Origin: Verrucomicrobiia bacterium
GTDB taxonomy: Bacteria > Verrucomicrobiota > Verrucomicrobiia > Chthoniobacterales > UBA6821
DNA: 64,000 nucleotides
Direction of reading: 5' to 3'
Assembly (NCBI GenBank): GCA_040380225.1
Contig: JBEIJN010000005.1
Span: 4,563-68,562 of the forward strand
Shown here: positions 1 through 64,000 of the stretch, piece by piece
How the letters are laid out: every line of letters starts with the position of its first letter
Numbering within the stretch: the stretch's first letter is position 1
Made by a program: the position numbers and the translations under genes
Notes under the pieces: generated by a model
Seen by the model: the letters and a program-made list of their open reading frames with translations, nothing else
Database searches by the model: none
What the model was told of the DNA's origin: nothing

Positions 1-138
1 GCGTCGTCGGTGGATTGCCGGGTTCATTCCCGGACTTCCATCGTTCACTGATCACAAGCCCTCGCCGACCCTCAGTCGGTGAGCGGTGGATACAACTCCG
101 CAAAACACTTTCCGCGGAAGTTGCGCACCCAGGAATCC

Positions 139-810
139 ATGTCCCGTAAAATCATCGAACAGAAATCAGGTTTCACCCTGATCGAGTTGCTTGTTGTGGT
201 GGCCGTCATTGCCGTGCTGGCTGCATTGGCTTTGCCGGCAATCCGAAACGCGCAGGCCCAGTCACTCTCCGTGAAGTGTGCCAGCAACATGATGCAACTC
301 GGGAAGGCGACCCTGCTCTACGCCTCGGATAATGAGCTTCGCCTGCCCGACAGTAGCCACGGGATCGATTCCTGGACCAATGCCCTTCAGCCCTACGCCT
401 CGGGCACGATCACCTTCAAGTGCCCGGCGGACGAGGTGAATGCAAGGAGGCGCACCTTTGTGATCAACGACTACCTCACGGCCAGGCCTTGCAATGCCGA
501 ATACCTCTCGGTGCTCAATCAATCACGTCTTGTCTGCGTGGAGAAGCCAAGCCAGACGGTGTTTTTCATGGAGCTGTCGAAGGGCTACGGCCGATCAAGG
601 CCGCCCGATCATCTCCACCTGGCGCAATACTACCCCGGGCAGATCGGTGCCGCGGATTTTGCAACCCAAGTGGGGGTGGAACGACACCCCGGAAGAAAGG
701 CCAACTACCTCTTCGCCGATGCGCACTGCGAGTCCCTCACCTGGACCGATGTACAGGCACGCATGGCGGAACCCGGCAGTCGCTTCATCACGTCGATACC
801 CACGGAATAG
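139..810 (+). CDS. prepilin-type N-terminal cleavage/methylation domain protein (pseudopilin-like, DUF1559 type)
   Basis: ORF 79..810. The Met at 139 precedes KSGFTLIELLVVVAVIAVLAALALPA, a canonical prepilin leader with hydrophobic helix. The C-terminal HPGRKANYLFADAH resembles the H-X9-DG tail of PVC pseudopilin paralogs. Confidence 0.8.
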   Translation: MSRKIIEQKSGFTLIELLVVVAVIAVLAALALPAIRNAQAQSLSVKCASNMMQLGKATLLYASDNELRLPDSSHGIDSWTNALQPYASGTITFKCPADEVNARRRTFVINDYLTARPCNAEYLSVLNQSRLVCVEKPSQTVFFMELSKGYGRSRPPDHLHLAQYYPGQIGAADFATQVGVERHPGRKANYLFADAHCESLTWTDVQARMAEPGSRFITSIPTE

Positions 811-833
811 ATGAAATCTCAAGAACCGTTCAT

Positions 834-860
834 CCAACCTAACCAACCTAACCAACCTAA
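834..860. repeat. 3 perfect tandem copies of the 9-mer CCAACCTAA
   Basis: Read directly from the sequence, in the spacer between the pseudopilin gene and the first PEP-CTERM gene. Confidence 0.9.
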
Positions 861-878
861 CCCACTCATCATACTATC

Positions 879-1718
879 ATGAAAACATCCAAACTCACAC
901 TTACACTTCAAGCAGCCCTCTTCCTCGGGGCTCTCTCCACCGCCTCCGCGCATATCGGTTACACCGGTCGGGATTTCGGCACCTATTCCGGAACCGATCT
1001 CACCTCGACCATCACGAACCAACGGGTCTCCGGCGAACACGGCTGGGCCGACGCCACTGATGCCAACCTTGGCGACACGCACAAGACCCGTGCCTTCAGG
1101 TTCAGTCTCACCACCGATGCCTGGGTGACGCTGAGCTTTCAAGGCTTGGCCTACACAGCGGGAGCATCCTCCTTCTCGGCACTCGCGCTTCCCGCATTCT
1201 CACTTTATCGGGGAGTGGCGGCGGCTTCGACGCACGACTTCAGCCCCATCAGCACCGCCTGGCGGAATACCACCTATGGCACCAACGCCACGGAAGGCAG
1301 CCTCAATGCGCTGGGTGATTGGAAAATCGGTTCGGATACCGGCACCACATTCGCCGACCTCTCCTCCTTCACCTACATCGGCAATGCCGCCGACGGATCA
1401 TCCGCCAACTACGGCACCCCTGCCTCTTCGTTGACGCTGACCGATGGCTCGAATGTCCCAAACGGACCCATCAACGGGGACGGGAATGCCGATGGCGTGG
1501 TATCCGGATCCTTCTATCTGAGTGCTGGCGATTACTCGGTCTTTGTGGGCGGAGCGAATTACGCCGGTGTGAATACCAACACCTCCTACGGCATACAGGG
1601 AACATTCACCGCCGTTCCTGAACCCTCCACGTGGGCTCTTCTGACCGTTTCTTTGGCCATGGTGGGATTGGTCATTCGCGGCAAGCGGAAAAAAGTAGTG
1701 CAGCCAGTTCAACTCTAA
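879..1718 (+). CDS. PEP-CTERM sorting-domain secreted protein
   Basis: N-terminal signal peptide (MKTSKLTLTLQAALFLGALSTASA). The C-terminus VPEPSTWALLTVSLAMVGLVIRGKRKK gives the PEP motif, a TM helix and a basic tail. Confidence 0.8.
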   Translation: MKTSKLTLTLQAALFLGALSTASAHIGYTGRDFGTYSGTDLTSTITNQRVSGEHGWADATDANLGDTHKTRAFRFSLTTDAWVTLSFQGLAYTAGASSFSALALPAFSLYRGVAAASTHDFSPISTAWRNTTYGTNATEGSLNALGDWKIGSDTGTTFADLSSFTYIGNAADGSSANYGTPASSLTLTDGSNVPNGPINGDGNADGVVSGSFYLSAGDYSVFVGGANYAGVNTNTSYGIQGTFTAVPEPSTWALLTVSLAMVGLVIRGKRKKVVQPVQL

Positions 1719-1724
1719 CAATCG

Positions 1725-2567
1725 ATGTTCTCAAAATCACACATTCACGGATTTCTGGCGGCCGCGCTCTGCGCGGCTGCCACACCCCTCTCCGCTCATA
1801 TCCTCTACACGGGGCGTGACTTCGGGATTTTTGATCCCAGCGGATCGAACACTTCTGTGACGATTTCCAAAAACAGGATCTCGTCTAACTTCGGATGGGC
1901 TGATGGGACGGACTCCGACTTTGGTGACAGCCACAAACTTCTTCCTTTTCGGTTCACTCTATTGTCGACGGGACTGGTCACCCTGCAGATTCAGGGGACA
2001 AGTTTCATATCGGGGGTGCTGAACATCGCCGCCATGGCAAATCCAGGCTTCTCCATCTACAAGGGAATCGCGCACCTTCCCCCGCTTGAAGAGGACCATG
2101 ATACAAGCGGGATCAGCAGTGCCTATATGGATGAAACCTATGGTGTTGCAAATTGGGAAGGATGCTTCAATGCCCTGGGTGATTGGAAAATGGGAAGCGA
2201 TGATGGAATCCAGTATTCGGACCTCTCTTCCTTTATCTATGCGGGCAATGCCGCGGATGGTACTTCCGCGAATTACGGCACCGGCGCGACTGTCATTCCT
2301 CGTGCAAATGGAACCACTCAAAGCAACGATCTGATCAGGGGTGATGGGCTCGCCGACGGCAGTGTCACGGGAACATTTGCCCTGGATGCCGGTGACTACA
2401 CCATCCTGGTCGGAGGGGCAACTTACGGCGGCACCTCCACCGCTTCCTTCGGATTCAACTCCACCCTCTCCGTGATGGCGATCCCAGAACCCTCCACCTA
2501 TGCGCTTTTATCGCTGGGGGCGATGGTCTTGACGGCGGCTTACCGACGCAGGATGGCGCGGGGATAG
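1725..2567 (+). CDS. PEP-CTERM sorting-domain secreted protein (tandem paralog)
   Basis: Same architecture as 879..1718. It shares AHI-YTGRDFG, GWADxTDxxxGDxHK, NALGDWKxGSD, IGNAADGxSANYGT and a C-terminal IPEPSTYALLSLGAMVLTAAYRRR. Confidence 0.8.
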   Translation: MFSKSHIHGFLAAALCAAATPLSAHILYTGRDFGIFDPSGSNTSVTISKNRISSNFGWADGTDSDFGDSHKLLPFRFTLLSTGLVTLQIQGTSFISGVLNIAAMANPGFSIYKGIAHLPPLEEDHDTSGISSAYMDETYGVANWEGCFNALGDWKMGSDDGIQYSDLSSFIYAGNAADGTSANYGTGATVIPRANGTTQSNDLIRGDGLADGSVTGTFALDAGDYTILVGGATYGGTSTASFGFNSTLSVMAIPEPSTYALLSLGAMVLTAAYRRRMARG

Positions 2568-2575
2568 GCGGCTAA

Positions 2576-2612
2576 GCGCAGGGGAACAATGCCCCGCGCA
2601 AAAAATCCTAAG
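2576..2612. repeat. family-S repeat, short form (outer hairpin plus AAAAAATCCTAAGCC tail)
   Basis: gcgcagggg-aacaat-ccccgcgc followed by aaaaaatcctaagcc. This matches the 3' half and tail of the elements at 12846 and 39855. Confidence 0.5.
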
Positions 2613-2614
2613 CC

Positions 2615-3349
2615 CTACGCAAGCAAAGCGACCATCTCTCGTGTAGCCTGTTCGATCCCGACGAACAGTGCGCGCGAGACGATGGAGTGGCCGATATTCA
2701 GCTCGACGAGCTTCGGCAGGGCGAGAATCGGCTTCACGTTCACGTAGTTGAGCCCGTGGCCCGCGTTCACCTGGATGCCTGCTTCATCGGCAAGGCGGGC
2801 GGCCTCGATGAGGCGTGAAAGTTCCGCATCGCGGGCTGCCCCCGAGGCCTCGGCATAGGCGCCGGTGTGGAGCTCGACGACCGGAGCGCCGAGTGAAGCG
2901 GCGGCGTGAATCTGGGCCGGGTCGGGATCAATGAAGAGGCTGACCCGGATCCCGGCGTCGGCCATTGATTTCAGCGTCGGCTCAAGCGCCGCGCGGTGCG
3001 TGATGCAATCGAGGCCACCTTCGGTCGTCACTTCCTCGCGGCTCTCGGGCACGAGGCAGACATCGGCGGGAAGCACCTGCAGCGCGATCGCCACGATCTC
3101 CGGGGAATTCCCCATCTCGAGGTTGAGCTTGGTTGCGATCGCTTCCTTGAGCCGGAAGATGTCGCGATCGACGACATGGCGGCGGTCCTGGCGCAGGTGC
3201 GCGGTGATGCCGACGGCGCCGCCCCGCTCAGCGGCCAGGGCGGCCTCGACGGGATCGGGTTCGACATTGATCGAGGCGGCGTTGCGGGCATACCGGGCCT
3301 GCCGCACGGTGGCGACGTGGTCGATATTGACGCCGAGCAACGCTGACAT
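2615..3349 (-). CDS. pdxJ: pyridoxine 5'-phosphate synthase
   Basis: 244 aa. The N-terminus LGVNIDHVATVRQAR and the HTGAYA and GHGLNY motifs are typical of PdxJ. Confidence 0.9.
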   Translation of the reverse strand: MSALLGVNIDHVATVRQARYARNAASINVEPDPVEAALAAERGGAVGITAHLRQDRRHVVDRDIFRLKEAIATKLNLEMGNSPEIVAIALQVLPADVCLVPESREEVTTEGGLDCITHRAALEPTLKSMADAGIRVSLFIDPDPAQIHAAASLGAPVVELHTGAYAEASGAARDAELSRLIEAARLADEAGIQVNAGHGLNYVNVKPILALPKLVELNIGHSIVSRALFVGIEQATREMVALLA

Positions 3350-3361
3350 CCCCGTGAGTGC

Positions 3362-4894
3362 CTAGTGCCTGAAGTGGCGCTTGCCGGTGAAGACCATGGC
3401 GACCCCGCGCTCGTTGGCTGCGGCGATCACCTCGGGATCACGGACGGATCCGCCGGGCTGGATGGCGGCGGTGGCACCCGCCTCGGCGGCGGCGATGAGA
3501 CCGTCAGGGAAGGGGAAGAAGGCATCGGAGCAGACGACGCTTCCCTTGAGGGAGAGTCCGGCCTCGCCCGCCTTCCAGACGGCGATGCGGGAGGAGTCGA
3601 CGCGCGACATCTGGCCGGCACCGATGCCGAGCGTGCGGTCCTTGCCGGCGTAGACGATGGCGTTGCTCTTGACGTGCTTAACGACCTTCCAGCCAAATTC
3701 CATCGCCTCGATCTCGTCCTTGGTGGGCGGGCGGGCGGAGACGACATGGTGCTCGATGTTTCCAGCCGTCTCGTTCGAGGCTGCGTCGGCATCCTGGACA
3801 AGCATGCCTCCGATGACGGAGCGGATGTCGCGGTCGTTGGAGGGGATCTCCTGAAAAAGGCGCATGAGGCGGAGGTTCTTCTTTTTCTGGAGCAGGGCGC
3901 GGGCATCGGCCGTGAACTCGGGGGCGATGATTACCTCGCTGAAGATTTCCGAGATGGCGCGCGCCAGAGCCTCGTCGACCGGGCGGTTCGCGATGATGAT
4001 CCCGCCGAACGGCGCGGAGCGATCGGTGGCGAAGGCCTTCTCCCACGCCTCGGTGAGGTTCTCGTCGCTGCCGACGCCGCACGGATTGGTGTGCTTGAGG
4101 ATGGCGACGGTCGGCTTGGCAAACTCGCTGATCAGGCGGGTGGCCGCGGTGATATCGAGGATGTTGTTGAAGGAGAGTTCCTTGCCGTGAAGCTTCTCGA
4201 AATAGTCGAAAAAGCCGCCATAGAGCTCGGCCTCCTGGTGGGGGTTCTCGCCGTAACGGAGGCGGCCGGCCAGCGGGAACTCGAGCGAGAGGGTCTCGCC
4301 GGGGGCGCTCTCGTTGTCGAGGTAGGAGCTGATGGCGCGGTCGTAGGCGCCGGTGGTGGCGAAGGCCTTCACCGCAAGGCGGGCGCGCAGCTCCGGGGTG
4401 GTCTCGCCGTTCCCCGATTTCATGGCGTCAAGGACGCGCGGGTAGTCGGCGGGGTCGACGACGACCGTGACGGAGCGGTGGTTCTTGGAGCCGCTGCGGA
4501 TCATCGAGGGGCCCCCGATGTCGATCTGCTCGATGGCCTCCTCGAGCGTCACGCCCTTCTTCGCGACGGTCTCCTCGAAGGGATAGAGATTCACGCAGAC
4601 GAGATCGATCGGAAGGATCCCGTGCTCGGCGGCCTGGGACTGGTGCTTGGGGTCGTCGCGGAGGAAGAGGAGTCCGCCGTGGACCTTGGGGATGAGTGTC
4701 TTCACGCGGCCGTCCATCATCTCGGGGAATCCGGTGTAGTCGGAGATCTCCCTGACGGGAATGCCTGCGGCCGCGATCGCCTTGGCGGTGCCGCCTGTGG
4801 AGAGAAGCTCCACGCCCTGCTCGTGCAGGCCGCGGGCGAAGTCGATGAGTCCGGTCTTGTCGGAGACGGAGAGGAGTGCGCGTTGGATTTTCAT
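3362..4894 (-). CDS. purH: bifunctional AICAR transformylase / IMP cyclohydrolase
   Basis: 510 aa. [26 protein letters not shown]-like, full-length PurH pattern ending in KRHFRH. Confidence 0.95.
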
Positions 4895-4919
4895 GAGAGA
4901 AAGGGTGTTGCTCTGGCGG

Positions 4920-6770
4920 CTAGTGGGAGAACTGGAGGCGGTAGAGATTGGTGTAAACCTCGGAGGAGTTCAACAGTTCGGCATGGGTTCCCGTGGCCAC
5001 GATGCGGCCATGGTCCATGACGACGATCATGTCGCTGCCGAGGACGGTGGAGAGCCGGTGGGCGATGGCGATCACGGTGCGGCCCCGGGAGAGCTTCTCC
5101 AGGGCGTCCTGAATCATCTTCTCGGACTCGGAGTCGAGGGCCGAGGTCGCCTCGTCGAGGAGGAGGACGGGGGCGGCCTTGAGCAGGGCGCGGGCGATGG
5201 CGAGACGCTGCTGCTGGCCGCCGGAGAGGAGGCATCCCTTGTCCCCCACGATCGTCTCGTAGCCGTGGGGCTGGGCCATGATGAAATCGTGGGCGTGTGC
5301 AAGGCGTGCCGCCTCCTCGATCTCGGCCTTTGTGGCGTCGAGACGCCCGAAGCGGATGTTCTCGTAGATCGAGTCGTGGAAGAGAAAGCTCTCCTGCGTC
5401 ACGATGCCGATCTGCTCGCGCAGCGAGAGGAAGGTGAGGTCGCGCAGGTCTCGGCCGTCGATCAGGATCCGGCCCTGCTGCGGGTCGTAGAAGCGGAGCA
5501 GGAGGGCAAGGAGCGTGCTCTTACCCGCACCGCTCGACCCGACCAGCGCGACCTTCATGCCCGGCTCGATGACGAGACTGATCCCGGTGACGGCATTCCC
5601 GCCTTCCTCGCCATGGGGGCCGGTCGTGCCGTAGGAGAAGTTCACCCCCTCGAAGGCGAGATGCCCCCGCGTGGTCTCAAGCGGCATGGCTCCGGGGAGA
5701 TCGTGGATGGAGGGTTTCGTGTCGAGCAGCTCGAGGGTGCTGGTCGCCGCGCCGAGGCAGTTCTGCAGCACGACATGGATGCGGCTGAGGTTCTTGATCG
5801 GGTCGTAGAGCAGGAACATGCCCATGAGCAGCGCGATGAAACTGCCGATGGATAGATGTGAGTAGTGGACGTACACGAGCGCGAGGGCGACACCGCAGGC
5901 CGAGACGCTCTCCATCATGGGCTGGACGATGGCGGTGCTCTTCTTGACCTTCATGCCGGAGCGGAACTGCTCGTCGCTCGACTTGTCAAAGAGCCGGAGC
6001 TGGAAGGCCTCCCGCGCGAAGGACTTGATGACGCGGATGCCGGCGAAGGACTCCTGAAGGATCACCGCCATCACCCCGGCCTCGTTCTGCACGGCGCGCG
6101 CGGCCTTGCGGACGCGGCGACCGTAGATGATGACCGGCAGCAGGAAGAGGGGGAAGAGGACAAAGGCGAAGAGGCAGAACTTCCAGTCGATCCGAAGCAA
6201 CACGGCGATCACGCCGATGGCGGTGAGGGGCTGCTTGACCAGTTCCCCGACGATCGAGACCAGCGACTCCTGGGCCATCTGCGTGTCGTTGAGGACGCGG
6301 GAGAGGAGCCGGCCCGACTGGGAACGGCCGAAGAAGTCGAGCGACTGGCGCATCAGGTGACCGAAGACCCGGCGGCGCATGTCGCGCAGGGCGCGCAGGC
6401 TCACCCAGGTGAGATTGTAGACATTCGCGTAGGCCAGCAGGCCGCGCAGGATCATGACGAGCGGGATCGGCAGGATCATCCAGAGGAACTCGGTGACGCC
6501 GCCACCCTGTCCCATCCCGGCTCCCTTGAGCAGATCCGACTGGGAGAACTTCCCGTGGAAGGCTGTGTCGGTGATCGTGCGGACCAGCAGGATGATGCCG
6601 CTGTTGCAGGCGGCGTAGCCGATGCCGGCGAGAAGGCCCAGCGCCAATCGGAATCGGTACGGCTTAAGGAAGGAGGCCAGCTTCGCGTAGGTCTCCCAAT
6701 CGCTTCCCAAAAAGCGGAAGATCCCCGAGCGATGCTTCTGCCCGTGTTGCTGCTGCGCGTGTGCTGACAT
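4920..6770 (-). CDS. ABC transporter, fused permease/ATPase (MsbA-like lipid exporter)
   Basis: 616 aa. Six-TM N-terminal domain, Walker [10 protein letters not shown], signature [14 protein letters not shown], Walker [12 protein letters not shown]. Confidence 0.85.
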
Positions 6771-6912
6771 GAAGCGAAAACCTTACAGGGAGTCTTGACG
6801 CGGCAGGAGCAAAAAACCGCCCCTTCCGGGATTTATGGGAGTTCCAAGTTGAAGTTTAAGTTGAAGGGGGATGGCACCTTCCCCCTATCTCCCATTCCCT
6901 ATCCCCCAACCC

Positions 6913-8037
6913 CTAACTCCCCCTTACCCAGGACAGGTAGAGATCGATCATCCCCGGTCCGGCAAAAACCCAGAGGGATGCCCCAAGCGCCAGGTATGGG
7001 CCGAATGGGATCCGGCCCCCCGAGCGGCCACGGGTGGCGACCATCAGGGCCACTCCGACCAGCGCCCCCACCATCGATCCGGCGAAAAGGGAGAAAAGCG
7101 CCCCCTTCCAACCCAGAAATGCACCGATGCAGGCCAGGAACTTCACATCGCCGAATCCCATCGCCTCGCGGGGCAGCATCACCTCCGTCACGTCGGCCCG
7201 GATCGGCATCGCCTCCGTGAGCGTGGCCAGCGGCCACTCGCGCCCCCCGTAACGGATACCCGCGTGGGTGATCGTCAGGGTGTCGGCTTCAAGAACAGAG
7301 CCGTCGATCTCAAGACGCGTGCAGAGGGCCTCGATCCGATCGCTCTCCCGGTAGAAGAATTCCGCCAGCGGAACACTCTCCCCGCCCAGCGCGAGCACCG
7401 GATCCTCATCGCTGCCGGTGATTTCCAGCGGAAGCATGGAGCCATCCCCCTCCGCGCGGATACGACGGCGGCCGAAGGCGAGTTTGCCCAGTTCCACCAC
7501 CATCCAGAGCAGGAGGTAACCGCAAGCCGCCCCAAGCAGGGAAAGGAGCAGCCCCCGCCACCAGAGCGATTCACCCACCAGGGAGGGCGCCAAGGTCGCG
7601 CACAGGACTCCGGCCGCCGTTCCGCCCAGGGTGATCTCGTCGGGAATGATCAGGTGATCGAAGTCGATGAAGGTCGCCGCCACGAGCAGAGAGAGGAAGA
7701 TCCAGAAGATCGGTGCCAGCGGCAGGCCGAAGCGCCCCCAGGCCAGCAGGTAGAGGCATGCCGTGAGCAGTTCCACCAGCGGATAGCGGAGGGCGATCGG
7801 CAGGGCGCACCCGGAGCACCGCCCGCGGAGCAGCACCCAGCTGGCGACGGGGAGATTCTCATGCCACGGGATGGTCTTTCCGCAGCCTGGGCAGAAGGAG
7901 CGGCGGGGATTGAGCAGCGAGATCCCGCGCGGGAGCCGGTGGATGACCGCGTTGAGGAACGAGCCGGTGATCAGCCCGAGCAGGCCGACCGCGATCCATG
8001 CGATCCACGCGGGCATCGTTGGCGCGGCGCAGTTCAA
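6913..8037 (-). CDS. type IV prepilin peptidase (A24 family) with a long cytoplasmic insertion
   Basis: N-terminal CPGC...CSGC zinc motif. Catalytic Asp motifs are FDHLIIPD (D133) and GFGDVKF (D297). About 100 extra residues lie between them compared with the usual enzyme. Confidence 0.85.
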   Translation of the reverse strand: MNCAAPTMPAWIAWIAVGLLGLITGSFLNAVIHRLPRGISLLNPRRSFCPGCGKTIPWHENLPVASWVLLRGRCSGCALPIALRYPLVELLTACLYLLAWGRFGLPLAPIFWIFLSLLVAATFIDFDHLIIPDEITLGGTAAGVLCATLAPSLVGESLWWRGLLLSLLGAACGYLLLWMVVELGKLAFGRRRIRAEGDGSMLPLEITGSDEDPVLALGGESVPLAEFFYRESDRIEALCTRLEIDGSVLEADTLTITHAGIRYGGREWPLATLTEAMPIRADVTEVMLPREAMGFGDVKFLACIGAFLGWKGALFSLFAGSMVGALVGVALMVATRGRSGGRIPFGPYLALGASLWVFAGPGMIDLYLSWVRGS

Positions 8038-8049
8038 GGAGATCCCTGC

Positions 8050-8628
8050 TTACGCCCGTGGGAGACGCTCCTCCACGATCTCGCAGAGGACATGAAGGAG
8101 GAACTGCTGCGCCTCCTGGATCCGCGCGGTCTCGGTGCCGGGGACGATCAGTTCGAGATCGGCCGCACCCTTGGTGAAACCACCCCCCTTGCCGAGGAAG
8201 GAGATTGTTTTCACGCCGCGTCGGCGCGCCTCCTCAAGGGCGGCCAGGATATTGCGGGACTTGCCGCTGGTCGTGATCGTGATGAGGACATCGCCCGGCT
8301 TTCCGAAGGCCGCGACCTGCCGCGCGAAGACCTCGGTGAAGTCGTAGTCGTTGCCGATGGCTGTCAGGAGCCCCGCATCGACGGTGAAGGCCATGGCCGG
8401 ATAGGGACGCCGATCCTCCTTGAAGCGGCAGGTGAATTCGGTCGCCAGGTGGGCGCTGTCGCTGGCGCTGCCGCCGTTGCCGCAGAACATCAGCTTGTTG
8501 CCTGCGAGCAGGGCATCGCCGGCGATGGCCGCAGCCTTCTCCAGATCAGCCTGAAGGGGAGGCAGGGCCTGGAGGACCTCCTGAAGGGAGTGAAGGGAGC
8601 TTTGGAACTGGCTCATGGGAAGCGACAT
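8050..8628 (-). CDS. gmhA: SIS-domain phosphoheptose isomerase (GmhA/DiaA family)
   Basis: CGNGGSASDSAHLATEF, TAIGNDYDF and TTSGKSRNIL motifs. Start moved to the Met at 8628 (MSLPMSQF); the upstream 46 codons of the ORF are unlikely to be coding. Confidence 0.75.
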   Translation of the reverse strand: MSLPMSQFQSSLHSLQEVLQALPPLQADLEKAAAIAGDALLAGNKLMFCGNGGSASDSAHLATEFTCRFKEDRRPYPAMAFTVDAGLLTAIGNDYDFTEVFARQVAAFGKPGDVLITITTSGKSRNILAALEEARRRGVKTISFLGKGGGFTKGAADLELIVPGTETARIQEAQQFLLHVLCEIVEERLPRA

Positions 8629-8847
8629 TGGACGGAAGCACTGGGGTGCGTCAAGAGACCAAGCTATCGGAGCGGGGTGTTGGATCGCGCAGAGGCGCAG
8701 AGAACGCAGAGAATGATACCACCCTTCACTCACAGAAGGATCCTTACTTTCCCAAGAACTCCGCACTCTGCGGGAGATTTCTCATGAAACAAAGTCTCCC
8801 CTCCCTGCATTGACACCTTTCCGGCCAACGGCTTTCATCCTCAGCGC

Positions 8848-9414
8848 ATGGGATCACCAATCGACTCCTTTTTCAGGACGCTTCTGACGGCCGCCATGAT
8901 CCTCACAGCGGGATCCTCCCTCCTTCTTCTCGGAGGATGTGCCGCCCCCGAACCTCCCCAGGTCAACCTCGAGAAGGCGAATGTCCTGCCGCTGGCGATC
9001 AACCCCGACTTTGTTTTCCGCAAGAAGACCCAGTTCCTGAACGATCCGGCCACCTTCCCCAAGGCGGCGGCCCAGCAAAGCGAGGCAATCAATTTCGAGC
9101 GTGCCTACCACATGTGGCCGGCCACGACCGCCCTCGACATGCACGCCCTCACCGGAAACTACCTCACCTTCTACTGGTGGAACCGGGGCCAACCCGCCGA
9201 TGTCACCGTGCGCCTGGAGTATCGCCAGGCCAATCTCGGCAACTTCGTGATGGCGCGCGAGAAGAGCTACTCCAATGTGAAGGGATCGACCCGCACCCAG
9301 TTCACCATCATCGGCGACGACTACCTCGAGAACGGTCCGGTCACCAACTGGCGTTGCCTCCTCATCGTGGATGGCAGGATCGTCGGCCTGACCCAGTCGT
9401 ATCTCTGGAAATAA
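8848..9414 (+). CDS. hypothetical lipoprotein
   Basis: Signal peptide with lipobox LLLLGGC|A. No family recognised. Confidence 0.55.
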   Translation: MGSPIDSFFRTLLTAAMILTAGSSLLLLGGCAAPEPPQVNLEKANVLPLAINPDFVFRKKTQFLNDPATFPKAAAQQSEAINFERAYHMWPATTALDMHALTGNYLTFYWWNRGQPADVTVRLEYRQANLGNFVMAREKSYSNVKGSTRTQFTIIGDDYLENGPVTNWRCLLIVDGRIVGLTQSYLWK

Positions 9415-9428
9415 ACCGGCTCCCCCAC

Positions 9429-10133
9429 ATGCTCCCCGAAATCGAAAAACTCCTCACCCTCCAGGACCGCGACCAGAAACTGCGCGCCGTCCTGACCGAG
9501 ATTGCAGCCCTGCCAGCCGAGAAGGCGGCCCGCGACCGTGAGCTCAAGGCCGCGGACGACCGGCTCGAGGCGGCCCTGACGCGCCAGAAGGAGATTGAGG
9601 TCGAGCGCAAGAGGCTACAGGGCGAGGTCAAGGCGAAGCAGGACCAGATCGCCCGTTACAAGAACCAGCAGCTCGAGACCCGCAAGAACGAGGAATTCTC
9701 CGCCCTGCGCCACGAGATCGAAGTCGCCGAGAAGGCCGTCACCGAACTCGAGGACAAGGAACTCGTCCTCATGGAGGAGGCCGAGAACCTCAAGCCCGCG
9801 CTGGAAGCCGCGCAGGAGGCCCACGCCGCCGAGAAGAAGAAAGTCGAGAGCCACATGGCCTCGCTCACCGCGCGCAAGGAGAACCTCGATGCCCGTCAGA
9901 AGGAGCTGGAAACCGAGCGCCCCCGCTTCACCGAAGGAATCGAGGAAGATCTCCTCGACCGCTACAACAGACTCTTCAAGAGCAAGAACGGCGTCGCACT
10001 CGTCACCGTGGAGCACGAAGTCTGCACAGGCTGCCACATGAAGGTCACCCATCAGGCCATCCTCGAAGTGAAGGCCGAGAAGGAGATCATCGGCTGTCCG
10101 CAATGCGGACGCATACTTTACGAACCCCAATAG
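9429..10133 (+). CDS. coiled-coil protein with C-terminal C4 zinc ribbon (COG1579-like)
   Basis: Start at MLPEIEKLLTLQDRD, in frame within ORF 8937..10133. Long heptad-rich region, then CTGCHMKV...CPQCGRILY. Confidence 0.75.
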   Translation: MLPEIEKLLTLQDRDQKLRAVLTEIAALPAEKAARDRELKAADDRLEAALTRQKEIEVERKRLQGEVKAKQDQIARYKNQQLETRKNEEFSALRHEIEVAEKAVTELEDKELVLMEEAENLKPALEAAQEAHAAEKKKVESHMASLTARKENLDARQKELETERPRFTEGIEEDLLDRYNRLFKSKNGVALVTVEHEVCTGCHMKVTHQAILEVKAEKEIIGCPQCGRILYEPQ

Positions 10134-10159
10134 TTTGGGGCTTGTGAGAGTTGGCGGAT

Positions 10160-10212
10160 AGCGGCGTTGCCGCTCGCTTGCAGTAGTTCACTACAGCGGC
10201 ACTCGCGCGCCT
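10160..10212. repeat. family-S repeat core, inverted orientation
   Basis: gttgccgctcgcttgcagtagttcactacagcggcactcgcgcgcc is the reverse complement of the inner module of the copies at 12846 and 39855. Confidence 0.5.
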
Positions 10213-10401
10213 TGCTCTCCATCCAATCTCTCTGCGCCTAAAGCCTAGCAAAATTTAAACCCGAACTCTGAAGATTAGAGAGATGCGTTGGTGTTAAGAT
10301 GGTGGTCGATAAGAGTTGCGGAGATCCGTTCTAACTTCAGTTTTTTCTGCCCCCCCCCAACGGGCTCGTTCCGTTGGAGCGCGATTTCATTGGTGCGCTA
10401 G

Positions 10402-11635
10402 GGAAACGCTGATTTAATCGGGAAGCGTTTCAATGCGATGCTATGCAGGATACTTGTTTAGGGTTAGACTGGTTGGCATGAACAAGCAGCTGAGTTTTTC
10501 TGCGAGCGAGTATGCTGGGAAGAAGAAGGCGACCAGAAGGGAGCGCTTCCTTGGGGAGATGGAGAAGGTGGTGCCTTGGGGGAAGCTTATCGCCCTGATT
10601 GAGCCATGTTATCCCAAGGGTGAGCGAGGGAGGCCTCCGGTGGGGATTGAGAGGATGCTGAGGATCTACTTCCTATCGCAGTGGTACGGGTTGGCAGACG
10701 AAGCCCTTGAGGATGCCATCTACGACAGTCAGGCGATGAGGAACTTTATCGGTGTGGATCTGGGAGGGGAAAGCGTGCCTGATGCGACGACATTGCTGAA
10801 GTTCCGACATCTCTTGGAAGAGAATGAGCTGACGCGGGCGATCTTTGAGGAGATCGGGAGGCATCTCAAGGCCAAGCAACTGATGATGAAGGAGGGAACC
10901 ATCGTGGATGCGACCATCATCAGCGCCCCCTCCTCAACCAAGAACGCGGAGGGCAGGAGGGATCCTCAGATGCATCAGACCCGCAAAGGCAACCAGTCGT
11001 ACTTCGGGATGAAGGCCCAAATTGGAGCGGATGCGAATTCGGGGTTGGTTCACAGTCTTGAGGGCACCCCCGCCAATGTGAGTGACGTCAGCCAGACCAA
11101 GCATCTGCTGCATGGAGAGGAGAAGAGTGTTCACGCCGATGCGGGATACACCGGGGTTGAAAAGAGGGAGGAATTTGAGGGCAGCAAGATCGAGTGGATG
11201 GTGCCTCAGAAGAAAGGACGTCTCAAAGCAATGGCCGATGGGTTGAAGAAGGATCTCTTACGGGAATGGGAGCGTCGGAAGGCGCAGGTGCGAGCCCGGG
11301 TGGAGCATCCCTTCCACATCGTCAAAAACCTCTTCGGCTACCGGAAAGTCCGATACCGGGGACTGAGGAAAAATCTCGCCCAACTTCACAGCCTCTTCGC
11401 CCTGGCCAATCTGGTCATTGCCGGACGCATGCTCCGCAGGGCCCAGATGGCATGAAATCACCAGAAACACCCTCCTTCGCAGCCAATGGATCACTTCATC
11501 GGCACCCTGCCACCGCTAAAAAATGCCCCTCCCGGAGCCACACGCGTTGCCAGATGATCAAATTTATCTCTCCAATCCCTTCCTCCACTCCAAAATCAGC
11601 CAAACTTTGAAAAAGGCGATTTAATCAGCGCTTCC
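10402..11635 (+). mobile_element. IS5-family (IS5 group) insertion sequence, complete, 1234 bp
   Basis: Imperfect terminal IRs: ggaaacgctgatttaatcg on the left, cgatttaatcagcgcttcc on the right. Flanked by a 4-bp direct repeat CTAG (10398-10401 and 11636-11639). Single DDE transposase gene. Confidence 0.85.
10478..11455 (+). CDS. IS5-family DDE transposase
   Basis: MNKQLSFSASEYAGKKKATRRERFL..., VDATIISAPSS, HADAGYTG and VEHPFHIVKNLFGYRKVRYRGLRKN are typical of IS5 transposases. Confidence 0.9.
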   Translation: MNKQLSFSASEYAGKKKATRRERFLGEMEKVVPWGKLIALIEPCYPKGERGRPPVGIERMLRIYFLSQWYGLADEALEDAIYDSQAMRNFIGVDLGGESVPDATTLLKFRHLLEENELTRAIFEEIGRHLKAKQLMMKEGTIVDATIISAPSSTKNAEGRRDPQMHQTRKGNQSYFGMKAQIGADANSGLVHSLEGTPANVSDVSQTKHLLHGEEKSVHADAGYTGVEKREEFEGSKIEWMVPQKKGRLKAMADGLKKDLLREWERRKAQVRARVEHPFHIVKNLFGYRKVRYRGLRKNLAQLHSLFALANLVIAGRMLRRAQMA

Positions 11636-11730
11636 CTAGAGGTGGCAATCGGATTCTCACCGATTCGGGAGCTTTCACTCCCGACCCAATTGGATGCCAC
11701 CCCGCAGCCGCCCACCATCAGGCGGGAGGA

Positions 11731-11883
11731 CTACATCTCGCTCTGGACAGCTCTGGCGCCTTTGCTGACACCTCGGCCTGTCGCACTGACGTCCTGACCG
11801 ACACCCCTAATGGTGTTACAACCCGTAAGGGTGGCAGCAGCGAGGAGGATCAGGGCTAGCATGGTTAGTGTGGTTGTTTTCAT
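11731..11883 (-). CDS. entericidin A/B-family small lipoprotein (50 aa; below the ORF-track cutoff)
   Basis: My own translation: MKTTTLTMLALILLAAATLTGCNTIRGVGQDVSATGRGVSKGARAVQSEM. Lipobox LTGC followed by NT-RG-G-D-S, as in the EcnA/B family. An alternative in-frame start lies at 11910. Confidence 0.6.
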   Translation of the reverse strand: MKTTTLTMLALILLAAATLTGCNTIRGVGQDVSATGRGVSKGARAVQSEM

Positions 11884-11962
11884 GGCATTGGATGTGGTGG
11901 ATTGTTTCATACGCAGCAGTTATCCCACACCCCTCGACCGCTTTCTATTGGTAGAAGCACTT

Positions 11963-12239
11963 AGAGACTGTCTGAAAACTGGGGAATGACGCGAGAGAGC
12001 AAGGGGGGCTGGATGGTCAGGCACATGCGAGGGAGAATCCCCGCAGCGGGCTTTGACCGAGCAGGGAACGCAGCCAGACAGCTTTCATTGCTCGCGCCCG
12101 GAGGGTTGGGTGGCTTTTCCCTTTGGCCAGTGTCGGATCGGACGAGACAAGACCGCAGGGGTATTGCCGCCCTCCTCCCTCCTTGGCCAACGGAAAAATC
12201 CCCGCCAACGCGGCTCTCCCGAGTCTTCAGACAGTCTCT
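11963..12239. repeat. 277-bp element closed by terminal inverted repeats (candidate MITE or long structured RNA)
   Basis: agagactgtctgaa (11963-11976) is the perfect reverse complement of ttcagacagtctct (12226-12239). Pairing extends imperfectly to about 24 bp. Confidence 0.5.
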
Positions 12240-12342
12240 TGGGTCCACCGTTCGACCGAAAAACCACGCAAGCCAATTGCTTAGCCATGTCTAATCGTTT
12301 CCGCCCATAGCGTGGAGACTCTTGCGGAAGTAATGTTTTCCC

Positions 12343-12528
12343 ATGAAAGCAATACTTTTGGCCTGCATCTGTAGCCTGATCCTCACCATATCGCTGACCT
12401 CGTGCTTCTCACTTAGCACTACGAGGACAACGAATCCCACACCTTACACCACGACGACGGTGTCTCAGCAGAACAGGGGCGTCTTCCAGAAGCCGTACAC
12501 GACCACGACGCGCAGCGTCACCTATTGA
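12343..12528 (+). CDS. hypothetical small Thr-rich lipoprotein
   Basis: 61 aa. Signal peptide with lipobox SLTSC, followed by low-complexity T/P-rich sequence. Confidence 0.4.
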   Translation: MKAILLACICSLILTISLTSCFSLSTTRTTNPTPYTTTTVSQQNRGVFQKPYTTTTRSVTY

Positions 12529-12577
12529 GCGGATAACGCGTCCCCATCCAATACTAAAACCTCCAACCTCTAGAACC

Positions 12578-12727
12578 ATGCTCTACACGATCGCCCTGGT
12601 TTTTATCATCCTTTGGTTGCTCGGCCTCGTCAGCAGTTACACGATGGGTGGATTCATCCATGTCCTGCTGGTCGTCGCCTTGGTGGTGCTGCTTGTGCGG
12701 ATCATCCAGGGGAATCGGATCCCCTGA
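12578..12727 (+). CDS. lmo0937-family small membrane protein (49 aa; below the ORF-track cutoff)
   Basis: My own translation: MLYTIALVFIILWLLGLVSSYTMGGFIHVLLVVALVVLLVRIIQGNRIP. This matches the two-helix ILWLLG...GG-IH-LLV-A pattern of the family. Confidence 0.6.
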   Translation: MLYTIALVFIILWLLGLVSSYTMGGFIHVLLVVALVVLLVRIIQGNRIP

Positions 12728-12845
12728 GTTCTGTCACGGAGTGAACAAGTGACGCGTGGAAAGTGAAGGGGTGGTAGCGGAGCGCCCTTTGGGCCCATGC
12801 AGGCTTATCATTTAAAGGTGCAACACGTACTATAAGGCTTGGAAG

Positions 12846-12934
12846 TTTTGATGCCGCGCGCGCGCGCGCGAGCGAAGCTGTAGCGAGCTACTGCGAGCGA
12901 GCAGCAACAACGCGCGGCGCAAAAATCCCAAGCC
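12846..12934. repeat. family-S nested-hairpin repeat, full form
   Basis: tttt-g-at-gccgcgc ... gctgtag-cgag-ctactgc ... gcgcggc-g-c-aaaaa, then tail tcccaagcc. Lies 14 nt beyond the uvrD stop. Confidence 0.6.
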
Positions 12935-12947
12935 TCCGCTCAACAGC

Positions 12948-14960
<2,013 letters not shown>

Positions 14961-15013
14961 AACGGAAAAGATGAGGGATGAAGGATGAAAGCTGAAACCG
15001 GGAGGACAGAGAG

Positions 15014-15167
15014 TAATCAGGAAATCAGGAAATCAGGAAGACGTGATGGGAGGGAAATCTGCCCTCCAATGGTGAAAAGGCTTGGCAGGGAAGCGGCAAT
15101 TACTCTCCACCGATCCCAAATGACCCATGGCTCCTCCGCCTTTTCCTGATTTCCTGATTTCCTGATA
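15014..15167. repeat. foldback element with stuttered arms (word AATCAGGA)
   Basis: A 24-bp perfect inverted repeat: (atcaggaa)x3 at 15016-15039 pairs with (ttcctgat)x3 at 15143-15166. The spacer is 103 nt. Confidence 0.8.
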
Positions 15168-15173
15168 AAAATT

Positions 15174-15836
15174 TCAGGATTCTTTCCCGATCGTTTGCCC
15201 AAATTCGCGAATGATCCGCGGGTAGAGTTCGTGCTCGGCGATCTGGATGCGGGCGTGGAGTGACTCCGCCGTGTCGCCCGGGAGGACTGGAACACGGCTC
15301 TGGCCGAGGATCGCGCCGGTATCGACCCCGGCATCGACGAGGTGAACGGTGCAGCCTGCCTCGGGTACTCCCGCCTCGATCGCCTGACGCCATGCTTCCA
15401 GTCCCCGGAAAGATGGCAGCAGAGAGGGATGGATGTTCAGGATCCGTCCCGGAAAGGCGCGAAGCAGCGGTTCCTTGATGACGCGCATGAATCCTGCGAG
15501 GACGACGAAATCGACCCTCGCCTCGCGGAGCAACCGGACAATTTCCTCCTCGGCTTCCGGGGCCATCTTCGTGCGGAAGGGACCGGGTGCCACGAATTGA
15601 CCGGGGATCCCGAATTCCTTCGCAAGAGGAAGGATCCCGGCGGTCTCGATATCCGAGAGAACGATCACCGGTTCACATCCGAGGATCCCGCCGCGCCATG
15701 CCTCGGCCAAGGCACGGAAGTTGGATCCCTTCCCGGAACCAAGAACGCCGAATCGGGGCCCCGAGTTGCCGGGTGAAATGGAAAACCCCGGCCTGGAAGG
15801 ACCGGGGTTATTCATCCCTTGCAGGGAAAGACTCAA
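15174..15836 (-). CDS. purN: phosphoribosylglycinamide formyltransferase
   Basis: VLGSGKGSNFRAL, NIHPSLLP and TVHLVD-GVDTG motifs. The N-terminal ~25 aa are uncertain; an alternative Met lies at 15815. Confidence 0.85.
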   Translation of the reverse strand: MSLSLQGMNNPGPSRPGFSISPGNSGPRFGVLGSGKGSNFRALAEAWRGGILGCEPVIVLSDIETAGILPLAKEFGIPGQFVAPGPFRTKMAPEAEEEIVRLLREARVDFVVLAGFMRVIKEPLLRAFPGRILNIHPSLLPSFRGLEAWRQAIEAGVPEAGCTVHLVDAGVDTGAILGQSRVPVLPGDTAESLHARIQIAEHELYPRIIREFGQTIGKES

Positions 15837-15848
15837 TGTGAGGCTCGG

Positions 15849-16103
<255 letters not shown>

Positions 16104-16139
16104 GGCAGTAGGTGGGTTGGGTTGAAAGTGGCGCTGAGA

Positions 16140-16454
16140 CTAGGCGGAGATCTTGGTGATCTTCAGCTTGGTGAGCTGGCGGCGATGGCCGACCGTGCGG
16201 TGGTAGCCCTTGCGGCGCTTGAACTTGAAGGCGATCACCTTGTCGTCCTTATACTGTTCGACGACCTCGGCCTTGACGCTGGCTCCCGAGACGAGAGGGG
16301 CGCCGAGGTTGACCTTATCGCCGTTCACGACGAGCAGGACGTCGCTGAAGGTGGTTTCTTTGCCGGCTTCGGCATGGAGCTTCTCGACACTCAGGACGTC
16401 TCCCTCGGAGACGCGGTACTGCTTGCCGCCGGTTTGGATGATTGCGTAGGACAT
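16140..16454 (-). CDS. rplU: 50S ribosomal protein L21
   Basis: Start at MSYAIIQTGGKQYRVSEGD, the internal Met of ORF 16140..16511. Confidence 0.95.
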   Translation of the reverse strand: MSYAIIQTGGKQYRVSEGDVLSVEKLHAEAGKETTFSDVLLVVNGDKVNLGAPLVSGASVKAEVVEQYKDDKVIAFKFKRRKGYHRTVGHRRQLTKLKITKISA

Positions 16455-16576
16455 GGGAAATTCTTTGGAAAAAGGAGTGAGAGGATGCCACAGGCCGACA
16501 AGGCCGTCCACAAAAATATTGAGTTTTTCTCTCTTGCTACCGCGACGTCGTGACGTATGATGCCCGACCCATCAAT

Positions 16577-16660
16577 GCTCGGGTGGTGAAATGGCAGACA
16601 CGTACGTTTGAGGGGCGTATGCCGAAAGGCATGGGGGTTCAAGTCCCCCCCCGAGCACCA
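16577..16660 (+). tRNA. tRNA-Leu (anticodon GAG)
   Basis: Hand-folded. Acceptor gctcggg/cccgagc, anticodon stem tacgt/gcgta with loop ttGAGgg, long variable arm tgccgaaaggcat, T arm ggggg-ttcaagt-ccccc, encoded ACCA. Confidence 0.9.
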
Positions 16661-16678
16661 TCTCCAGCCGGTGGCTGG

Positions 16679-16709
<31 letters not shown>

Positions 16710-16792
16710 ATGCAGGCATCGTTCGTTGCAGCACTCCCCTGATCCTTCCTTCTTTTGGATTTTTGTGCCGACCCTGTCCCTATAGACTCAGA

Positions 16793-16826
16793 CCTAATAG
16801 TCTAACAGACTACAGCCTAATAGCCT
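16793..16826. repeat. family-T array of YCTAAYAG-type 8-mers
   Basis: cctaatagtctaacagactacagcctaatagcct matches the reverse complement of 62620..62653 at 32 of 34 positions (hand count). It abuts the stop codon of the exonuclease gene. Confidence 0.75.
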
Positions 16827-17407
16827 TACCCCAGCAGTGCCTCCCCCGGGTGATCCTGGATCCCGGTCAGCTCGATCAGTCTGCGCAGCAGGAGCAGTGA
16901 GGCCAGGGAGTCGCTCAGCGCCTCGTGCCAGCGGAAGTCGGGGAGGTGCGTTCGGGCCTCCGCTTCCAACCCAAGCTCCCCGACCAGATCCGAGAGGGCA
17001 TAGGAGGGACGGCCGGGCAGGATCTTCCGGCTGAGGGTGAGGGTGTCGACCCAGGGGCCGAAGCCGTGCATCGGGAAGGTGCGCAGAAATCTTTTTTCCG
17101 TCCCGCTTCCATGGGCCACGATCCAGCGCCCGCCGAGACGCCCCTTGATCTCCGGCCAGAGCCCGAGAAGATCCGGCGCATCCTTCAGATCATCGGCCGT
17201 GATGCCGTGGATCTGCTGGGCCGACCAGGTGACCGGGCGGGCGGTCTTGAGATAGCTGCGGTAGAAGGAATCGGAGAGGGGCGCCAGTCCGCCCATCCAC
17301 GCAATGCCTATCTGGACGGGGATTCCCGCCTCGTTGGCACGCTCGCCGGCCGACTCGAAATCAAGTGCGGCGAAGGGAATCTCCCGGATCAGGCGTCCCA
17401 AGATCAT
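16826..17407 (-). CDS. DEDD-type 3'-5' exonuclease domain protein (DnaQ-like)
   Basis: 193 aa. ALDFESAG (Exo I-like), WIVAHGSGTEKRFL and HEALSDSL (Exo III-like). Confidence 0.65.
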   Translation of the reverse strand: MILGRLIREIPFAALDFESAGERANEAGIPVQIGIAWMGGLAPLSDSFYRSYLKTARPVTWSAQQIHGITADDLKDAPDLLGLWPEIKGRLGGRWIVAHGSGTEKRFLRTFPMHGFGPWVDTLTLSRKILPGRPSYALSDLVGELGLEAEARTHLPDFRWHEALSDSLASLLLLRRLIELTGIQDHPGEALLG

Positions 17408-17428
17408 ACCCGCGGGAGCGGAGCGGGG

Positions 17429-18487
17429 TCAGGAGTTGCGGAGCAACTCCGCCGTAGCCTCCCAATCGAGGCAGGCATCGGTGATGGAGACGCCGTAGCG
17501 GAGCTTCGACGGGTCGTCGCCGAGGTTCTGCGCGCCGAACTCCAGGTGGCTTTCGAGCATGGCCCCGACGATATCGGCGCGGCCTGCGGCCCTCTGCTCA
17601 AGGATGCTCTTCCAGACCTCGGGCTGACGGGCGGGATCCTTGCCGCTGTTGGCATGGCTGCAGTCGATCATGATGGCCGTCGGGACTCCGGCGGCCTTCA
17701 GTTTCGCGGCGGCATCGGCCGTCTGATCAGGATGGTAATTGGTCCCGTCGCGGCCCCCGCGCAGGACGAGATGGCCGTCGGGATTCCCCGCGGTCTTGAT
17801 GATGCTGGTCATCCCCTCCTGGTCGATGCCGAGAAAACTGTGGCCGGTGCGCGAGGAGCGCATCGCGTCGATGGCGGTCTGGACACTGCCGTCGGTGCCG
17901 TTCTTGAAGCCGACAGGCATCGAGAGGCCGCTCGCCATCTCGCGGTGGGTCTGCGACTCGGTGGTGCGGGCTCCGATGGCCGACCAGCTGATGAGGTCGG
18001 CGATGTACTGCGGCATGATCGGGTCGAGCACCTCGGTGGCGGCCGGAAGCCCGAGCGCGGCGACATCCAGCAGCAGCCGGCGCGCCACCTCGATGCCTCG
18101 GGCCAGATCGCCGGAGTCGTTGAGATGGGGGTCGTTGATGAGGCCCTTCCAGCCGACGGTGGTGCGGGGCTTCTCGAAATAGACGCGCATCACGATGAAG
18201 AGCCGGTCCTCGACCTCCTTGGCGAGCGCGGCCAGGCGCTTCGCATAATCGATTGCCGAAACGGGATCGTGGATGGAGCAGGGCCCGACGATAACGAGCA
18301 ACCGCGGATCCTCGCCACGCAGGATACGGCGGCAGGTCTCGCGATACTCCGCCACCTTCGAAAGAACCTCCGGGGAGGCGGGCAGCTTGGCCTTCACCTC
18401 GCGGGGCGTCACCAGGCGCGTGACGCCGCTGACACGTGTATTCTCCGTGACCGGCCTGGCTGTGTTCTCTGTCGTGGCGGTGCTCAT
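17429..18487 (-). CDS. aroG: 3-deoxy-7-phosphoheptulonate (DAHP) synthase, class I
   Basis: LLVIVGPCSIHD, VYFEKPRTTVGWKGLINDP and IDCSHANS motifs. Start moved to MSTATTEN at 18487. Confidence 0.9.
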   Translation of the reverse strand: MSTATTENTARPVTENTRVSGVTRLVTPREVKAKLPASPEVLSKVAEYRETCRRILRGEDPRLLVIVGPCSIHDPVSAIDYAKRLAALAKEVEDRLFIVMRVYFEKPRTTVGWKGLINDPHLNDSGDLARGIEVARRLLLDVAALGLPAATEVLDPIMPQYIADLISWSAIGARTTESQTHREMASGLSMPVGFKNGTDGSVQTAIDAMRSSRTGHSFLGIDQEGMTSIIKTAGNPDGHLVLRGGRDGTNYHPDQTADAAAKLKAAGVPTAIMIDCSHANSGKDPARQPEVWKSILEQRAAGRADIVGAMLESHLEFGAQNLGDDPSKLRYGVSITDACLDWEATAELLRNS

Positions 18488-18550
18488 GGCAATAATCGAG
18501 TCGAACAAGATCCATGCACCCGGCCCGGAATGCAATATGCAAGTGGAGGA

Positions 18551-18684
18551 GACGAGGGTCGAGGGTCGAGCGCAAAAACCCCAAAGACAACCGCCACCAA
18601 ACAGAAACACTCGGTTTTGCCCTCCTGATCCCTTTGTCAGCGCTTCAGAAGCCCTCGACAGTCGCCCCTCGACTCTCGACTCGG
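18551..18684. repeat. foldback element with stuttered arms (word CGAGGGT/CTCGAC)
   Basis: Left arm gacgagggtcgagggtcgagcg, right arm gccctcgacagtcgcccctcgactctcgactcgg. The right arm is nearly identical to that of 23292..23389. Confidence 0.65.
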
Positions 18685-18729
18685 CTGTTTCAGCTTTCCG
18701 ATTTCAGCTTTTCAGCTTTTTCTACCCCT

Positions 18730-19218
18730 ATGCCTTCCTTTGACATTGTTTCCGAAATCGAGCGGATGGAGATCGAGAATGCGGTCAACCAAGCCGTGAA
18801 GGAGCTGGCGACCCGCTTCGACTTCAAGGGGAGCAGCGCCAAGATCGAGCTGACCAAGCCGGAGCTGATCACCCTCACGGCCGAGGATGCCAACAAACTC
18901 AAGGGGGTACGCGAGATCATGGTCGGCAAGCTGGCCAAGAGGGGCGTCGACCTCCGCAACGTGGAGCAGAAGGATCCCTCCGTCTCCTCGATCGGCAACA
19001 CCCGTCAGGAGTTCGTCATCACCCAGGGACTCGAGGGCACCAAGGCCAAGGAGATCACGACGGCCATCAAGGCCGAAAAGTTCAAAGTGCAGGCCTCCCT
19101 TCAGGACCGTCAGGTGCGCGTGACGGGAACCAAGCGTGACGAACTTCAGGAAGTCATCGCCTTCCTTCGTGCGAAAGACTTCGGGGTGTCGCTCAGCTTC
19201 AAGAACTTCAGGGACTAA
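18730..19218 (+). CDS. yajQ: YajQ-family nucleotide (cyclic-di-GMP)-binding protein
   Basis: MPSFDIVSEIERMEIENAVNQAVKELATRFDFKGS..., about 162 aa, the internal start of ORF 18514..19218. Confidence 0.85.
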   Translation: MPSFDIVSEIERMEIENAVNQAVKELATRFDFKGSSAKIELTKPELITLTAEDANKLKGVREIMVGKLAKRGVDLRNVEQKDPSVSSIGNTRQEFVITQGLEGTKAKEITTAIKAEKFKVQASLQDRQVRVTGTKRDELQEVIAFLRAKDFGVSLSFKNFRD

Positions 19219-19349
19219 GCGACTTAAAAAACAGCCGTTCTCGCGCAAAGACGCGGAGGGGAGATGCTGCGGCAACTCTTGTCCGCCTAGCCGATTCCAC
19301 AAAACCTCCGAATCCAAAAGGCCTAACGTTAAAGGTTGGTTAAAGTTGG

Positions 19350-19763
19350 TTAGACCGATTCATTCTTGATGACCGCCCTCAACGATCGAGCCATCAAGAT
19401 GAATGGCACGCCAAACGGGGCGATCCCGAACGATGCCAACAGCATGACAGGATGGAACACGGCTTTGACTCCTGGAATAGCCGGCCAGAGTAAAATAAGG
19501 AGTGCTGAACCAAGAAAGTAGATCGCGCCAAGCCACGACAGAACCAGCATCCCAGAAGCTGCCCACATGCGGTGAAATATTCCGCCTATCCCAACGACGA
19601 TGCCCGCAAGGGCCACCGCCGAGAAGACGGCGAGCTGAACGCGATAGGTCGATTGGGAATGTACCGACGATATCCCAGCCATGACAAACACAACGGGCGC
19701 AAGAGCGATCCAGATCATACCGAACGTCCGGAGGCGCCGCCTAGAGTCTTCTGCTGTGCTCAT
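19350..19763 (-). CDS. hypothetical membrane protein (4 predicted TM helices)
   Basis: 137 aa, hydrophobic segments, lower-GC patch. No family recognised. Confidence 0.45.
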   Translation of the reverse strand: MSTAEDSRRRLRTFGMIWIALAPVVFVMAGISSVHSQSTYRVQLAVFSAVALAGIVVGIGGIFHRMWAASGMLVLSWLGAIYFLGSALLILLWPAIPGVKAVFHPVMLLASFGIAPFGVPFILMARSLRAVIKNESV

Positions 19764-19839
19764 TTTCGGCTGAAGTATTTTGGATTAACCAACCCCTCTC
19801 TTGCACTCTCTTGCGTTAAGACCCTAACACTCTAACAGC

Positions 19840-20061
19840 CTAGGCCTCATCGCGCCTCTTGTCAGTAAATGCGAAAATCAATGATGCGGTCTGCAGCAAA
19901 AGTATCGGAACGCCAAACCTTAAAATCCGGTCCAAGTAGATGTTCTGCATGTCGGTCGAACTGATCGGCTGGGCGTACGTGACAAAGCTGCCAGTGATTA
20001 ATACAACGGTCAGCACGATGCTTGCAAATAGAAGTCCCATCACGATTCGTTTCCTGGTCAT
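19840..20061 (-). CDS. hypothetical small membrane protein
   Basis: 73 aa with two hydrophobic helices. No family recognised. Confidence 0.35.
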   Translation of the reverse strand: MTRKRIVMGLLFASIVLTVVLITGSFVTYAQPISSTDMQNIYLDRILRFGVPILLLQTASLIFAFTDKRRDEA

Positions 20062-20186
20062 GAGCGTGGTGGTGTCTAATGGTTACCAGGCGGTTGAATA
20101 GCTGTGTTTTTCTTTGGGTTCATGGGGGGGCTTTACTGTCTTTTTGGATGGTCGATAGTTTCTTCAGCTAATACAAAGCGGTTGCG

Positions 20187-20230
20187 CCCCTAACAGCCTA
20201 ACAGCCTAACAGCCTTCAGCCTAAACCCCT
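20187..20230. repeat. family-T array: cccc-(taacagcc)x3-ttcagcctaaacccct
   Basis: Read directly. The same element with a single unit occurs at 63903..63930. Confidence 0.8.
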
Positions 20231-21218
20231 ACGCATCTCCCAGATGCTTCCCCGGGACGAGGTAGTTGCGGACGTAGTCGCCGACGGCTTCCTCAAGCGT
20301 CGTGGCGGGAGTCGTCCAGCCGGCGGCGCGGAGACGACTGACATCGGCGCAGGTGTGGTACTGGTACTGGTTCCGGATGTGGTCCGGCATGTCGATGAAT
20401 TCGATCTCCGGCTTCCGATCGAGCGCGGTGAAGAGAGCCGTCGCCAGATCGATCCAGCTGCGTGGGGTGCCGGTGCCGATATTGAAGAGGCCGTTGGCTG
20501 ACGGTGTATCGGCGAGGTGGAGGGTCATGGCGACCGCATCCTTCACGTAGACGAAGTCGCGAACCTGCTCGCCGTCGCGGTAATCGGGGCGGTGACTCTT
20601 GAAGAGGCGGACCTTGCCGGTCTCGAGAATCTGCTCGTAGGCCTTGGAGACGAGACTGCGCATCTCTCCCTTGTGCCCTTCGTTCGGCCCGAAGACGTTG
20701 AAGTATTTGATGCCGACCATCCGGTCGAGCCATCCGTTGCGCTTCGCATGGAGGTCGAAGAGGTGCTTCGAGTAGCCGTAGGCATTCAGCGGGCGGAAGG
20801 ACTCGAGCTGATCCGACCCGTCGTCCATGCCGCGCGTCCCGTCGCCATAGGTGGCGGCGGAGCTGGCGTAGACGAAGCGGATGCCGCGCTGCAGCGCCCA
20901 CTGGGCGAGGCGCTTGGTGTAGCCGAAATTGTTCTCCATGAGGTATCCGGCGTCGGTCTCGGTCGTCGCGGAGCAGGCGCCGAGGTGGAAGATGGTGCGG
21001 ATCGAGTCGAGGCTCTCCGGCTCGCACTCAAGCCGGTCGAGGAAGGCATCGGCCTGCTGGTAGTCGGCGAATCGGAGTGGGGAGAGATTTTTCCACTTCG
21101 CATCCTTGCCCAGCACGTCGGTCACGAGGATGTCCTCCTGACCGCGCTGGTTCAGGGCATGGATGAGGGCGCTGCCGATCAGGCCGGCGCCGCCGGTGAC
21201 AAGGATGGATGGGGACAT
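20229..21218 (-). CDS. hldD: ADP-glyceromanno-heptose 6-epimerase (NAD-dependent epimerase)
   Basis: 329 aa. VTGGAGLIGS Rossmann motif, YGYSK catalytic motif, HldD/RfaD-like length and C-terminus. Confidence 0.8.
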   Translation of the reverse strand: MSPSILVTGGAGLIGSALIHALNQRGQEDILVTDVLGKDAKWKNLSPLRFADYQQADAFLDRLECEPESLDSIRTIFHLGACSATTETDAGYLMENNFGYTKRLAQWALQRGIRFVYASSAATYGDGTRGMDDGSDQLESFRPLNAYGYSKHLFDLHAKRNGWLDRMVGIKYFNVFGPNEGHKGEMRSLVSKAYEQILETGKVRLFKSHRPDYRDGEQVRDFVYVKDAVAMTLHLADTPSANGLFNIGTGTPRSWIDLATALFTALDRKPEIEFIDMPDHIRNQYQYHTCADVSRLRAAGWTTPATTLEEAVGDYVRNYLVPGKHLGDA

Positions 21219-21226
21219 GGGGTGGG

Positions 21227-21925
21227 CTATTTTTTTGCTGTGGCGAGGCCGCTCTCGTCGAGCTCCTCCTTGAAAATCGCGATCTGGTCTCCGAACACGC
21301 TCCGGGCCACATCGATGTACTTCACGGCTTCACGCGGCTGACCCTCCTTGTAGGCACGCGCGGCAGCCGCGAAGTACCAGGCAGGCGTGTTGGAAGTGAT
21401 GCCCGGCGGAAAGAGCCGGCCCTGAAGGGCGGGATCGGAGTCCCGCATCAGCAGGAGCAGGAGCAGCTTGAACTGGACCAATTCGTTGTTGGGCTGCGCG
21501 CGGAGAAGATCCTTGTAATAGGCGATGGCCGGCTCCCATTGCTGCCGCAGGGCCATCAGCGCTCCGATATTGTAACGTGCCGCAAAAAATCCTGGCGTCG
21601 ATTTCAATGCCGCCTCGTAAGAGGCAAGGGCGCCATCGTAATCCTTCGTCTTGGTGAGGATCGCTCCCTTGAGATTGAGGACGAGCGGATCGTCGGGGCG
21701 GCTTTGGAGGGCGGGTTGAAGGAGGACCAGTGCGCGGGCGTAGTCTTTCCGGTCCATGGCGGTGGCTGCCTGCTTGAGGGAGGCGTCGGCATCAAGCGCA
21801 CCCCCTCCGGAGGGCTCACGTTTGCCGCACGCGGGAAGCATGAGGATCAGCGCCGCCAGAATTGGCGCCGTGCAACGAAAAGACTTGGGAAGAGAACCCG
21901 TCATGAACAACGATGCACCGAGCAT
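21227..21925 (-). CDS. TPR-repeat lipoprotein
   Basis: The internal Met gives MLGASLFMTGSLPKSFRCTAPILAALILMLPAC, a lipobox. Several TPR-like repeats follow. The start is uncertain (21904 or 21925). Confidence 0.55.
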   Translation of the reverse strand: MLGASLFMTGSLPKSFRCTAPILAALILMLPACGKREPSGGGALDADASLKQAATAMDRKDYARALVLLQPALQSRPDDPLVLNLKGAILTKTKDYDGALASYEAALKSTPGFFAARYNIGALMALRQQWEPAIAYYKDLLRAQPNNELVQFKLLLLLLMRDSDPALQGRLFPPGITSNTPAWYFAAAARAYKEGQPREAVKYIDVARSVFGDQIAIFKEELDESGLATAKK

Positions 21926-21986
21926 GGAGATCCTCCTTCCATCTTTGCAACAACATCTTGGCCGGGCACGCGCGGGATTTCTCCGC

Positions 21987-22694
21987 ATGATCCTGCCTCC
22001 GCTTCTCGCGGCGGCGATGTGCGCCCACTCCTCGGGTGGCCAGCAATCCTTCGCCGTGGCGCTCCCGGAACTGGAGGGGCCGGTGACGATGGAGATCTTT
22101 TCCTCCTCGGGCGAGCGGGTGCGGCTTCTCCACAGGGACGCCGGGGTCGACACGATCCCGGCGGGACTCAACGGCCTGATCATGTCGTGGGATGGGAAGG
22201 ATGATCAGGGGCGCGACGTGCCCGCCGGCACCTACAGGGCACGGGGTCTGGTGCACGGCCCGCTCAGTGTGACGGCACTGCCGGTCGGGAATTCGCTCCC
22301 GATCGCCGCTGCATGCCGGGAGGAGGCCGACATGTTCCCTTTGCGGCCACCTTTTTCCAAAAACAGGATCACGATCCGCGCGGCAAAGGATGAGTTGCTG
22401 GAAAGCCGGCCGTTGCTCTCGATCGAGGCGGGCATCGAAGGCGATGCCTGCGTGATCCGCGCCGATGGGCTGCCGCTTCTCTCCATTCCCATGGAGTCCA
22501 CCGGGAACGTCTCGCCGGGCATCACCCACGGAGCCGTTCCGGGATCTGCCCTGCTCACGATGGAGGGACCGAAGGGTTCCTCCACCCACACGATCACGGG
22601 CCTGGATCGTCTGGTTCCGCTGAATGCCGGCGCGCTGGAAATTCCAGCCGATGCTTTTCATCCGCTGCCGGGTGCAGGAGAATCCGCGCCGTGA
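21987..22694 (+). CDS. secreted protein with FlgD-Ig-like domain
   Basis: Signal-like MILPPLLAAAMCAHS. The segment MEIFSSSGERVRLL...WDGKDDQGRDVPAGTYRARG is typical of the FlgD Ig-like fold. The start is uncertain. Confidence 0.5.
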   Translation: MILPPLLAAAMCAHSSGGQQSFAVALPELEGPVTMEIFSSSGERVRLLHRDAGVDTIPAGLNGLIMSWDGKDDQGRDVPAGTYRARGLVHGPLSVTALPVGNSLPIAAACREEADMFPLRPPFSKNRITIRAAKDELLESRPLLSIEAGIEGDACVIRADGLPLLSIPMESTGNVSPGITHGAVPGSALLTMEGPKGSSTHTITGLDRLVPLNAGALEIPADAFHPLPGAGESAP

Positions 22695-23287
22695 TTCTCC
22701 CAGGCGCTCCCAAGCATGCCCCGCGACATGTCGTTGCCGGCATCGCCATGGCCTGTGCCCTGCTGCTCGCCTTGCCCTGCCACGCGGAGCAGCCTTCCGC
22801 GCAGGGAATCAAAGTTCCCTACGCGCTGGCTTGGGGTGACAGCATCGACAAGGTCCGCGAGATGCTCAACGCGGTGAAGGCTCGCGAAACCGCCCTCTCC
22901 CAGAAATCCCCCGGCAAGTTCGTGCTCGAGGCGGAGGGGCTCGGCGTGGGGGATCAACTGCTCAAGAAATCCCTCTTCACCTTCCGGGATGGTTCGCTCG
23001 TCGAGGTGGAGCTCCAATACGGCGATCCCTCCTGGGACGGGGAGAAGACGTTGGATTTCTTCGATCGAACCAGACGCCGCATCGGCGAGCGGTACGGCAC
23101 CGGATCGCTGATCGTCAACAAGGTCAGGGAGCGCCCCTCGGGGGAGAAAGTGCCGCAGGACGTGACCTACACGCTGATCATTTACCAATGGACCCAGCCC
23201 ACGGCATCGCTGGAACTCGACTACTACGGCGTGGAGGGGGTCGAGCAGGCCCTGCGTCTGGTAAGCCTGCATTATAAAGCGCCGTAG
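22691..23287 (+). CDS. hypothetical secreted protein
   Basis: 198 aa with signal peptide IAMACALLLALPCHA. No family recognised. Confidence 0.5.
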   Translation: MILPGAPKHAPRHVVAGIAMACALLLALPCHAEQPSAQGIKVPYALAWGDSIDKVREMLNAVKARETALSQKSPGKFVLEAEGLGVGDQLLKKSLFTFRDGSLVEVELQYGDPSWDGEKTLDFFDRTRRRIGERYGTGSLIVNKVRERPSGEKVPQDVTYTLIIYQWTQPTASLELDYYGVEGVEQALRLVSLHYKAP

Positions 23288-23291
23288 GCCA

Positions 23292-23389
23292 CGTCGAGAG
23301 TCGACAGACGAGCGTCGAGAGCTTTTTGTGAGTATAGGCCTCGGGCTTTTGCCTTTTCTGAAGCCCTCGACCCTCGTCTCTCGACTCGG
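23292..23389. repeat. foldback element with stuttered arms (word GTCGAGAG/CTCGAC)
   Basis: cgtcgagagtcgacagacgagcgtcgagagc pairs with gccctcgaccctcgtctctcgactcgg, forming a ~26-bp imperfect stem. It sits between convergent genes. Confidence 0.7.
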
Positions 23390-23393
23390 GCCT

Positions 23394-25403
23394 CTACAGC
23401 ACTTCCACCGGGCACTCTGGCAAAGCCTTGAGGAAGGCCTTGCCGTAGGGCCGCGAAAGAATGCGGCTGTCTAGGATCACGATGGAGCCTCGATCCTTGG
23501 AGCTTCGGATGAGGCGGCCCACACCCTGGCGCAGTTTCAGGATCGCCTCGGGCAATGAATAAGTCTGAAAGGGATCGCCTCCCGCGGACTCGATCTCCTC
23601 CAACTTCGCCTCGGTGAGGGGATGGTCGGGGGTCACGAACGGCAGGCGCGTGATGATGACGCTGGAGAGAGCCTCGCCAGGCAAGTCGACCCCGGTCCAG
23701 AAGCTGTCGGTCCCGAACAATACGCTCTCCCCGTCCTCGCGAAAGCTTTCCAGCATGCGCGAACGCGATAGTCCCCCGCCCTGCACGATGAGGTTCCAAC
23801 CCTTCTCCTCGAAGAAGCCCGTCATCCTCGCCGCCACCGACTGCATGGTGCGGTGGCTGGTAAAGAGGACAAAGGCCCGTGCGCGACTCTCCTCCGTGAA
23901 GTGGCTAATCCATTTCGCAAGCGCCTCCTCGTAAGCCGAATCCTTCGGCTCAGGCATCTTGCGGACGAGACGGATCTTCATCTGCCGTGCGTAATCGAAG
24001 GGGGAGCCGAGCTGCAGCGAGGGGACCTCAAGCGCACCCACCCGGCCACGGAAATAATCGAGCTCCGCAGAGCCGACCGAGAGGGTCGCGCTGGTCATGA
24101 CGGCGGTGCTGCCTTCGCCGAAGAGAAGGCGTCCCAGCAGCGGCGCGACCGCGACCGGTGCCGCATGGAGACTGGTCCAGGTGGAAGCCTTGCCGCTCCG
24201 CTCGACCCAGTAGACGTGATCCGGTTCGCTCTGGGAGAGAAAATCGGAAAGCCCCGCTCGCGCCGTGCGGAGGCGGGAGGCGACATCGTTGAGCTCACCC
24301 TGCAGTCCCTCCTCCTCGGCTTTTGCCGCTGCGGTTCCGGCCGATTCGGCAAGGCTCGCCAATCCCTCCGCGAGCGGACTCTCCGCCACGGCCTCCGCGA
24401 GATCCGCCGACTGGTCGGCGCGGATGCGGCTTTCACGCCCCTGACGGAAGGTGCAGGCGCCGGCCAGCTTGTCGAAGAAGCGGTCGACCTCCGGAATGAG
24501 ATCCGATGCCGCGGAAATCCCCCCGTTCTGCCGCGCCTGCTGGAGCAGCCCCTTGCGGGTGCGTGGGTTGTAGAGCCGCTGGATGGACTGGCGCAGGCTG
24601 TATTGGGAGAGGTTGAAGCCGAGGTGACGGGAAGCGACCTGCTCGACGGTGTGGGCCTCGTCAAAGATCACGAAATCATCGGGGAAAAGGTAGCCGAGCC
24701 CCTCCTCCTCGGGATCTCCCAGCAGGGTGAAGAAGAGCGTGTGATTGAGAACCAGAATCTGGGCCGTCTGGGCGCGTCGCCGGGCGGACTGGTAGAAGCA
24801 GCCCGAGTCGCGGCCGCAGGTCTTCGGCGTGCAGAGGTGCTGCTCGCTGCAGACCTGCATCCAGAGTTCGCGCGGTGGCTCGAAGGGGAGATCGCTCAGC
24901 GAGCCGTCCGTGGTGGTTGCGGCCCACTCCCGGATCCTCTCCAGTTCCGGCCGCTCCTCGGCGGTGAAGAGGTCGGCCCCGTGTCGGTGCGCGCGGGCGA
25001 GACGCGTGGGGCAGACATAATTCTGGCGCCCCTTCAGGAGGACCGCCTCGAAGTCCTCTCCGGTCAGCCCCTTCACCAAGGGGATGTCCTTGTAGAGGAG
25101 CTGCTCCTGAAGATTGATCGTGTGCGTGCTGACGAGAGCCTTTCGTCCCGTCCGCTTGGCATGAAGCACGGCGGGGAGCAGGTAGGCCAGCGACTTGCCG
25201 ACACCGGTTCCCGCCTCCACGACCAGATGGGAGCGGCCGGCTAATGCTCCGGCCACCGCCCCGGCCATGCGCTGCTGCTCGGGGCGCCACTCGAATCCGC
25301 GGATCGCGGCAAGGCTTCCCTTCGGGCCGAAGAGCGCGGCCACTTCCGCCGCGAAGCCGGCGCTGCCGCCCCCGGCGGGAAACTGCTCATTGATGGAAAT
25401 CAT
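23394..25403 (-). CDS. dinG: ATP-dependent DNA helicase, DinG/Rad3-like
   Basis: 669 aa. EAGTGVGKSLAYLLP Walker A, DEAH box (IFDEAHT), C-terminal helicase motifs. Confidence 0.85.
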   Translation of the reverse strand: MISINEQFPAGGGSAGFAAEVAALFGPKGSLAAIRGFEWRPEQQRMAGAVAGALAGRSHLVVEAGTGVGKSLAYLLPAVLHAKRTGRKALVSTHTINLQEQLLYKDIPLVKGLTGEDFEAVLLKGRQNYVCPTRLARAHRHGADLFTAEERPELERIREWAATTTDGSLSDLPFEPPRELWMQVCSEQHLCTPKTCGRDSGCFYQSARRRAQTAQILVLNHTLFFTLLGDPEEEGLGYLFPDDFVIFDEAHTVEQVASRHLGFNLSQYSLRQSIQRLYNPRTRKGLLQQARQNGGISAASDLIPEVDRFFDKLAGACTFRQGRESRIRADQSADLAEAVAESPLAEGLASLAESAGTAAAKAEEEGLQGELNDVASRLRTARAGLSDFLSQSEPDHVYWVERSGKASTWTSLHAAPVAVAPLLGRLLFGEGSTAVMTSATLSVGSAELDYFRGRVGALEVPSLQLGSPFDYARQMKIRLVRKMPEPKDSAYEEALAKWISHFTEESRARAFVLFTSHRTMQSVAARMTGFFEEKGWNLIVQGGGLSRSRMLESFREDGESVLFGTDSFWTGVDLPGEALSSVIITRLPFVTPDHPLTEAKLEEIESAGGDPFQTYSLPEAILKLRQGVGRLIRSSKDRGSIVILDSRILSRPYGKAFLKALPECPVEVL

Positions 25404-25511
25404 GGGTGGGAATTCGACGCGGCGGCGGAAGAGGGTGATTGCGATTGCAGAAGGCGGGGCGGGAGGATCAGAATCGGGTGCTTTCCGGCCTCCTGCAACG
25501 GGTTTCTGCCG

Positions 25512-26648
25512 GTGATCTCCATGACCCTTCTCGACCGGTATCTCCTCAACAAGTTCCTAGTGCCCTTTTTCTATGCGGCCACCGGGTTCATCTCCGTCTG
25601 GTTGGTCTGGGATCTGAGCGTGAACCTCCCGGACTTTCTTTCCGGCCATGCAAGCTTCGGTCTGATCCTACGGTTTTACCTCCTCCAGATCCCGAGCGTC
25701 ATCGTCCTCTGCGTCCCCGTGGCCCTGCTGCTGGCGCTGCTCTACACGCTGACCCAGATGTCGCGCAGAAACGAGATCATCTCGATGCTCTGCGCTGGGA
25801 GGAGTCTCTACAGGATGTTCGTACCACTGGTCGCGGTGGGTCTCATTGCGACCGGCGTCCTTTCCCTGCTCAACCATCGCTTGGCGCCTCAGGCCGGGGC
25901 GGTGCGCGACGAGCTGAAGGAGGAGATCAGGTCGGGTATCCACAAATATGTCGGTCAGCACAATCATGTCTACCGCAACAGGGAGAAGCTACGCCTGTGG
26001 TTCATTACAGATCTGAATACAGATGCTAACAGGGCCAAGAGGTTGGAGATCATCCAGCAGAACGAATCGGGCGTCGTCACCGAGAAGTGGTACTCGCTCC
26101 ATGCATCATATGTTCCCGAGACGGCGACCTGGATCCTCGAGCAGGCGCGCCATGTGACCGTGGATGAATCAGGGAACATGGTCACCTCCGAGAGTTCTCC
26201 CCGCCTCGAGATCCGCGGCTGGAACGAAACCCCGTGGAAAATCGCCAGCTCCAGCATGAACTCCGAGTTCCTCGGCCTTCCGGAACTCAGCGACTACCTC
26301 CGCTACAACGCCGAGTTTCCCCACACGCGTCTCGCCCCCTATGTCACCCACTGGAACTACCGCTGGGCGCTTCCCTGGGTCTGCCTCGTGGTGATTTTCA
26401 TCGCCGGCCCGATGGGTGTGGTGAGCGGACGACGCGGCATCATGGGAGGGGTGGCCGGGGCGATCGGACTCTTTGCCGGGCTGATCTTCTCGAGCAGCCT
26501 GTTCATCGCCCTGGGCAAGGGGGACCGCATTCCCGGTTGGATAGCCGCCTGGGGGCCGATCATCATCTTCCTGAGCATAGGGTTCTGGCTCTTCTGGATC
26601 CGGGCCACCGGACGTGAGATTCCGAAGTTCCGGTTGCCGGGATTCTGA
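25512..26648 (+). CDS. LptF/LptG-family permease (YjgP/YjgQ)
   Basis: 378 aa. MTLLDRYLLNKFLVPF start, six TM helices with a large periplasmic loop. Confidence 0.8.
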   Translation: MISMTLLDRYLLNKFLVPFFYAATGFISVWLVWDLSVNLPDFLSGHASFGLILRFYLLQIPSVIVLCVPVALLLALLYTLTQMSRRNEIISMLCAGRSLYRMFVPLVAVGLIATGVLSLLNHRLAPQAGAVRDELKEEIRSGIHKYVGQHNHVYRNREKLRLWFITDLNTDANRAKRLEIIQQNESGVVTEKWYSLHASYVPETATWILEQARHVTVDESGNMVTSESSPRLEIRGWNETPWKIASSSMNSEFLGLPELSDYLRYNAEFPHTRLAPYVTHWNYRWALPWVCLVVIFIAGPMGVVSGRRGIMGGVAGAIGLFAGLIFSSSLFIALGKGDRIPGWIAAWGPIIIFLSIGFWLFWIRATGREIPKFRLPGF

Positions 26649-26679
26649 GGCTGACCTACCTTCATCACGATTTTTCTTT

Positions 26680-27270
26680 ATGCAGCAGGACTGGAACATC
26701 AGATCGCGGGCCGAGGCCTGCGATGCCACGGGAAAGGAATTCGCCGAGGGTGAGACCTTCCACACGGCACTCTACCGTGAGGGGGACGGATTCCTCAGGA
26801 GGGATCTCTGCGAGGAGGCGTGGGCTTCCTTGGCGGCTGACCCCCAGCAGCAGCCCCCCTTCTCCTCATGGCGTTCGAAATTCGAACCGCCGACACCCCC
26901 GCCCCCCGAACCGCTTCCGCGCGACGATGCCGAGGGCATGCTGCGACGCCTCCTCGAGAGCAACGATCCCGCCCACACGAACACACGCTACCTTCTCGCC
27001 GTGATGCTGGAGCGCAAGCGCATCCTGCGCCCGCAACCCTCCGCGGACAAAGGCATCCTCGTTTACGAGCGCGCCGGAACCGGCGAGACCTTCCTCATCG
27101 CCGATCCGAACCTCTCGCTCTCCGACCTCGCCCGGGTGCAGGAAGAAGTCACGGCCCTCCTCACCGGACTCTCCTCACCGGCAGAACCACCGCAGGGTGA
27201 GACCACGGAGCCGGCGGAAGTGTCCGCTGCCGCCGAGCCCGCTACGGAGGCTTCCTCCGAGGCCCCCTGA
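26680..27270 (+). CDS. hypothetical protein
   Basis: Start at MQQDWNIRSRAEACDATG within ORF 26614..27270. Pro-rich middle region. No family recognised. Confidence 0.5.
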   Translation: MQQDWNIRSRAEACDATGKEFAEGETFHTALYREGDGFLRRDLCEEAWASLAADPQQQPPFSSWRSKFEPPTPPPPEPLPRDDAEGMLRRLLESNDPAHTNTRYLLAVMLERKRILRPQPSADKGILVYERAGTGETFLIADPNLSLSDLARVQEEVTALLTGLSSPAEPPQGETTEPAEVSAAAEPATEASSEAP

Positions 27271-27284
27271 TAACCCCACGGGTC

Positions 27285-28313
27285 ATGGTGAAGGGGAGCC
27301 TGCCGCTCTTCCTGGCCCCGATGGCCGGGGTGACCAACTCGATTTTCCGGACCATTTGCAAGGAAAAGGGGGCGGATGTCCTGACCACCGAGTTCGTCTC
27401 GGCAGACGGAATCATGCACCGGAATGCAAGGACCCGCGGTTATCTGGAATTCACCGAGGCGGAACGACCCATGGGCGTCCAGCTCTTCGGGGCTGACCCG
27501 GAACGCCTGTCAGAGGCAGCGAAGCAGGTGCGCGACTGGGTGCATCCCGACTTCATCGACATCAACTTCGGCTGCCCGGCCAACAAGGTGGTCTGCAGGA
27601 ACGGGGGATCATCGCTCCTGCGCGACTGCCCGCTGCTGGAGCGTGTCGCGGAGGCCGTGGTGCGGGCCTGCGATCCGCTTCCTGTGACCGCCAAGATCCG
27701 CATCGGCTGGGATGAGCGCTCCGTCAACGCCGTCACCACGGCCCGCCTGCTCGAGGGAGCAGGCATCCGCCGAATCGCCGTCCACGGTCGCACGCGCGCC
27801 CAAGGCTACTCGGGATACGCCGACTGGGATGTGATCGCCGCCGTGGCCGCCGCCGTGCGAGTCCCCGTCATCGGCAACGGCGACATCACCGACGCCGCCA
27901 CGGCGCTCAGGCGTCTCGGGAGCGGGGTCTCCGGCCTCATGATCGGCCGTGCCGCCATGGCGAATCCCTGGATCTTCACCGAGGTGAAACATGCCTTCGA
28001 GGAAAAACCTTTCGTCGCGCCGACCCTCTCGGAACGCTGGAACCTTGTCCTCCGCCACTGCCGCGAAGAGGTGGGCGTGCGCGGGGAGACACACGGCATG
28101 CACGGAATGCGCGGGCGTCTGATGGCCTACACGCGCGGCATGCCGGGCGCCCGGCCGCTGCGCGCCTCCCTCTCCAAGGTCGCCACCCTCACGCAGCTTG
28201 AGGAGATCATCGGTGACCACCTCGATTCACTCGGTTCACTCGACCCACTCGACACCGTTCATGGGGGAGAGCCCGAAGAAGCCTCCTTCGCTTCCATCGA
28301 AAAACGATCCTGA
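27285..28313 (+). CDS. dusB: tRNA-dihydrouridine synthase
   Basis: LAPMAGVTNSIFR, INFGCPANKV and HGRTRAQGYSG motifs. Confidence 0.9.
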   Translation: MVKGSLPLFLAPMAGVTNSIFRTICKEKGADVLTTEFVSADGIMHRNARTRGYLEFTEAERPMGVQLFGADPERLSEAAKQVRDWVHPDFIDINFGCPANKVVCRNGGSSLLRDCPLLERVAEAVVRACDPLPVTAKIRIGWDERSVNAVTTARLLEGAGIRRIAVHGRTRAQGYSGYADWDVIAAVAAAVRVPVIGNGDITDAATALRRLGSGVSGLMIGRAAMANPWIFTEVKHAFEEKPFVAPTLSERWNLVLRHCREEVGVRGETHGMHGMRGRLMAYTRGMPGARPLRASLSKVATLTQLEEIIGDHLDSLGSLDPLDTVHGGEPEEASFASIEKRS

Positions 28314-28324
28314 TACCGGGTTCC

Positions 28325-29614
28325 CTAGACTCCGAGGGGAAGCAGGATGGTGAAGGTCGATCCCTCTCCCGGACTGCTCACCAGCGTCACTCGCCCGCCG
28401 TGGGCCTGAACGACGTTCTTCACGATCGAGAGCCCCAGACCCGTGCCGCCTGTCTGACGCGCGCGGTCGCCGCCAACCCGGTAGAATCTCTCGAAGAGAT
28501 GCTCCTGATCGGCCAGCGGAATGCCGGGCCCGTTGTCGCGGAAGCTGACCATCACCTCGACGCCGTGAAGCGCGGCGGCCACGACCACTTCCCCGGGTGA
28601 TCCGTCAGGTCGGGGATTGCCGTGGCGGAGCGCGTTGACCAGAAGGTTGGAGAAGGCCTGCTCGATGCGGTAGGGATCGACCGCCACCTCGGGGAGCCCT
28701 GCGGCGATCTCCAGCTTTACGGTGACCTCGCGCTCGCTGCTCTCACGCTCCAGCTGCTCGATCACGCCGCGGAGGAGCGGCTCCAGGGAAGTCCGGCGGG
28801 TCTCGAGACGGACTCCTTTCTCCTCCATCCGGCTGATGGTGAGGAGATCCTCGATGAGGCTGTTGAGCCGGTCGGCATGCCGTCGCATGACGGAGATCGA
28901 CTTCTGCATCATCTTCCGATCGACATCCTCTTCACCGAGGGTTTCCAGATAGCCGTTGATGATGGAGAGGGGTGTGCGGAATTCGTGCGAGACATTCGCC
29001 ACGAACTCCCGGCGGACGGCCTCCAGCTCGCGGAGTCTCGTGACATCGTGAAAAACCAGCAGGAATCCGTCCGGCATTTGCTTCTCGGGTGACTGGAGCG
29101 CCGCGGCCGTCACGAGCAGATGGCGCCGCTCGCTCCTGCCCGGAATCACGAAATCGAGTTCGCCTCGCTGCACCTGGCCGGTTTGTGCCACGCGCTTCGC
29201 CACTCCCTGGAGTTCATGGCTCATGAAGACCTCGGGGAGCAGGAGGCCGGATACCCGGACGCCCAGATCAAACATGGAGACGGCCGCCTTGTTCACCTGG
29301 CGGATCCGGAGGTCGGCACCCGTGATGACCACGCCCTCGGTCATGCTTTCCAAGATTGTGGTGATGCTGAATTCCTCTTCGGCAAGCATCACCTTCTGTT
29401 TGGCCAGCGTCTCGGCGGTCACCCTCAGGGCGTCAGCCGCCCCGCGATAGAAAAACGGCATCTCACCCAGGATGACGGGCCTGAAATCCCCGCGCGCGAT
29501 CCTTTGCAGAACGGCCAGAAGCTCGCGTGCGGGCTGCACCACGACGACGGCCGCCCACCAGAGCACCGCCGCGGCAAGCAGCAGGAAGAACCCGGTTTTC
29601 GCGATCTCCTCCAT
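28325..29614 (-). CDS. sensor histidine kinase (HAMP-PAS-HisKA-HATPase; PhoR-like)
   Basis: H-box NVSHEFRTPL, N-box LLVNALRH, G-boxes DNGPGI and GTGLGLSIV. Confidence 0.85.
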   Translation of the reverse strand: MEEIAKTGFFLLLAAAVLWWAAVVVVQPARELLAVLQRIARGDFRPVILGEMPFFYRGAADALRVTAETLAKQKVMLAEEEFSITTILESMTEGVVITGADLRIRQVNKAAVSMFDLGVRVSGLLLPEVFMSHELQGVAKRVAQTGQVQRGELDFVIPGRSERRHLLVTAAALQSPEKQMPDGFLLVFHDVTRLRELEAVRREFVANVSHEFRTPLSIINGYLETLGEEDVDRKMMQKSISVMRRHADRLNSLIEDLLTISRMEEKGVRLETRRTSLEPLLRGVIEQLERESSEREVTVKLEIAAGLPEVAVDPYRIEQAFSNLLVNALRHGNPRPDGSPGEVVVAAALHGVEVMVSFRDNGPGIPLADQEHLFERFYRVGGDRARQTGGTGLGLSIVKNVVQAHGGRVTLVSSPGEGSTFTILLPLGV

Positions 29615-30300
29615 CAGGCCGAAGGAACGATGAAGCGATATCCCTCGCCTCGCACCGTCTCGAGGCAGGCGGCGTGGTCGGCGAGTTTTTCGCGCAGGCG
29701 GCGCATGTGCGTGTCGACCGTGCGGGTGTCGACCGTGCTTTTGTAACCCCAGACCTCCGTCAGAAGATCCTCACGCGACTGGATGACGCCCGCCTTCCCG
29801 ATCAGCAGGGAGAGCAGCTTGAACTCCGTCGAGGTCAGGTCGAGCCGCTTGCCCTCCATGGTCACCTTCAGCGTGGTGCGATCTAGGACGAACGGCCCCG
29901 CGGAGGAGTCATCCGCGACGGCTGGCGGCGTACTCCGCCTCAGGAGAGACTGGATTCGGAGCACCAGTTCGCGCGGACTGAAGGGCTTTGGAAGGTAGTC
30001 GTCGGCTCCAAGCTCCAGCCCCTTGATCCTACTCTCGGACTCCCCCTTGGCGCTGAGGATCAGCAGCGGGATGGAGCGGGTGCTTTCCTCGGAACGCAGG
30101 CGCTTGGCCACCTCGAAGCCGTTGAGCCGCGGCAGCATGATGTCGAGCACGATGGCATCGGGGCGCTCGGTGCCGGCGAGTTCGAGCCCCTCCGCGCCGT
30201 CCTCAGCCGCGATCACGCGGAATTTCGCTTTCTTGAGATGATAACGGATCAGATCCGTCACATCCTCCTCGTCCTCAATCACCAGGATGGTTTCAGGCAT
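29614..30300 (-). CDS. OmpR/PhoB-family response regulator
   Basis: REC domain (DDEEDV..., D53-like LDIMLP, K in LPKPF) plus a winged-helix C-terminus (VDTHMRRLREKL, GEGYRF). Its stop overlaps the start of the kinase gene. Confidence 0.9.
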   Translation of the reverse strand: MPETILVIEDEEDVTDLIRYHLKKAKFRVIAAEDGAEGLELAGTERPDAIVLDIMLPRLNGFEVAKRLRSEESTRSIPLLILSAKGESESRIKGLELGADDYLPKPFSPRELVLRIQSLLRRSTPPAVADDSSAGPFVLDRTTLKVTMEGKRLDLTSTEFKLLSLLIGKAGVIQSREDLLTEVWGYKSTVDTRTVDTHMRRLREKLADHAACLETVRGEGYRFIVPSA

Positions 30301-30394
30301 GATGCGTGCATGGGTTGTTATGAGAAACCATTGCAGAAGGAGCTATCCGAGCCCCGACGGCGAGGCAAGCGCCGCTTTGGAACAGTTTCGGCAC

Positions 30395-30456
30395 AAAAAA
30401 AGCGGGCCACCTGATTGGCGTCGGAAAAACCATGAAACCGACGCCGGGTGGCCCGC
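30395..30456 (-). terminator. intrinsic terminator-like hairpin in the leader of the two-component operon (attenuator or sRNA 3' end)
   Basis: On the minus strand: gcgggccacc...ggcgtcgg-loop-ccgacgcc...ggtggcccgc, followed by TTTTTTT. It lies 95 nt upstream of the response-regulator start codon. Confidence 0.55.
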
Positions 30457-30586
30457 TCCCAACTCTGAAACCTATATATTGGACCCTCGTGCCCAGGCGG
30501 CGTTCAAAAAATTTCCCATTCCCTGTTATTTTGTCCGCTTCCTGCTATAAGGGAGCGCTTCCATTCTCCCCCGGACCGCATCCTTT

Positions 30587-31588
30587 ATGACCAAAACCAT
30601 CGGCATCCTCACTTCCGGCGGAGACTCTCCGGGCATGAATCCCGCCATCCGGGCGGTTGCCCGAACCGCCGCCCAGCACGACTGCCGCGTGATGGGGATC
30701 AACAACGGTTACGACGGAATCTTTGACGGCCTCACCGAGGAACTCGGCACCCGTAGCCTCGCCTCCATCATCGACCGTGGCGGAACCATCCTGCAATCGA
30801 GCCGCTGCAAACGGATGTACACCCCGGAGGGGGTGGATCACGCACGCAGGCGGCTCCAGGAGCTCGGCATCCACGGGCTGGTGGTGATCGGCGGCGACGG
30901 CTCCCTGACCGGTGCCCGTGAACTCTCCAAGCGCGGGATGCCCGTCGTCGGGATCCCGGCCAGCATCGACAACGATCTGGCGGGAACCGAGATGGCGATC
31001 GGTGTCGACACCGCCACCAATACCATCATGCAGCAGGTCGACCGGATCCGTGACACGGCCCGCTCCCACCGCCGCTGCTTCCTCATCGAGGTCATGGGTC
31101 GCAACTCCGGCTACCTCGCACTCACCACCGCCATCAGCGGCGGTGCCTCCGTGGCGGTGATTCCGGAATACCGTTACAACATGGAGCGCATCGTTTCGGT
31201 TCTGCACAGCAGGTTCCAGGAGGCGCGCGACAACTCGATCATCATGCTTGCCGAGGGAGTCTGCGGCGCGGAGACCTTTATGAAGCGGATGACGGAGGCC
31301 GTGCCGGGAGGCGAGTTCGAGCAGGAAATCCGCATCACCGTGCTGGGGCATGTGCAGCGCGGCGGCATCCCGACCCACTTCGACCGCATGCTCGGAGCCC
31401 GCTTCGGGGAACTTGCCGTGACGGGCCTCCTTGCCTCGGAAACAGGCTGCATGACCGCCCTTGCCAAGGGGCGCGCCACCCTGATCGACCTCGACATGGT
31501 GATCGGGAAGAAAAAGCATCCCGCTCCCGAACTGATCCGTCTCGCCCGCAACCTCAAGGTGGAGTTCGGCGATCCGGTCGAACTCTAA
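30587..31588 (+). CDS. pfkA: ATP-dependent 6-phosphofructokinase
   Basis: IGILTSGGDSPGMN, VIGGDGS, PASIDND and MGR motifs. Confidence 0.9.
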   Translation: MTKTIGILTSGGDSPGMNPAIRAVARTAAQHDCRVMGINNGYDGIFDGLTEELGTRSLASIIDRGGTILQSSRCKRMYTPEGVDHARRRLQELGIHGLVVIGGDGSLTGARELSKRGMPVVGIPASIDNDLAGTEMAIGVDTATNTIMQQVDRIRDTARSHRRCFLIEVMGRNSGYLALTTAISGGASVAVIPEYRYNMERIVSVLHSRFQEARDNSIIMLAEGVCGAETFMKRMTEAVPGGEFEQEIRITVLGHVQRGGIPTHFDRMLGARFGELAVTGLLASETGCMTALAKGRATLIDLDMVIGKKKHPAPELIRLARNLKVEFGDPVEL

Positions 31589-31598
31589 GGAAGCCTAA

Positions 31599-31623
31599 GG
31601 AAGCGCTGATAATCAGTGCTTCC
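31599..31623. mobile_element. 25-bp IR-IR mini-element derived from the IS5-family ends
   Basis: ggaagcgctgat-a-atcagtgcttcc is the left and right IS termini joined head to head. It is flanked by a CTAA direct repeat (31595-98 and 31624-27). Confidence 0.55.
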
Positions 31624-31701
31624 CTAAACTCCCGCCGCGTGAGCGACGCCCGTCTCATTTTCGCGGATGGACGGGTTCTGATCGTGAGGTAGCATCCGCT
31701 C

Positions 31702-32556
31702 ATGGATTCCCTCCTCACCCTCCCCATCGGCGACTTCCGCGCCGTCGAGTTGACCCTTCGGCTGACCGTGGCGCTGGTGGCCATGACGGCTCTCCTTCTC
31801 CTCTTCTCCATCAGCTGCACGGCGGGCCGCCTCCGTCTGCCGCTCATCCTCGCCTCGGTCGCCCTCCTCGGAGCGGCCTGGTTTGAATCGGGCGTCTGGC
31901 TCGGCTGGAAGCAGGGTTTCGAGTTGGCCGGCACCTCCTACTGCGTCACCGGTCAGCTCCTCTCCGGCGAGGACCGCATCCTGGCCTGGTCCCTCGGGGT
32001 CCCCGCGATTCTCTTCTGCTTCGGACTGCTTCAGTTCCCCCGGGGAGAGGGGCATCGCTCTGCATGGACGCGGTTCTGCGCGGCGATCCTGCTTCTCGCA
32101 CTCCTCGCGCCGTTCTCGAGCCTGCTGGCGCTGGCATTGCTGGGCTGGGTGCTCTGGTTCCTCTGCATCAAGGCTCCTTCCGTCGCCAAGCGTTCCTCCG
32201 TTTCCCTGCGGCGGGAATGCCTGATCGCATCGGGTAGCATCGCGCTCCCGTTCCTTATCACCCTACTGGGCGGCTGGCATCTGCTGCCGCTGGGAAAGTC
32301 TGCCGAGGGGATTCTTGTCCGCGGTGAAATCATCCGCTCCCTTTGCGACATCCTCTCCTTAGTCGTGCCCGCCGTGATCCTGCTGACGGCAGTTCTCAGG
32401 CTGGCTGCGGATGTTTCGGAAAAATCCCCCGAACGCTCATCTGCACCCCCAACCGCATCCCACATCACGCCCCCAATCCCACAAATCAAGGAAAAGAAAT
32501 CCAAGCCACGCGATCCCGCATCGTCGGATCTCCAATCCGGCCTGTTCGGAAGCTAG
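31702..32556 (+). CDS. hypothetical polytopic membrane protein (6-7 TM helices)
   Basis: 284 aa with multiple hydrophobic helices and a Pro/Ser-rich tail. The stop TAG lies inside the left CTAG target duplicate of the MITE. Confidence 0.5.
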   Translation: MDSLLTLPIGDFRAVELTLRLTVALVAMTALLLLFSISCTAGRLRLPLILASVALLGAAWFESGVWLGWKQGFELAGTSYCVTGQLLSGEDRILAWSLGVPAILFCFGLLQFPRGEGHRSAWTRFCAAILLLALLAPFSSLLALALLGWVLWFLCIKAPSVAKRSSVSLRRECLIASGSIALPFLITLLGGWHLLPLGKSAEGILVRGEIIRSLCDILSLVVPAVILLTAVLRLAADVSEKSPERSSAPPTASHITPPIPQIKEKKSKPRDPASSDLQSGLFGS

Positions 32557-32863
32557 GGAACCGCTGATTAAATCGCATAGAGGCCGTTGCGGAAAGAATG
32601 GGCCGCGGGCAAGGCGGCTTCGCGGGCGCATCCCCGCAGTGGGCTGCCGTAACGGATGCGAAGCAACGGCCGGGCAAGCAAACCGCGAAGCCAACACAGC
32701 CCCCGGCCTGTTATCTCCGCAACCCGGAGGGCTGAAGCCATTTGTCGATTTTTGCAGCGTTGCTCGCTCGGGCGAGACCGCTGCGGGTATCGCCCAGCAC
32801 TCACGCCTTCAAAAATCAGCAACTGCCCTTCAGCGGCCATCATGGGATTTAATCAGCGGTTCC
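32557..32863. mobile_element. 307-bp MITE, a non-autonomous derivative of the IS5-family element
   Basis: Termini ggaaccgctgattaaatcg and gatttaatcagcggttcc match the IS IRs at 10402 and 11635. CTAG target duplication at 32553-56 and 32864-67. No transposase ORF. Confidence 0.75.
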
Positions 32864-33946
32864 CTAGAGCGTCGGGTAATCCGTATATCCCTTCTCTCCG
32901 GGTGAATAGAAGGTCGATTCGTCCGCTGCATTGAGGGGTGACTTCTGCCTGAAGCGCTGGGGCAGATCGGGATTCGCGATGAAAGGCACGCCGAATGCAA
33001 TCGCATCGGCCCACCCCTCTGCGAGGGCGGCATTGCCCGACTCGAGGGTGAATCCCCCGGCAGAGACAATCTTCCCGTTCCAAGCAGAGCGGAGCTCCTT
33101 CGGGCCGATTCCCTCCGCAGCTCCATGGGCTATGTCCTGGGCGGTCACCTGCGTGATGTGGGCATAGGCGAGATCGAAGCGGTTGAGCTCGCGGAGCACG
33201 TGGCCGAAGGTCTCGAAAGGATTGTCGTCCCGCATGTCATTGAAGATACCGGCGGGGGAGAAACGGATCCCTACCCGGTCAGCACCCCAGACTCCGACCA
33301 CGGCCTCGGTGACCTCGATGGTCAGGCGCGACCGGTTGGCGACCGATCCACCGTATTGGTCGGAGCGCTTGTTTGTCCCAGTGCGCAGGAACTGATCGAG
33401 CAAATACCCGTTGGCATTGTGGATCTCCACACCGTCGAATCCGGCCTCCTTGGCGAGCTTCGCGACGTGGACATACTCGGCGATGATGCCAGGAATCTCG
33501 GCGGTCTCGAGGGCGCGGGGAGTTACATATTCCTCCATCGCTGTCCCAGTGAAGACCTGCCCCTTGGGCTTGATGGCCGAGGGAGCGACGGGGAGTGCAC
33601 CTTCCTTCTGATAAGAGGGATGAGAGATGCGGCCGACATGCCAGAGTTGCAGGTAGATGTGCCCACCCTTGGCATGGACGGCCTCCGTGACTTTCTTCCA
33701 ACCCGCGACCTGTGCCTCAGTGTGAATGCCGGGCGTGCTGGGATATCCGTAACCGGAGGGAGAAACGGAGGTCGCCTCCGAAATGATCAGTCCTGCCGAG
33801 GCCCGCTGGGCGTAATATTCCGAGTTCAGCTCATTCGGCACATGACCCTCGGAAGCCCGGCAACGCGTGAGCGGCGCCATGAAGATCCGGTTTGGCAAGG
33901 CCAGCGGTCCGAGCTGGAGGGGAGTGAAGAGGTCGGAGCGGGACAT
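32864..33946 (-). CDS. NADH:flavin oxidoreductase, Old Yellow Enzyme family (NemA-like)
   Basis: 360 aa. LFTPLQLG, NRIFMAPLTR, QLWHVGR and GFDGVEIHNANGYL motifs. Confidence 0.9.
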   Translation of the reverse strand: MSRSDLFTPLQLGPLALPNRIFMAPLTRCRASEGHVPNELNSEYYAQRASAGLIISEATSVSPSGYGYPSTPGIHTEAQVAGWKKVTEAVHAKGGHIYLQLWHVGRISHPSYQKEGALPVAPSAIKPKGQVFTGTAMEEYVTPRALETAEIPGIIAEYVHVAKLAKEAGFDGVEIHNANGYLLDQFLRTGTNKRSDQYGGSVANRSRLTIEVTEAVVGVWGADRVGIRFSPAGIFNDMRDDNPFETFGHVLRELNRFDLAYAHITQVTAQDIAHGAAEGIGPKELRSAWNGKIVSAGGFTLESGNAALAEGWADAIAFGVPFIANPDLPQRFRQKSPLNAADESTFYSPGEKGYTDYPTL

Positions 33947-34142
33947 GGGAAGGGGTTATGGTTAAAGGCTGTTGGACTATTGGGCTGTTAGGAAAAAGCA
34001 GGGGGAAATGTGGTGCTCTGGCGTGCCTCACCTAAAAACGCGAAGATCGTGTGGAAGAATCCGTATCTTCTCCGCTTCTTTCTGACTTCCTGAGTTCCAG
34101 ATTAAAATCTCTCCGCGCCTCTGCGGCTCCGCGGGGAAATCC

Positions 34143-34454
34143 TCAAAAAGGCAGGCCCGGGATGCCGAGTCCGGCCGTGAGCTTGCCCATCTCGTCGGCT
34201 GCGAGTTTCTTCGCATCGGCGGTCGCCTGACGGACGGCGCTGAGTACCAGATCCTCGAGCATCTCGACATCGTCGGCATTCACGACTTCGGGGGCGATGC
34301 GGATCGATAGGATGTCTCCAGCGCCGGTAGCCTTCACCGTCACCTTGCCCCCTCCGGAGGAGGCCTCCACCTCGCGCTTGGCGAGGTCTTCCTGGATCTG
34401 GGCCATCTTTTTCTGCGCGTTGGCGGCGGCGCTCATCATCTTGGCAATGTTCAT
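34143..34454 (-). CDS. ybaB: YbaB/EbfC-family nucleoid-associated protein
   Basis: Start at MNIAKMMSAAANAQKKMAQIQEDL. GGGKVTVKATG and a GLPF tail. Located downstream of dnaX, as is usual. Confidence 0.9.
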   Translation of the reverse strand: MNIAKMMSAAANAQKKMAQIQEDLAKREVEASSGGGKVTVKATGAGDILSIRIAPEVVNADDVEMLEDLVLSAVRQATADAKKLAADEMGKLTAGLGIPGLPF

Positions 34455-34506
34455 GGAGTCGTTTCGGGTTGGGTGCTTTGTGGGCGTTAGGTGCGTTCTG
34501 GTGAAC

Positions 34507-36399
34507 TCAGGCTTTCTGCGGGGGATCAATCAGGATCTCGGCTTTGAAAATCTCGAGGGCCTTTCGGATGAGCGGATCGCTTTTGAACTCCTCCAGCTCT
34601 GCGGCGCTGATCGCGGGCGTTGCTGGTTCCGGGGCCGTCTGCTTGGGGGCAGCTTCGGTGGGTTTGCCCGCCGTGCGGTTTGTTTGCGACACCTCCTTGG
34701 TGGATGGAGCGGGAGCGGCGACCGGTTCCGGTTCCGGAGGAGCGGGCGGCTCCTCTCCGGTGAAGCGGTATTCGAAGGTGATCTTCACGCCGAGTGCCGC
34801 CGTGAGCTGCTCCTCGATTTTTTTCACCGCCTGCGGCCAGAAAAGCGTCTGCGTCTGCTGCTCCAGCGACGGAGGGAACTCCACCAGGATGGCATTGCCG
34901 ATCCGCTCGATGAAGCGCCCATCCTCAACCCATCCGAATTTCAGCGGCGAGTCGGCAGCCAGTTTCATCGCCACGTCCTGCCAGGGGTCGGAGGAACTGG
35001 GAGTTGGGGGCTGGGAACCAAGGCTCTGGGAAGAGCCGCGGACGACTGACGTAGTCAGCTCCGCAGGGGCTGCACCGCTTCCCGGGAGGGAAGTGCCGTC
35101 ATCTGGGGATTCAACCGGTGTGGGTTTCGATTCAGCCTTGGGCGGTTCGATCCGGATGGGATCAACGGGAAGAGGGGCGGCTTTGGGAACTGGCGCTGGT
35201 GAGGGAGCCGGTGCGGCGACCGGTGCCGTGGGACGGGTAGCCGGTGGGCGCGCCACAGGACGATCCGGGAGGGGTGCGCCGCCGCGAAGCGCGGTGAGCG
35301 TGTCGAGCACGTCGCTGAGGCTTGCCTCCTCGAGGAGATGCACTCCCTTGATGAGGGCGACATCGAGCTGGAGCTTCTTGTCGGTGGCCCAGCGGAGGCG
35401 GCCTTCCGCCTCGCCGAAGTGATCCAGCAGGACCAGGAGCTTCTCCTGGGAGATCGCCTCCCCGAGCCTCGCTTCCTCGGTCGCTTCCGCAGACGGGTGG
35501 ACCTTGCCGATCAGGATATCGCGGAGCAATCCAACGAGATCGCCAAGCAGTCGAGCCAGATCCTTGCCGGCCTCGGCCTGACTCTTCACGACGGCCAGTG
35601 TGGCGGGCGTGTCGCGGGCGACGAGGGCTCCTGCAAGCTCCAGGACGGTCTCGCGCGGCGTGAATCCGAAGACGTTGTGGACATCGGCGGCGCCGATCGT
35701 CGTGCCGCAGAAGGCGACGACCTGATCGAGCATCGACTCGGCGTCACGCATCGCCCCGTCAGCCCCGCGCGCGATCGTGGCGGCGGCAGCGGGATCTAGT
35801 GCGATCTTCTCGTTCTTGGCGATGTGCAGCAGATGGTCGGCGATGAGTTCCGGCGTCAGTCGCCTCAGGTCGAAGCGCTGGCATCGGCTGAGGATGGTGG
35901 CCGGCACCTTCTGCGCCTCGGTCGTGGCGAAGAGGAACTTCACGTGCTCCGGCGGCTCTTCCAGCGTCTTGAGCAACGCGTTGAAGGCCGCGGTCGAGAG
36001 CATGTGCACCTCGTCGATGAGGTAGACCTTGTAGGGTCCGCGGGCCGGGGCGTAGGCGGCGTTCTCTCGAAGCGTGCGGATGCTATCGACGCTGTTGTTG
36101 CTCGCCCCGTCGATCTCCATCACGTCGAGGCTGCGTCCCTCGGCGATCTCGACGCAGGCATCGCAGGTGCCGCAGGGATTGTCGGTCGGCTCGCCCTTGT
36201 TGGAGAGACAGTTGAGGGCCTTGGCCAGGATGCGGGCCGAGGAGGTCTTCCCCACGCCGCGGGGACCGACGAAGAGGTAGGCCTGCGCGAGCCGCTTGCC
36301 GGTGATCGCGTTCTGGAGCGTCCGGGTGATGTGTTCCTGGCCCACGACCTCCTCGAAGCGTTGGGGACGGTATTTGCGGGCGAAGACTCGGTAGCTCAC
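34507..36399 (-). CDS. dnaX: DNA polymerase III subunit tau (gamma/tau)
   Basis: 630 aa. FVGPRGVGKTS Walker A, zinc module CGTCDAC, IDEVHMLS, then a Pro/Ala-rich linker and a tau C-terminal region. Confidence 0.9.
   Translation of the reverse strand: MSYRVFARKYRPQRFEEVVGQEHITRTLQNAITGKRLAQAYLFVGPRGVGKTSSARILAKALNCLSNKGEPTDNPCGTCDACVEIAEGRSLDVMEIDGASNNSVDSIRTLRENAAYAPARGPYKVYLIDEVHMLSTAAFNALLKTLEEPPEHVKFLFATTEAQKVPATILSRCQRFDLRRLTPELIADHLLHIAKNEKIALDPAAAATIARGADGAMRDAESMLDQVVAFCGTTIGAADVHNVFGFTPRETVLELAGALVARDTPATLAVVKSQAEAGKDLARLLGDLVGLLRDILIGKVHPSAEATEEARLGEAISQEKLLVLLDHFGEAEGRLRWATDKKLQLDVALIKGVHLLEEASLSDVLDTLTALRGGAPLPDRPVARPPATRPTAPVAAPAPSPAPVPKAAPLPVDPIRIEPPKAESKPTPVESPDDGTSLPGSGAAPAELTTSVVRGSSQSLGSQPPTPSSSDPWQDVAMKLAADSPLKFGWVEDGRFIERIGNAILVEFPPSLEQQTQTLFWPQAVKKIEEQLTAALGVKITFEYRFTGEEPPAPPEPEPVAAPAPSTKEVSQTNRTAGKPTEAAPKQTAPEPATPAISAAELEEFKSDPLIRKALEIFKAEILIDPPQKA
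35016..35112. repeat. family-L multi-hairpin repeat copy embedded in-frame in dnaX (codons ~430-462)
   Basis: 35016-35040 is identical over 25 nt to 59156-59180. The next ~70 nt align with the family-L core, and all four hairpins are retained. Confidence 0.65.
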
Positions 36400-36464
36400 G
36401 GAGGAAGGAAGTTAAAAGCGCCGGAGGAAAAAGTCGAGGGACGAAGGAGCGGATACCGTGGCGG

Positions 36465-37688
36465 CTACCGGCTTTCGGATTCGCCGGGCGAGGGGAGGGC
36501 GGGTTTCGCCTCCGAGAGATGGCCCATCATCTCCTGAAGGCGCTCGCGCACTCCGGGGATGAATCCCCGGTCTGCATGGAGCACCAGCAGGCAGAGCTCC
36601 CCGTTGTGGAGAAAGCTGAGCGCTCCCTGCTCGGCATGGAGCGTGACGGCCGGCACGGCGCCGAGACCCATCCCTGCGGAGGACTCGCGGATCTGGGCGA
36701 GCATCGTCATCGCCTGGCCGCTGAGCGTTCGGAGATCGATGCCGGTGGAGGCATTCGAGGTGCAGAGAACCTGGTCCCCGTGGGCCAGAACGCAGGCCTT
36801 CAGACCGGGAAGCTCGCCCGCCTTGGAAATCACGCGCTCGAGCGTCAGCTTCTCCTCGGTCATGAAGAGGGCCTGCAGCGCGGAGGGGTCGGCCAGCCGA
36901 TCCTGCGGATCGAGCTTCCAGAGCGACTCCACGGCCAGCGCCTTGGATCCCGGATCGGAAGCAGGTTCGGGCAGGGCGGAAGGCATCACCTTCACCTTTT
37001 CGACGGATACCTCTTCGACGCATACCTTTTCGACGGGCATCTCCCGGATGGGTTCGACTGCTGGGATCTCCTCCTTTCGGCGGCGGAAAATCGGCAACGA
37101 CTCAAAGAGGCTTCTGCGTTGCGCTTGGTTCCGATCAGTTGTCAGCTCAGGGGTCCCTGCAGGAACCTCGGGCATTGGTGGAGGGTCCTCTTCACCGGCC
37201 GGTTTCCCCACGCCACCGCTTGATAAGCGCGAATCTGTCACATCACTTGCATCTGCAAGGTTTTCTATCTCAATAACTAAAGTCTCATTTTCTTCTTTGA
37301 TCGAAGCGGGCGATTCCGTCTCTACCAGCTCCTCCCGACGAGTCACCATTCGGAAGTGAAGCGCCACCCATCCCGGCGGCAGGGTGATGCGTTCCCCGCG
37401 ATCGCGCCCCTCGGGAATCTGCACCAGATCAGGCAGCAGATCATTCAGCCTGCCGAGGGCGATCCTCGGCGTGTTGCCTCCCAGCAGATCATTGCAGGGA
37501 ATCCCAACCGTACGCCCCGGCTCCGTGGCTTCGGACGCGTCGGCGCGGATGAGTTCGGCGGGGAGGCGGGCACGCAGTTCCTCAACGGGAAGGGTCACCG
37601 TTTCGGGAGCCTCCTCGTGATAGCGATAGCGGGGGGTCGCGTTGGTTGCAATTGCCACGGGGTGATCTTCCGAAATGCCAACCCTCAC
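36465..37688 (-). CDS. hypothetical protein with possible C-terminal Roadblock/LC7-like domain
   Basis: This is the 3' part of ORF 36465..38363. The upstream part is antisense to hisI and is rejected. No ATG is available before codon ~110 of the kept region, so a GTG start at 37688 or 37658 is assumed. Confidence 0.4.
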   Translation of the reverse strand: MRVGISEDHPVAIATNATPRYRYHEEAPETVTLPVEELRARLPAELIRADASEATEPGRTVGIPCNDLLGGNTPRIALGRLNDLLPDLVQIPEGRDRGERITLPPGWVALHFRMVTRREELVETESPASIKEENETLVIEIENLADASDVTDSRLSSGGVGKPAGEEDPPPMPEVPAGTPELTTDRNQAQRRSLFESLPIFRRRKEEIPAVEPIREMPVEKVCVEEVSVEKVKVMPSALPEPASDPGSKALAVESLWKLDPQDRLADPSALQALFMTEEKLTLERVISKAGELPGLKACVLAHGDQVLCTSNASTGIDLRTLSGQAMTMLAQIRESSAGMGLGAVPAVTLHAEQGALSFLHNGELCLLVLHADRGFIPGVRERLQEMMGHLSEAKPALPSPGESESR

Positions 37689-37754
37689 CGCAATGGCGAA
37701 TCCGCGGTCGAGATTCTTCTTGCGAAGAATCGTCCCCGCCTCCGAAATGACCCG

Positions 37755-38141
37755 ATGCAATTGAATCTCAAATACGACGACCGGGGACTGATTCCAGCCA
37801 TTGTTCAGGAGAGCGCCGAGAAAGGCGGGCGCGTGCTCATGATGGCCTGGATGAACGAGGATTCCCTGAAGCATTCCGTCGAGACCGGCTACATGCACTA
37901 CTGGAGCCGCTCCCGCAGGAAGCTCTGGAAGAAAGGCGAGTCGAGCGGCCACACGCAGAGGATCCTGCGTTGGTTCGTCGATTGCGACCGCGACACCCTC
38001 CTCTTCGAGGTCGAGCAGCACGGCGGCGCCTGTCACACCGGTTTCGCCAGCTGCTTCTATGTCGAGCTCGACAAGACCGGGAACGACCTTCCACCGCAGG
38101 AAGAGCCTCTCTTCAGTCCCGACAGCGTTTACAAAGCGTAG
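37755..38141 (+). CDS. hisI: phosphoribosyl-AMP cyclohydrolase
   Basis: [19 protein letters not shown]..., [26 protein letters not shown] and DCDRDTLL...GGACHTG. Confidence 0.85.
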
Positions 38142-38157
38142 TCGATCACCCGTCCCG

Positions 38158-38952
38158 ATGATCCAGTACCACCGCCTTCTCCACCTCGTCCTCGACCACG
38201 GGACGCGGAAAGAAGACCGAACCGGCACGGGAACGCTCTCCATTTTCGGCGCGCAGGAACGCTTCGACCTGACCAAGGGATTTCCCCTGCTCACCACCAA
38301 GAAGCTGCACCTCCGCTCGATCATCCACGAGCTGCTCTGGTTCCTCAAGGGTGATACCAACATCGGCTACCTCAAGGAACACGGCGTCACCATCTGGGAC
38401 GAGTGGGCCGATGCGAAAGGTGACCTCGGGCCTGTCTACGGCGCGCAGTGGCGCAAGTGGCGCACCCCGGAGGGCGGCTCCGTCGATCAGATCGCCCGCG
38501 TCGTCGAGGATCTCAAAAAGAATCCCGACAGCCGCCGCCACATTGTCAGCGCCTGGAATCCAGGCGAAATCGACAGGATGGCACTCGCGCCGTGCCATGC
38601 CCTCGTCCAGTTCTACGTCGCGAACGGCGAACTCAGCTGCCAGCTCTACCAGCGCAGTGCAGATCTCTTCCTCGGCGTCCCCTTCAACATCGCCTCCTAC
38701 GCCCTGCTCACCATGATGATCGCTCAGGTCTGCGGGCTGAAAGCCAAGGAATTCATCCACACCTTCGGCGATCTCCACCTCTACGTGAACCACCTCGATC
38801 AGGCCCGCCTCCAGCTCACGCGCGAACCACGCCCCCTCCCGCGTATGCTGCTCAATCCCGCGGTGACCAGGCTCGAGGATTTCCGCTACGAAGACTTCAC
38901 CCTCGAAGGCTACGACCCCCATCCCGCGATCAAGGCCCCGATTGCTGTTTAG
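38158..38952 (+). CDS. thyA: thymidylate synthase (ThyA type)
   Basis: [26 protein letters not shown]..., LPPCH-like [25 protein letters not shown]. Confidence 0.95.
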
Positions 38953-38975
38953 AATGCGAAGCCGAAGAATATTTT

Positions 38976-39065
38976 CCGCAGAGGCGCAGAGGCGCGGAGT
39001 TTTTAGACAAAACAACTGCAGGATTTCTTTTTCTTCATCTCTGGGACTCTGCGACTCTGCGCGAG
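38976..39065. repeat. foldback element with stuttered arms (word CGCAGAGG)
   Basis: ccgcagaggcgcagaggcgcggag pairs with ctctgggactctgcgactctgcgcgag. It sits in the thyA-folA spacer. Confidence 0.65.
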
Positions 39066-39090
39066 AATCTGCAGTTTTCCTTTTTTTCAG

Positions 39091-39672
39091 ATGATCAAAG
39101 CGATTGTGGCTATGGCCGAGAACCGGGTCATTGGGAATGCCGGCACCATCCCGTGGCATCTCCCCGAGGATTTCAAATTCTTCAAGGCGACAACCATGGG
39201 CCATGCGATCCTTATGGGCCGGAAGACCTACGATTCGATCGGCAAGCCGCTCCCCGGTCGGGAAAACATTGTTCTCTCCCGCACGATGCCCGAGACCCAT
39301 GGTGTGACCGTTATCCGCTCGATCGATGAACTCAAGGAACCCGAATTCACGCAAGGGGGCCGCGACTTGTTCGTGATCGGCGGTGAAGAGATCTACCGAC
39401 TCCTCCTCCCCACGGTTCAGGAACTCTACGTCACCAAAGTCCCCAGAACCATCGACGGCGACACCCGCTTCCCCGAGTTCGAATCACAATTTGATGCGGG
39501 AACAAAGGTTCTGGAGAACAACGACTTTTCTGTTTGGAGGTATTGTAGATTTTCCAGCGTGATTTCCGATCCGTATTTAGAATCTCGTGCGTCTCGCGCT
39601 ACTGGAAAGGGCTGGGATCTGTTGGATCAAGTTCCGCCCGCGAAGCCTGATCTCGGCGATGAGCTTGACTGA
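39091..39672 (+). CDS. folA: dihydrofolate reductase with an atypical 43-residue C-terminal extension
   Basis: MIKAIVAMAENRVIGNAGTIPWHLPEDFKFFKATTMGHAILMGRKTYDSIG... is a canonical DHFR through ...FSVWRYC. An unrelated tail follows, ending at the TGA at 39670-72. Confidence 0.85.
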   Translation: MIKAIVAMAENRVIGNAGTIPWHLPEDFKFFKATTMGHAILMGRKTYDSIGKPLPGRENIVLSRTMPETHGVTVIRSIDELKEPEFTQGGRDLFVIGGEEIYRLLLPTVQELYVTKVPRTIDGDTRFPEFESQFDAGTKVLENNDFSVWRYCRFSSVISDPYLESRASRATGKGWDLLDQVPPAKPDLGDELD

Positions 39673-39678
39673 ACCAGC

Positions 39679-39828
39679 GTTCAGAAACTCTACGTCACCA
39701 AGGTCCCCAGAACCATCGACGGCGACACCCACTTTCCCGAGTTCGAATCACAATTTGATGCTGCAACGAAGGTGTTGGAGACGAACGACTTCACTGTGTG
39801 GAGGTATTGCAACACGGCTCACCATTAG
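39679..39828 (+). pseudogene. displaced duplicate of the folA 3' end (44 conserved codons plus a native-like short tail and TAG)
   Basis: 117 of 132 nt are identical (hand count) to 39415..39546, in the same reading frame as folA, 264 nt downstream. It ends ...WRYCNTAHH*. Confidence 0.6.
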
Positions 39829-39854
39829 GCCCTCTTTCGCCCAAGGCGCAGGGA

Positions 39855-39935
39855 TTTTAGATGCGGGGCTAGGCGCGTGAGCGAAGCTGTATAAATTATA
39901 CTGCGAGCGAGCTGCAACAACGCCCCGCGCTAAAA
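39855..39935. repeat. family-S nested-hairpin repeat, full form
   Basis: ttttag-at-gcggggc ... gctgtata-aat-tatactgc ... gccccgc-g-ctaaaa. It lies 15 nt beyond the stop of the LbH gene. Confidence 0.6.
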
Positions 39936-39949
39936 GCGCAAGCTGCGGA

Positions 39950-40636
39950 TCAGTCCCTCGCTTGTCGAGGGACGATACGCAAAGACTGAGGTTCCATTTT
40001 GCCGATGGAATTCGCCGGCAACACCCCCCTCCAGGAAGTTCCCGGGTAGATGATGGTATCACGGCCGATGATGGAGCCGGGGCTTAAGACAGCGTTGCAG
40101 CCGATTTCGGCGCGGTCACCTACGATGGCACCGAACTTGCGAAGGCCCGTCGAAATGATTCCTTCGGCGGTTTTCACGGCGACCGGCTGATGGTCAAGCC
40201 GGACATTGGAGAGGATGGCTCCGGCACCGAGGTGTGCCTTGTGGCCTAGGATGGAGTCCCCGACGTAGTTGAAGTGCGGGATCTGCGCCTCGTCGAAGAT
40301 GAGGCAGTTCTTGAACTCGCAGGAGTTGCCCAGCACGACGCCGTTGCCGACCACGACGTTCTCGCGGATGTAGGCGCCGTTGCGGATCTCGCATCCCTCG
40401 CCGATCCAGGCGGGCCCCTTGATCATCGCTCCTTGCTCGATGACAGTGCCGGCTCCGATATAGACAGCGCCGCTGATGAAGGGCTTGCCGATAAGCTTGC
40501 CATGGATCCCAGGCTTGAGGCGGAACTGTAGATAGGTCGAGATCTTGGCCAGCGCCTCCCAGGCATGGGTCGTGTTCTCGAAAATGACACTGTGCTCGGT
40601 GCGATCGAGATCGAGGAAATCTTCAGGGGCAAACAT
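39950..40636 (-). CDS. hexapeptide-repeat (left-handed beta-helix) transferase, GlmU C-terminal-like
   Basis: 228 aa with many [LIV]-G-x4 hexapeptide turns (IGEGCEIRNGAYI, VGNGVVLGNSCEF, LGAGAILSN...). Confidence 0.7.
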   Translation of the reverse strand: MFAPEDFLDLDRTEHSVIFENTTHAWEALAKISTYLQFRLKPGIHGKLIGKPFISGAVYIGAGTVIEQGAMIKGPAWIGEGCEIRNGAYIRENVVVGNGVVLGNSCEFKNCLIFDEAQIPHFNYVGDSILGHKAHLGAGAILSNVRLDHQPVAVKTAEGIISTGLRKFGAIVGDRAEIGCNAVLSPGSIIGRDTIIYPGTSWRGVLPANSIGKMEPQSLRIVPRQARD

Positions 40637-40819
40637 CAGGGGAAAGGATGAATTATGAATGTTGAATTATGAAAGAACGGAATACATGGGTTCACTCGTT
40701 CCCAACGGATACGAAGCAATGGCTGGACCTCCAAATGATGAGACGCGGTGTGGGTCTGGTGCCGTCTCGGTTTTTCCCTCTCTGCGCCTCTGCGTCTCTG
40801 CGCGATATTTTTCCCATCG

Positions 40820-42229
40820 TCAGCTTTTGGTGACCCGTTGGCCGTCTTTTGTATCTTTTACCACCCAGCCGAGTGCGACGATTTGGTCGCGGAGTTCATC
40901 GCTCTTTTTCCACTCCTTGGCCGCACGGGCCGCAGCGCGGGCTGCCAGCAACTCCTCCACCTCCTCCGGGATCGCGGCGCCGGCATCGGGCTGAAGCGCC
41001 AGTACACCGTCCACACGGGCGAGCCATGCGAGAAGTCCGCGAGCCTGCGGCGGGGTCAGCCTTCCCTCATCCATGCTGCGGTTGCTCTCACGCAGGGTCT
41101 CGAAGAGGACCGCCAAGGCGCCTGAGATATTTAGGTCGTCATCCAGTGCCGTGAAGAATCCCTCCGTCTCCGCATCGGGCGCCTCCGCGGCGGATTCCGA
41201 GCCGGCGGTCTCTGTCAGACGCTCACGCCATGCATCGAGTCGCGCCAGTGCCGTGCGGGCAGCCGCGAGGCCCTCCATGGTGAAGTTGAGAGCTCCCCGG
41301 TAGTGGACGGAAATCAGGGCGTAGCGCACTTCGCGGCCGGTCCATCCCTTTTCCAACAGATCCCGTAGTGTGAAGAAATTCCCCGCGGACTTGGCCATCT
41401 TCGATCCCTCGACCATGAGGTGGGCACAGTGCATCCAGTAGCGGACGAAGGGGGCCTTCCCGTGACCCGCGCACTCGCACTGGGCGATCTCGGCCTCATG
41501 ATGGGGGAAGATGTTGTCGACTCCTCCGCAGTGGATGTCGATGGTCTCGCCGAGCAGGCCGGTCGCCATGGCACTGCACTCGATGTGCCATCCGGGGCGC
41601 CCCTTTCCCCACGGGCTCTCCCATCCCACGGCTCCGTCTTCAGGGACCCATGCCTTCCAGAGGGCAAAGTCGGCGACGGCTTCCTTCTCGTACTCGTCGC
41701 TTGCAACCCGCTGTCCGGGGCGCTGTCCCTCCAGATCGACGTGGGCGAGCTTTCCGTAATCCGGGAAGGATGCGATGCGGAAATAGAGGGAACCATCCTC
41801 GGCCTGGTAGGCGTGGCCGCGCTCCATGAGCGTGGAGATCATGGCAATCATCCGGGCGATCTGCTCGGGATCGGTGGCTGCCGGATAGGCCTCCGCGGGA
41901 AGGAGCCGCAGGGTCTTTGCATCCTCGAAGAAGGCCTCCTTGAAGGGACGGGTGTAGTCGCTTAGGGCCATGCCGACGGCATGGGCTCCCCGGATCGTCT
42001 TGTCGTCGACATCCGTGAGGTTCATCACGCGGCGGACAATGAAGCCCCTCTCCTGGAGATGTCGCTGGAGGAGATCCTCGAAGACGTAGGCCCGGAAGTT
42101 ACCGATATGGGCGTGGGCGTAGATGGTCGGGCCGCACGTGTAGAGGGAGAGTGTCTGCCCCTCGCCGGGGCGCGGAGCGATCGCCTCAAGCTTGCGGGTG
42201 AGGGTGTTGTGAACCTGAACGGCACCCAT
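40820..42229 (-). CDS. cysS: cysteine--tRNA ligase
   Basis: 469 aa. HIGN (HAHIGNFR) and KMAKS class-I motifs, CysRS-specific zinc ligands. Confidence 0.95.
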   Translation of the reverse strand: MGAVQVHNTLTRKLEAIAPRPGEGQTLSLYTCGPTIYAHAHIGNFRAYVFEDLLQRHLQERGFIVRRVMNLTDVDDKTIRGAHAVGMALSDYTRPFKEAFFEDAKTLRLLPAEAYPAATDPEQIARMIAMISTLMERGHAYQAEDGSLYFRIASFPDYGKLAHVDLEGQRPGQRVASDEYEKEAVADFALWKAWVPEDGAVGWESPWGKGRPGWHIECSAMATGLLGETIDIHCGGVDNIFPHHEAEIAQCECAGHGKAPFVRYWMHCAHLMVEGSKMAKSAGNFFTLRDLLEKGWTGREVRYALISVHYRGALNFTMEGLAAARTALARLDAWRERLTETAGSESAAEAPDAETEGFFTALDDDLNISGALAVLFETLRESNRSMDEGRLTPPQARGLLAWLARVDGVLALQPDAGAAIPEEVEELLAARAAARAAKEWKKSDELRDQIVALGWVVKDTKDGQRVTKS

Positions 42230-42232
42230 CGC

Positions 42233-42733
42233 TTATTCGGCAGGCGTTTCGACGGAGGCCGTTGCGAGGGCGGCGATCCCTTCTCCGCGTCCGAGGAAAC
42301 CGAGGCACTCGTTGGTCGTCGCCTTGACTCCCACCCGAGACGAGTCAAGCCCCAGCGATCCGGCGATGCGCTCCCTCATCTGCTGCACATAGGGACCAAT
42401 GCGCGGTTCCTCCGCAACCAGGGTGGAGTCGACATTGATGATCCTGGCCCCCGCGTCGGCGAGGATCCCCGCGACGCGACGCAGGATCTCGAGGCTTGAG
42501 ATTCCCCGGATGGAGGGATCGGTATTCGGGAAGTAATGGCCGATGTCCTGGAGCCCCGCTGCGCCGAGCAGTGCGTCGGCGATCGCGTGGCAGAGAACGT
42601 CGGCATCGGAGTGACCGGAAAGCGTGAGCCCCTGCGGGTGCTGGAAGGTCACGCCTCCAAGGATGAGGGGTCGGTCAGCCCCCGCCACCTCGAGTCGATG
42701 GACGTCATAACCGATGCCGCTGCGTGTGATCAT
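42233..42733 (-). CDS. ispF: 2-C-methyl-D-erythritol 2,4-cyclodiphosphate synthase
   Basis: IGYDVHRL, GHSDADVLCHAI and KATTNE motifs. Confidence 0.9.
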   Translation of the reverse strand: MITRSGIGYDVHRLEVAGADRPLILGGVTFQHPQGLTLSGHSDADVLCHAIADALLGAAGLQDIGHYFPNTDPSIRGISSLEILRRVAGILADAGARIINVDSTLVAEEPRIGPYVQQMRERIAGSLGLDSSRVGVKATTNECLGFLGRGEGIAALATASVETPAE

Positions 42734-42818
42734 GGATTTGGGAGATGGTAGCTAGGAGATGCGGAGCTTGCTGGCTTCAGAAGATTTTTCATTCTTCATT
42801 TTGCCTTTTTCATTTTTT

Positions 42819-43574
42819 CTAGAGGTGATCGAAGGGGATGCCGCCGCCGCAGGCCACGCAGGAGTATTTGTCGGGAACGGAATCATGCGGCCTGAGGTCG
42901 ACCTTTCCCCCGGCCAGTTCGACCATGAGCATTCCGGCGGCGATGTCCCAGAGACTGATCTGGCTCTCGATGTAGGCGTCGAGCCGGCCGCTTGCGACAT
43001 AAGCGATGTCGAGCGCCGCACTCCCCATCATCCGGGTCTTGCGGGCGGAGCGCATCATCTTCCCGAGGATGGGGAGCCCCTTATCGATCGAGGCCTCGGT
43101 CTTGGAGACGCCGACGGCGACGATCGCATCGGCAAGCTTGGTGCGGCTGCTGACGCGGATGGCCCTGCCATTAAGCGTGACGCTCCCGGTCGCGCGCGAG
43201 GCCACCCAGAGTTCGTCGGTCATCGGCTGATAGATGACGCCCGCCGTGATGACCCCGTTGCGGCGGTGTGCAATGGAGACGGCGAAGTGGGGGATGCCGT
43301 AGAAGAAGTTCACCGTGCCGTCGATCGGGTCGATGATCCACTGATCCGCGGCGTTCTGGTCTCCACGGATCCCCTCCTCCCCGTAGATGGCATGGTCGGG
43401 GAAGACGCCGAGGATGAGCGACTCGATCAGCGCCTGGGAGCGTCGGTCGAGTTCCAGCTTGATGTCGTGCGCCTCGGCTGAGTCGACGTGGAGTTCGCGC
43501 TCGAAGTGGCCGCGGATCATGCCCCCGGCGGCCAGTGCCGCGTCACGCGCGGTCGTGAGAATCAGTTCGTCCAT
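42819..43574 (-). CDS. inositol monophosphatase family protein
   Basis: Start at MDELILTTARDAA. WIIDPIDGT and WDIAAG motifs. Confidence 0.85.
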   Translation of the reverse strand: MDELILTTARDAALAAGGMIRGHFERELHVDSAEAHDIKLELDRRSQALIESLILGVFPDHAIYGEEGIRGDQNAADQWIIDPIDGTVNFFYGIPHFAVSIAHRRNGVITAGVIYQPMTDELWVASRATGSVTLNGRAIRVSSRTKLADAIVAVGVSKTEASIDKGLPILGKMMRSARKTRMMGSAALDIAYVASGRLDAYIESQISLWDIAAGMLMVELAGGKVDLRPHDSVPDKYSCVACGGGIPFDHL

Positions 43575-43699
43575 CTGTGATTCAGTAGCGGAGTAAGCGG
43601 AGGGATGAAACCTGAAACTTGAAACCTGAAGAAACAATGCCTTTGTGAGGACAGCTAATCGCCTCTTCTGTTCCTGGTTTTAACTCCTGTGGACTTGCG

Positions 43700-43737
43700 A
43701 CAAAAAAATTGGGGGAAGCGTTATTAGCGCTTCCCCC
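43700..43737 (-). terminator. Rho-independent terminator of the histone-like gene
   Basis: On the minus strand: 10-bp stem gggggaagcg/cgcttccccc with a 7-nt loop, followed by aattttttt. Confidence 0.7.
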
Positions 43738-43780
43738 AAGTTTTAGCTCGTCGCCGAAAGGTTGTTCCGGCGGGAGGGAC

Positions 43781-43972
43781 TTACTTCTTCTTGGCGACGG
43801 CCTTCTTGACGGCTTTCTTTGCAGGAGCCTTCTTGACAGCCTTCTTCACGGTCTTCTTGACGGCCTTCTTAACAGCCTTCTTGACGACCTTCTTCACGGC
43901 CTTCTTGGCCGGAGCCTTCTTGACGGCTTTCTTTGCAGGAGCCTTCTTTGCAGCTTTTTTCTTAACGGGCAT
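43781..43972 (-). CDS. histone H1-like Lys/Ala-rich nucleoid protein
   Basis: 63 aa made of KKA(V/P)KKA repeats: MPVKKKAAKKAPAKKAVKKAPAKKAVKK... Confidence 0.7.
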   Translation of the reverse strand: MPVKKKAAKKAPAKKAVKKAPAKKAVKKVVKKAVKKAVKKTVKKAVKKAPAKKAVKKAVAKKK

Positions 43973-44019
43973 TTCAATCCACCTCCTTTGTTCCGCATGG
44001 GCGGCGTGTGTGAAAATAA

Positions 44020-44049
44020 TGTGAATAACTCACTGAGGAATGTGAATAA
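44020..44049. promoter_or_regulatory. two direct TGTGAATAA boxes, matching the DnaA-box consensus TTATNCACA on the gene strand
   Basis: 44020-44028 and 44041-44049, 21 bp apart, 48-77 nt upstream of the histone-like gene start. Confidence 0.3.
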
Positions 44050-44131
44050 GTCGTCGCGCGTGATGCGTCAACGGATTTTCCAAAAATTTCTTGCTCTTTT
44101 TTTCGCAGCCCCGTGCGCGAAATTTTTCCGC

Positions 44132-44695
44132 TCAGTGCGCCGCGAGGATTTTTTCCGCATGCGCGACGATCTCGTCGATCTCCGCGAGCCGTCCCGTTCC
44201 CTCGTAACCGCACGCAAGCATCCCCTCCGCAGGCCCCACGAATGAGGATCCGCGGTTCTTCAGTGTCTCCGCGTTCGCGCGCGTGGCGGCATGCTCCCAC
44301 ATCTTTCCGTTCATGGCCGGTGCGATGAGCAGCGGTGCACGCGTCGCCAGCGCAACGGCTCCGAGCGCATCGTCGGCGAACCCGTGCGCGAGCTTCGCGA
44401 TGGCGTCGGCGCTCGCGGGCGCGACGAGCAGAAGGTCGGCGCGGTCGGCAAGTTCGATGTGTCCCGGCTTCCATCCACCCTCCTGCTCCTCCGAGAGATC
44501 GAGGAGAACGGGATTGCGTGAGAGCGTCGCGAGCGTGAGCGGCGTGATGAACCCCGCGGCGGCGCGCGTCATGACGACGAAGACTTCATGCCCATTCCTG
44601 CGGAGCTGGCCGGCCAACTCTGCCGCCTTGTAGGCGGCGATCGATCCGGTCACCCCGAGGATGACGGTGCGTCCGGAGGAGGAACGGTCGCTCAC
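44132..44695 (-). CDS. coaC: phosphopantothenoylcysteine decarboxylase flavoprotein (CoaC domain only)
   Basis: ILGVTGSIAAYKA and PAMNGKMW motifs, 187 aa, with no CoaB domain attached. Confidence 0.8.
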   Translation of the reverse strand: MSDRSSSGRTVILGVTGSIAAYKAAELAGQLRRNGHEVFVVMTRAAAGFITPLTLATLSRNPVLLDLSEEQEGGWKPGHIELADRADLLLVAPASADAIAKLAHGFADDALGAVALATRAPLLIAPAMNGKMWEHAATRANAETLKNRGSSFVGPAEGMLACGYEGTGRLAEIDEIVAHAEKILAAH

Positions 44696-45342
44696 GGCTC
44701 AACTCCCGTTTTCTTCGGAGATTCCACCACCGTCATCCGGTGGGTGAGGTAGCGTTCGGCGCGCATCACGGCGCGGAACTTCTCGATATTCTCCTCCATC
44801 GAGCCGTTGATGATCGTGTAGCGGTAGTCGCGCCAGCACTCCATTTCCTTGGCGGCGTTGCGCATGCGGATCTCCACCTGCTCGTCGGTCTCGGTGCCCC
44901 GGCGCAGGAGGCGGCGGCGGAGTTCCTCGAGATCCGGCGGCAGGAGGAAGACATCGGCCAACGCCTGGAGGATGAGCGGGTCGCCGCAGGCGCGGATGTT
45001 GGCCGCCCCGCGGGTGTCGATGTCGAGCAGGACGTCGATGCCGTTGCGCAGATTCTCGAGCACGGGTCCCTTGAGCGTCCCGTAGTGGTTGCCGTGCACC
45101 TCGGCGTGCTCGAGGAACTCCCCCTTGGCGAGGCGCGTCGCGAAATCCTCAGGCGTCAGAAAGTGGTAGTCCTCTCCGTCGACCTCGCCTGAGCGCGGTG
45201 CACGCGTCGTGCAGGAAACCGACCAGACGAAGTCGGGCTTCTGTCTGAGCGCGGTGCAGAGTGTCGTCTTCCCGGCGCCGGAGGGCGCTGAGATGACAAA
45301 GAGGATGCCGGTGCGGCGGAACTGGAGGGCGGGATTGCTCAT
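44692..45342 (-). CDS. gmk: guanylate kinase
   Basis: ISAPSGAGKTTL, TTRAPRSGE-DG-DYHF. Confidence 0.9.
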   Translation of the reverse strand: MSNPALQFRRTGILFVISAPSGAGKTTLCTALRQKPDFVWSVSCTTRAPRSGEVDGEDYHFLTPEDFATRLAKGEFLEHAEVHGNHYGTLKGPVLENLRNGIDVLLDIDTRGAANIRACGDPLILQALADVFLLPPDLEELRRRLLRRGTETDEQVEIRMRNAAKEMECWRDYRYTIINGSMEENIEKFRAVMRAERYLTHRMTVVESPKKTGVEP

Positions 45343-45353
45343 GCGGGTTGCTG

Positions 45354-46238
45354 TTACTCCAGGTTGGCGACTTGTTCGCGGATCCTATCAAGCTCCGCCT
45401 TGGATTGCACGACCCGTCGGGAGACGGCGGCATCACCCGCCTTGTTGCCTAGTGTGTTGAACTCCCGGAACATCTCCTGGGCCAGGTAGTCGAGGGTGCG
45501 GCCTGCCGGCTCGTTCCCTGCCAGCGCTTCGCGGCACTGGACGAAGTGGCTCTCCAGTCGGGTGAGTTCCTCGGTGATGTCGCTTCGTTCCGCCATGAGG
45601 GCCAGTTCGCGGGCGAGCGAGCCGTCATTCGGGGAAAGCGGCAAGCCGAGTTCCTCCAGCCGCCCCTTGAGATGATCGCGCCGCTGTTTCAGCACGGCGG
45701 GCACGCGCGCGCGGATCGCCTTCACCGCCGACTCCAGGAGCTTCACCCTCTTGAGCAGGTCGGCGACCAGATGGCCCCCCTCCTTGCGGCGCATCGCCGT
45801 CATGCGCTCGAGAGCCTGCGCAAGCGCACCCTGCACGGCGGGCCAGAGCGCGTCGGGCGAGGGGATCTCCTCGGCCGGGTTCCTCAGCACGCCGGGAGAT
45901 TTCAAGAGCAGCTCGAGCGTCACCTCTCCGGGAAGCTTCAGTTCGTCACGGAGCGCCTGAAGGTCGCGGAGGGCGCGCTGCGCCGCGGCCTTGTCAACCA
46001 CGCTCGCCAAAACGGTGCCGGCCGTGACGGCTTCCAAAGCGATGGTGGCGTTGACCCTCCCGCGGCGGACATGCTTCTGGATCTCCTCGCGCACACGCGG
46101 TTCCAGCGTGGCCAGAGGCTTGGGCAACGCGGCGGCGATCTCGATCCCCTTGCGGTTCACGGAGGAGCATTCGACGGTGCATCTCCATCCCTCAGCAGAG
46201 GCCGTTCCCCGTCCATGTCCTGTCATGCTTTCCATCAT
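45354..46238 (-). CDS. yicC: YicC-family stress-induced protein/endoribonuclease
   Basis: Start MMESMTGHGRG (family start M..SMTG.G). C-terminus REFNTLGNKA...ELDRIREQVANLE. The ATGA overlaps the upstream gene's stop. Confidence 0.85.
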   Translation of the reverse strand: MMESMTGHGRGTASAEGWRCTVECSSVNRKGIEIAAALPKPLATLEPRVREEIQKHVRRGRVNATIALEAVTAGTVLASVVDKAAAQRALRDLQALRDELKLPGEVTLELLLKSPGVLRNPAEEIPSPDALWPAVQGALAQALERMTAMRRKEGGHLVADLLKRVKLLESAVKAIRARVPAVLKQRRDHLKGRLEELGLPLSPNDGSLARELALMAERSDITEELTRLESHFVQCREALAGNEPAGRTLDYLAQEMFREFNTLGNKAGDAAVSRRVVQSKAELDRIREQVANLE

Positions 46239-49200
46239 CGTGAGGTGTTGTGTGGTTCGGTGTTTGTGGCTGCCCGGGTGTGGGTGCTTCCTTCGGACCA
46301 GTTCCAGATCCACGGCGTTCCATAGAATCCGAGCGCACCGGGTTGATGGCTTTCGAGCCGCGAGGTGCTCCATTCAGCGGCCGGCGTCGGAAAGAGCATC
46401 GTCTGCCTTGCCCATGCGGCTCCCTGAAGGATCGCCGCGGAATTCACCGCCTTCTCACCGCGCTTGGGAACCGGGCTGAGCAGCGCCATCATCAGATCGG
46501 GCGCCGTGGTTCCCTCCGGTCCCGCGATCCCGCATCTGAGCGCAGAGGTGGGACCACCCGGCGTCACCGTGCAGAGACCCAGGCTCGTAATGCCGAAGGC
46601 CGGTTCGGCATCGAAGCGAGCTCCATCCTCACCGAAGATTAGGCGCGCTTCGGGGTAGTAAAAGGTCCCTGCGGGAAGGCGCAGGGTCTGGTTGATTGCC
46701 GTGACGCTTCCAGTGACTTTGGGCGAATCGGCCGACCCCCTGACCATAAGGTCCGCCATGACAAGCGGGGGGAGGGTGGGGCTCTCACGCTCGGTATGGG
46801 GAAGCGAGGGGGTCTTCACGGCAAGATCGAGCTGCAGGTTGTCGAGCGAAGATCCCTGCGCCCCCTGCGTGGAAAAGGGGACGGGCGTGATCGTCAGCCC
46901 TGGTGGTGCGAAGGCCGGGGTGAGCTTGCGGCGCAGATCGAGGGCGGCGGGTTTCAGCGTGATGGTGCCTGCGAGCACGGGAGCGTTGGTTCCCTTGGAC
47001 GAGAGTTGAAGGGACGCCGACGCACTAGTCTGGATTTCCGACCCGAGGGAAACCGGAAGGTCGCTACCCTCCAGCGTCACCCAGGCCCCGCTCTCCTCTC
47101 CTCCGAAGGCGACCACTCCGGTAAGGGCGAGGGGCTTTCCCGCGTAGCTGGACGAGCCGTTGGTCATGGTTATCACGGGGCTTTTTCCATCCATGCGGAA
47201 TGTCAGGTCGAGGTTCTGGAGTCTTGTCGGTCCGTAGAGAATCGCCTCGCGTGCCTTGATCCCGAGCGAACCCTCCAAGGTCGGCTTGGCGACTGTTCCA
47301 ATAAGCTTCACGTCACCCGTGGCCGTTGCCTGGAGAAGAGGCACGGTTTTCTTTCCGTCCAGCAGGTCGATCCATCCATCCAGAGGAACCTGCCGCAGTG
47401 TGGCGCTTGCCTCGATCGGTGCGGACTCGTCGGCAAGGCGAAGGCGGCCGTGGTCGATGGCAAGGCGTAGCGGCAGCGTGGCCTGGAGGCGAAGCGGCGA
47501 ATTCAAGGCGGGCTGCTGCTCCAAGCCGACTGAGACGATGTGATTGCCGGTCGAGACTGCGAGGGAGAGATCACGCGGTGCACCGCCGACTCCCGGCGAG
47601 AACTTTCCTATCCTGAGAGTTCCGTTGAGATCGGGTTCGGCAGGAGTTCCCTTGGCGGAGATCTCCCCGTTCAGTGTTCCGGCGAATCCCGCCCGCTGAC
47701 CGAGGAGATCGGCCAGTTCCTCGGCCTTGATCCCACGGAAGAGCATGTTCATGGACATGGGTGAATCCATGGCGAGCGTCCGGAGCGCATCGCCGCTCTC
47801 GCGGAAATCATCCAGATCCACGGGCAACGAGAGGTAGCCCTCCAGCAGCGGCTTTGGTTTTCCGGTACGCGTCGCCTTGATCGAGGAGGCCGTGATGTTC
47901 CCACGGGTGGCTTTCAGCTGCATGGAGAGCGTGAGGTCCCCTTGGAAGAACTCTGCCTTCGTCAGCTCGAGAAGTTCCGGCGCATAGGATCCCTCGAATC
48001 GTCCCGACATGCCGGCCTTGGTCCTTGCGCTCACCCAGTCGGAGACGCCGGCCTGAAAGGTGCCCGTGTGATTGGTGGTGCTGGTCTCCCCATGACCCTG
48101 CCAGGTGGCCCTCAGCGCCCCTCCGCCGAGGGCAGGAGGGGTCGTGATACCGAGTTGTGCAAGGCTCTTGGTGAGATTTTTCACGCTCACGTCCGCCTTC
48201 GCGGAATAAGCGTGGGGCCTGTTGTTGGCCACCGTTCCCTCGGCCACGATCCGATCTCCGCCCGCGTTAGCCTCGAGATAGGCGAGATGGGTTTTCACCC
48301 CCTCGAAGAAGATGCAGCCCTTCAGCCAATCGACGCTCAGGTCACGGAGGCGAGTCCCGCTGCCGGTGAAGTTGCAATAACCCTCCGCCCTGTTGTCGGA
48401 GCCGCGGATCTCCCCCTCGAAGGCGAGACCACCACCGAGGCGTCCCAGCTCCGGACCGGCCAGCGCGGCCAGAGTCCCGGCATCGGCCAGCGTTGCTTGG
48501 AATGTGCCGCTGAATGGCGCGCGCAGGATGGCGCGCCAGTCCGCGGGAATGCGGCTCTGCCCCTCGGCCTCCAGCTCGTTGTCGCCCTGACGGAGCAGCA
48601 TTTCCGAAACCGTGAGGGTGCGGCCGGTCAACGTGGCGGCGATACGGAGCGACTCCCATCCCTTGCCTTCCCAGCGGAAATTCCTGGCCACCAGCCTCAG
48701 CGCGCTGTCCGCGTCGAGGGGCTGGCGGGGATCGCCGCGGAAGGTGAAGCGGGCCTGCTGGATGGTTCCCGTCGCGCGGTTGTCATCCTTCATCAGTCCC
48801 GAAAAAGCCTCCAGACCCAGATGTTCCCCCACCAGGGTCACTTCGAGCCGTGCGGCCGGCCCCGCGGTGCCGAGGGAGCCATCGCCCCGGAGAATACCCT
48901 TGCCGATCATCCCGCGGAGCCCGAACTCCAGTCGTTCGGCCAGCGGCTTGAGCGTCATCTCCTTGAGTTCGATTCCCTCTCCCAGACCGAGCTCGCCGAT
49001 GCGCAGCGTGTTTCCATCCCAGAATGCCGGGGCGGATCCCTTCGGGATCGTCCTGTGCCAGCTCCCGACGTCGGCCGTCGCATCGCCAAAAAGGATCCTG
49101 CCGGGCCAGCGCGACGGAAGACGGAGGTGGAGTCCGTTCACCGCAAAGCGTCCGTTCTCACCGATCACTACCAAGTCGAGGGGTCCCGCGGTGAGCGCCG

Positions 49201-49690
49201 ACGGAAGGAGATCCGGGATAGGAAGCGGCCAACTTGTGGTGACCCCGGATCCCGACGGAGGTTTCCCGGTGGAGGGCGTCTCGCGAAGATCCACCAGCAC
49301 CCGGGATTTGCCAGCCAGCACCTCGCGGAGGAACCGATGCTCCTGACCGGGGGCCGGAAAGATCATTCTCCAGGGCGTGTTCAGGCGGAGGGTGACCCGG
49401 TCGCATTTCAGCGAGCTCCGGTGTTCCTTCGGCCCGCGGATCCACTCGACACCATTGATCTCCACGCCCCCGTTTCCATCGAGCAAGAGTTTCTCCACGC
49501 GGACGCTCTCCCCGCGCTGCCAGCTCACCGCGACCAACGTCGCGCGGATCGCCCCGCAAATCAGCTCGTCGGCAAGAAGCCACCCCGCGATGAGCAGCGC
49601 GATGATGCCAAGCGTGGTCCAGGCCGTCGGTGTTCCCGAAAGAGCGGGCGGGTGTTCCGCCTCATCGTTGGTGGTGGGACTGAAAGGCAT
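46235..49690 (-). CDS. TamB/AsmA-like giant envelope protein (translocation and assembly module-like)
   Basis: 1151 aa. Single N-terminal TM anchor, long beta-rich body, DUF490-like C-terminal pattern (GSVTAINQTLRLPAGTFYYPEARLIFGEDG...). Confidence 0.55.
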   Translation of the reverse strand: MPFSPTTNDEAEHPPALSGTPTAWTTLGIIALLIAGWLLADELICGAIRATLVAVSWQRGESVRVEKLLLDGNGGVEINGVEWIRGPKEHRSSLKCDRVTLRLNTPWRMIFPAPGQEHRFLREVLAGKSRVLVDLRETPSTGKPPSGSGVTTSWPLPIPDLLPSALTAGPLDLVVIGENGRFAVNGLHLRLPSRWPGRILFGDATADVGSWHRTIPKGSAPAFWDGNTLRIGELGLGEGIELKEMTLKPLAERLEFGLRGMIGKGILRGDGSLGTAGPAARLEVTLVGEHLGLEAFSGLMKDDNRATGTIQQARFTFRGDPRQPLDADSALRLVARNFRWEGKGWESLRIAATLTGRTLTVSEMLLRQGDNELEAEGQSRIPADWRAILRAPFSGTFQATLADAGTLAALAGPELGRLGGGLAFEGEIRGSDNRAEGYCNFTGSGTRLRDLSVDWLKGCIFFEGVKTHLAYLEANAGGDRIVAEGTVANNRPHAYSAKADVSVKNLTKSLAQLGITTPPALGGGALRATWQGHGETSTTNHTGTFQAGVSDWVSARTKAGMSGRFEGSYAPELLELTKAEFFQGDLTLSMQLKATRGNITASSIKATRTGKPKPLLEGYLSLPVDLDDFRESGDALRTLAMDSPMSMNMLFRGIKAEELADLLGQRAGFAGTLNGEISAKGTPAEPDLNGTLRIGKFSPGVGGAPRDLSLAVSTGNHIVSVGLEQQPALNSPLRLQATLPLRLAIDHGRLRLADESAPIEASATLRQVPLDGWIDLLDGKKTVPLLQATATGDVKLIGTVAKPTLEGSLGIKAREAILYGPTRLQNLDLTFRMDGKSPVITMTNGSSSYAGKPLALTGVVAFGGEESGAWVTLEGSDLPVSLGSEIQTSASASLQLSSKGTNAPVLAGTITLKPAALDLRRKLTPAFAPPGLTITPVPFSTQGAQGSSLDNLQLDLAVKTPSLPHTERESPTLPPLVMADLMVRGSADSPKVTGSVTAINQTLRLPAGTFYYPEARLIFGEDGARFDAEPAFGITSLGLCTVTPGGPTSALRCGIAGPEGTTAPDLMMALLSPVPKRGEKAVNSAAILQGAAWARQTMLFPTPAAEWSTSRLESHQPGALGFYGTPWIWNWSEGSTHTRAATNTEPHNTSR

Positions 49691-49775
49691 GGCTCTACTG
49701 GTGTTGCTGGGCCAGGATTATGCCTGCACACGACCGGAAAGACCCGTGAAAAGAAGCCGCTTCAGGAAATCAGTC

Positions 49776-49818
49776 CAAAAAGATACAGGCCGCCGCACCA
49801 GATGGTACGACGGCCTGT
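49776..49818 (-). terminator. Rho-independent terminator (minus strand)
   Basis: Minus strand: acaggccg...cggcctgt extended hairpin followed by atcttttt. It lies between family-L copy 1 and the TamB-like gene start. Confidence 0.55.
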
Positions 49819-50016
49819 TGTTCCCCCCAGAACAATCTTTCGATAAGTAGATCTTATGGAAAAACACTCCCGCCGCAAGTACTTTTTTCAAAAAAGTTCG
49901 TTTTTCTGGGTTTAATGGACCATTGCAGCGAGTCCTCAAGTCCTTCTCTCTCAAGAAACTCTCTTCAAAACGGGAGTTTGTCGGCCATCGGGGATGTGGG
50001 ATAGGGTGGAAAAGGG

Positions 50017-50350
50017 GTTATAAAGTTAGAACGTTGAAGCGTTGCAACCAAGGCGCTGAAACGAGCCCATGGGGTGGTCGAGTTGTATAGTCTCCGAAGG
50101 TGGACCCAAAGGGTGCGCCTTGCGGGAGTAAGCGATTACAAAAGAGCTGCGTAAGACTACGACGAAGTCGTTGCCCAAAGGGCGCCACCGCTTGCCGGGC
50201 GCAAGTGACGTCAAAGTGGATCACTACAGCCCTGATCTGAATATCGAGAAGGCGAATCAGAGAATTCGTCGCAACTGCACGGGCCGAAGAGACGAATCAA
50301 GGTTTCCACTTCAGTCCCTTGTAACCCTTTTAACGCTGTAACATTTTAAC
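50017..50350. repeat. family-L multi-hairpin repeat, copy 1 (candidate structured RNA or MITE)
   Basis: Shares caaccaaggc-ctg...gagc and gcgtaagactacgacgaagtcgt-gcccaaagggcgccaccgcttgccgg...gcaagtg-cgtcaa..tggatc and acttcag-cccttgtaac with 59135..59382. Its ends are inverted arrays of GTTNNAAN 8-mers. Confidence 0.6.
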
Positions 50351-50366
50351 TTCCTGAGGCCTTTCA

Positions 50367-52943
50367 TCACTCCATCCGCAAGGCCGAGGCGGGGGGAATC
50401 CGTGCGGCCCTGAGTGCGGGGAAGAATCCTGCCACGAGTGCCGCCGCCGTCATCCAGAGCGGAAGCAGGACCAACTCCAGCCATGGGTAGGAGAGATCGA
50501 TGCTCCATCCGAAGAAAGCCTTGTTGATCACCCATGTCAGCACCAGGGCCAGCGCCGATCCGCTCGCGATGCCGACGAGACTTGCAAGGAATCCGATGAG
50601 CGCCGCCTCGGCCAGCATCATGCGGGCGACCTGAGCGGTCGAGGCACCCATCGACCGCAGCACGCCGAGATCGCGGGTCCTCTCCAGGACGAGGATCCCG
50701 AGCGTCAGCATCACCCCGCCGATCGCGACGGCGATCGATATAGTGCGGAGCACGGCGGTCACCGCGAAGGTCTGGTTGAAGATTTCCATGATCCGTTGCT
50801 TGAGGGCGGCATTGCCGTAGCAGATGAACGCATCCTTCCCACCGAATGCGGCGACGAACTCCCCGCGACTCCGCTCCATGGACGCGGGGGAGGTTCCCTT
50901 GCGGAATTCGATGGCCAGCGAGTGGACCCCGTCCGCGCCCCAGACTCTCTGGAAATACCCCGCACCAACCATCGCGATCCCGCGGTCACGGGTGTAATCG
51001 CGGTAGAGATCGAGCACCTTCAGGCGTACGACGCCCCGCGGTCCGGTCAATTCCAGCTGGTCTCCCGGTCCGAGATGCAACCTCCGCGCCAGGCTCTCAG
51101 AGAGCGCCGTGCTCCCGCCCTCCTCGAGCGCGGCGGTCTTTGCAGCTGCATCGCCGTGCAGGAAGTCGATCGCCCCGCGTGCGGGCCCCGAGACGATGCC
51201 GAGCGTCGCCGGCTCACCGGACACCGTGCGCGCCTCGACTTCGCGGAATGTCCCGACCGCCGAGACCTCAGGGCGTGCCGACCACCATGCCGCAGCCGAT
51301 TCGGAAATCGTGTGCTCCAGCCCCAGCAGTTCGTTGGAAGCCGGCGCGATGAAGAGATCGGCCGTCAGTGTCCGGCCGGCCCATGAGACCACGCTCCCAC
51401 GGAACGAGTGGATCATGACACTGATGCCCACCGTCATTGCGGCGGCGGCGGCAAGGGCCGCAACCGTCGGGGCTGTCCGGTGGAGGGAGCGCATGGTCTG
51501 CCCGAGCGCCAGCCGGGCGATCACGCCGTGCGCCTCGTGATCTCGCCCTCTTCCGCTCAGGCGCGACGCGATCGTCATGACTGCGGGCACGGTCAGCGAG
51601 AAACCCGCAAGCACCAGGAAGGCCGCCCCGAAGCCGAGCAGGGCGGGCCCGCCATGCAGGGCTCCGAGAGAAAGCAGCAGCGCGAGCAGAAGCAGGCCCG
51701 CCCCCCATCGGGCCAGACGCGCGGCCGGGAGCGGAAAGATTTCCGGTGCGGCACCGGGATGCAGCACGCGGGTCGGATCGACGCGCGCGGCCTGACGTGC
51801 GGGGATCCACGCGGCGACAAGAGCCGCCACCACACCCGCCACCACACCGGCAAGCGCCTCGGCCGTCGTCGGCCAGCCCCCCTGTGCATCGACGGGGAGA
51901 TAGAGGGCGGTCACGGTTTTTGACACGGGGGCCGCCATCACTCCCGCCAGCAGCGGCGAGACGAGGATGCCCAGCAACGCACCGACTAAACCGCTCAGTC
52001 CTGCCTCGGCGAGGACCATCGCCAGGATCTCGCCGCGCCCGGTTCCGACAGCGCGGAGGATGCCGAGGGAGACTCTCCTGCGGACCACGGCGGCGGCCGC
52101 CGAATTGCCGACGAAGAACATCCCCACCATGAGCGAGACCAGACTCAGCGCGGTGAGGTTCAGGCGGAATGCGGAGAGCATGATGTCGACCTGACGCGAA
52201 CGCCGCGCCGGCGGATCGACCATGACGTCTCCGGGCAGAAGGCTTCTCAGTCGTCGGGCCACCTCGTCGCGACGCGCCGTGTCTTCCAGCTTGACCAGGA
52301 TGGCCGTGAGCAGGCCCGTACGCCCGGTCCACTCCTGGGCGGTGGCCAGATCGGTCGCAACAACCCCGACCCCGCTGACAGCCCCATCCCCGGTACCGAT
52401 GACATGGGTGATCCGCATGGTTCTGGGCGCGCCGGGGCCCTGGAGCCTGAGCGTATCTCCAGGCTTGAGGCCGTGATTCGACAGGAATTCCCGCGTGACG
52501 GCGATCGTATCGTCAGCGGCGAGCCACTCGCCCAGATCTCCGGATGAGTCGGCAGACGAGTCGGATCCCAAGGTCGTCTCGAACCCGAGCAGTCCCTTGG
52601 CCGTGAACGGGTCGATCCCGGCGAGACGCAGGGATTCTCCGGGCGTGTCGGGCAGCGTGACCATGGACTCGATGAGCGGCGTTGCACCGGCGACCCCGGT
52701 GCACCGCTGCACCTGCGGAAGGAGGGTCTCGGGGATTTTCCCGCGGATCTCCAGATCGGCGCTCCCCGTCACCATCTCGAAGGTGCGGTGGAAGCTCCCC
52801 GCGGCGCTCCGGTTGGCAACCGTGATGGCCAAGAAAACCGCCACGCCCAGCGCGATGCTCAGGACGCCCAGCAGGCCCGCACGGGGATGATGGAGCAACG
52901 GGCGGATCGCCCCTCTCCAGCAGAGTCGGATGACAGGACGCAT
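50367..52943 (-). CDS. ABC-transporter permease with two FtsX domains (MacB/YbbP-like), no adjacent ATPase
   Basis: Start reassigned to MRPVIRLCWRG at 52943, 2 nt after the glnD stop. About 857 aa with two 4-TM FtsX modules. Confidence 0.8.
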   Translation of the reverse strand: MRPVIRLCWRGAIRPLLHHPRAGLLGVLSIALGVAVFLAITVANRSAAGSFHRTFEMVTGSADLEIRGKIPETLLPQVQRCTGVAGATPLIESMVTLPDTPGESLRLAGIDPFTAKGLLGFETTLGSDSSADSSGDLGEWLAADDTIAVTREFLSNHGLKPGDTLRLQGPGAPRTMRITHVIGTGDGAVSGVGVVATDLATAQEWTGRTGLLTAILVKLEDTARRDEVARRLRSLLPGDVMVDPPARRSRQVDIMLSAFRLNLTALSLVSLMVGMFFVGNSAAAAVVRRRVSLGILRAVGTGRGEILAMVLAEAGLSGLVGALLGILVSPLLAGVMAAPVSKTVTALYLPVDAQGGWPTTAEALAGVVAGVVAALVAAWIPARQAARVDPTRVLHPGAAPEIFPLPAARLARWGAGLLLLALLLSLGALHGGPALLGFGAAFLVLAGFSLTVPAVMTIASRLSGRGRDHEAHGVIARLALGQTMRSLHRTAPTVAALAAAAAMTVGISVMIHSFRGSVVSWAGRTLTADLFIAPASNELLGLEHTISESAAAWWSARPEVSAVGTFREVEARTVSGEPATLGIVSGPARGAIDFLHGDAAAKTAALEEGGSTALSESLARRLHLGPGDQLELTGPRGVVRLKVLDLYRDYTRDRGIAMVGAGYFQRVWGADGVHSLAIEFRKGTSPASMERSRGEFVAAFGGKDAFICYGNAALKQRIMEIFNQTFAVTAVLRTISIAVAIGGVMLTLGILVLERTRDLGVLRSMGASTAQVARMMLAEAALIGFLASLVGIASGSALALVLTWVINKAFFGWSIDLSYPWLELVLLPLWMTAAALVAGFFPALRAARIPPASALRME

Positions 52944-52945
52944 CC

Positions 52946-55708
52946 TCACTCTCCCCGAGGGCTTCCGGCAATCCCGGAGGCAGTCCGGAGCCGGCGCTCC
53001 AGGCGCATCAGGGCGTTGCGCTCCGTGATTTTTCCTCCCTCCTTGGTGCGGAGGTAGAACACGTCCAGCGCCGCGTTCTGTTCCGTGGCGATGCGCGCCG
53101 CCTCGATCGAAATGCCGCCGTGGGAGATGGCGCGGAGCAGATGATAGAGCAGACCGAGCCGGTCGGGTGCCTGCACCTCCAGGATGGTGCAAGTCGGGTG
53201 GGCGTTGTTGTTGACCACCACCCAGACCGGGGGTTCCTCCTCGTTCTCCGGTGCGCGTCGGAGCGGAAGGGAGGGGCTCTTCGGCGCGGGCACAGTGCGG
53301 CTCCCGGGCGCCGGCAGCAGGTCGTCGAGGCGTTCCTTGAACTGCATCCGTTCCCGCTCCCTGGGGAGCGGTTCGTTCCGGTGGTTGGAGACCCTGAAGA
53401 TGTCGAGCGCCAGCTTGTCGGTCCGGGTGTAGATGTCGGCTCCCAGCACGTTGATGCCGGATTCGAGAAAGGCGGCGGCGATCCGCTCGAGCAGGCGCTC
53501 GCGATCCCACCCGCACACCAGCACCTCGGCGTGGCCCGCTTCGGGATGATCGATCCACTGGATCAAGGGATCGAGGTTCGGCCCCTCCTGCCGGAGCCCC
53601 TGATCGAAGAACTTCCGGAAGAGCTGAAGGTGCGTGCGGATCTCCGCGGCGTCGCGTGTCTGGAAGTAGCGCTCAGGCATCCCGCCGAAGTGCGCCTCGA
53701 TTTCCTCGCTGTAGCTCTCGGGGAGGGCTTCCGCCACCTGACGGTGCAGCTCCTCGCGGCGCTGGACCCTCTCCTGCCTGTAGCCGGCGCTGTCCCGCAG
53801 GTAGGCGCGGGTCTGGTGGTAGAGTTGCCAGACCATCTGCTCCTTCCAGTCGCTCCACCCCTCGTCGCTCGTGCCCATGCCGTCGGCCAGCGTTATCACC
53901 ATGAGGGCGTCGAGCATCACGGGGTCGCGCACGATTCCCGAGAATTCCTCGACGGTCGCCGGATCCTCGATGTTGCGGGTGCGGGCGATGCCGCTCATCT
54001 CGCCGTGAGCCGAGACCAGGGCGATGAGCATCCTCTTCCGTTCGGGCGAAAGCTGCAGGCGCCGCGCCACCTTCTGGGCCGCGAGCGCGCTCGCCTCCTC
54101 GTGACGGCGGGTGTTGGCCGCCTTCCCCGTGTCGTGCAGGAGCATGGCAAGGTAGAGGACCGCCGGATCGTCGAAGTGGCGGAAGATTTCCCCGTAGCGC
54201 TTCAGCTTTGGGTCGGTGGCGAAGAGCAGGTCATCGATCTTGTCGGCGCACCTCAGCGTGTGCTCGTCGGCCGTGTACCGGTGGAAGAACTCGTGCTGGA
54301 CCAGGCAGGTCAACGGCTCGAACTCGGGAAGGTATTTTCCGAGGAATCCGAGGTCGTGCATCAGGCGCAGGATGCGACTCACCTCACCCTTCCGGGAGAG
54401 GATGGCGAGGAAGACCGTGCGGTTCTCCTTGTTATACTGGAAGGTCCGGTCGACGAGCCGGAGACGCCTCTTCACCAGATCCTCCATCTCGGCCGAGAAA
54501 CCGAGCTTCCGGGTCTGGGCGAGCTGGAAGGCCCTCATCATTCGCCCTGAGTCGCGGTTGAAGATGTCCCGCGTCTTCGGGAAGATCTCGCCGTTGCGGA
54601 TGATCATCTCGTCGACGGTTTCCTGTCGGCGCCCGAGGAACTTGGCAAGGATCCCCGACTTGATCCCGTGCTCCTCGCGAATGCGGCCGAGGGCGAGCGT
54701 GGTGATGAGATGGATGCTGCGGGTGCGGTTGTAGTAGTCCCGCATGAAGGCCTCGCACCGCCGCAGGATGTTCTTTTCGGGATAGCCGAGGGCGGTGGCG
54801 ACCTTTCCCTGGAGCTGGAGGGTCAGTTGGTCGGTGGCCCGTCCGGTCTGGTAATGCATCTCGGTGCGGACGCGCAGCAGGAAATCATGAGCCTCCTCGA
54901 GCGTGCGCCTCTCCTTTTCCCTGAGGATCTTCTCCTCGACGAGTGCCGCGATGGTGTTGGCTCCCGAGTGGAACATTCCGGTCCAGAGCAGGTTCTGGTA
55001 ATCGCGCAGACCGCCGCACCCGGACTTGATGTTCGGCTCCTGCATGAAGACGCTCGCCCCGTAGCGGCTGCGCAGTTCTTTCAGGTTCTCGATGCGGAAG
55101 GCGATGTAGTCCTTTTCCTTCCCCTTCACGCAGGCTTTCCCGAACTTCGCGCGGAAGCTCTCGAAGAGTTTTTTGTCACCGGCCAGCCAGCGGCTTTCGA
55201 TCATGGCCGTCTTGGTCATCATGTCGGAATTGGCCTGTTCCAGAGCTCCCTTGATCGACCGTGTGGCGTGGCCCACCTTGAACCCGAGATCCCAGAGCGC
55301 CATGAGGCACGACGAGATGATCTGCTCCATTTGCTTGGTCGGCCTGGTCCCTTCGTGAAAAAAGGTTATGTCGACGTCGCTGCAGGGATTGAGTTCCCGG
55401 CGCCCGTAGCCGCCAAATGCCCCGACCATCAGTCCGGGGATTTCTTTTTCGCCCGTCTCCCTGATCGTCGAGAAGCGGAAAATCTCGCGGAAGAGAATGT
55501 CCACCATCTCGGCCCGTCGCGCCGCGATTTCCCTGCCTCCTCCCTCGGCGCGGTGCCAGAGCTTAAGCCGGTGCTCCTCCTTTTTGCGGAAGCTCTGCAG
55601 TTTCTGCACCGGCAGCACCATCTCTCCATCCATCACGGCGGCGAGTTGTTTCGCCACCTCCTGTTGGATGCGTGCCCGGTGCTCTGAAAGTGGAACGATT
55701 CCCTCCAT
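52946..55708 (-). CDS. glnD: [protein-PII] uridylyltransferase / uridylyl-removing enzyme
   Basis: 920 aa. Nucleotidyltransferase GGYGRRELNPCSDVD, HD domain (HDTGK), two C-terminal ACT domains. Confidence 0.9.
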   Translation of the reverse strand: MEGIVPLSEHRARIQQEVAKQLAAVMDGEMVLPVQKLQSFRKKEEHRLKLWHRAEGGGREIAARRAEMVDILFREIFRFSTIRETGEKEIPGLMVGAFGGYGRRELNPCSDVDITFFHEGTRPTKQMEQIISSCLMALWDLGFKVGHATRSIKGALEQANSDMMTKTAMIESRWLAGDKKLFESFRAKFGKACVKGKEKDYIAFRIENLKELRSRYGASVFMQEPNIKSGCGGLRDYQNLLWTGMFHSGANTIAALVEEKILREKERRTLEEAHDFLLRVRTEMHYQTGRATDQLTLQLQGKVATALGYPEKNILRRCEAFMRDYYNRTRSIHLITTLALGRIREEHGIKSGILAKFLGRRQETVDEMIIRNGEIFPKTRDIFNRDSGRMMRAFQLAQTRKLGFSAEMEDLVKRRLRLVDRTFQYNKENRTVFLAILSRKGEVSRILRLMHDLGFLGKYLPEFEPLTCLVQHEFFHRYTADEHTLRCADKIDDLLFATDPKLKRYGEIFRHFDDPAVLYLAMLLHDTGKAANTRRHEEASALAAQKVARRLQLSPERKRMLIALVSAHGEMSGIARTRNIEDPATVEEFSGIVRDPVMLDALMVITLADGMGTSDEGWSDWKEQMVWQLYHQTRAYLRDSAGYRQERVQRREELHRQVAEALPESYSEEIEAHFGGMPERYFQTRDAAEIRTHLQLFRKFFDQGLRQEGPNLDPLIQWIDHPEAGHAEVLVCGWDRERLLERIAAAFLESGINVLGADIYTRTDKLALDIFRVSNHRNEPLPRERERMQFKERLDDLLPAPGSRTVPAPKSPSLPLRRAPENEEEPPVWVVVNNNAHPTCTILEVQAPDRLGLLYHLLRAISHGGISIEAARIATEQNAALDVFYLRTKEGGKITERNALMRLERRLRTASGIAGSPRGE

Positions 55709-55740
55709 GGTTGATCAAAAAAATTTCTTAATGAATTTCC

Positions 55741-56694
55741 CTATGGCTGGGTCGCGGTGATCACGATCTCCACACGCCGGTTGAGTTGCTGCTCCGCAAC
55801 ACTTCCCGTGGCCGGAACCAGGAGACGCGACTTTCCAAGGCCTGCCGTCGTGATACGTCCTGGGGGAATACCCGCAGATTTTTGGAGCCATCCCTTCACC
55901 TCCTCCGCACGCCGGAGGCTCAATACCCTGTTATAGTCTTCGCTTCCGAAGGAATCGGTGTGCCCCTCGATCCGGAATGTCGAACCCGAGTTCCGGGCAA
56001 TCAGCGTTCCGAGCTTGGCAAGTGATGCGGCGGCTTCCGGTTTCAACGCGGAGGAATCATACTCAAAGAGCAAATCTGTGGGCATCAAGATAGGTGCCGT
56101 TGCTGGTGTCACCTGCGCCCCACCCGCCAGCAGATCATCGAGGGAACTGAACCTAGGTTCCATTCCTCTACCTGTCACACTTCTTTCGTTTGCTACCTTC
56201 TCTTCGATTCCAGCGAGAGGTTGTTGCGCCTGCTTAGGTTCTGGAATGTCGATGGAGGTTTCCATGATTCCTTTCTCCCCTTTCTTCATCAGCGCCGAGA
56301 TCTCCCCCTGTGATACTCCGGGTTTTTCCTGAATCTCCATCTCCACCGGCTTGGCGAGAATCATCTCCTTCACCGCATCCCCCCCCTGTGCGGTCGGGAT
56401 CTGCGGACTTTCTTTTTCCACCGCGACTGGCTGGGGAGGCTCTTTTTTGCGTGGTGTCGGCGCCGGCTCCTCCTGTGTCTTGGGATCGATCTCCTCCCGT
56501 TTCATCCGGAATGTGCGCGGCACGATCGTGTCATATCCCTCAGGGGAAAATCCCATCACCTTCCAAGACTCCGCTTTCCTAAAAAAAATTGCATGGAAGA
56601 GAAGAGACAGAAAAAGCGACGCGAGGAACAACCACAGGAAGAGGGAACCCTTTCCCTTTTCCGTCAGCGGTTTTTTCTTCTGTGTGGCACCCAT
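55741..56694 (-). CDS. OmpA-family (peptidoglycan-binding) membrane protein
   Basis: N-terminal TM helix, Pro/Glu-rich linker, C-terminal OmpA-like domain (FEYDSSAL, IEGHTDSFGSEDYN, LSLRRAEEV, NRRVEI). Confidence 0.75.
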   Translation of the reverse strand: MGATQKKKPLTEKGKGSLFLWLFLASLFLSLLFHAIFFRKAESWKVMGFSPEGYDTIVPRTFRMKREEIDPKTQEEPAPTPRKKEPPQPVAVEKESPQIPTAQGGDAVKEMILAKPVEMEIQEKPGVSQGEISALMKKGEKGIMETSIDIPEPKQAQQPLAGIEEKVANERSVTGRGMEPRFSSLDDLLAGGAQVTPATAPILMPTDLLFEYDSSALKPEAAASLAKLGTLIARNSGSTFRIEGHTDSFGSEDYNRVLSLRRAEEVKGWLQKSAGIPPGRITTAGLGKSRLLVPATGSVAEQQLNRRVEIVITATQP

Positions 56695-57155
56695 GGAGAC
56701 GCGCCGGTACGATAAGGGAGCTTTCCCTGAACGGAAAGATTTCTTCCCTTCGCCTGGCGTGCTATTGTTTCTTTTCGCTGGAAAGCGAGATATCGAGCCT
56801 CGGGATTCGCGATCTGTTCACACCGTGGATGGATGAATCTTTTTCGAGGGCAGGTTCTTCTTCTTCTTAATTGTGTGAACACCATGTGTCTTTCTCTTGA
56901 ATCCCCAGTATCCTTCGGGTTCTCCGAGGCATTTGTTTCTGTGAATGGACCCCTCGCGGATGTTTGCCACCAAGGGAGAGAATGTTCCGTGAAACATCTT
57001 TTCCCATTCCAGCCCCATTCGTTGCCAAGCCATTCACATTCTTTTCCCCAAGCGATGCCCTCGAAGCCGAGGAGCTGAGAAAAAGACGAAACCAAAAGAG
57101 AAATAAGCAAAAAAACCGTAAGTAATTAAAAGAAAAATACTTATAGAAATGTTCC

Positions 57156-59066
57156 ATGTGGAACACAGCCATGTTCACCTACCCAACTCATTTTGATGTC
57201 CTTGTGATCGGCGCCGGGCACGCCGGGATCGAAGCTGCTCATGCGGCGGCAACGATGGGGGCGCAGACTCTCCTGCTCACCCAGAATGCCGACACGATCG
57301 GCCAGATGTCATGTAACCCCGCCATCGGGGGCCTGGCCAAGGGACACATGGTTCGCGAGATCGACGCGCTCGGGGGTCTCATGGGTCTCAATACCGATGC
57401 CACCGGCATCCAGTTCCGGATGCTCAATGCTTCCAAGGGACCCAGCGTCCGTGCACCCAGAGCTCAATGTGATAAGAAAGCCTATCAATTTCGGGTTAAG
57501 GCGATCCTCGAGAATCTTCCCAATCTCAGCCTCAAGCAGGCCAATATCACCTCGCTCGTCGTCGAAGGAGACCGGGTGGTAGGTGCAGAGACGAACATTG
57601 GCCTTCGTTTTCTGGCAAGGAGTGTGATCATCACCACAGGGACATTCATGAGGGGGCTCCTCCATGTCGGCCTGAATAATCAACCCGGAGGACGCATGGG
57701 TGATGCCCTATCCACCCTGAGTGACAACCTCAAGCACCTTGGATTTGAAGTAGGGAGATTCAAGACCGGCACACCTTGCCGCCTTCTTGCCAAGTCGATC
57801 GACTTTGCCCGTTGCGAACGACAGGAAGGAGACACCCCCATCCCCCTCTTCTCGCACATACCGGAGAGCATTGAGTGGCGGAAGGATGATCTCCATACGT
57901 TGAATCATCATGATCCTGAGAAGGGAATGTTCCATGTGGAACAAATTCCCTGCTGGATCACCTACACCAACGAGGAGACCCATGAGATCATCCGTTCGAA
58001 CCTCCACCAATCTCCTCTCTACGCTGGAGTGATCGATGGGGTGGGACCGCGATACTGCCCCTCCATCGAGGATAAGGTGGTTAAGTTTGCAGAGAAGCCG
58101 CGCCATCAGATTTTCTTGGAACCGGAAGGGAGGCATACGGGAGAGATCTACGTGAACGGCGTCTCCACAAGCCTTCCTTATGAAGTGCAGTATGCCTTCA
58201 TCCGCTCCATCCCGGCACTTGAGAATGCCGAGATTCTGCGACCCGGCTATGCGGTCGAGTATGATTACTGCCCCCCTCACCAGCTCCATGCCACGCTCGA
58301 GACCAAGCGGATCGAGGGCCTCTACTTCGCGGGCCAGATCAACGGCACCTCGGGATACGAAGAGGCGGCGGCCCAGGGTCTCATGGCCGGAATCAACGCC
58401 GCCCTCAAGGTTCAGTCGAAGCCCCCTTTCCAACTGGGCCGGGAGGAGGCCTACATCGGGGTCATGATCGATGATCTCGTTACGAGGGGGACACCCGAGC
58501 CCTATCGGATGTTCACCAGCCGCGCGGAATACAGACTGCGACTGCGTCAGGATAATTGTGATATCAGATTGACGGACAAGGCTTTAGATCTAGGAACAGC
58601 TTGTGAATACCGCTCTCGCGTTTACCGAGCCAAGCGCGAAGCCCTCCAGTCCCTTTCAAAGGAAGTCCTTCATATTCAACATGATGGACTACAATTAGCC
58701 CAGTGGCTCAAGCGTACCGGGAACGAACCAAACAAGCTTCCCGCCGATATCTATGGCCGATACAGCCCGGAGATTTGGGGGCTGGTCGAGACAGACCTCA
58801 AGTATGAGGGATATCTACGCCGGGAGCAGGATCAGATAGAGCGCCAGCGCGGACAAGAGGCGCAGACGATCCCCAGTGGGATCGACTACGATGCCATTCC
58901 GAGCATGCGCCTTGAGGCGAGGCAGAAACTCCACTCCTACGCTCCCGAGACATTGGGTCAGGCTTCACGCATCAGCGGGATCACCCCTGCCGACATTTCC
59001 GTCCTGGCAGTCTGGATCAGGAAACTCGCAGCTGGGCAGGATTCCGGGAGAGGGGAAAGGGATTAA
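57156..59066 (+). CDS. mnmG: tRNA uridine-5-carboxymethylaminomethyl(34) synthesis enzyme
   Basis: [16 protein letters not shown], full-length GidA pattern, about 630 aa. An alternative start lies at 57171. Confidence 0.95.
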
Positions 59067-59134
59067 GAGTTAGGAAGTTGAACCCGGAATTTGCATAGGA
59101 AATTTCTGAGAACATAGGAGGCCGTGTGAAAAGA

Positions 59135-59382
59135 GTTAAAAAGGTGAAATGCTACAACCAAGGCTCTGGGAAGAGCCGCGTAAGACTACGACGAAGTCGT
59201 AGCCCAAAGGGCGCCACCGCTTGCCGGCAGGCAAGTGGCGTCAACATGGATCCGGGAGAGCCCTGACTCGGGATTCGGGAGGGGGAGGTAAGGGAAAGTG
59301 CCGTCAAAAGATGCCTTCATGAGTTCTATTCAGCCTCTGACTTCAGCCCCTTGTAACTTTTTAACATTGTAACGCTTTTAAC
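59135..59382. repeat. family-L multi-hairpin repeat, copy 2 (candidate structured RNA or MITE)
   Basis: Four consecutive hairpins: ggctct-GGGA-agagcc; ctacgac-GAA-gtcgtag; gccc-AAA-gggc; cgcca/cttgcc-GGCA-ggcaag/tggcg. It sits in the convergent mnmG/STAS spacer. Confidence 0.6.
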
Positions 59383-59489
59383 CATTTCGGGACCCACCTT
59401 CCGGGTGAAACAACCAGACCTGTCGCCGCTACCCAATCCCCCATCCCCAAGTACCTATTCCCAATCCCCAACCCCCTACTTACCCGCAG

Positions 59490-59834
59490 TCAGCCTGCCC
59501 GCAGCAGCCTACCCGCAGCAGCCTCGGGCGTCTCCTCGATGATGAAGAGATCCTCGAGCCCTGCCAGGTGGAAAAGTTCCCGCACGGGCTGCCCGAGCGA
59601 GGCAAAAGCCAACCCACCGCCAGCAGCCGACAGATGCCGCTGGCACATGAGAAAGACCCGGAGGCCCGCGCTGCTCACGTAGGTGAGAGAGGAACACTCC
59701 ATGATGAGCTTGGCACCCGCCGCCTCATACAACGGCGTGAGCCGCTCCTCCAGAACGGGGCTGGTCGCCACATCCAAGCGTCCGGCAAGCGCAAAGACGG
59801 GAATGCCATCGGCAAGTGAAAGGGTGATCTCCAT
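59490..59834 (-). CDS. STAS-domain anti-sigma-factor antagonist
   Basis: Start at MEITLSLADGIPVFALAGRLD. YVSSAGLRV motif with the phosphorylatable Ser context. Confidence 0.8.
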   Translation of the reverse strand: MEITLSLADGIPVFALAGRLDVATSPVLEERLTPLYEAAGAKLIMECSSLTYVSSAGLRVFLMCQRHLSAAGGGLAFASLGQPVRELFHLAGLEDLFIIEETPEAAAGRLLRAG

Positions 59835-59916
59835 CCGGAAACGATAACCTCTACGAAGAGACGGGCAAGAGCCGCCTTGCGGTTTTCCATCCCCTTCCCT
59901 AAGAATCTCTCCACTT

Positions 59917-61305
59917 ATGGCCACAACACCCTACGACCTCATCGTTATCGGCGGCGGACCCGCCGGCTATGTCGGCGCGATCCGCGCCGCGCAACTCGGC
60001 AAGCGCGTTGCCGTCGTCGAGAAGGAGCGCGCGGGCGGCACCTGCCTCAACTGGGGCTGCATCCCGACCAAGGCGCTCCTCAAGAATGCCGAACTCTACT
60101 CCCTCATCGGCCACCACGCCGCCGACTTCGGCTTGGAGGTCTCCGGCCTGAAATACGATTGGGACAAGGTCATCGGCCGCTCCCGCAAGGTCGCCGACAA
60201 GCTCGCCGGCGGCATCGAGTTCCTCTTCAAGAAAAACAAGGTCGACTACATCCGCGGCGACGCGAGCGTTCCCAAGACCGGCGTCGTCGAGGTCAAGGGA
60301 GCTGACGGCAAGGATCAGACGCTCTCCGGCGCGAAGATCCTCATCGCCACCGGCGTCGTCACCCGCGAGATGCCGGGCTTCCCCTTCAACGGCACCAGCG
60401 TCATCGGCAGCCGCCACGCCCTCGCACTGGCCAAGCAACCCAAGGAGATCATCGTCATCGGTGCCGGCGCGATCGGCGTCGAGTTCGCCTATTTCTTCAA
60501 TGCGTTCGGCACCAAGGTGACCATCGTCGAGATGATGCCCAACATCCTCCCCGTCGAGGACACCGAGGTCTCGGTTGCCCTCGAGAAGTCGCTCGTCAAG
60601 CAGGGGATCCGCATCCTCACCGGCACCAAGGTCGAGAAAGCCACCGCCACCAAGGAGGGCGTCCAGATCACCGTCTCCGGCGGCGCCAATGAAACCCTCT
60701 CGGCCGACGTCGCGCTTGTCGCGATCGGCGTCTCCCCGCTCCTCCCGGGCGGCGCGGCCCCCTTCAAGCTCGATGACCGCGGCTACCTCGCTGTCAACGA
60801 CAAGTACGAGACCAGCATCCCCGGCGTCTATGCCGCAGGCGACATCATCGGGCCCCCGTGGCTCGCCCACGTCGCCAGCTTCGAGGCCGTTCAGGCCGTC
60901 GAGGGGATGTTCGGCAAGCGCACGCCCGTGCGCAAGCGTGCCTTCCCAGGCTGCACCTACTGCCAGCCGCAGGTCGCAAGCGTGGGACTCACCGAGCGCG
61001 CCGCTAAGGAGAAGGGGCTCAAACTCAAGATCGGCAAGTTCCCCTTCCAGGCCAGCGGCAAGGCACTCGCGGTCGGCGAGAGCGAAGGCTTCGTGAAGCT
61101 CCTCTTCAACGAGCCGCACGGCGAACTCGTCGGTGCGCACATCATCGGGGCCGACGCTACCGAGATGATTGCCGAGATGGGACTCGCCATCACGCTCGAG
61201 GCCACCTACGACGACATCGCCTCCACGATCCACGCGCACCCCACGCTGAGCGAGGCGATGTTCGAGGCGACCGAGGCCGCCCTCGGCCACGCCATCCATA
61301 TCTAG
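59917..61305 (+). CDS. lpdA: dihydrolipoyl dehydrogenase
   Basis: YDLIVIGGGPAGY, redox-active GGTCLNWGCIPTK, HAHPTLSE C-terminal motif. Confidence 0.9.
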   Translation: MATTPYDLIVIGGGPAGYVGAIRAAQLGKRVAVVEKERAGGTCLNWGCIPTKALLKNAELYSLIGHHAADFGLEVSGLKYDWDKVIGRSRKVADKLAGGIEFLFKKNKVDYIRGDASVPKTGVVEVKGADGKDQTLSGAKILIATGVVTREMPGFPFNGTSVIGSRHALALAKQPKEIIVIGAGAIGVEFAYFFNAFGTKVTIVEMMPNILPVEDTEVSVALEKSLVKQGIRILTGTKVEKATATKEGVQITVSGGANETLSADVALVAIGVSPLLPGGAAPFKLDDRGYLAVNDKYETSIPGVYAAGDIIGPPWLAHVASFEAVQAVEGMFGKRTPVRKRAFPGCTYCQPQVASVGLTERAAKEKGLKLKIGKFPFQASGKALAVGESEGFVKLLFNEPHGELVGAHIIGADATEMIAEMGLAITLEATYDDIASTIHAHPTLSEAMFEATEAALGHAIHI

Positions 61306-61328
61306 GCCGGGCACCCGGATCCGCCACC

Positions 61329-61991
61329 ATGCCCGCCCTGCGGCCATCGCTCATCGCCCCCTCCATCCTGGCGTGCGACTTCGCGCGTCTGGGTAGCGAG
61401 GTCGAGAGTGTCACGGCGGCGGGGGCCGACTGGATCCACTGCGACGTCATGGACGGCGACTTCGTGCCGAACATTTCCTTCGGCCAGCCGATCGTCGCCG
61501 CTGCGTCGCCACACACCGCACTTCCTCTCGACGTCCACCTGATGATCCAGCGGCCCGACCGCTACATCGAGCAGTTCATGGCGGTGAAGGGCGTGGCCTC
61601 GGTCACCTCGCATCTCGAGGCGAACCACGACGCCGGCATCACGCTCGACCGCGTCCGCGCGGCGGGGAAGAAAGCCGGCCTCTCCGTCAAACCTGGCACA
61701 CCGCTCGATCAGGCCCGCGCCCTCTTCGGACGATTCGACATCCTGCTCATCATGACGGTGGAGCCGGGATTCGGCGGCCAGCCCTTCATGACCGACATGC
61801 TCGGCAAGATCCGCGAGGCCGACCGTCTCCGCACCGATCTAGGGCTCGGCTTCCTCATCGAGGTGGATGGCGGCATCAACGCCGAGACCGCCCGCCTCTG
61901 TCGCGATGCCGGAGCCGATGTCATGGTCGCCGGCACCTCCGTCTTCAAGGCCACCGACCGCGCCGCGGAAATCCGCGCGATGAGAGGATAG
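61329..61991 (+). CDS. rpe: ribulose-phosphate 3-epimerase
   Basis: IAPSILACDF, HCDVMDG-FVPN and MTVEPGFGGQ motifs. Confidence 0.9.
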   Translation: MPALRPSLIAPSILACDFARLGSEVESVTAAGADWIHCDVMDGDFVPNISFGQPIVAAASPHTALPLDVHLMIQRPDRYIEQFMAVKGVASVTSHLEANHDAGITLDRVRAAGKKAGLSVKPGTPLDQARALFGRFDILLIMTVEPGFGGQPFMTDMLGKIREADRLRTDLGLGFLIEVDGGINAETARLCRDAGADVMVAGTSVFKATDRAAEIRAMRG

Positions 61992-62029
61992 GAGTTGGAA
62001 GCTGGCAGCTGGGAGTTAGGGATCAACCG

Positions 62030-62542
62030 ATGAGCATCTATCTCAACGAACCGCCGGACGAGGATCCGATCATCGATCTTACCAGCGATGCCTATTTCAT
62101 GGGTCAAGCGATGCGTCAGGCCCTGAAGGCCTACGAGGCCGAGGAGGTACCGATCGGAGCCGTCGTCGTGCGCGAGGGGAAGATCATCGCCCGTGCCGCG
62201 AACCAGGTCGAGACGCTCAAGGATGCGACCGCCCACGCCGAGATGCTCGCCATCACCCAGGCCGAGAACGCGCTGGGAGACTGGCGCCTGAACGACTGTG
62301 ATCTCTATGTGACCAAGGAGCCGTGCCCGATGTGTGCCGGCGCGCTCGTCCATGCACGGCTTCGCCGCGTCATCTTCGGATGCCACGACTCAAGGGGAGG
62401 TGCGGCTGGCGGCCTCATCAACATCCTCCAGATGCCCGAGCTCAACCACCGCTGCGAGATCAGCGGCGGCATCCTCGGAAACGAATCGGCACAACTGCTG
62501 AAAGCCTTTTTCTCCGAGCGAAGGGGAAACACCGGAAGCTGA
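62030..62542 (+). CDS. tadA: tRNA adenosine(34) deaminase
   Basis: HAEM and PCPMCAGA zinc-binding motifs, 170 aa. Confidence 0.9.
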   Translation: MSIYLNEPPDEDPIIDLTSDAYFMGQAMRQALKAYEAEEVPIGAVVVREGKIIARAANQVETLKDATAHAEMLAITQAENALGDWRLNDCDLYVTKEPCPMCAGALVHARLRRVIFGCHDSRGGAAGGLINILQMPELNHRCEISGGILGNESAQLLKAFFSERRGNTGS

Positions 62543-62619
62543 AGGCTATAATTAGGAACCCTGGAAAAGTCAGCGATAGAGGGGTGGCATAACTTCTCGG
62601 GAGATAAGTGCCACTAAGT

Positions 62620-62653
62620 AGGCTGTTAGGCTGTAGACTGTTAGACTATTAGG
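62620..62653. repeat. family-T array of YCTAAYAG-type 8-mers (inverted copy of 16793..16826)
   Basis: aggctgttaggctgtagactgttagactattagg. Further related words extend to about 62695. Confidence 0.75.
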
Positions 62654-62823
62654 GGGAAGGAATCCAAGCAGCCTGTTAGACTCTAGCTTATTAAAGGGTG
62701 GGCGATTAACGGTGTTTTGGAATCCACGGTTTGGATGCCTTCCGCAAAATTTTGTTGAGCTAGGGGCTGAAGTATCGGCTTCCTGATCGACTCGGTATGG
62801 TGTTTGGATCACCATCATCCCGC

Positions 62824-63216
62824 ATGAACCGCTTTTTTCCCCTAGTTGCCCTCCTGCTCCTCACGCTGGTTCTTCCGGCCTGTGTCACCCACCTTCAGAA
62901 GAAGGAGAACTATCTCAAGGAAGCCGGCTTCCGCACCGTGAAGCCGACGACGCCCGAGCAGATCGCCCACTTCCAATCACTCCGCAAGAACCACATCACC
63001 CACGAGACCCGCAACGGCAACACCCTCTTCATGCTCGCCGACGAGAACAAGAATGTCCTCCTCGTCGGTGGCGAATCCGAATTCCAGCGCTATCAGGAAA
63101 TCCTCTATTCCCGCGAAGTGGAACCGGGCAAGAAGAGCGCCAAGTTCACCAAGGGAATCGAAAACGTCTGGAATCAGGGCTGGGGGTCGGTGCTGGGTTC
63201 GATGATTCCGCAGTAA
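62824..63216 (+). CDS. hypothetical lipoprotein
   Basis: Start at MNRFFPLVALLLLTLVLPAC, a lipobox. No family recognised. Confidence 0.5.
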   Translation: MNRFFPLVALLLLTLVLPACVTHLQKKENYLKEAGFRTVKPTTPEQIAHFQSLRKNHITHETRNGNTLFMLADENKNVLLVGGESEFQRYQEILYSREVEPGKKSAKFTKGIENVWNQGWGSVLGSMIPQ

Positions 63217-63441
63217 GCGATCCGTCTGCAGATGACGGATCAGGGGTTTAGGCTCTAGCGGTTTAGGTTGCTAGAGGGAAGACGACCGAAGATTTTTAAT
63301 CAGGAAATCAGGAAGGCAAGAACGATTAGGTTTGTAGGCTCTTGCAATTTAGTCTTTTAGGGCCGGTGTGAAGGGTGCTGTGTTGTGTGGTATCCACTGC
63401 TTTGTTGATTTCGCTGACCTCCGGCCCTAGTTATCGCTCCC

Positions 63442-63684
63442 ATGACGCTTGCCGAGATTTTGAACGAGTTGCCGAATCTCACTTTCATGGAACGGCAGGA
63501 ACTGATGGCGGCATTGATCCATCTTGATCCGCCCCCCGTCTCTGAGGATGAGAGGGTAATTCTTGAGGCAAGGCTGAAGTATGCCGAGGAGAATCCGGGG
63601 CGCGAGATCCCTTTTGAAGAGCTTGAGGCCAGACTCGTGGAGCGATATCGCCGGCGATCAGACGCTGACATGGAACCCCGCTAA
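63442..63684 (+). CDS. putative addiction-module antitoxin component (TIGR02574-like)
   Basis: MTLAEILNELPNLTFMERQELMAALIHLD...EARLKYAEENPGREIPFEELEARL resembles the short helical antitoxin family. No intact toxin gene follows. Confidence 0.45.
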   Translation: MTLAEILNELPNLTFMERQELMAALIHLDPPPVSEDERVILEARLKYAEENPGREIPFEELEARLVERYRRRSDADMEPR

Positions 63685-63902
63685 CGATTTCATCGGCGGA
63701 AAGCGCATTAAGTTTTCCCCTGCCACAGGATCGCCAAAATAGCCGGGCTAGCCAAGGGGATAAAAGGGATGTTCACCAGCGAGCCATTGTTCCCAAGGAC
63801 GAGCCGAGGCTGAGTTCAGGTAGTCTGGTGCGGCCGGCAGGAGCTCTGGGGGCATCTCTGCAAGCTCACTTGCAAAGGTGCGACCTCCGCCCACTGCCTT
63901 TT

Positions 63903-63930
63903 CCCCTAACAGTCTTCAGCCTAAACCCCT
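63903..63930. repeat. family-T element, single-unit version of 20187..20230
   Basis: cccctaacagtcttcagcctaaacccct. Confidence 0.7.
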
Positions 63931-64000
63931 TTTTTGGGGCCTAGGACGCTCTACGTCCTAGTTGCTGTGGGATGATGGGTGCCTATGAAAACGCATCTAC

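Follow-up and report, generated by a model that had tools for sequence, protein, structure and literature searches.

Does the spacer between mnmG and the STAS gene carry a gene for a non-coding RNA, or one copy of a structured repeat that is spread over the genome? The window, that is, the whole 64,000-nt stretch of DNA that was analysed, comes from a Chthoniobacterales contig, and the original prediction had described at 59135-59382 a 248-bp element of four back-to-back hairpins as a candidate ncRNA with a second copy elsewhere in the window.

Layout of the element between mnmG and the STAS gene

Pfam agreed with the prediction on the neighbours, mnmG on the plus strand and the STAS gene on the minus strand, and the spacer between them, 423 bp by our count instead of 424 bp, contains ORFs of 44-51 aa only. 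We found all four consecutive hairpins in the sequence, with GGGA, GAA, AAA and GGCA loops, together with the pairable ends and the inverted arrays, and the arrays close the element in the minimum-energy fold. The array units had been described as 8-mers, but the GTTNNAAN units were measured to have a period of 8-9 nt. This period follows from the GTT-start offsets in both copies, which are 6/15/23 in the left arm and 4/13/21/29 in the right arm (reverse complement) of the copy studied here (copy 2), and 2/10/18/26 and 6/14/22/31 in the copy between FtsX and TamB (copy 1). The extent of 248 bp is right for the inner part of the element; however, flanking shells are conserved among the copies of the same type (type A), so copy 2 is really larger and spans ~59081-59436. 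The features of this region are as follows.

57156-59066, plus strand: mnmG (Pfam)
59081-59128, plus strand: outer 5′ shell of type A, with AACCCGGAATTTGCAT (left arm of the outer inverted repeat) and the conserved AGGAAATTTCTGAGAACATAGGAGGCCGTGTG
59129-59161, plus strand: left array, three 8-9-nt GTTNNAAN-type units, GAGTTAAAAAG / GTGAAATG / CTACAACC
59153-59248, plus strand: four-hairpin unit of ~95 nt (conserved core), best match of the covariance model R1, 114 bits, E = 1e-30
59156-59163, 59178-59185 and up to 59249, plus strand: parts of the unit besides the hairpins, namely AACCAAGG, the junction GCGTAAGA and GTCAACATGG
59162-59177, plus strand: hairpin P0, GGCTCT-GGGA-AGAGCC, read from the sequence
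59186-59202, plus strand: hairpin P1, CTACGAC-GAA-GTCGTAG, read from the sequence
59203-59211, plus strand: hairpin P1b, CCC-AAA-GGG, read from the sequence
59212-59240, plus strand: hairpin P2, CGCCA(CCG)CTTGCC-GGCA-GGCAAG-TGGCG, 11 bp with a 3-nt bulge and a GGCA loop
59249-59345, plus strand: 3′ module of type A, with the hairpins GGATCCGGGAGAGCC, CCCTGAC...GTAAGGG and others
59346-59384, plus strand: right array, four NTTNNAAC units, CCCCTTGTAAC / TTTTTAAC / ATTGTAAC / GCTTTTAAC
59385-59436, plus strand: outer 3′ shell ATTTCGGGACCCACCTTCCGGGTGAAACAACCAGACCTGTCGCCGCT, kept after the right array in L001, L006, L007, L008 and L015
59490, minus strand: stop of the STAS gene (Pfam)

The left array, in which the units start with GTT, GTG and CTA, is the 5′ arm of a long closing stem, and the right array is its 3′ arm in the minimum-energy fold. 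The outer 5′ shell is kept upstream of the left array in four collected loci (L001, L003, L008 and L015), with one exact match in the window. The inverted partner of AACCCGGAATTTGCAT (ATGCAnAATCyGGGTT) is present in L001, L008 and L007 and missing in copy 2. Module A is common to L001, L003, L008 and L015:11995-12125 with a mean column identity of 87%, and compensatory changes were seen in it by eye (CCCTGAC/GTCAGGG versus ACCTGAC/GTCAGGT). The element also contains many GGA motifs, as a CsrA sponge would.

The core had been judged by eye to be about 90% identical to 50147-50225. After correction of a 4-nt register offset, 67 of 75 positions (89%) were identical, and a stretch of 57 nt reached 96% identity (50142-50198 versus 59171-59227). 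Within the window, one 23-mer from the core is found exactly two times, and none of 100 shuffles produced it. Copy 1 and its surroundings are laid out as follows.

49785-49818, minus strand: hairpin of the FtsX/MacB transcript that resembles an intrinsic terminator, conserved in L012, L015 and L020
50017-50350, plus strand: copy 1, with a 3′ module of type B (R1 match at 50137-50218, 64 bits)
50017-50053 and 50316-50350, plus strand: left and right arrays
50052-50057 and 50143-50148, plus strand: the two P0 strands, which enclose a nested degenerate unit of ~85 nt at 50058-50142
50149-50210, plus strand: junction, P1, P1b and P2
50220-50310, plus strand: module B

Covariation and strand preference of the ~95-nt unit

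The consensus of the unit reads AACCAAGG, P0, GCGKAAGA, P1, P1b, P2 and (R)UCAA (GUCAA). Its P0 helix has 6 bp and a GNRA loop, P1 has 5-8 bp of free sequence, P1b is CCC-nnn-GGG, and P2 consists of 5 bp, a 3-nt bulge, 6 bp and a GNRA loop. In the window, R1 identified exactly three solid units and a single degenerate one, also when the filters were switched off, and over the ~0.4 Mb of collected loci it identified ~20 distinct units. Stand-alone units without arrays were found by blastn and nhmmer at 35013-35106 of the window, at L013:6770-6866 and L013:6912-7008, and at L003:5013-5106, and the insert in the P2 loop of L003 and L004 holds a nested unit as well. The window units beyond copies 1 and 2, with the gene that hosts the first of them, are listed below.

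34507-36399, minus strand: dnaX ORF (Pfam clamp-loader domains)
35013-35106, plus strand: stand-alone unit in dnaX, R1 match of 81.5 bits
62524-62621, plus strand: degenerate unit with the P1b/P2-like hairpin GGTGGCATAACTTCTCGGGAGATAAGTGCCAC, R1 match of 18.8 bits, E = 0.001-0.006

The degenerate unit at 62524-62621 lies downstream of a cytidine deaminase gene and has an ortholog in L023 and a weak nhmmer match in L013. A protein-level search with a duplicated 58-aa translated-unit query returned no match at E<=1. The real unit is a discrete module of ~95 nt, found within array shells, without them, in P0 and P2 loops of its own kind, and antisense in dnaX.

In the model-fitted alignment of the units, 92.5% of the cells were paired, compared with 38-57% when the partners were slid by 1-3 columns, although these cell counts overstate the number of independent events because several units are orthologues. 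Both sides had changed in 21 of the 27 pairs, and the covariation score was 0.413 versus 0.04-0.09, a value that none of 500 shuffles reached. Because a model-fitted alignment leans towards its model, we ran a structure-blind MAFFT alignment as the control, which still gave 90.8% paired cells, both-side changes in 14 of 27 pairs and a score of 0.357. On the plus strand, the unit helices contain 26 G·U or U·G pairs versus nine A·C or C·A pairs. These results show that the helices are maintained by compensatory substitutions, with G·U tolerated and A·C not tolerated on the plus strand. The loop variants stay within GNRA (GGGA, GGAA, GUGA and GCGA), and loop variation restricted in this way is a signature of RNA. 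The unpaired junctions (GCGKAAGA, CCC/GGG, GCUU...AAG and UCAA) are fixed and the stems vary, a combination that does not look like neutral decay of a young repeat. Judged from these substitution patterns, selection probably acts on the single-stranded form of the plus strand, most simply an RNA.

For copy 2, the folding energy had a z-score of -1.33 on the plus strand, with 17 of 200 shuffles as stable, and of -1.12 on the minus strand, so that taken alone it is within chance. The values for copy 1 were -2.86 and -1.68, and the plus strand was the more stable one in both window copies. The minimum-energy fold of copy 2 recovered three of the four hairpins. The hairpins are therefore accepted as real because of the covariation across copies, and not because of thermodynamics.

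These properties could point to a new functional, possibly trans-acting structured RNA family with several paralogous modular genes per genome, a reading that we consider unlikely without dismissing it. The ~95-nt core would then be a scaffold for a protein or ligand, the arrays a closing or processing stem, and the extra domains expansion segments at hairpin tips. All long helices show compensatory covariation, conserved unpaired junctions accompany the variable stems, GNRA loops and the G·U bias fall on one strand, and module A appears by eye to covary too, all of which such a family would predict; the folding energy, in contrast, is unexceptional.

As in the original prediction, no known RNA was recognised. 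Rfam 15 cmscan of the whole window at the gathering threshold gave no match, and permissive scans of 58950-59550, L003:950-1650 and L013:6650-7100 gave only chance matches with E>0.7, to eukaryotic lncRNA, snoRNA and miRNA models. An RNA family would therefore be new. The core nucleotides of the hammerhead, the twister and the K-turn do not fit by eye, and none of these has an Rfam match here. Beside copy 1 and copy 2, a sigma-70-type scan found no promoter, and a terminator scan found one weak site on the minus strand versus 1.3 expected by chance; the sole convincing terminator in the scans around both copies was that of the FtsX transcript. This lack of promoter- and terminator-like signals speaks against RNA genes. 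The class of independent sRNA genes was rejected because there is no sigma-70-like promoter and the position is not conserved (L012, L020, L027, L029 and L030). No T-run follows the array stem of copy 2, and the class of intrinsic (Rho-independent) terminators was rejected because the U-run is lacking and terminator-like sites are at chance level.

We also considered whether the element serves the convergent mnmG and STAS genes as a terminator or insulator that works in either orientation, with repeats of this kind being the way in which the clade ends its genes. Either strand can form the long array stem, and nearly all spacers of the clade carry G-rich and then C-rich end arrays. Moreover, the elements are enriched between convergent genes and absent between divergent ones, with four convergent, two '++', two '--' and no divergent contexts among eight independent array-flanked copies. 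However, the stems have no U-run after them, a canonical terminator of the FtsX transcript itself lies beyond copy 1, the unit inside dnaX would, as a terminator, cut short an essential gene, and relatives lack the element at the same spacer. We therefore regard this explanation as very improbable.

Turnover, mosaic build and the copy in dnaX

Orthologous mnmG-STAS spacers were fetched via MnmG homologues, and the MnmG proteins of these relatives are 91-97% identical. The window carries shell A with the unit. L015-L018 carry shell A without the unit, followed by an ORF for a 441-aa secreted protein, after which a divergent, unit-bearing shell C appears in L015-L017 (L017 and L018 are cut by contig ends). 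In L027 and L029 there is a shell C without the unit, in which the left array is joined directly to TGGATCC. The element is absent from L012 and L030, where the spacers measure 107 and 151 bp and hold a different array type, and the spacer of L020 has 11 bp. Similarly, the FtsX-TamB spacer contains the copy 1 element without its nested insert in L010, L015 and L030, the two arrays alone, fused at a CAAGG repeat, in L012, and nothing in L020 and L027. Presence and absence thus vary among relatives at every locus examined, which also weighs against an RNA-gene family, and the element is not a fixed or locus-specific ncRNA gene of this spacer. The four-fold sites of the relatives are 72-79% identical to the window; since the relatives are not extremely close, the turnover of the spacer is steady and not explosive. 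Taken together, the label of candidate ncRNA held in one respect, as the element is non-coding and structured, matches no Rfam family and has GNRA loops, covariation of the RNA type and a tolerance of G·U. It failed in another, as a gene proper to this spacer is not supported in view of the absence from relatives, the separable modules, the search for promoter- and terminator-like signals, which found none, and the antisense position of copy 1 and of the dnaX copy.

Genomes and metagenomes were each scanned with a single exact pattern, so the copy number and the taxonomic range given here are lower bounds. A structure-tolerant pattern matched eight loci in species-representative genomes, all in Chthoniobacterales/Verrucomicrobiota MAGs and five of them in one MAG (JBAPTI01); a scan of viral contigs, also with a structure-tolerant pattern, had no match. 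The metagenome scan with a 22-mer found one true locus (L010); the contigs L009 and L011 were discarded as members, since they carry an unrelated low-GC repeat that shares the 22-mer. The isolate labels of several loci are ME2001 (Lake Mendota style), WHONDRS and MFD.

Comparison of the copies revealed a layered build, in which each layer sits at the apex of a hairpin formed by the next layer outside. From the outside inwards, the layers are the shell, the stem of inverted GTTNNAAN arrays, the ~95-nt unit with its 3′ hairpin module and, in some copies, nested units in the GNRA loops of P0 or P2. The outer shell with its own inverted repeat is an extra of the type-A copies. The modules are separable, as some units lack a shell and some shells lack the unit. 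P1 is swapped wholesale between copies (CTACGAC/GTCGTAG versus TCCCGC/GCGGGA), and the 3′ modules are of at least three kinds (A, B and C). Copy 1, L002 and L003 have an insert of ~85 nt in the P0 loop, L003 and L004 a structured insert of ~200 nt in the P2 loop, and L006 and L007 a small hairpin in the left array. Insertions were seen at hairpin apices only, as in other large RNAs, which would suit an RNA family. All readable breakpoints fall in the element's own short repeats, CAAGG or GGGA(A)G(A/T)GCC, the latter from the GGGA-loop hairpins, which suggests that the mosaic arose in part through slippage or recombination among the modules. The internal module indels are likewise flanked by CAAGG or GGGAAGNGCC repeats and look like slippage or deletion points.

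Structure-dependent recognition at the DNA level could also explain a conserved fold. The hairpins would then be recognised as folded ssDNA by a dedicated recombinase or transposase, in the style of REP/RAYT, IS200/IS605 or attC, and the unit, the arrays or both would be recombination substrates that could also mobilise adjacent genes. Conservation of structure over sequence together with strand asymmetry, as observed here, is known for attC and for the ends of IS200/IS605. The array units GTTRRRR/YYYYAAC resemble the integron core sites GTTRRRY/RYYYAAC, which we count in favour of this explanation. In the mnmG/dnaX syntenic region, eight of nine independent units lie on the same strand, whatever the strand of the genes; an element, the 441-aa ORF and a further element follow one another in the L015-L018 spacer in place of the single element of the window; and units in L013 flank a variable island of toxin-antitoxin and restriction-modification genes. 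However, no integrase, HUH or Y1 transposase was noticed among the loci with gene lists. The arm order GTT...AAC is the reverse of that of attC, the loops carry the RNA signature of GNRA restriction, and opposite orientations occur on one contig (L001/L005) and within L004. GC skew was too noisy to give the direction of replication. An integron attC site was rejected on the arm order, the three to four repeats per arm and the housekeeping neighbours. According to a study of REPs, these are palindromes of 20-40 nt with a GTAG/CGTC head (PMC3733652); the present unit has ~95 nt and four helices, and of its P1 variants CTACGAC/GTCGTAG contains GTAG but TCCCGC, CTGCC and CTGAC do not, so a RAYT-associated REP was rejected. 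Overall, a DNA-level element of this kind appears doubtful to us.

The prediction had held that dozens of copies with target-site duplications, together with no transcription, would mark a plain MITE. That is not what we saw: the copies were few, three to four per 64 kb and at least five in the MAG JBAPTI01 with the strict pattern, and no target-site duplication was found. The arrays at 59129-59161/59346-59384 and 50017-50053/50316-50350 do form terminal inverted repeats of the MITE kind, and the size of 250-530 bp, the ORFs of only 44-51 aa and the two array-flanked copies in the 64-kb window are also those of a MITE. No direct repeat outside the arrays was shared in ten copies, and there was no alignable empty site for the whole element. 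Among the annotated flanking genes, which were few and came from loci other than L001-L011, no transposase, recombinase or reverse transcriptase was noticed, nor was an autonomous IS with the same ends at the loci with called genes.

The dnaX copy bears most directly on whether the unit has a function. It lies antisense and in frame in the ORF and is translated as aa 431-462 of a Pro-rich linker. Among 120 DnaX homologues, the peptide TSLPGSGAAPxxLTTSVVRG is present in four, and 18 have only VDG(T/S)SQSLGS, a remnant that corresponds to a solo P0-like hairpin. In the DNA, the two forms differ by an indel of 60 nt, which has the 10-nt repeat GGGAAG(A/T)GCC on its flanks. The units of the window and L022 are 94% identical, and 22 of the 23 four-fold sites inside the unit are identical, compared with 53.6% of the 302 four-fold sites over the whole of dnaX; the linker on either side of the unit is unalignable. 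Both units have the same P1 variant, found in no other copy, and this speaks against gene conversion. This identity has three readings: strong nucleotide constraint in place, entry of the same variant into the same hairpin twice, or recent exchange. No other observation argues as strongly as the conservation in dnaX that the unit is more than junk, and because of this conservation the RNA-gene alternative keeps substantial weight, as the island of conservation spans exactly the unit (94% versus 54%). Against that alternative, the 60 nt of the unit were lost in the whole sub-clade that retains the remnant only, and one copy lies in an essential ORF and another in a 3′ UTR, both antisense. A role in dnaX frameshifting was rejected: the unit is in the region of the tau/gamma boundary, but no slippery heptamer lies upstream in the mRNA.

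Altogether, we put at about one half the probability that the element belongs to a lineage-restricted family of modular, structured non-coding repeats, comparable to ERIC, BOX, Correia and RPE, that is selected as a single-stranded, probably RNA, structure. RNA from read-through of neighbouring genes would be the simplest candidate for the selected single-stranded form. Such RNA may form a compact domain of several hairpins, with the array stem closing it, and, by analogy with ERIC, Correia and REP, might act in cis at the 3′ ends of mRNAs as a stability element, a processing site or a barrier at termination. The family itself would spread and reshuffle as DNA, through an activity supplied in trans, through slippage and recombination between its repeated hairpins, or both. 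Copy 1, which is located between the FtsX stop codon and the terminator at 49785-49818, is therefore transcribed, but in the sense opposite to the favoured strand. Host transcription runs antisense to the favoured strand at three loci in all (copy 1, L008 and dnaX), so read-through RNA is not the selected molecule everywhere. Several observations stand against a repeat: a target-site duplication could not be delimited at any boundary, no mobility gene was noticed among the few annotated genes, the copy number is modest, and the dnaX copy has kept far more of its sequence than would be expected of a selfish insert in decay. In addition, the unit and arrays at the copy-1 locus (0.86-0.90) are somewhat more conserved than four-fold sites (0.74-0.79).

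The family behaves like selfish mosaic DNA, and yet its core bears the full signature of a selected RNA fold and one copy, in dnaX, is frozen at 94% identity across genomes with saturated silent sites. One bolder possibility, which we think rather improbable, is that the ~95-nt unit is a new functional class of structured RNA that propagates itself into hairpin apices, its own GNRA loops included, and then comes under strong purifying selection at its new site, even when this is antisense in dnaX. If so, a trans-acting RNA or RNP function, or a mechanism of RNA-templated mobility undescribed in bacteria, would be implied. To our knowledge, few RNA families have been characterised in Verrucomicrobia, and a functional core would be an unreported RNA class there. 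A purely selfish family, on the other hand, would offer a clear case of structure-dependent propagation in a repeat and a new marker of rapid spacer turnover in Chthoniobacterales. Screens for new RNAs routinely discard repetitive-looking motifs, and this family blurs that boundary.

Relation to known repeats and structured RNAs

A search of the literature found no described Verrucomicrobia repeat or RNA motif of this kind. The HEARO/omega RNA of IscB is a covarying structured RNA with several copies per genome and a patchy distribution, and works with an adjacent element-encoded protein; unlike it, the present family has no conserved adjacent ORF and no Rfam match. The integron attC site is a single imperfect hairpin, 5′-RYYYAAC ... 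GTTRRRY-3′, at the ends of cassettes in arrays.

The size variants of ERIC are insertions at fixed internal sites, to which the variants of this family can be likened. Like the element, ERIC/IRU and Correia are non-coding repeats of 100-400 bp with terminal inverted repeats that form a long stem, and they are mostly located 3′ of genes and co-transcribed, with occasional intragenic copies and lineage-specific copy numbers (PMC10969869). The element differs from both in having no sequence similarity to them, arms of 8-9-nt repeat arrays where those elements have a unique inverted repeat, no target-site duplication found (TA or any other), and a host in Verrucomicrobia instead of Proteobacteria. 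The covarying multi-hairpin interior with GNRA loops is not reported for ERIC or Correia.

BOX of Streptococcus pneumoniae is, like the element, a hairpin-rich modular mosaic, composed of boxA, a variable number of boxB and boxC. PMC10969869 mentions it. The modules of the present family are nested in hairpin loops and not in tandem, and sequence and host are unrelated. REP/BIME share with the element the extragenic palindromes, the clustered mosaics, the bias to 3′ ends of genes and recognition based on structure (PMC3733652). Unlike them, the unit of this family has conserved junctions between its helices, and no RAYT gene was seen.

The copy in dnaX recalls the Rickettsia palindromic elements (RPE), hairpin-forming repeats of ~100-150 bp in frame in housekeeping and other genes, at permissive regions of the proteins (PMC10969869). 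One intragenic copy was seen in our case and most copies are intergenic, the sequence family appears unrelated, and the Chthoniobacterales host sets the element apart, so it is an analogue and not a member of RPE. We know of no described RPE property that corresponds to the strong conservation of the dnaX copy at the nucleotide level. For MITE, ERIC, Correia and RPE, described features include in-frame copies inside genes and insertion of one element into another (PMC10969869). No described member of ERIC, Correia, BOX or RPE combines arms of period 8, the lack of target-site duplication and a covarying core of RNA type. Nevertheless, it is the variable presence, the nesting, the separable modules and the occasional intragenic position of its copies that lead us to group the family with ERIC, Correia, BOX and RPE.

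Skewed arrays at the ends of intergenic spacers

We observed that nearly all intergenic spacers start with a G-rich, C-poor, pseudo-periodic array (about 8 nt) and end with a C-rich, G-poor one when read on the + strand. Across 55 spacers, the mean GC skew was +0.22 over the first 40 nt (positive in 42/55) and -0.20 over the last 40 nt (negative in 41/55), and this pattern was seen in all four gene-orientation contexts. The arrays comprise many unrelated sequence families, such as ATCAGGAA, CCTAACAG, GGTTTAGG, GCAGAGGC, GTCGAGAG and GATGAAKG, and the same G-rich-then-C-rich order was present in the related loci L013, L015, L020, L021 and L022.

Example positions in the window, read on the + strand
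14975-15166
16690-16826
20181-20230
23288-23393
33947-34142
38968-39090
40637-40819
62620-62653
63242-63322

Two further features were identified in the window. The 461-bp AT-rich divergent spacer upstream of mnmG (56695-57155), from which the flanking genes on both sides point away and where local GC falls to 0.56, is possibly a replication-origin region. A 12-nt-periodic, CTTCTTGACGGC-like repeat with six copies of a 61-nt register (43787-43961) lies in a gap, with the called gene 42819-43637 before it and the called gene 44132-44695 after it.

Other repeats and variable spacers

A second MITE-like family with a terminal inverted repeat of 24-37 nt (CTAGGGAACCGCTGATTAAATCGC) was also found in the window.

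Members of the second MITE-like family
Window 32553-32867: element with CTAGGGAACCGCTGATTAAATCGC
Window 11616-11641: solo end
Window 31606-31629: solo end
Window about 10400-10432: solo end
L004:4027-4131: locus outside the window

In L004, the P2 hairpin of one four-hairpin unit is replaced by an end of this second family, indicating insertion of one repeat family into another. Separately, an exact 22-mer of the unit, CCCAAAGGGCGCCACCGCTTGC, recurs within an unrelated repeat on two metagenome contigs (L009:589-610 and L011:2226-2247), where the flanks appear by eye to be of lower GC; by a rough estimate, about 0.2 chance matches were expected.

In L013, a variable island (L013:6700-12288) lies downstream of the cytidine deaminase gene. 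It encodes an Xre/RES toxin-antitoxin pair, a DNA methylase together with a restriction enzyme of the NgoMIV type, and DUF2283/DUF4258. Two units are found where the island begins and a third close to where it ends; the corresponding stretch of the window (62543-64000) holds different small ORFs. The mnmG-STAS spacer of L015 (L015:11912-13985; MnmG 94% identical) contains a 441-aa ORF, as is also seen in L016-L018. The N-terminus of this ORF is signal-peptide-like, no Pfam domain was found in it, and a different L-type element, a family copy with inverted arrays, lies on each side, both in one orientation.

Strand of the units and the unit within dnaX

Host genes lie on both strands in the syntenic region, and 8/9 of its independent units share the same strand.

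Units counted for strand, by position
Window: 35013
Window: 50137
Window: 59153
Window: 62524
L013: 6770
L013: 6912
L013: 11742
L015: 13672
L027: 20398

Outside this region, unit orientations are mixed (L001/L005, which lie on one contig, and L004), and the GC skew is too noisy to tie the shared strand to replication.

One unit is intragenic.

Window 35013-35106: unit within dnaX, antisense, amino acids 431-462

No slippery heptamer is visible upstream of this unit, and 60 nt of it are missing in one sub-clade. Within DnaX it falls at the end of the domain-III linker, approximately where E. coli makes gamma through frameshifting.
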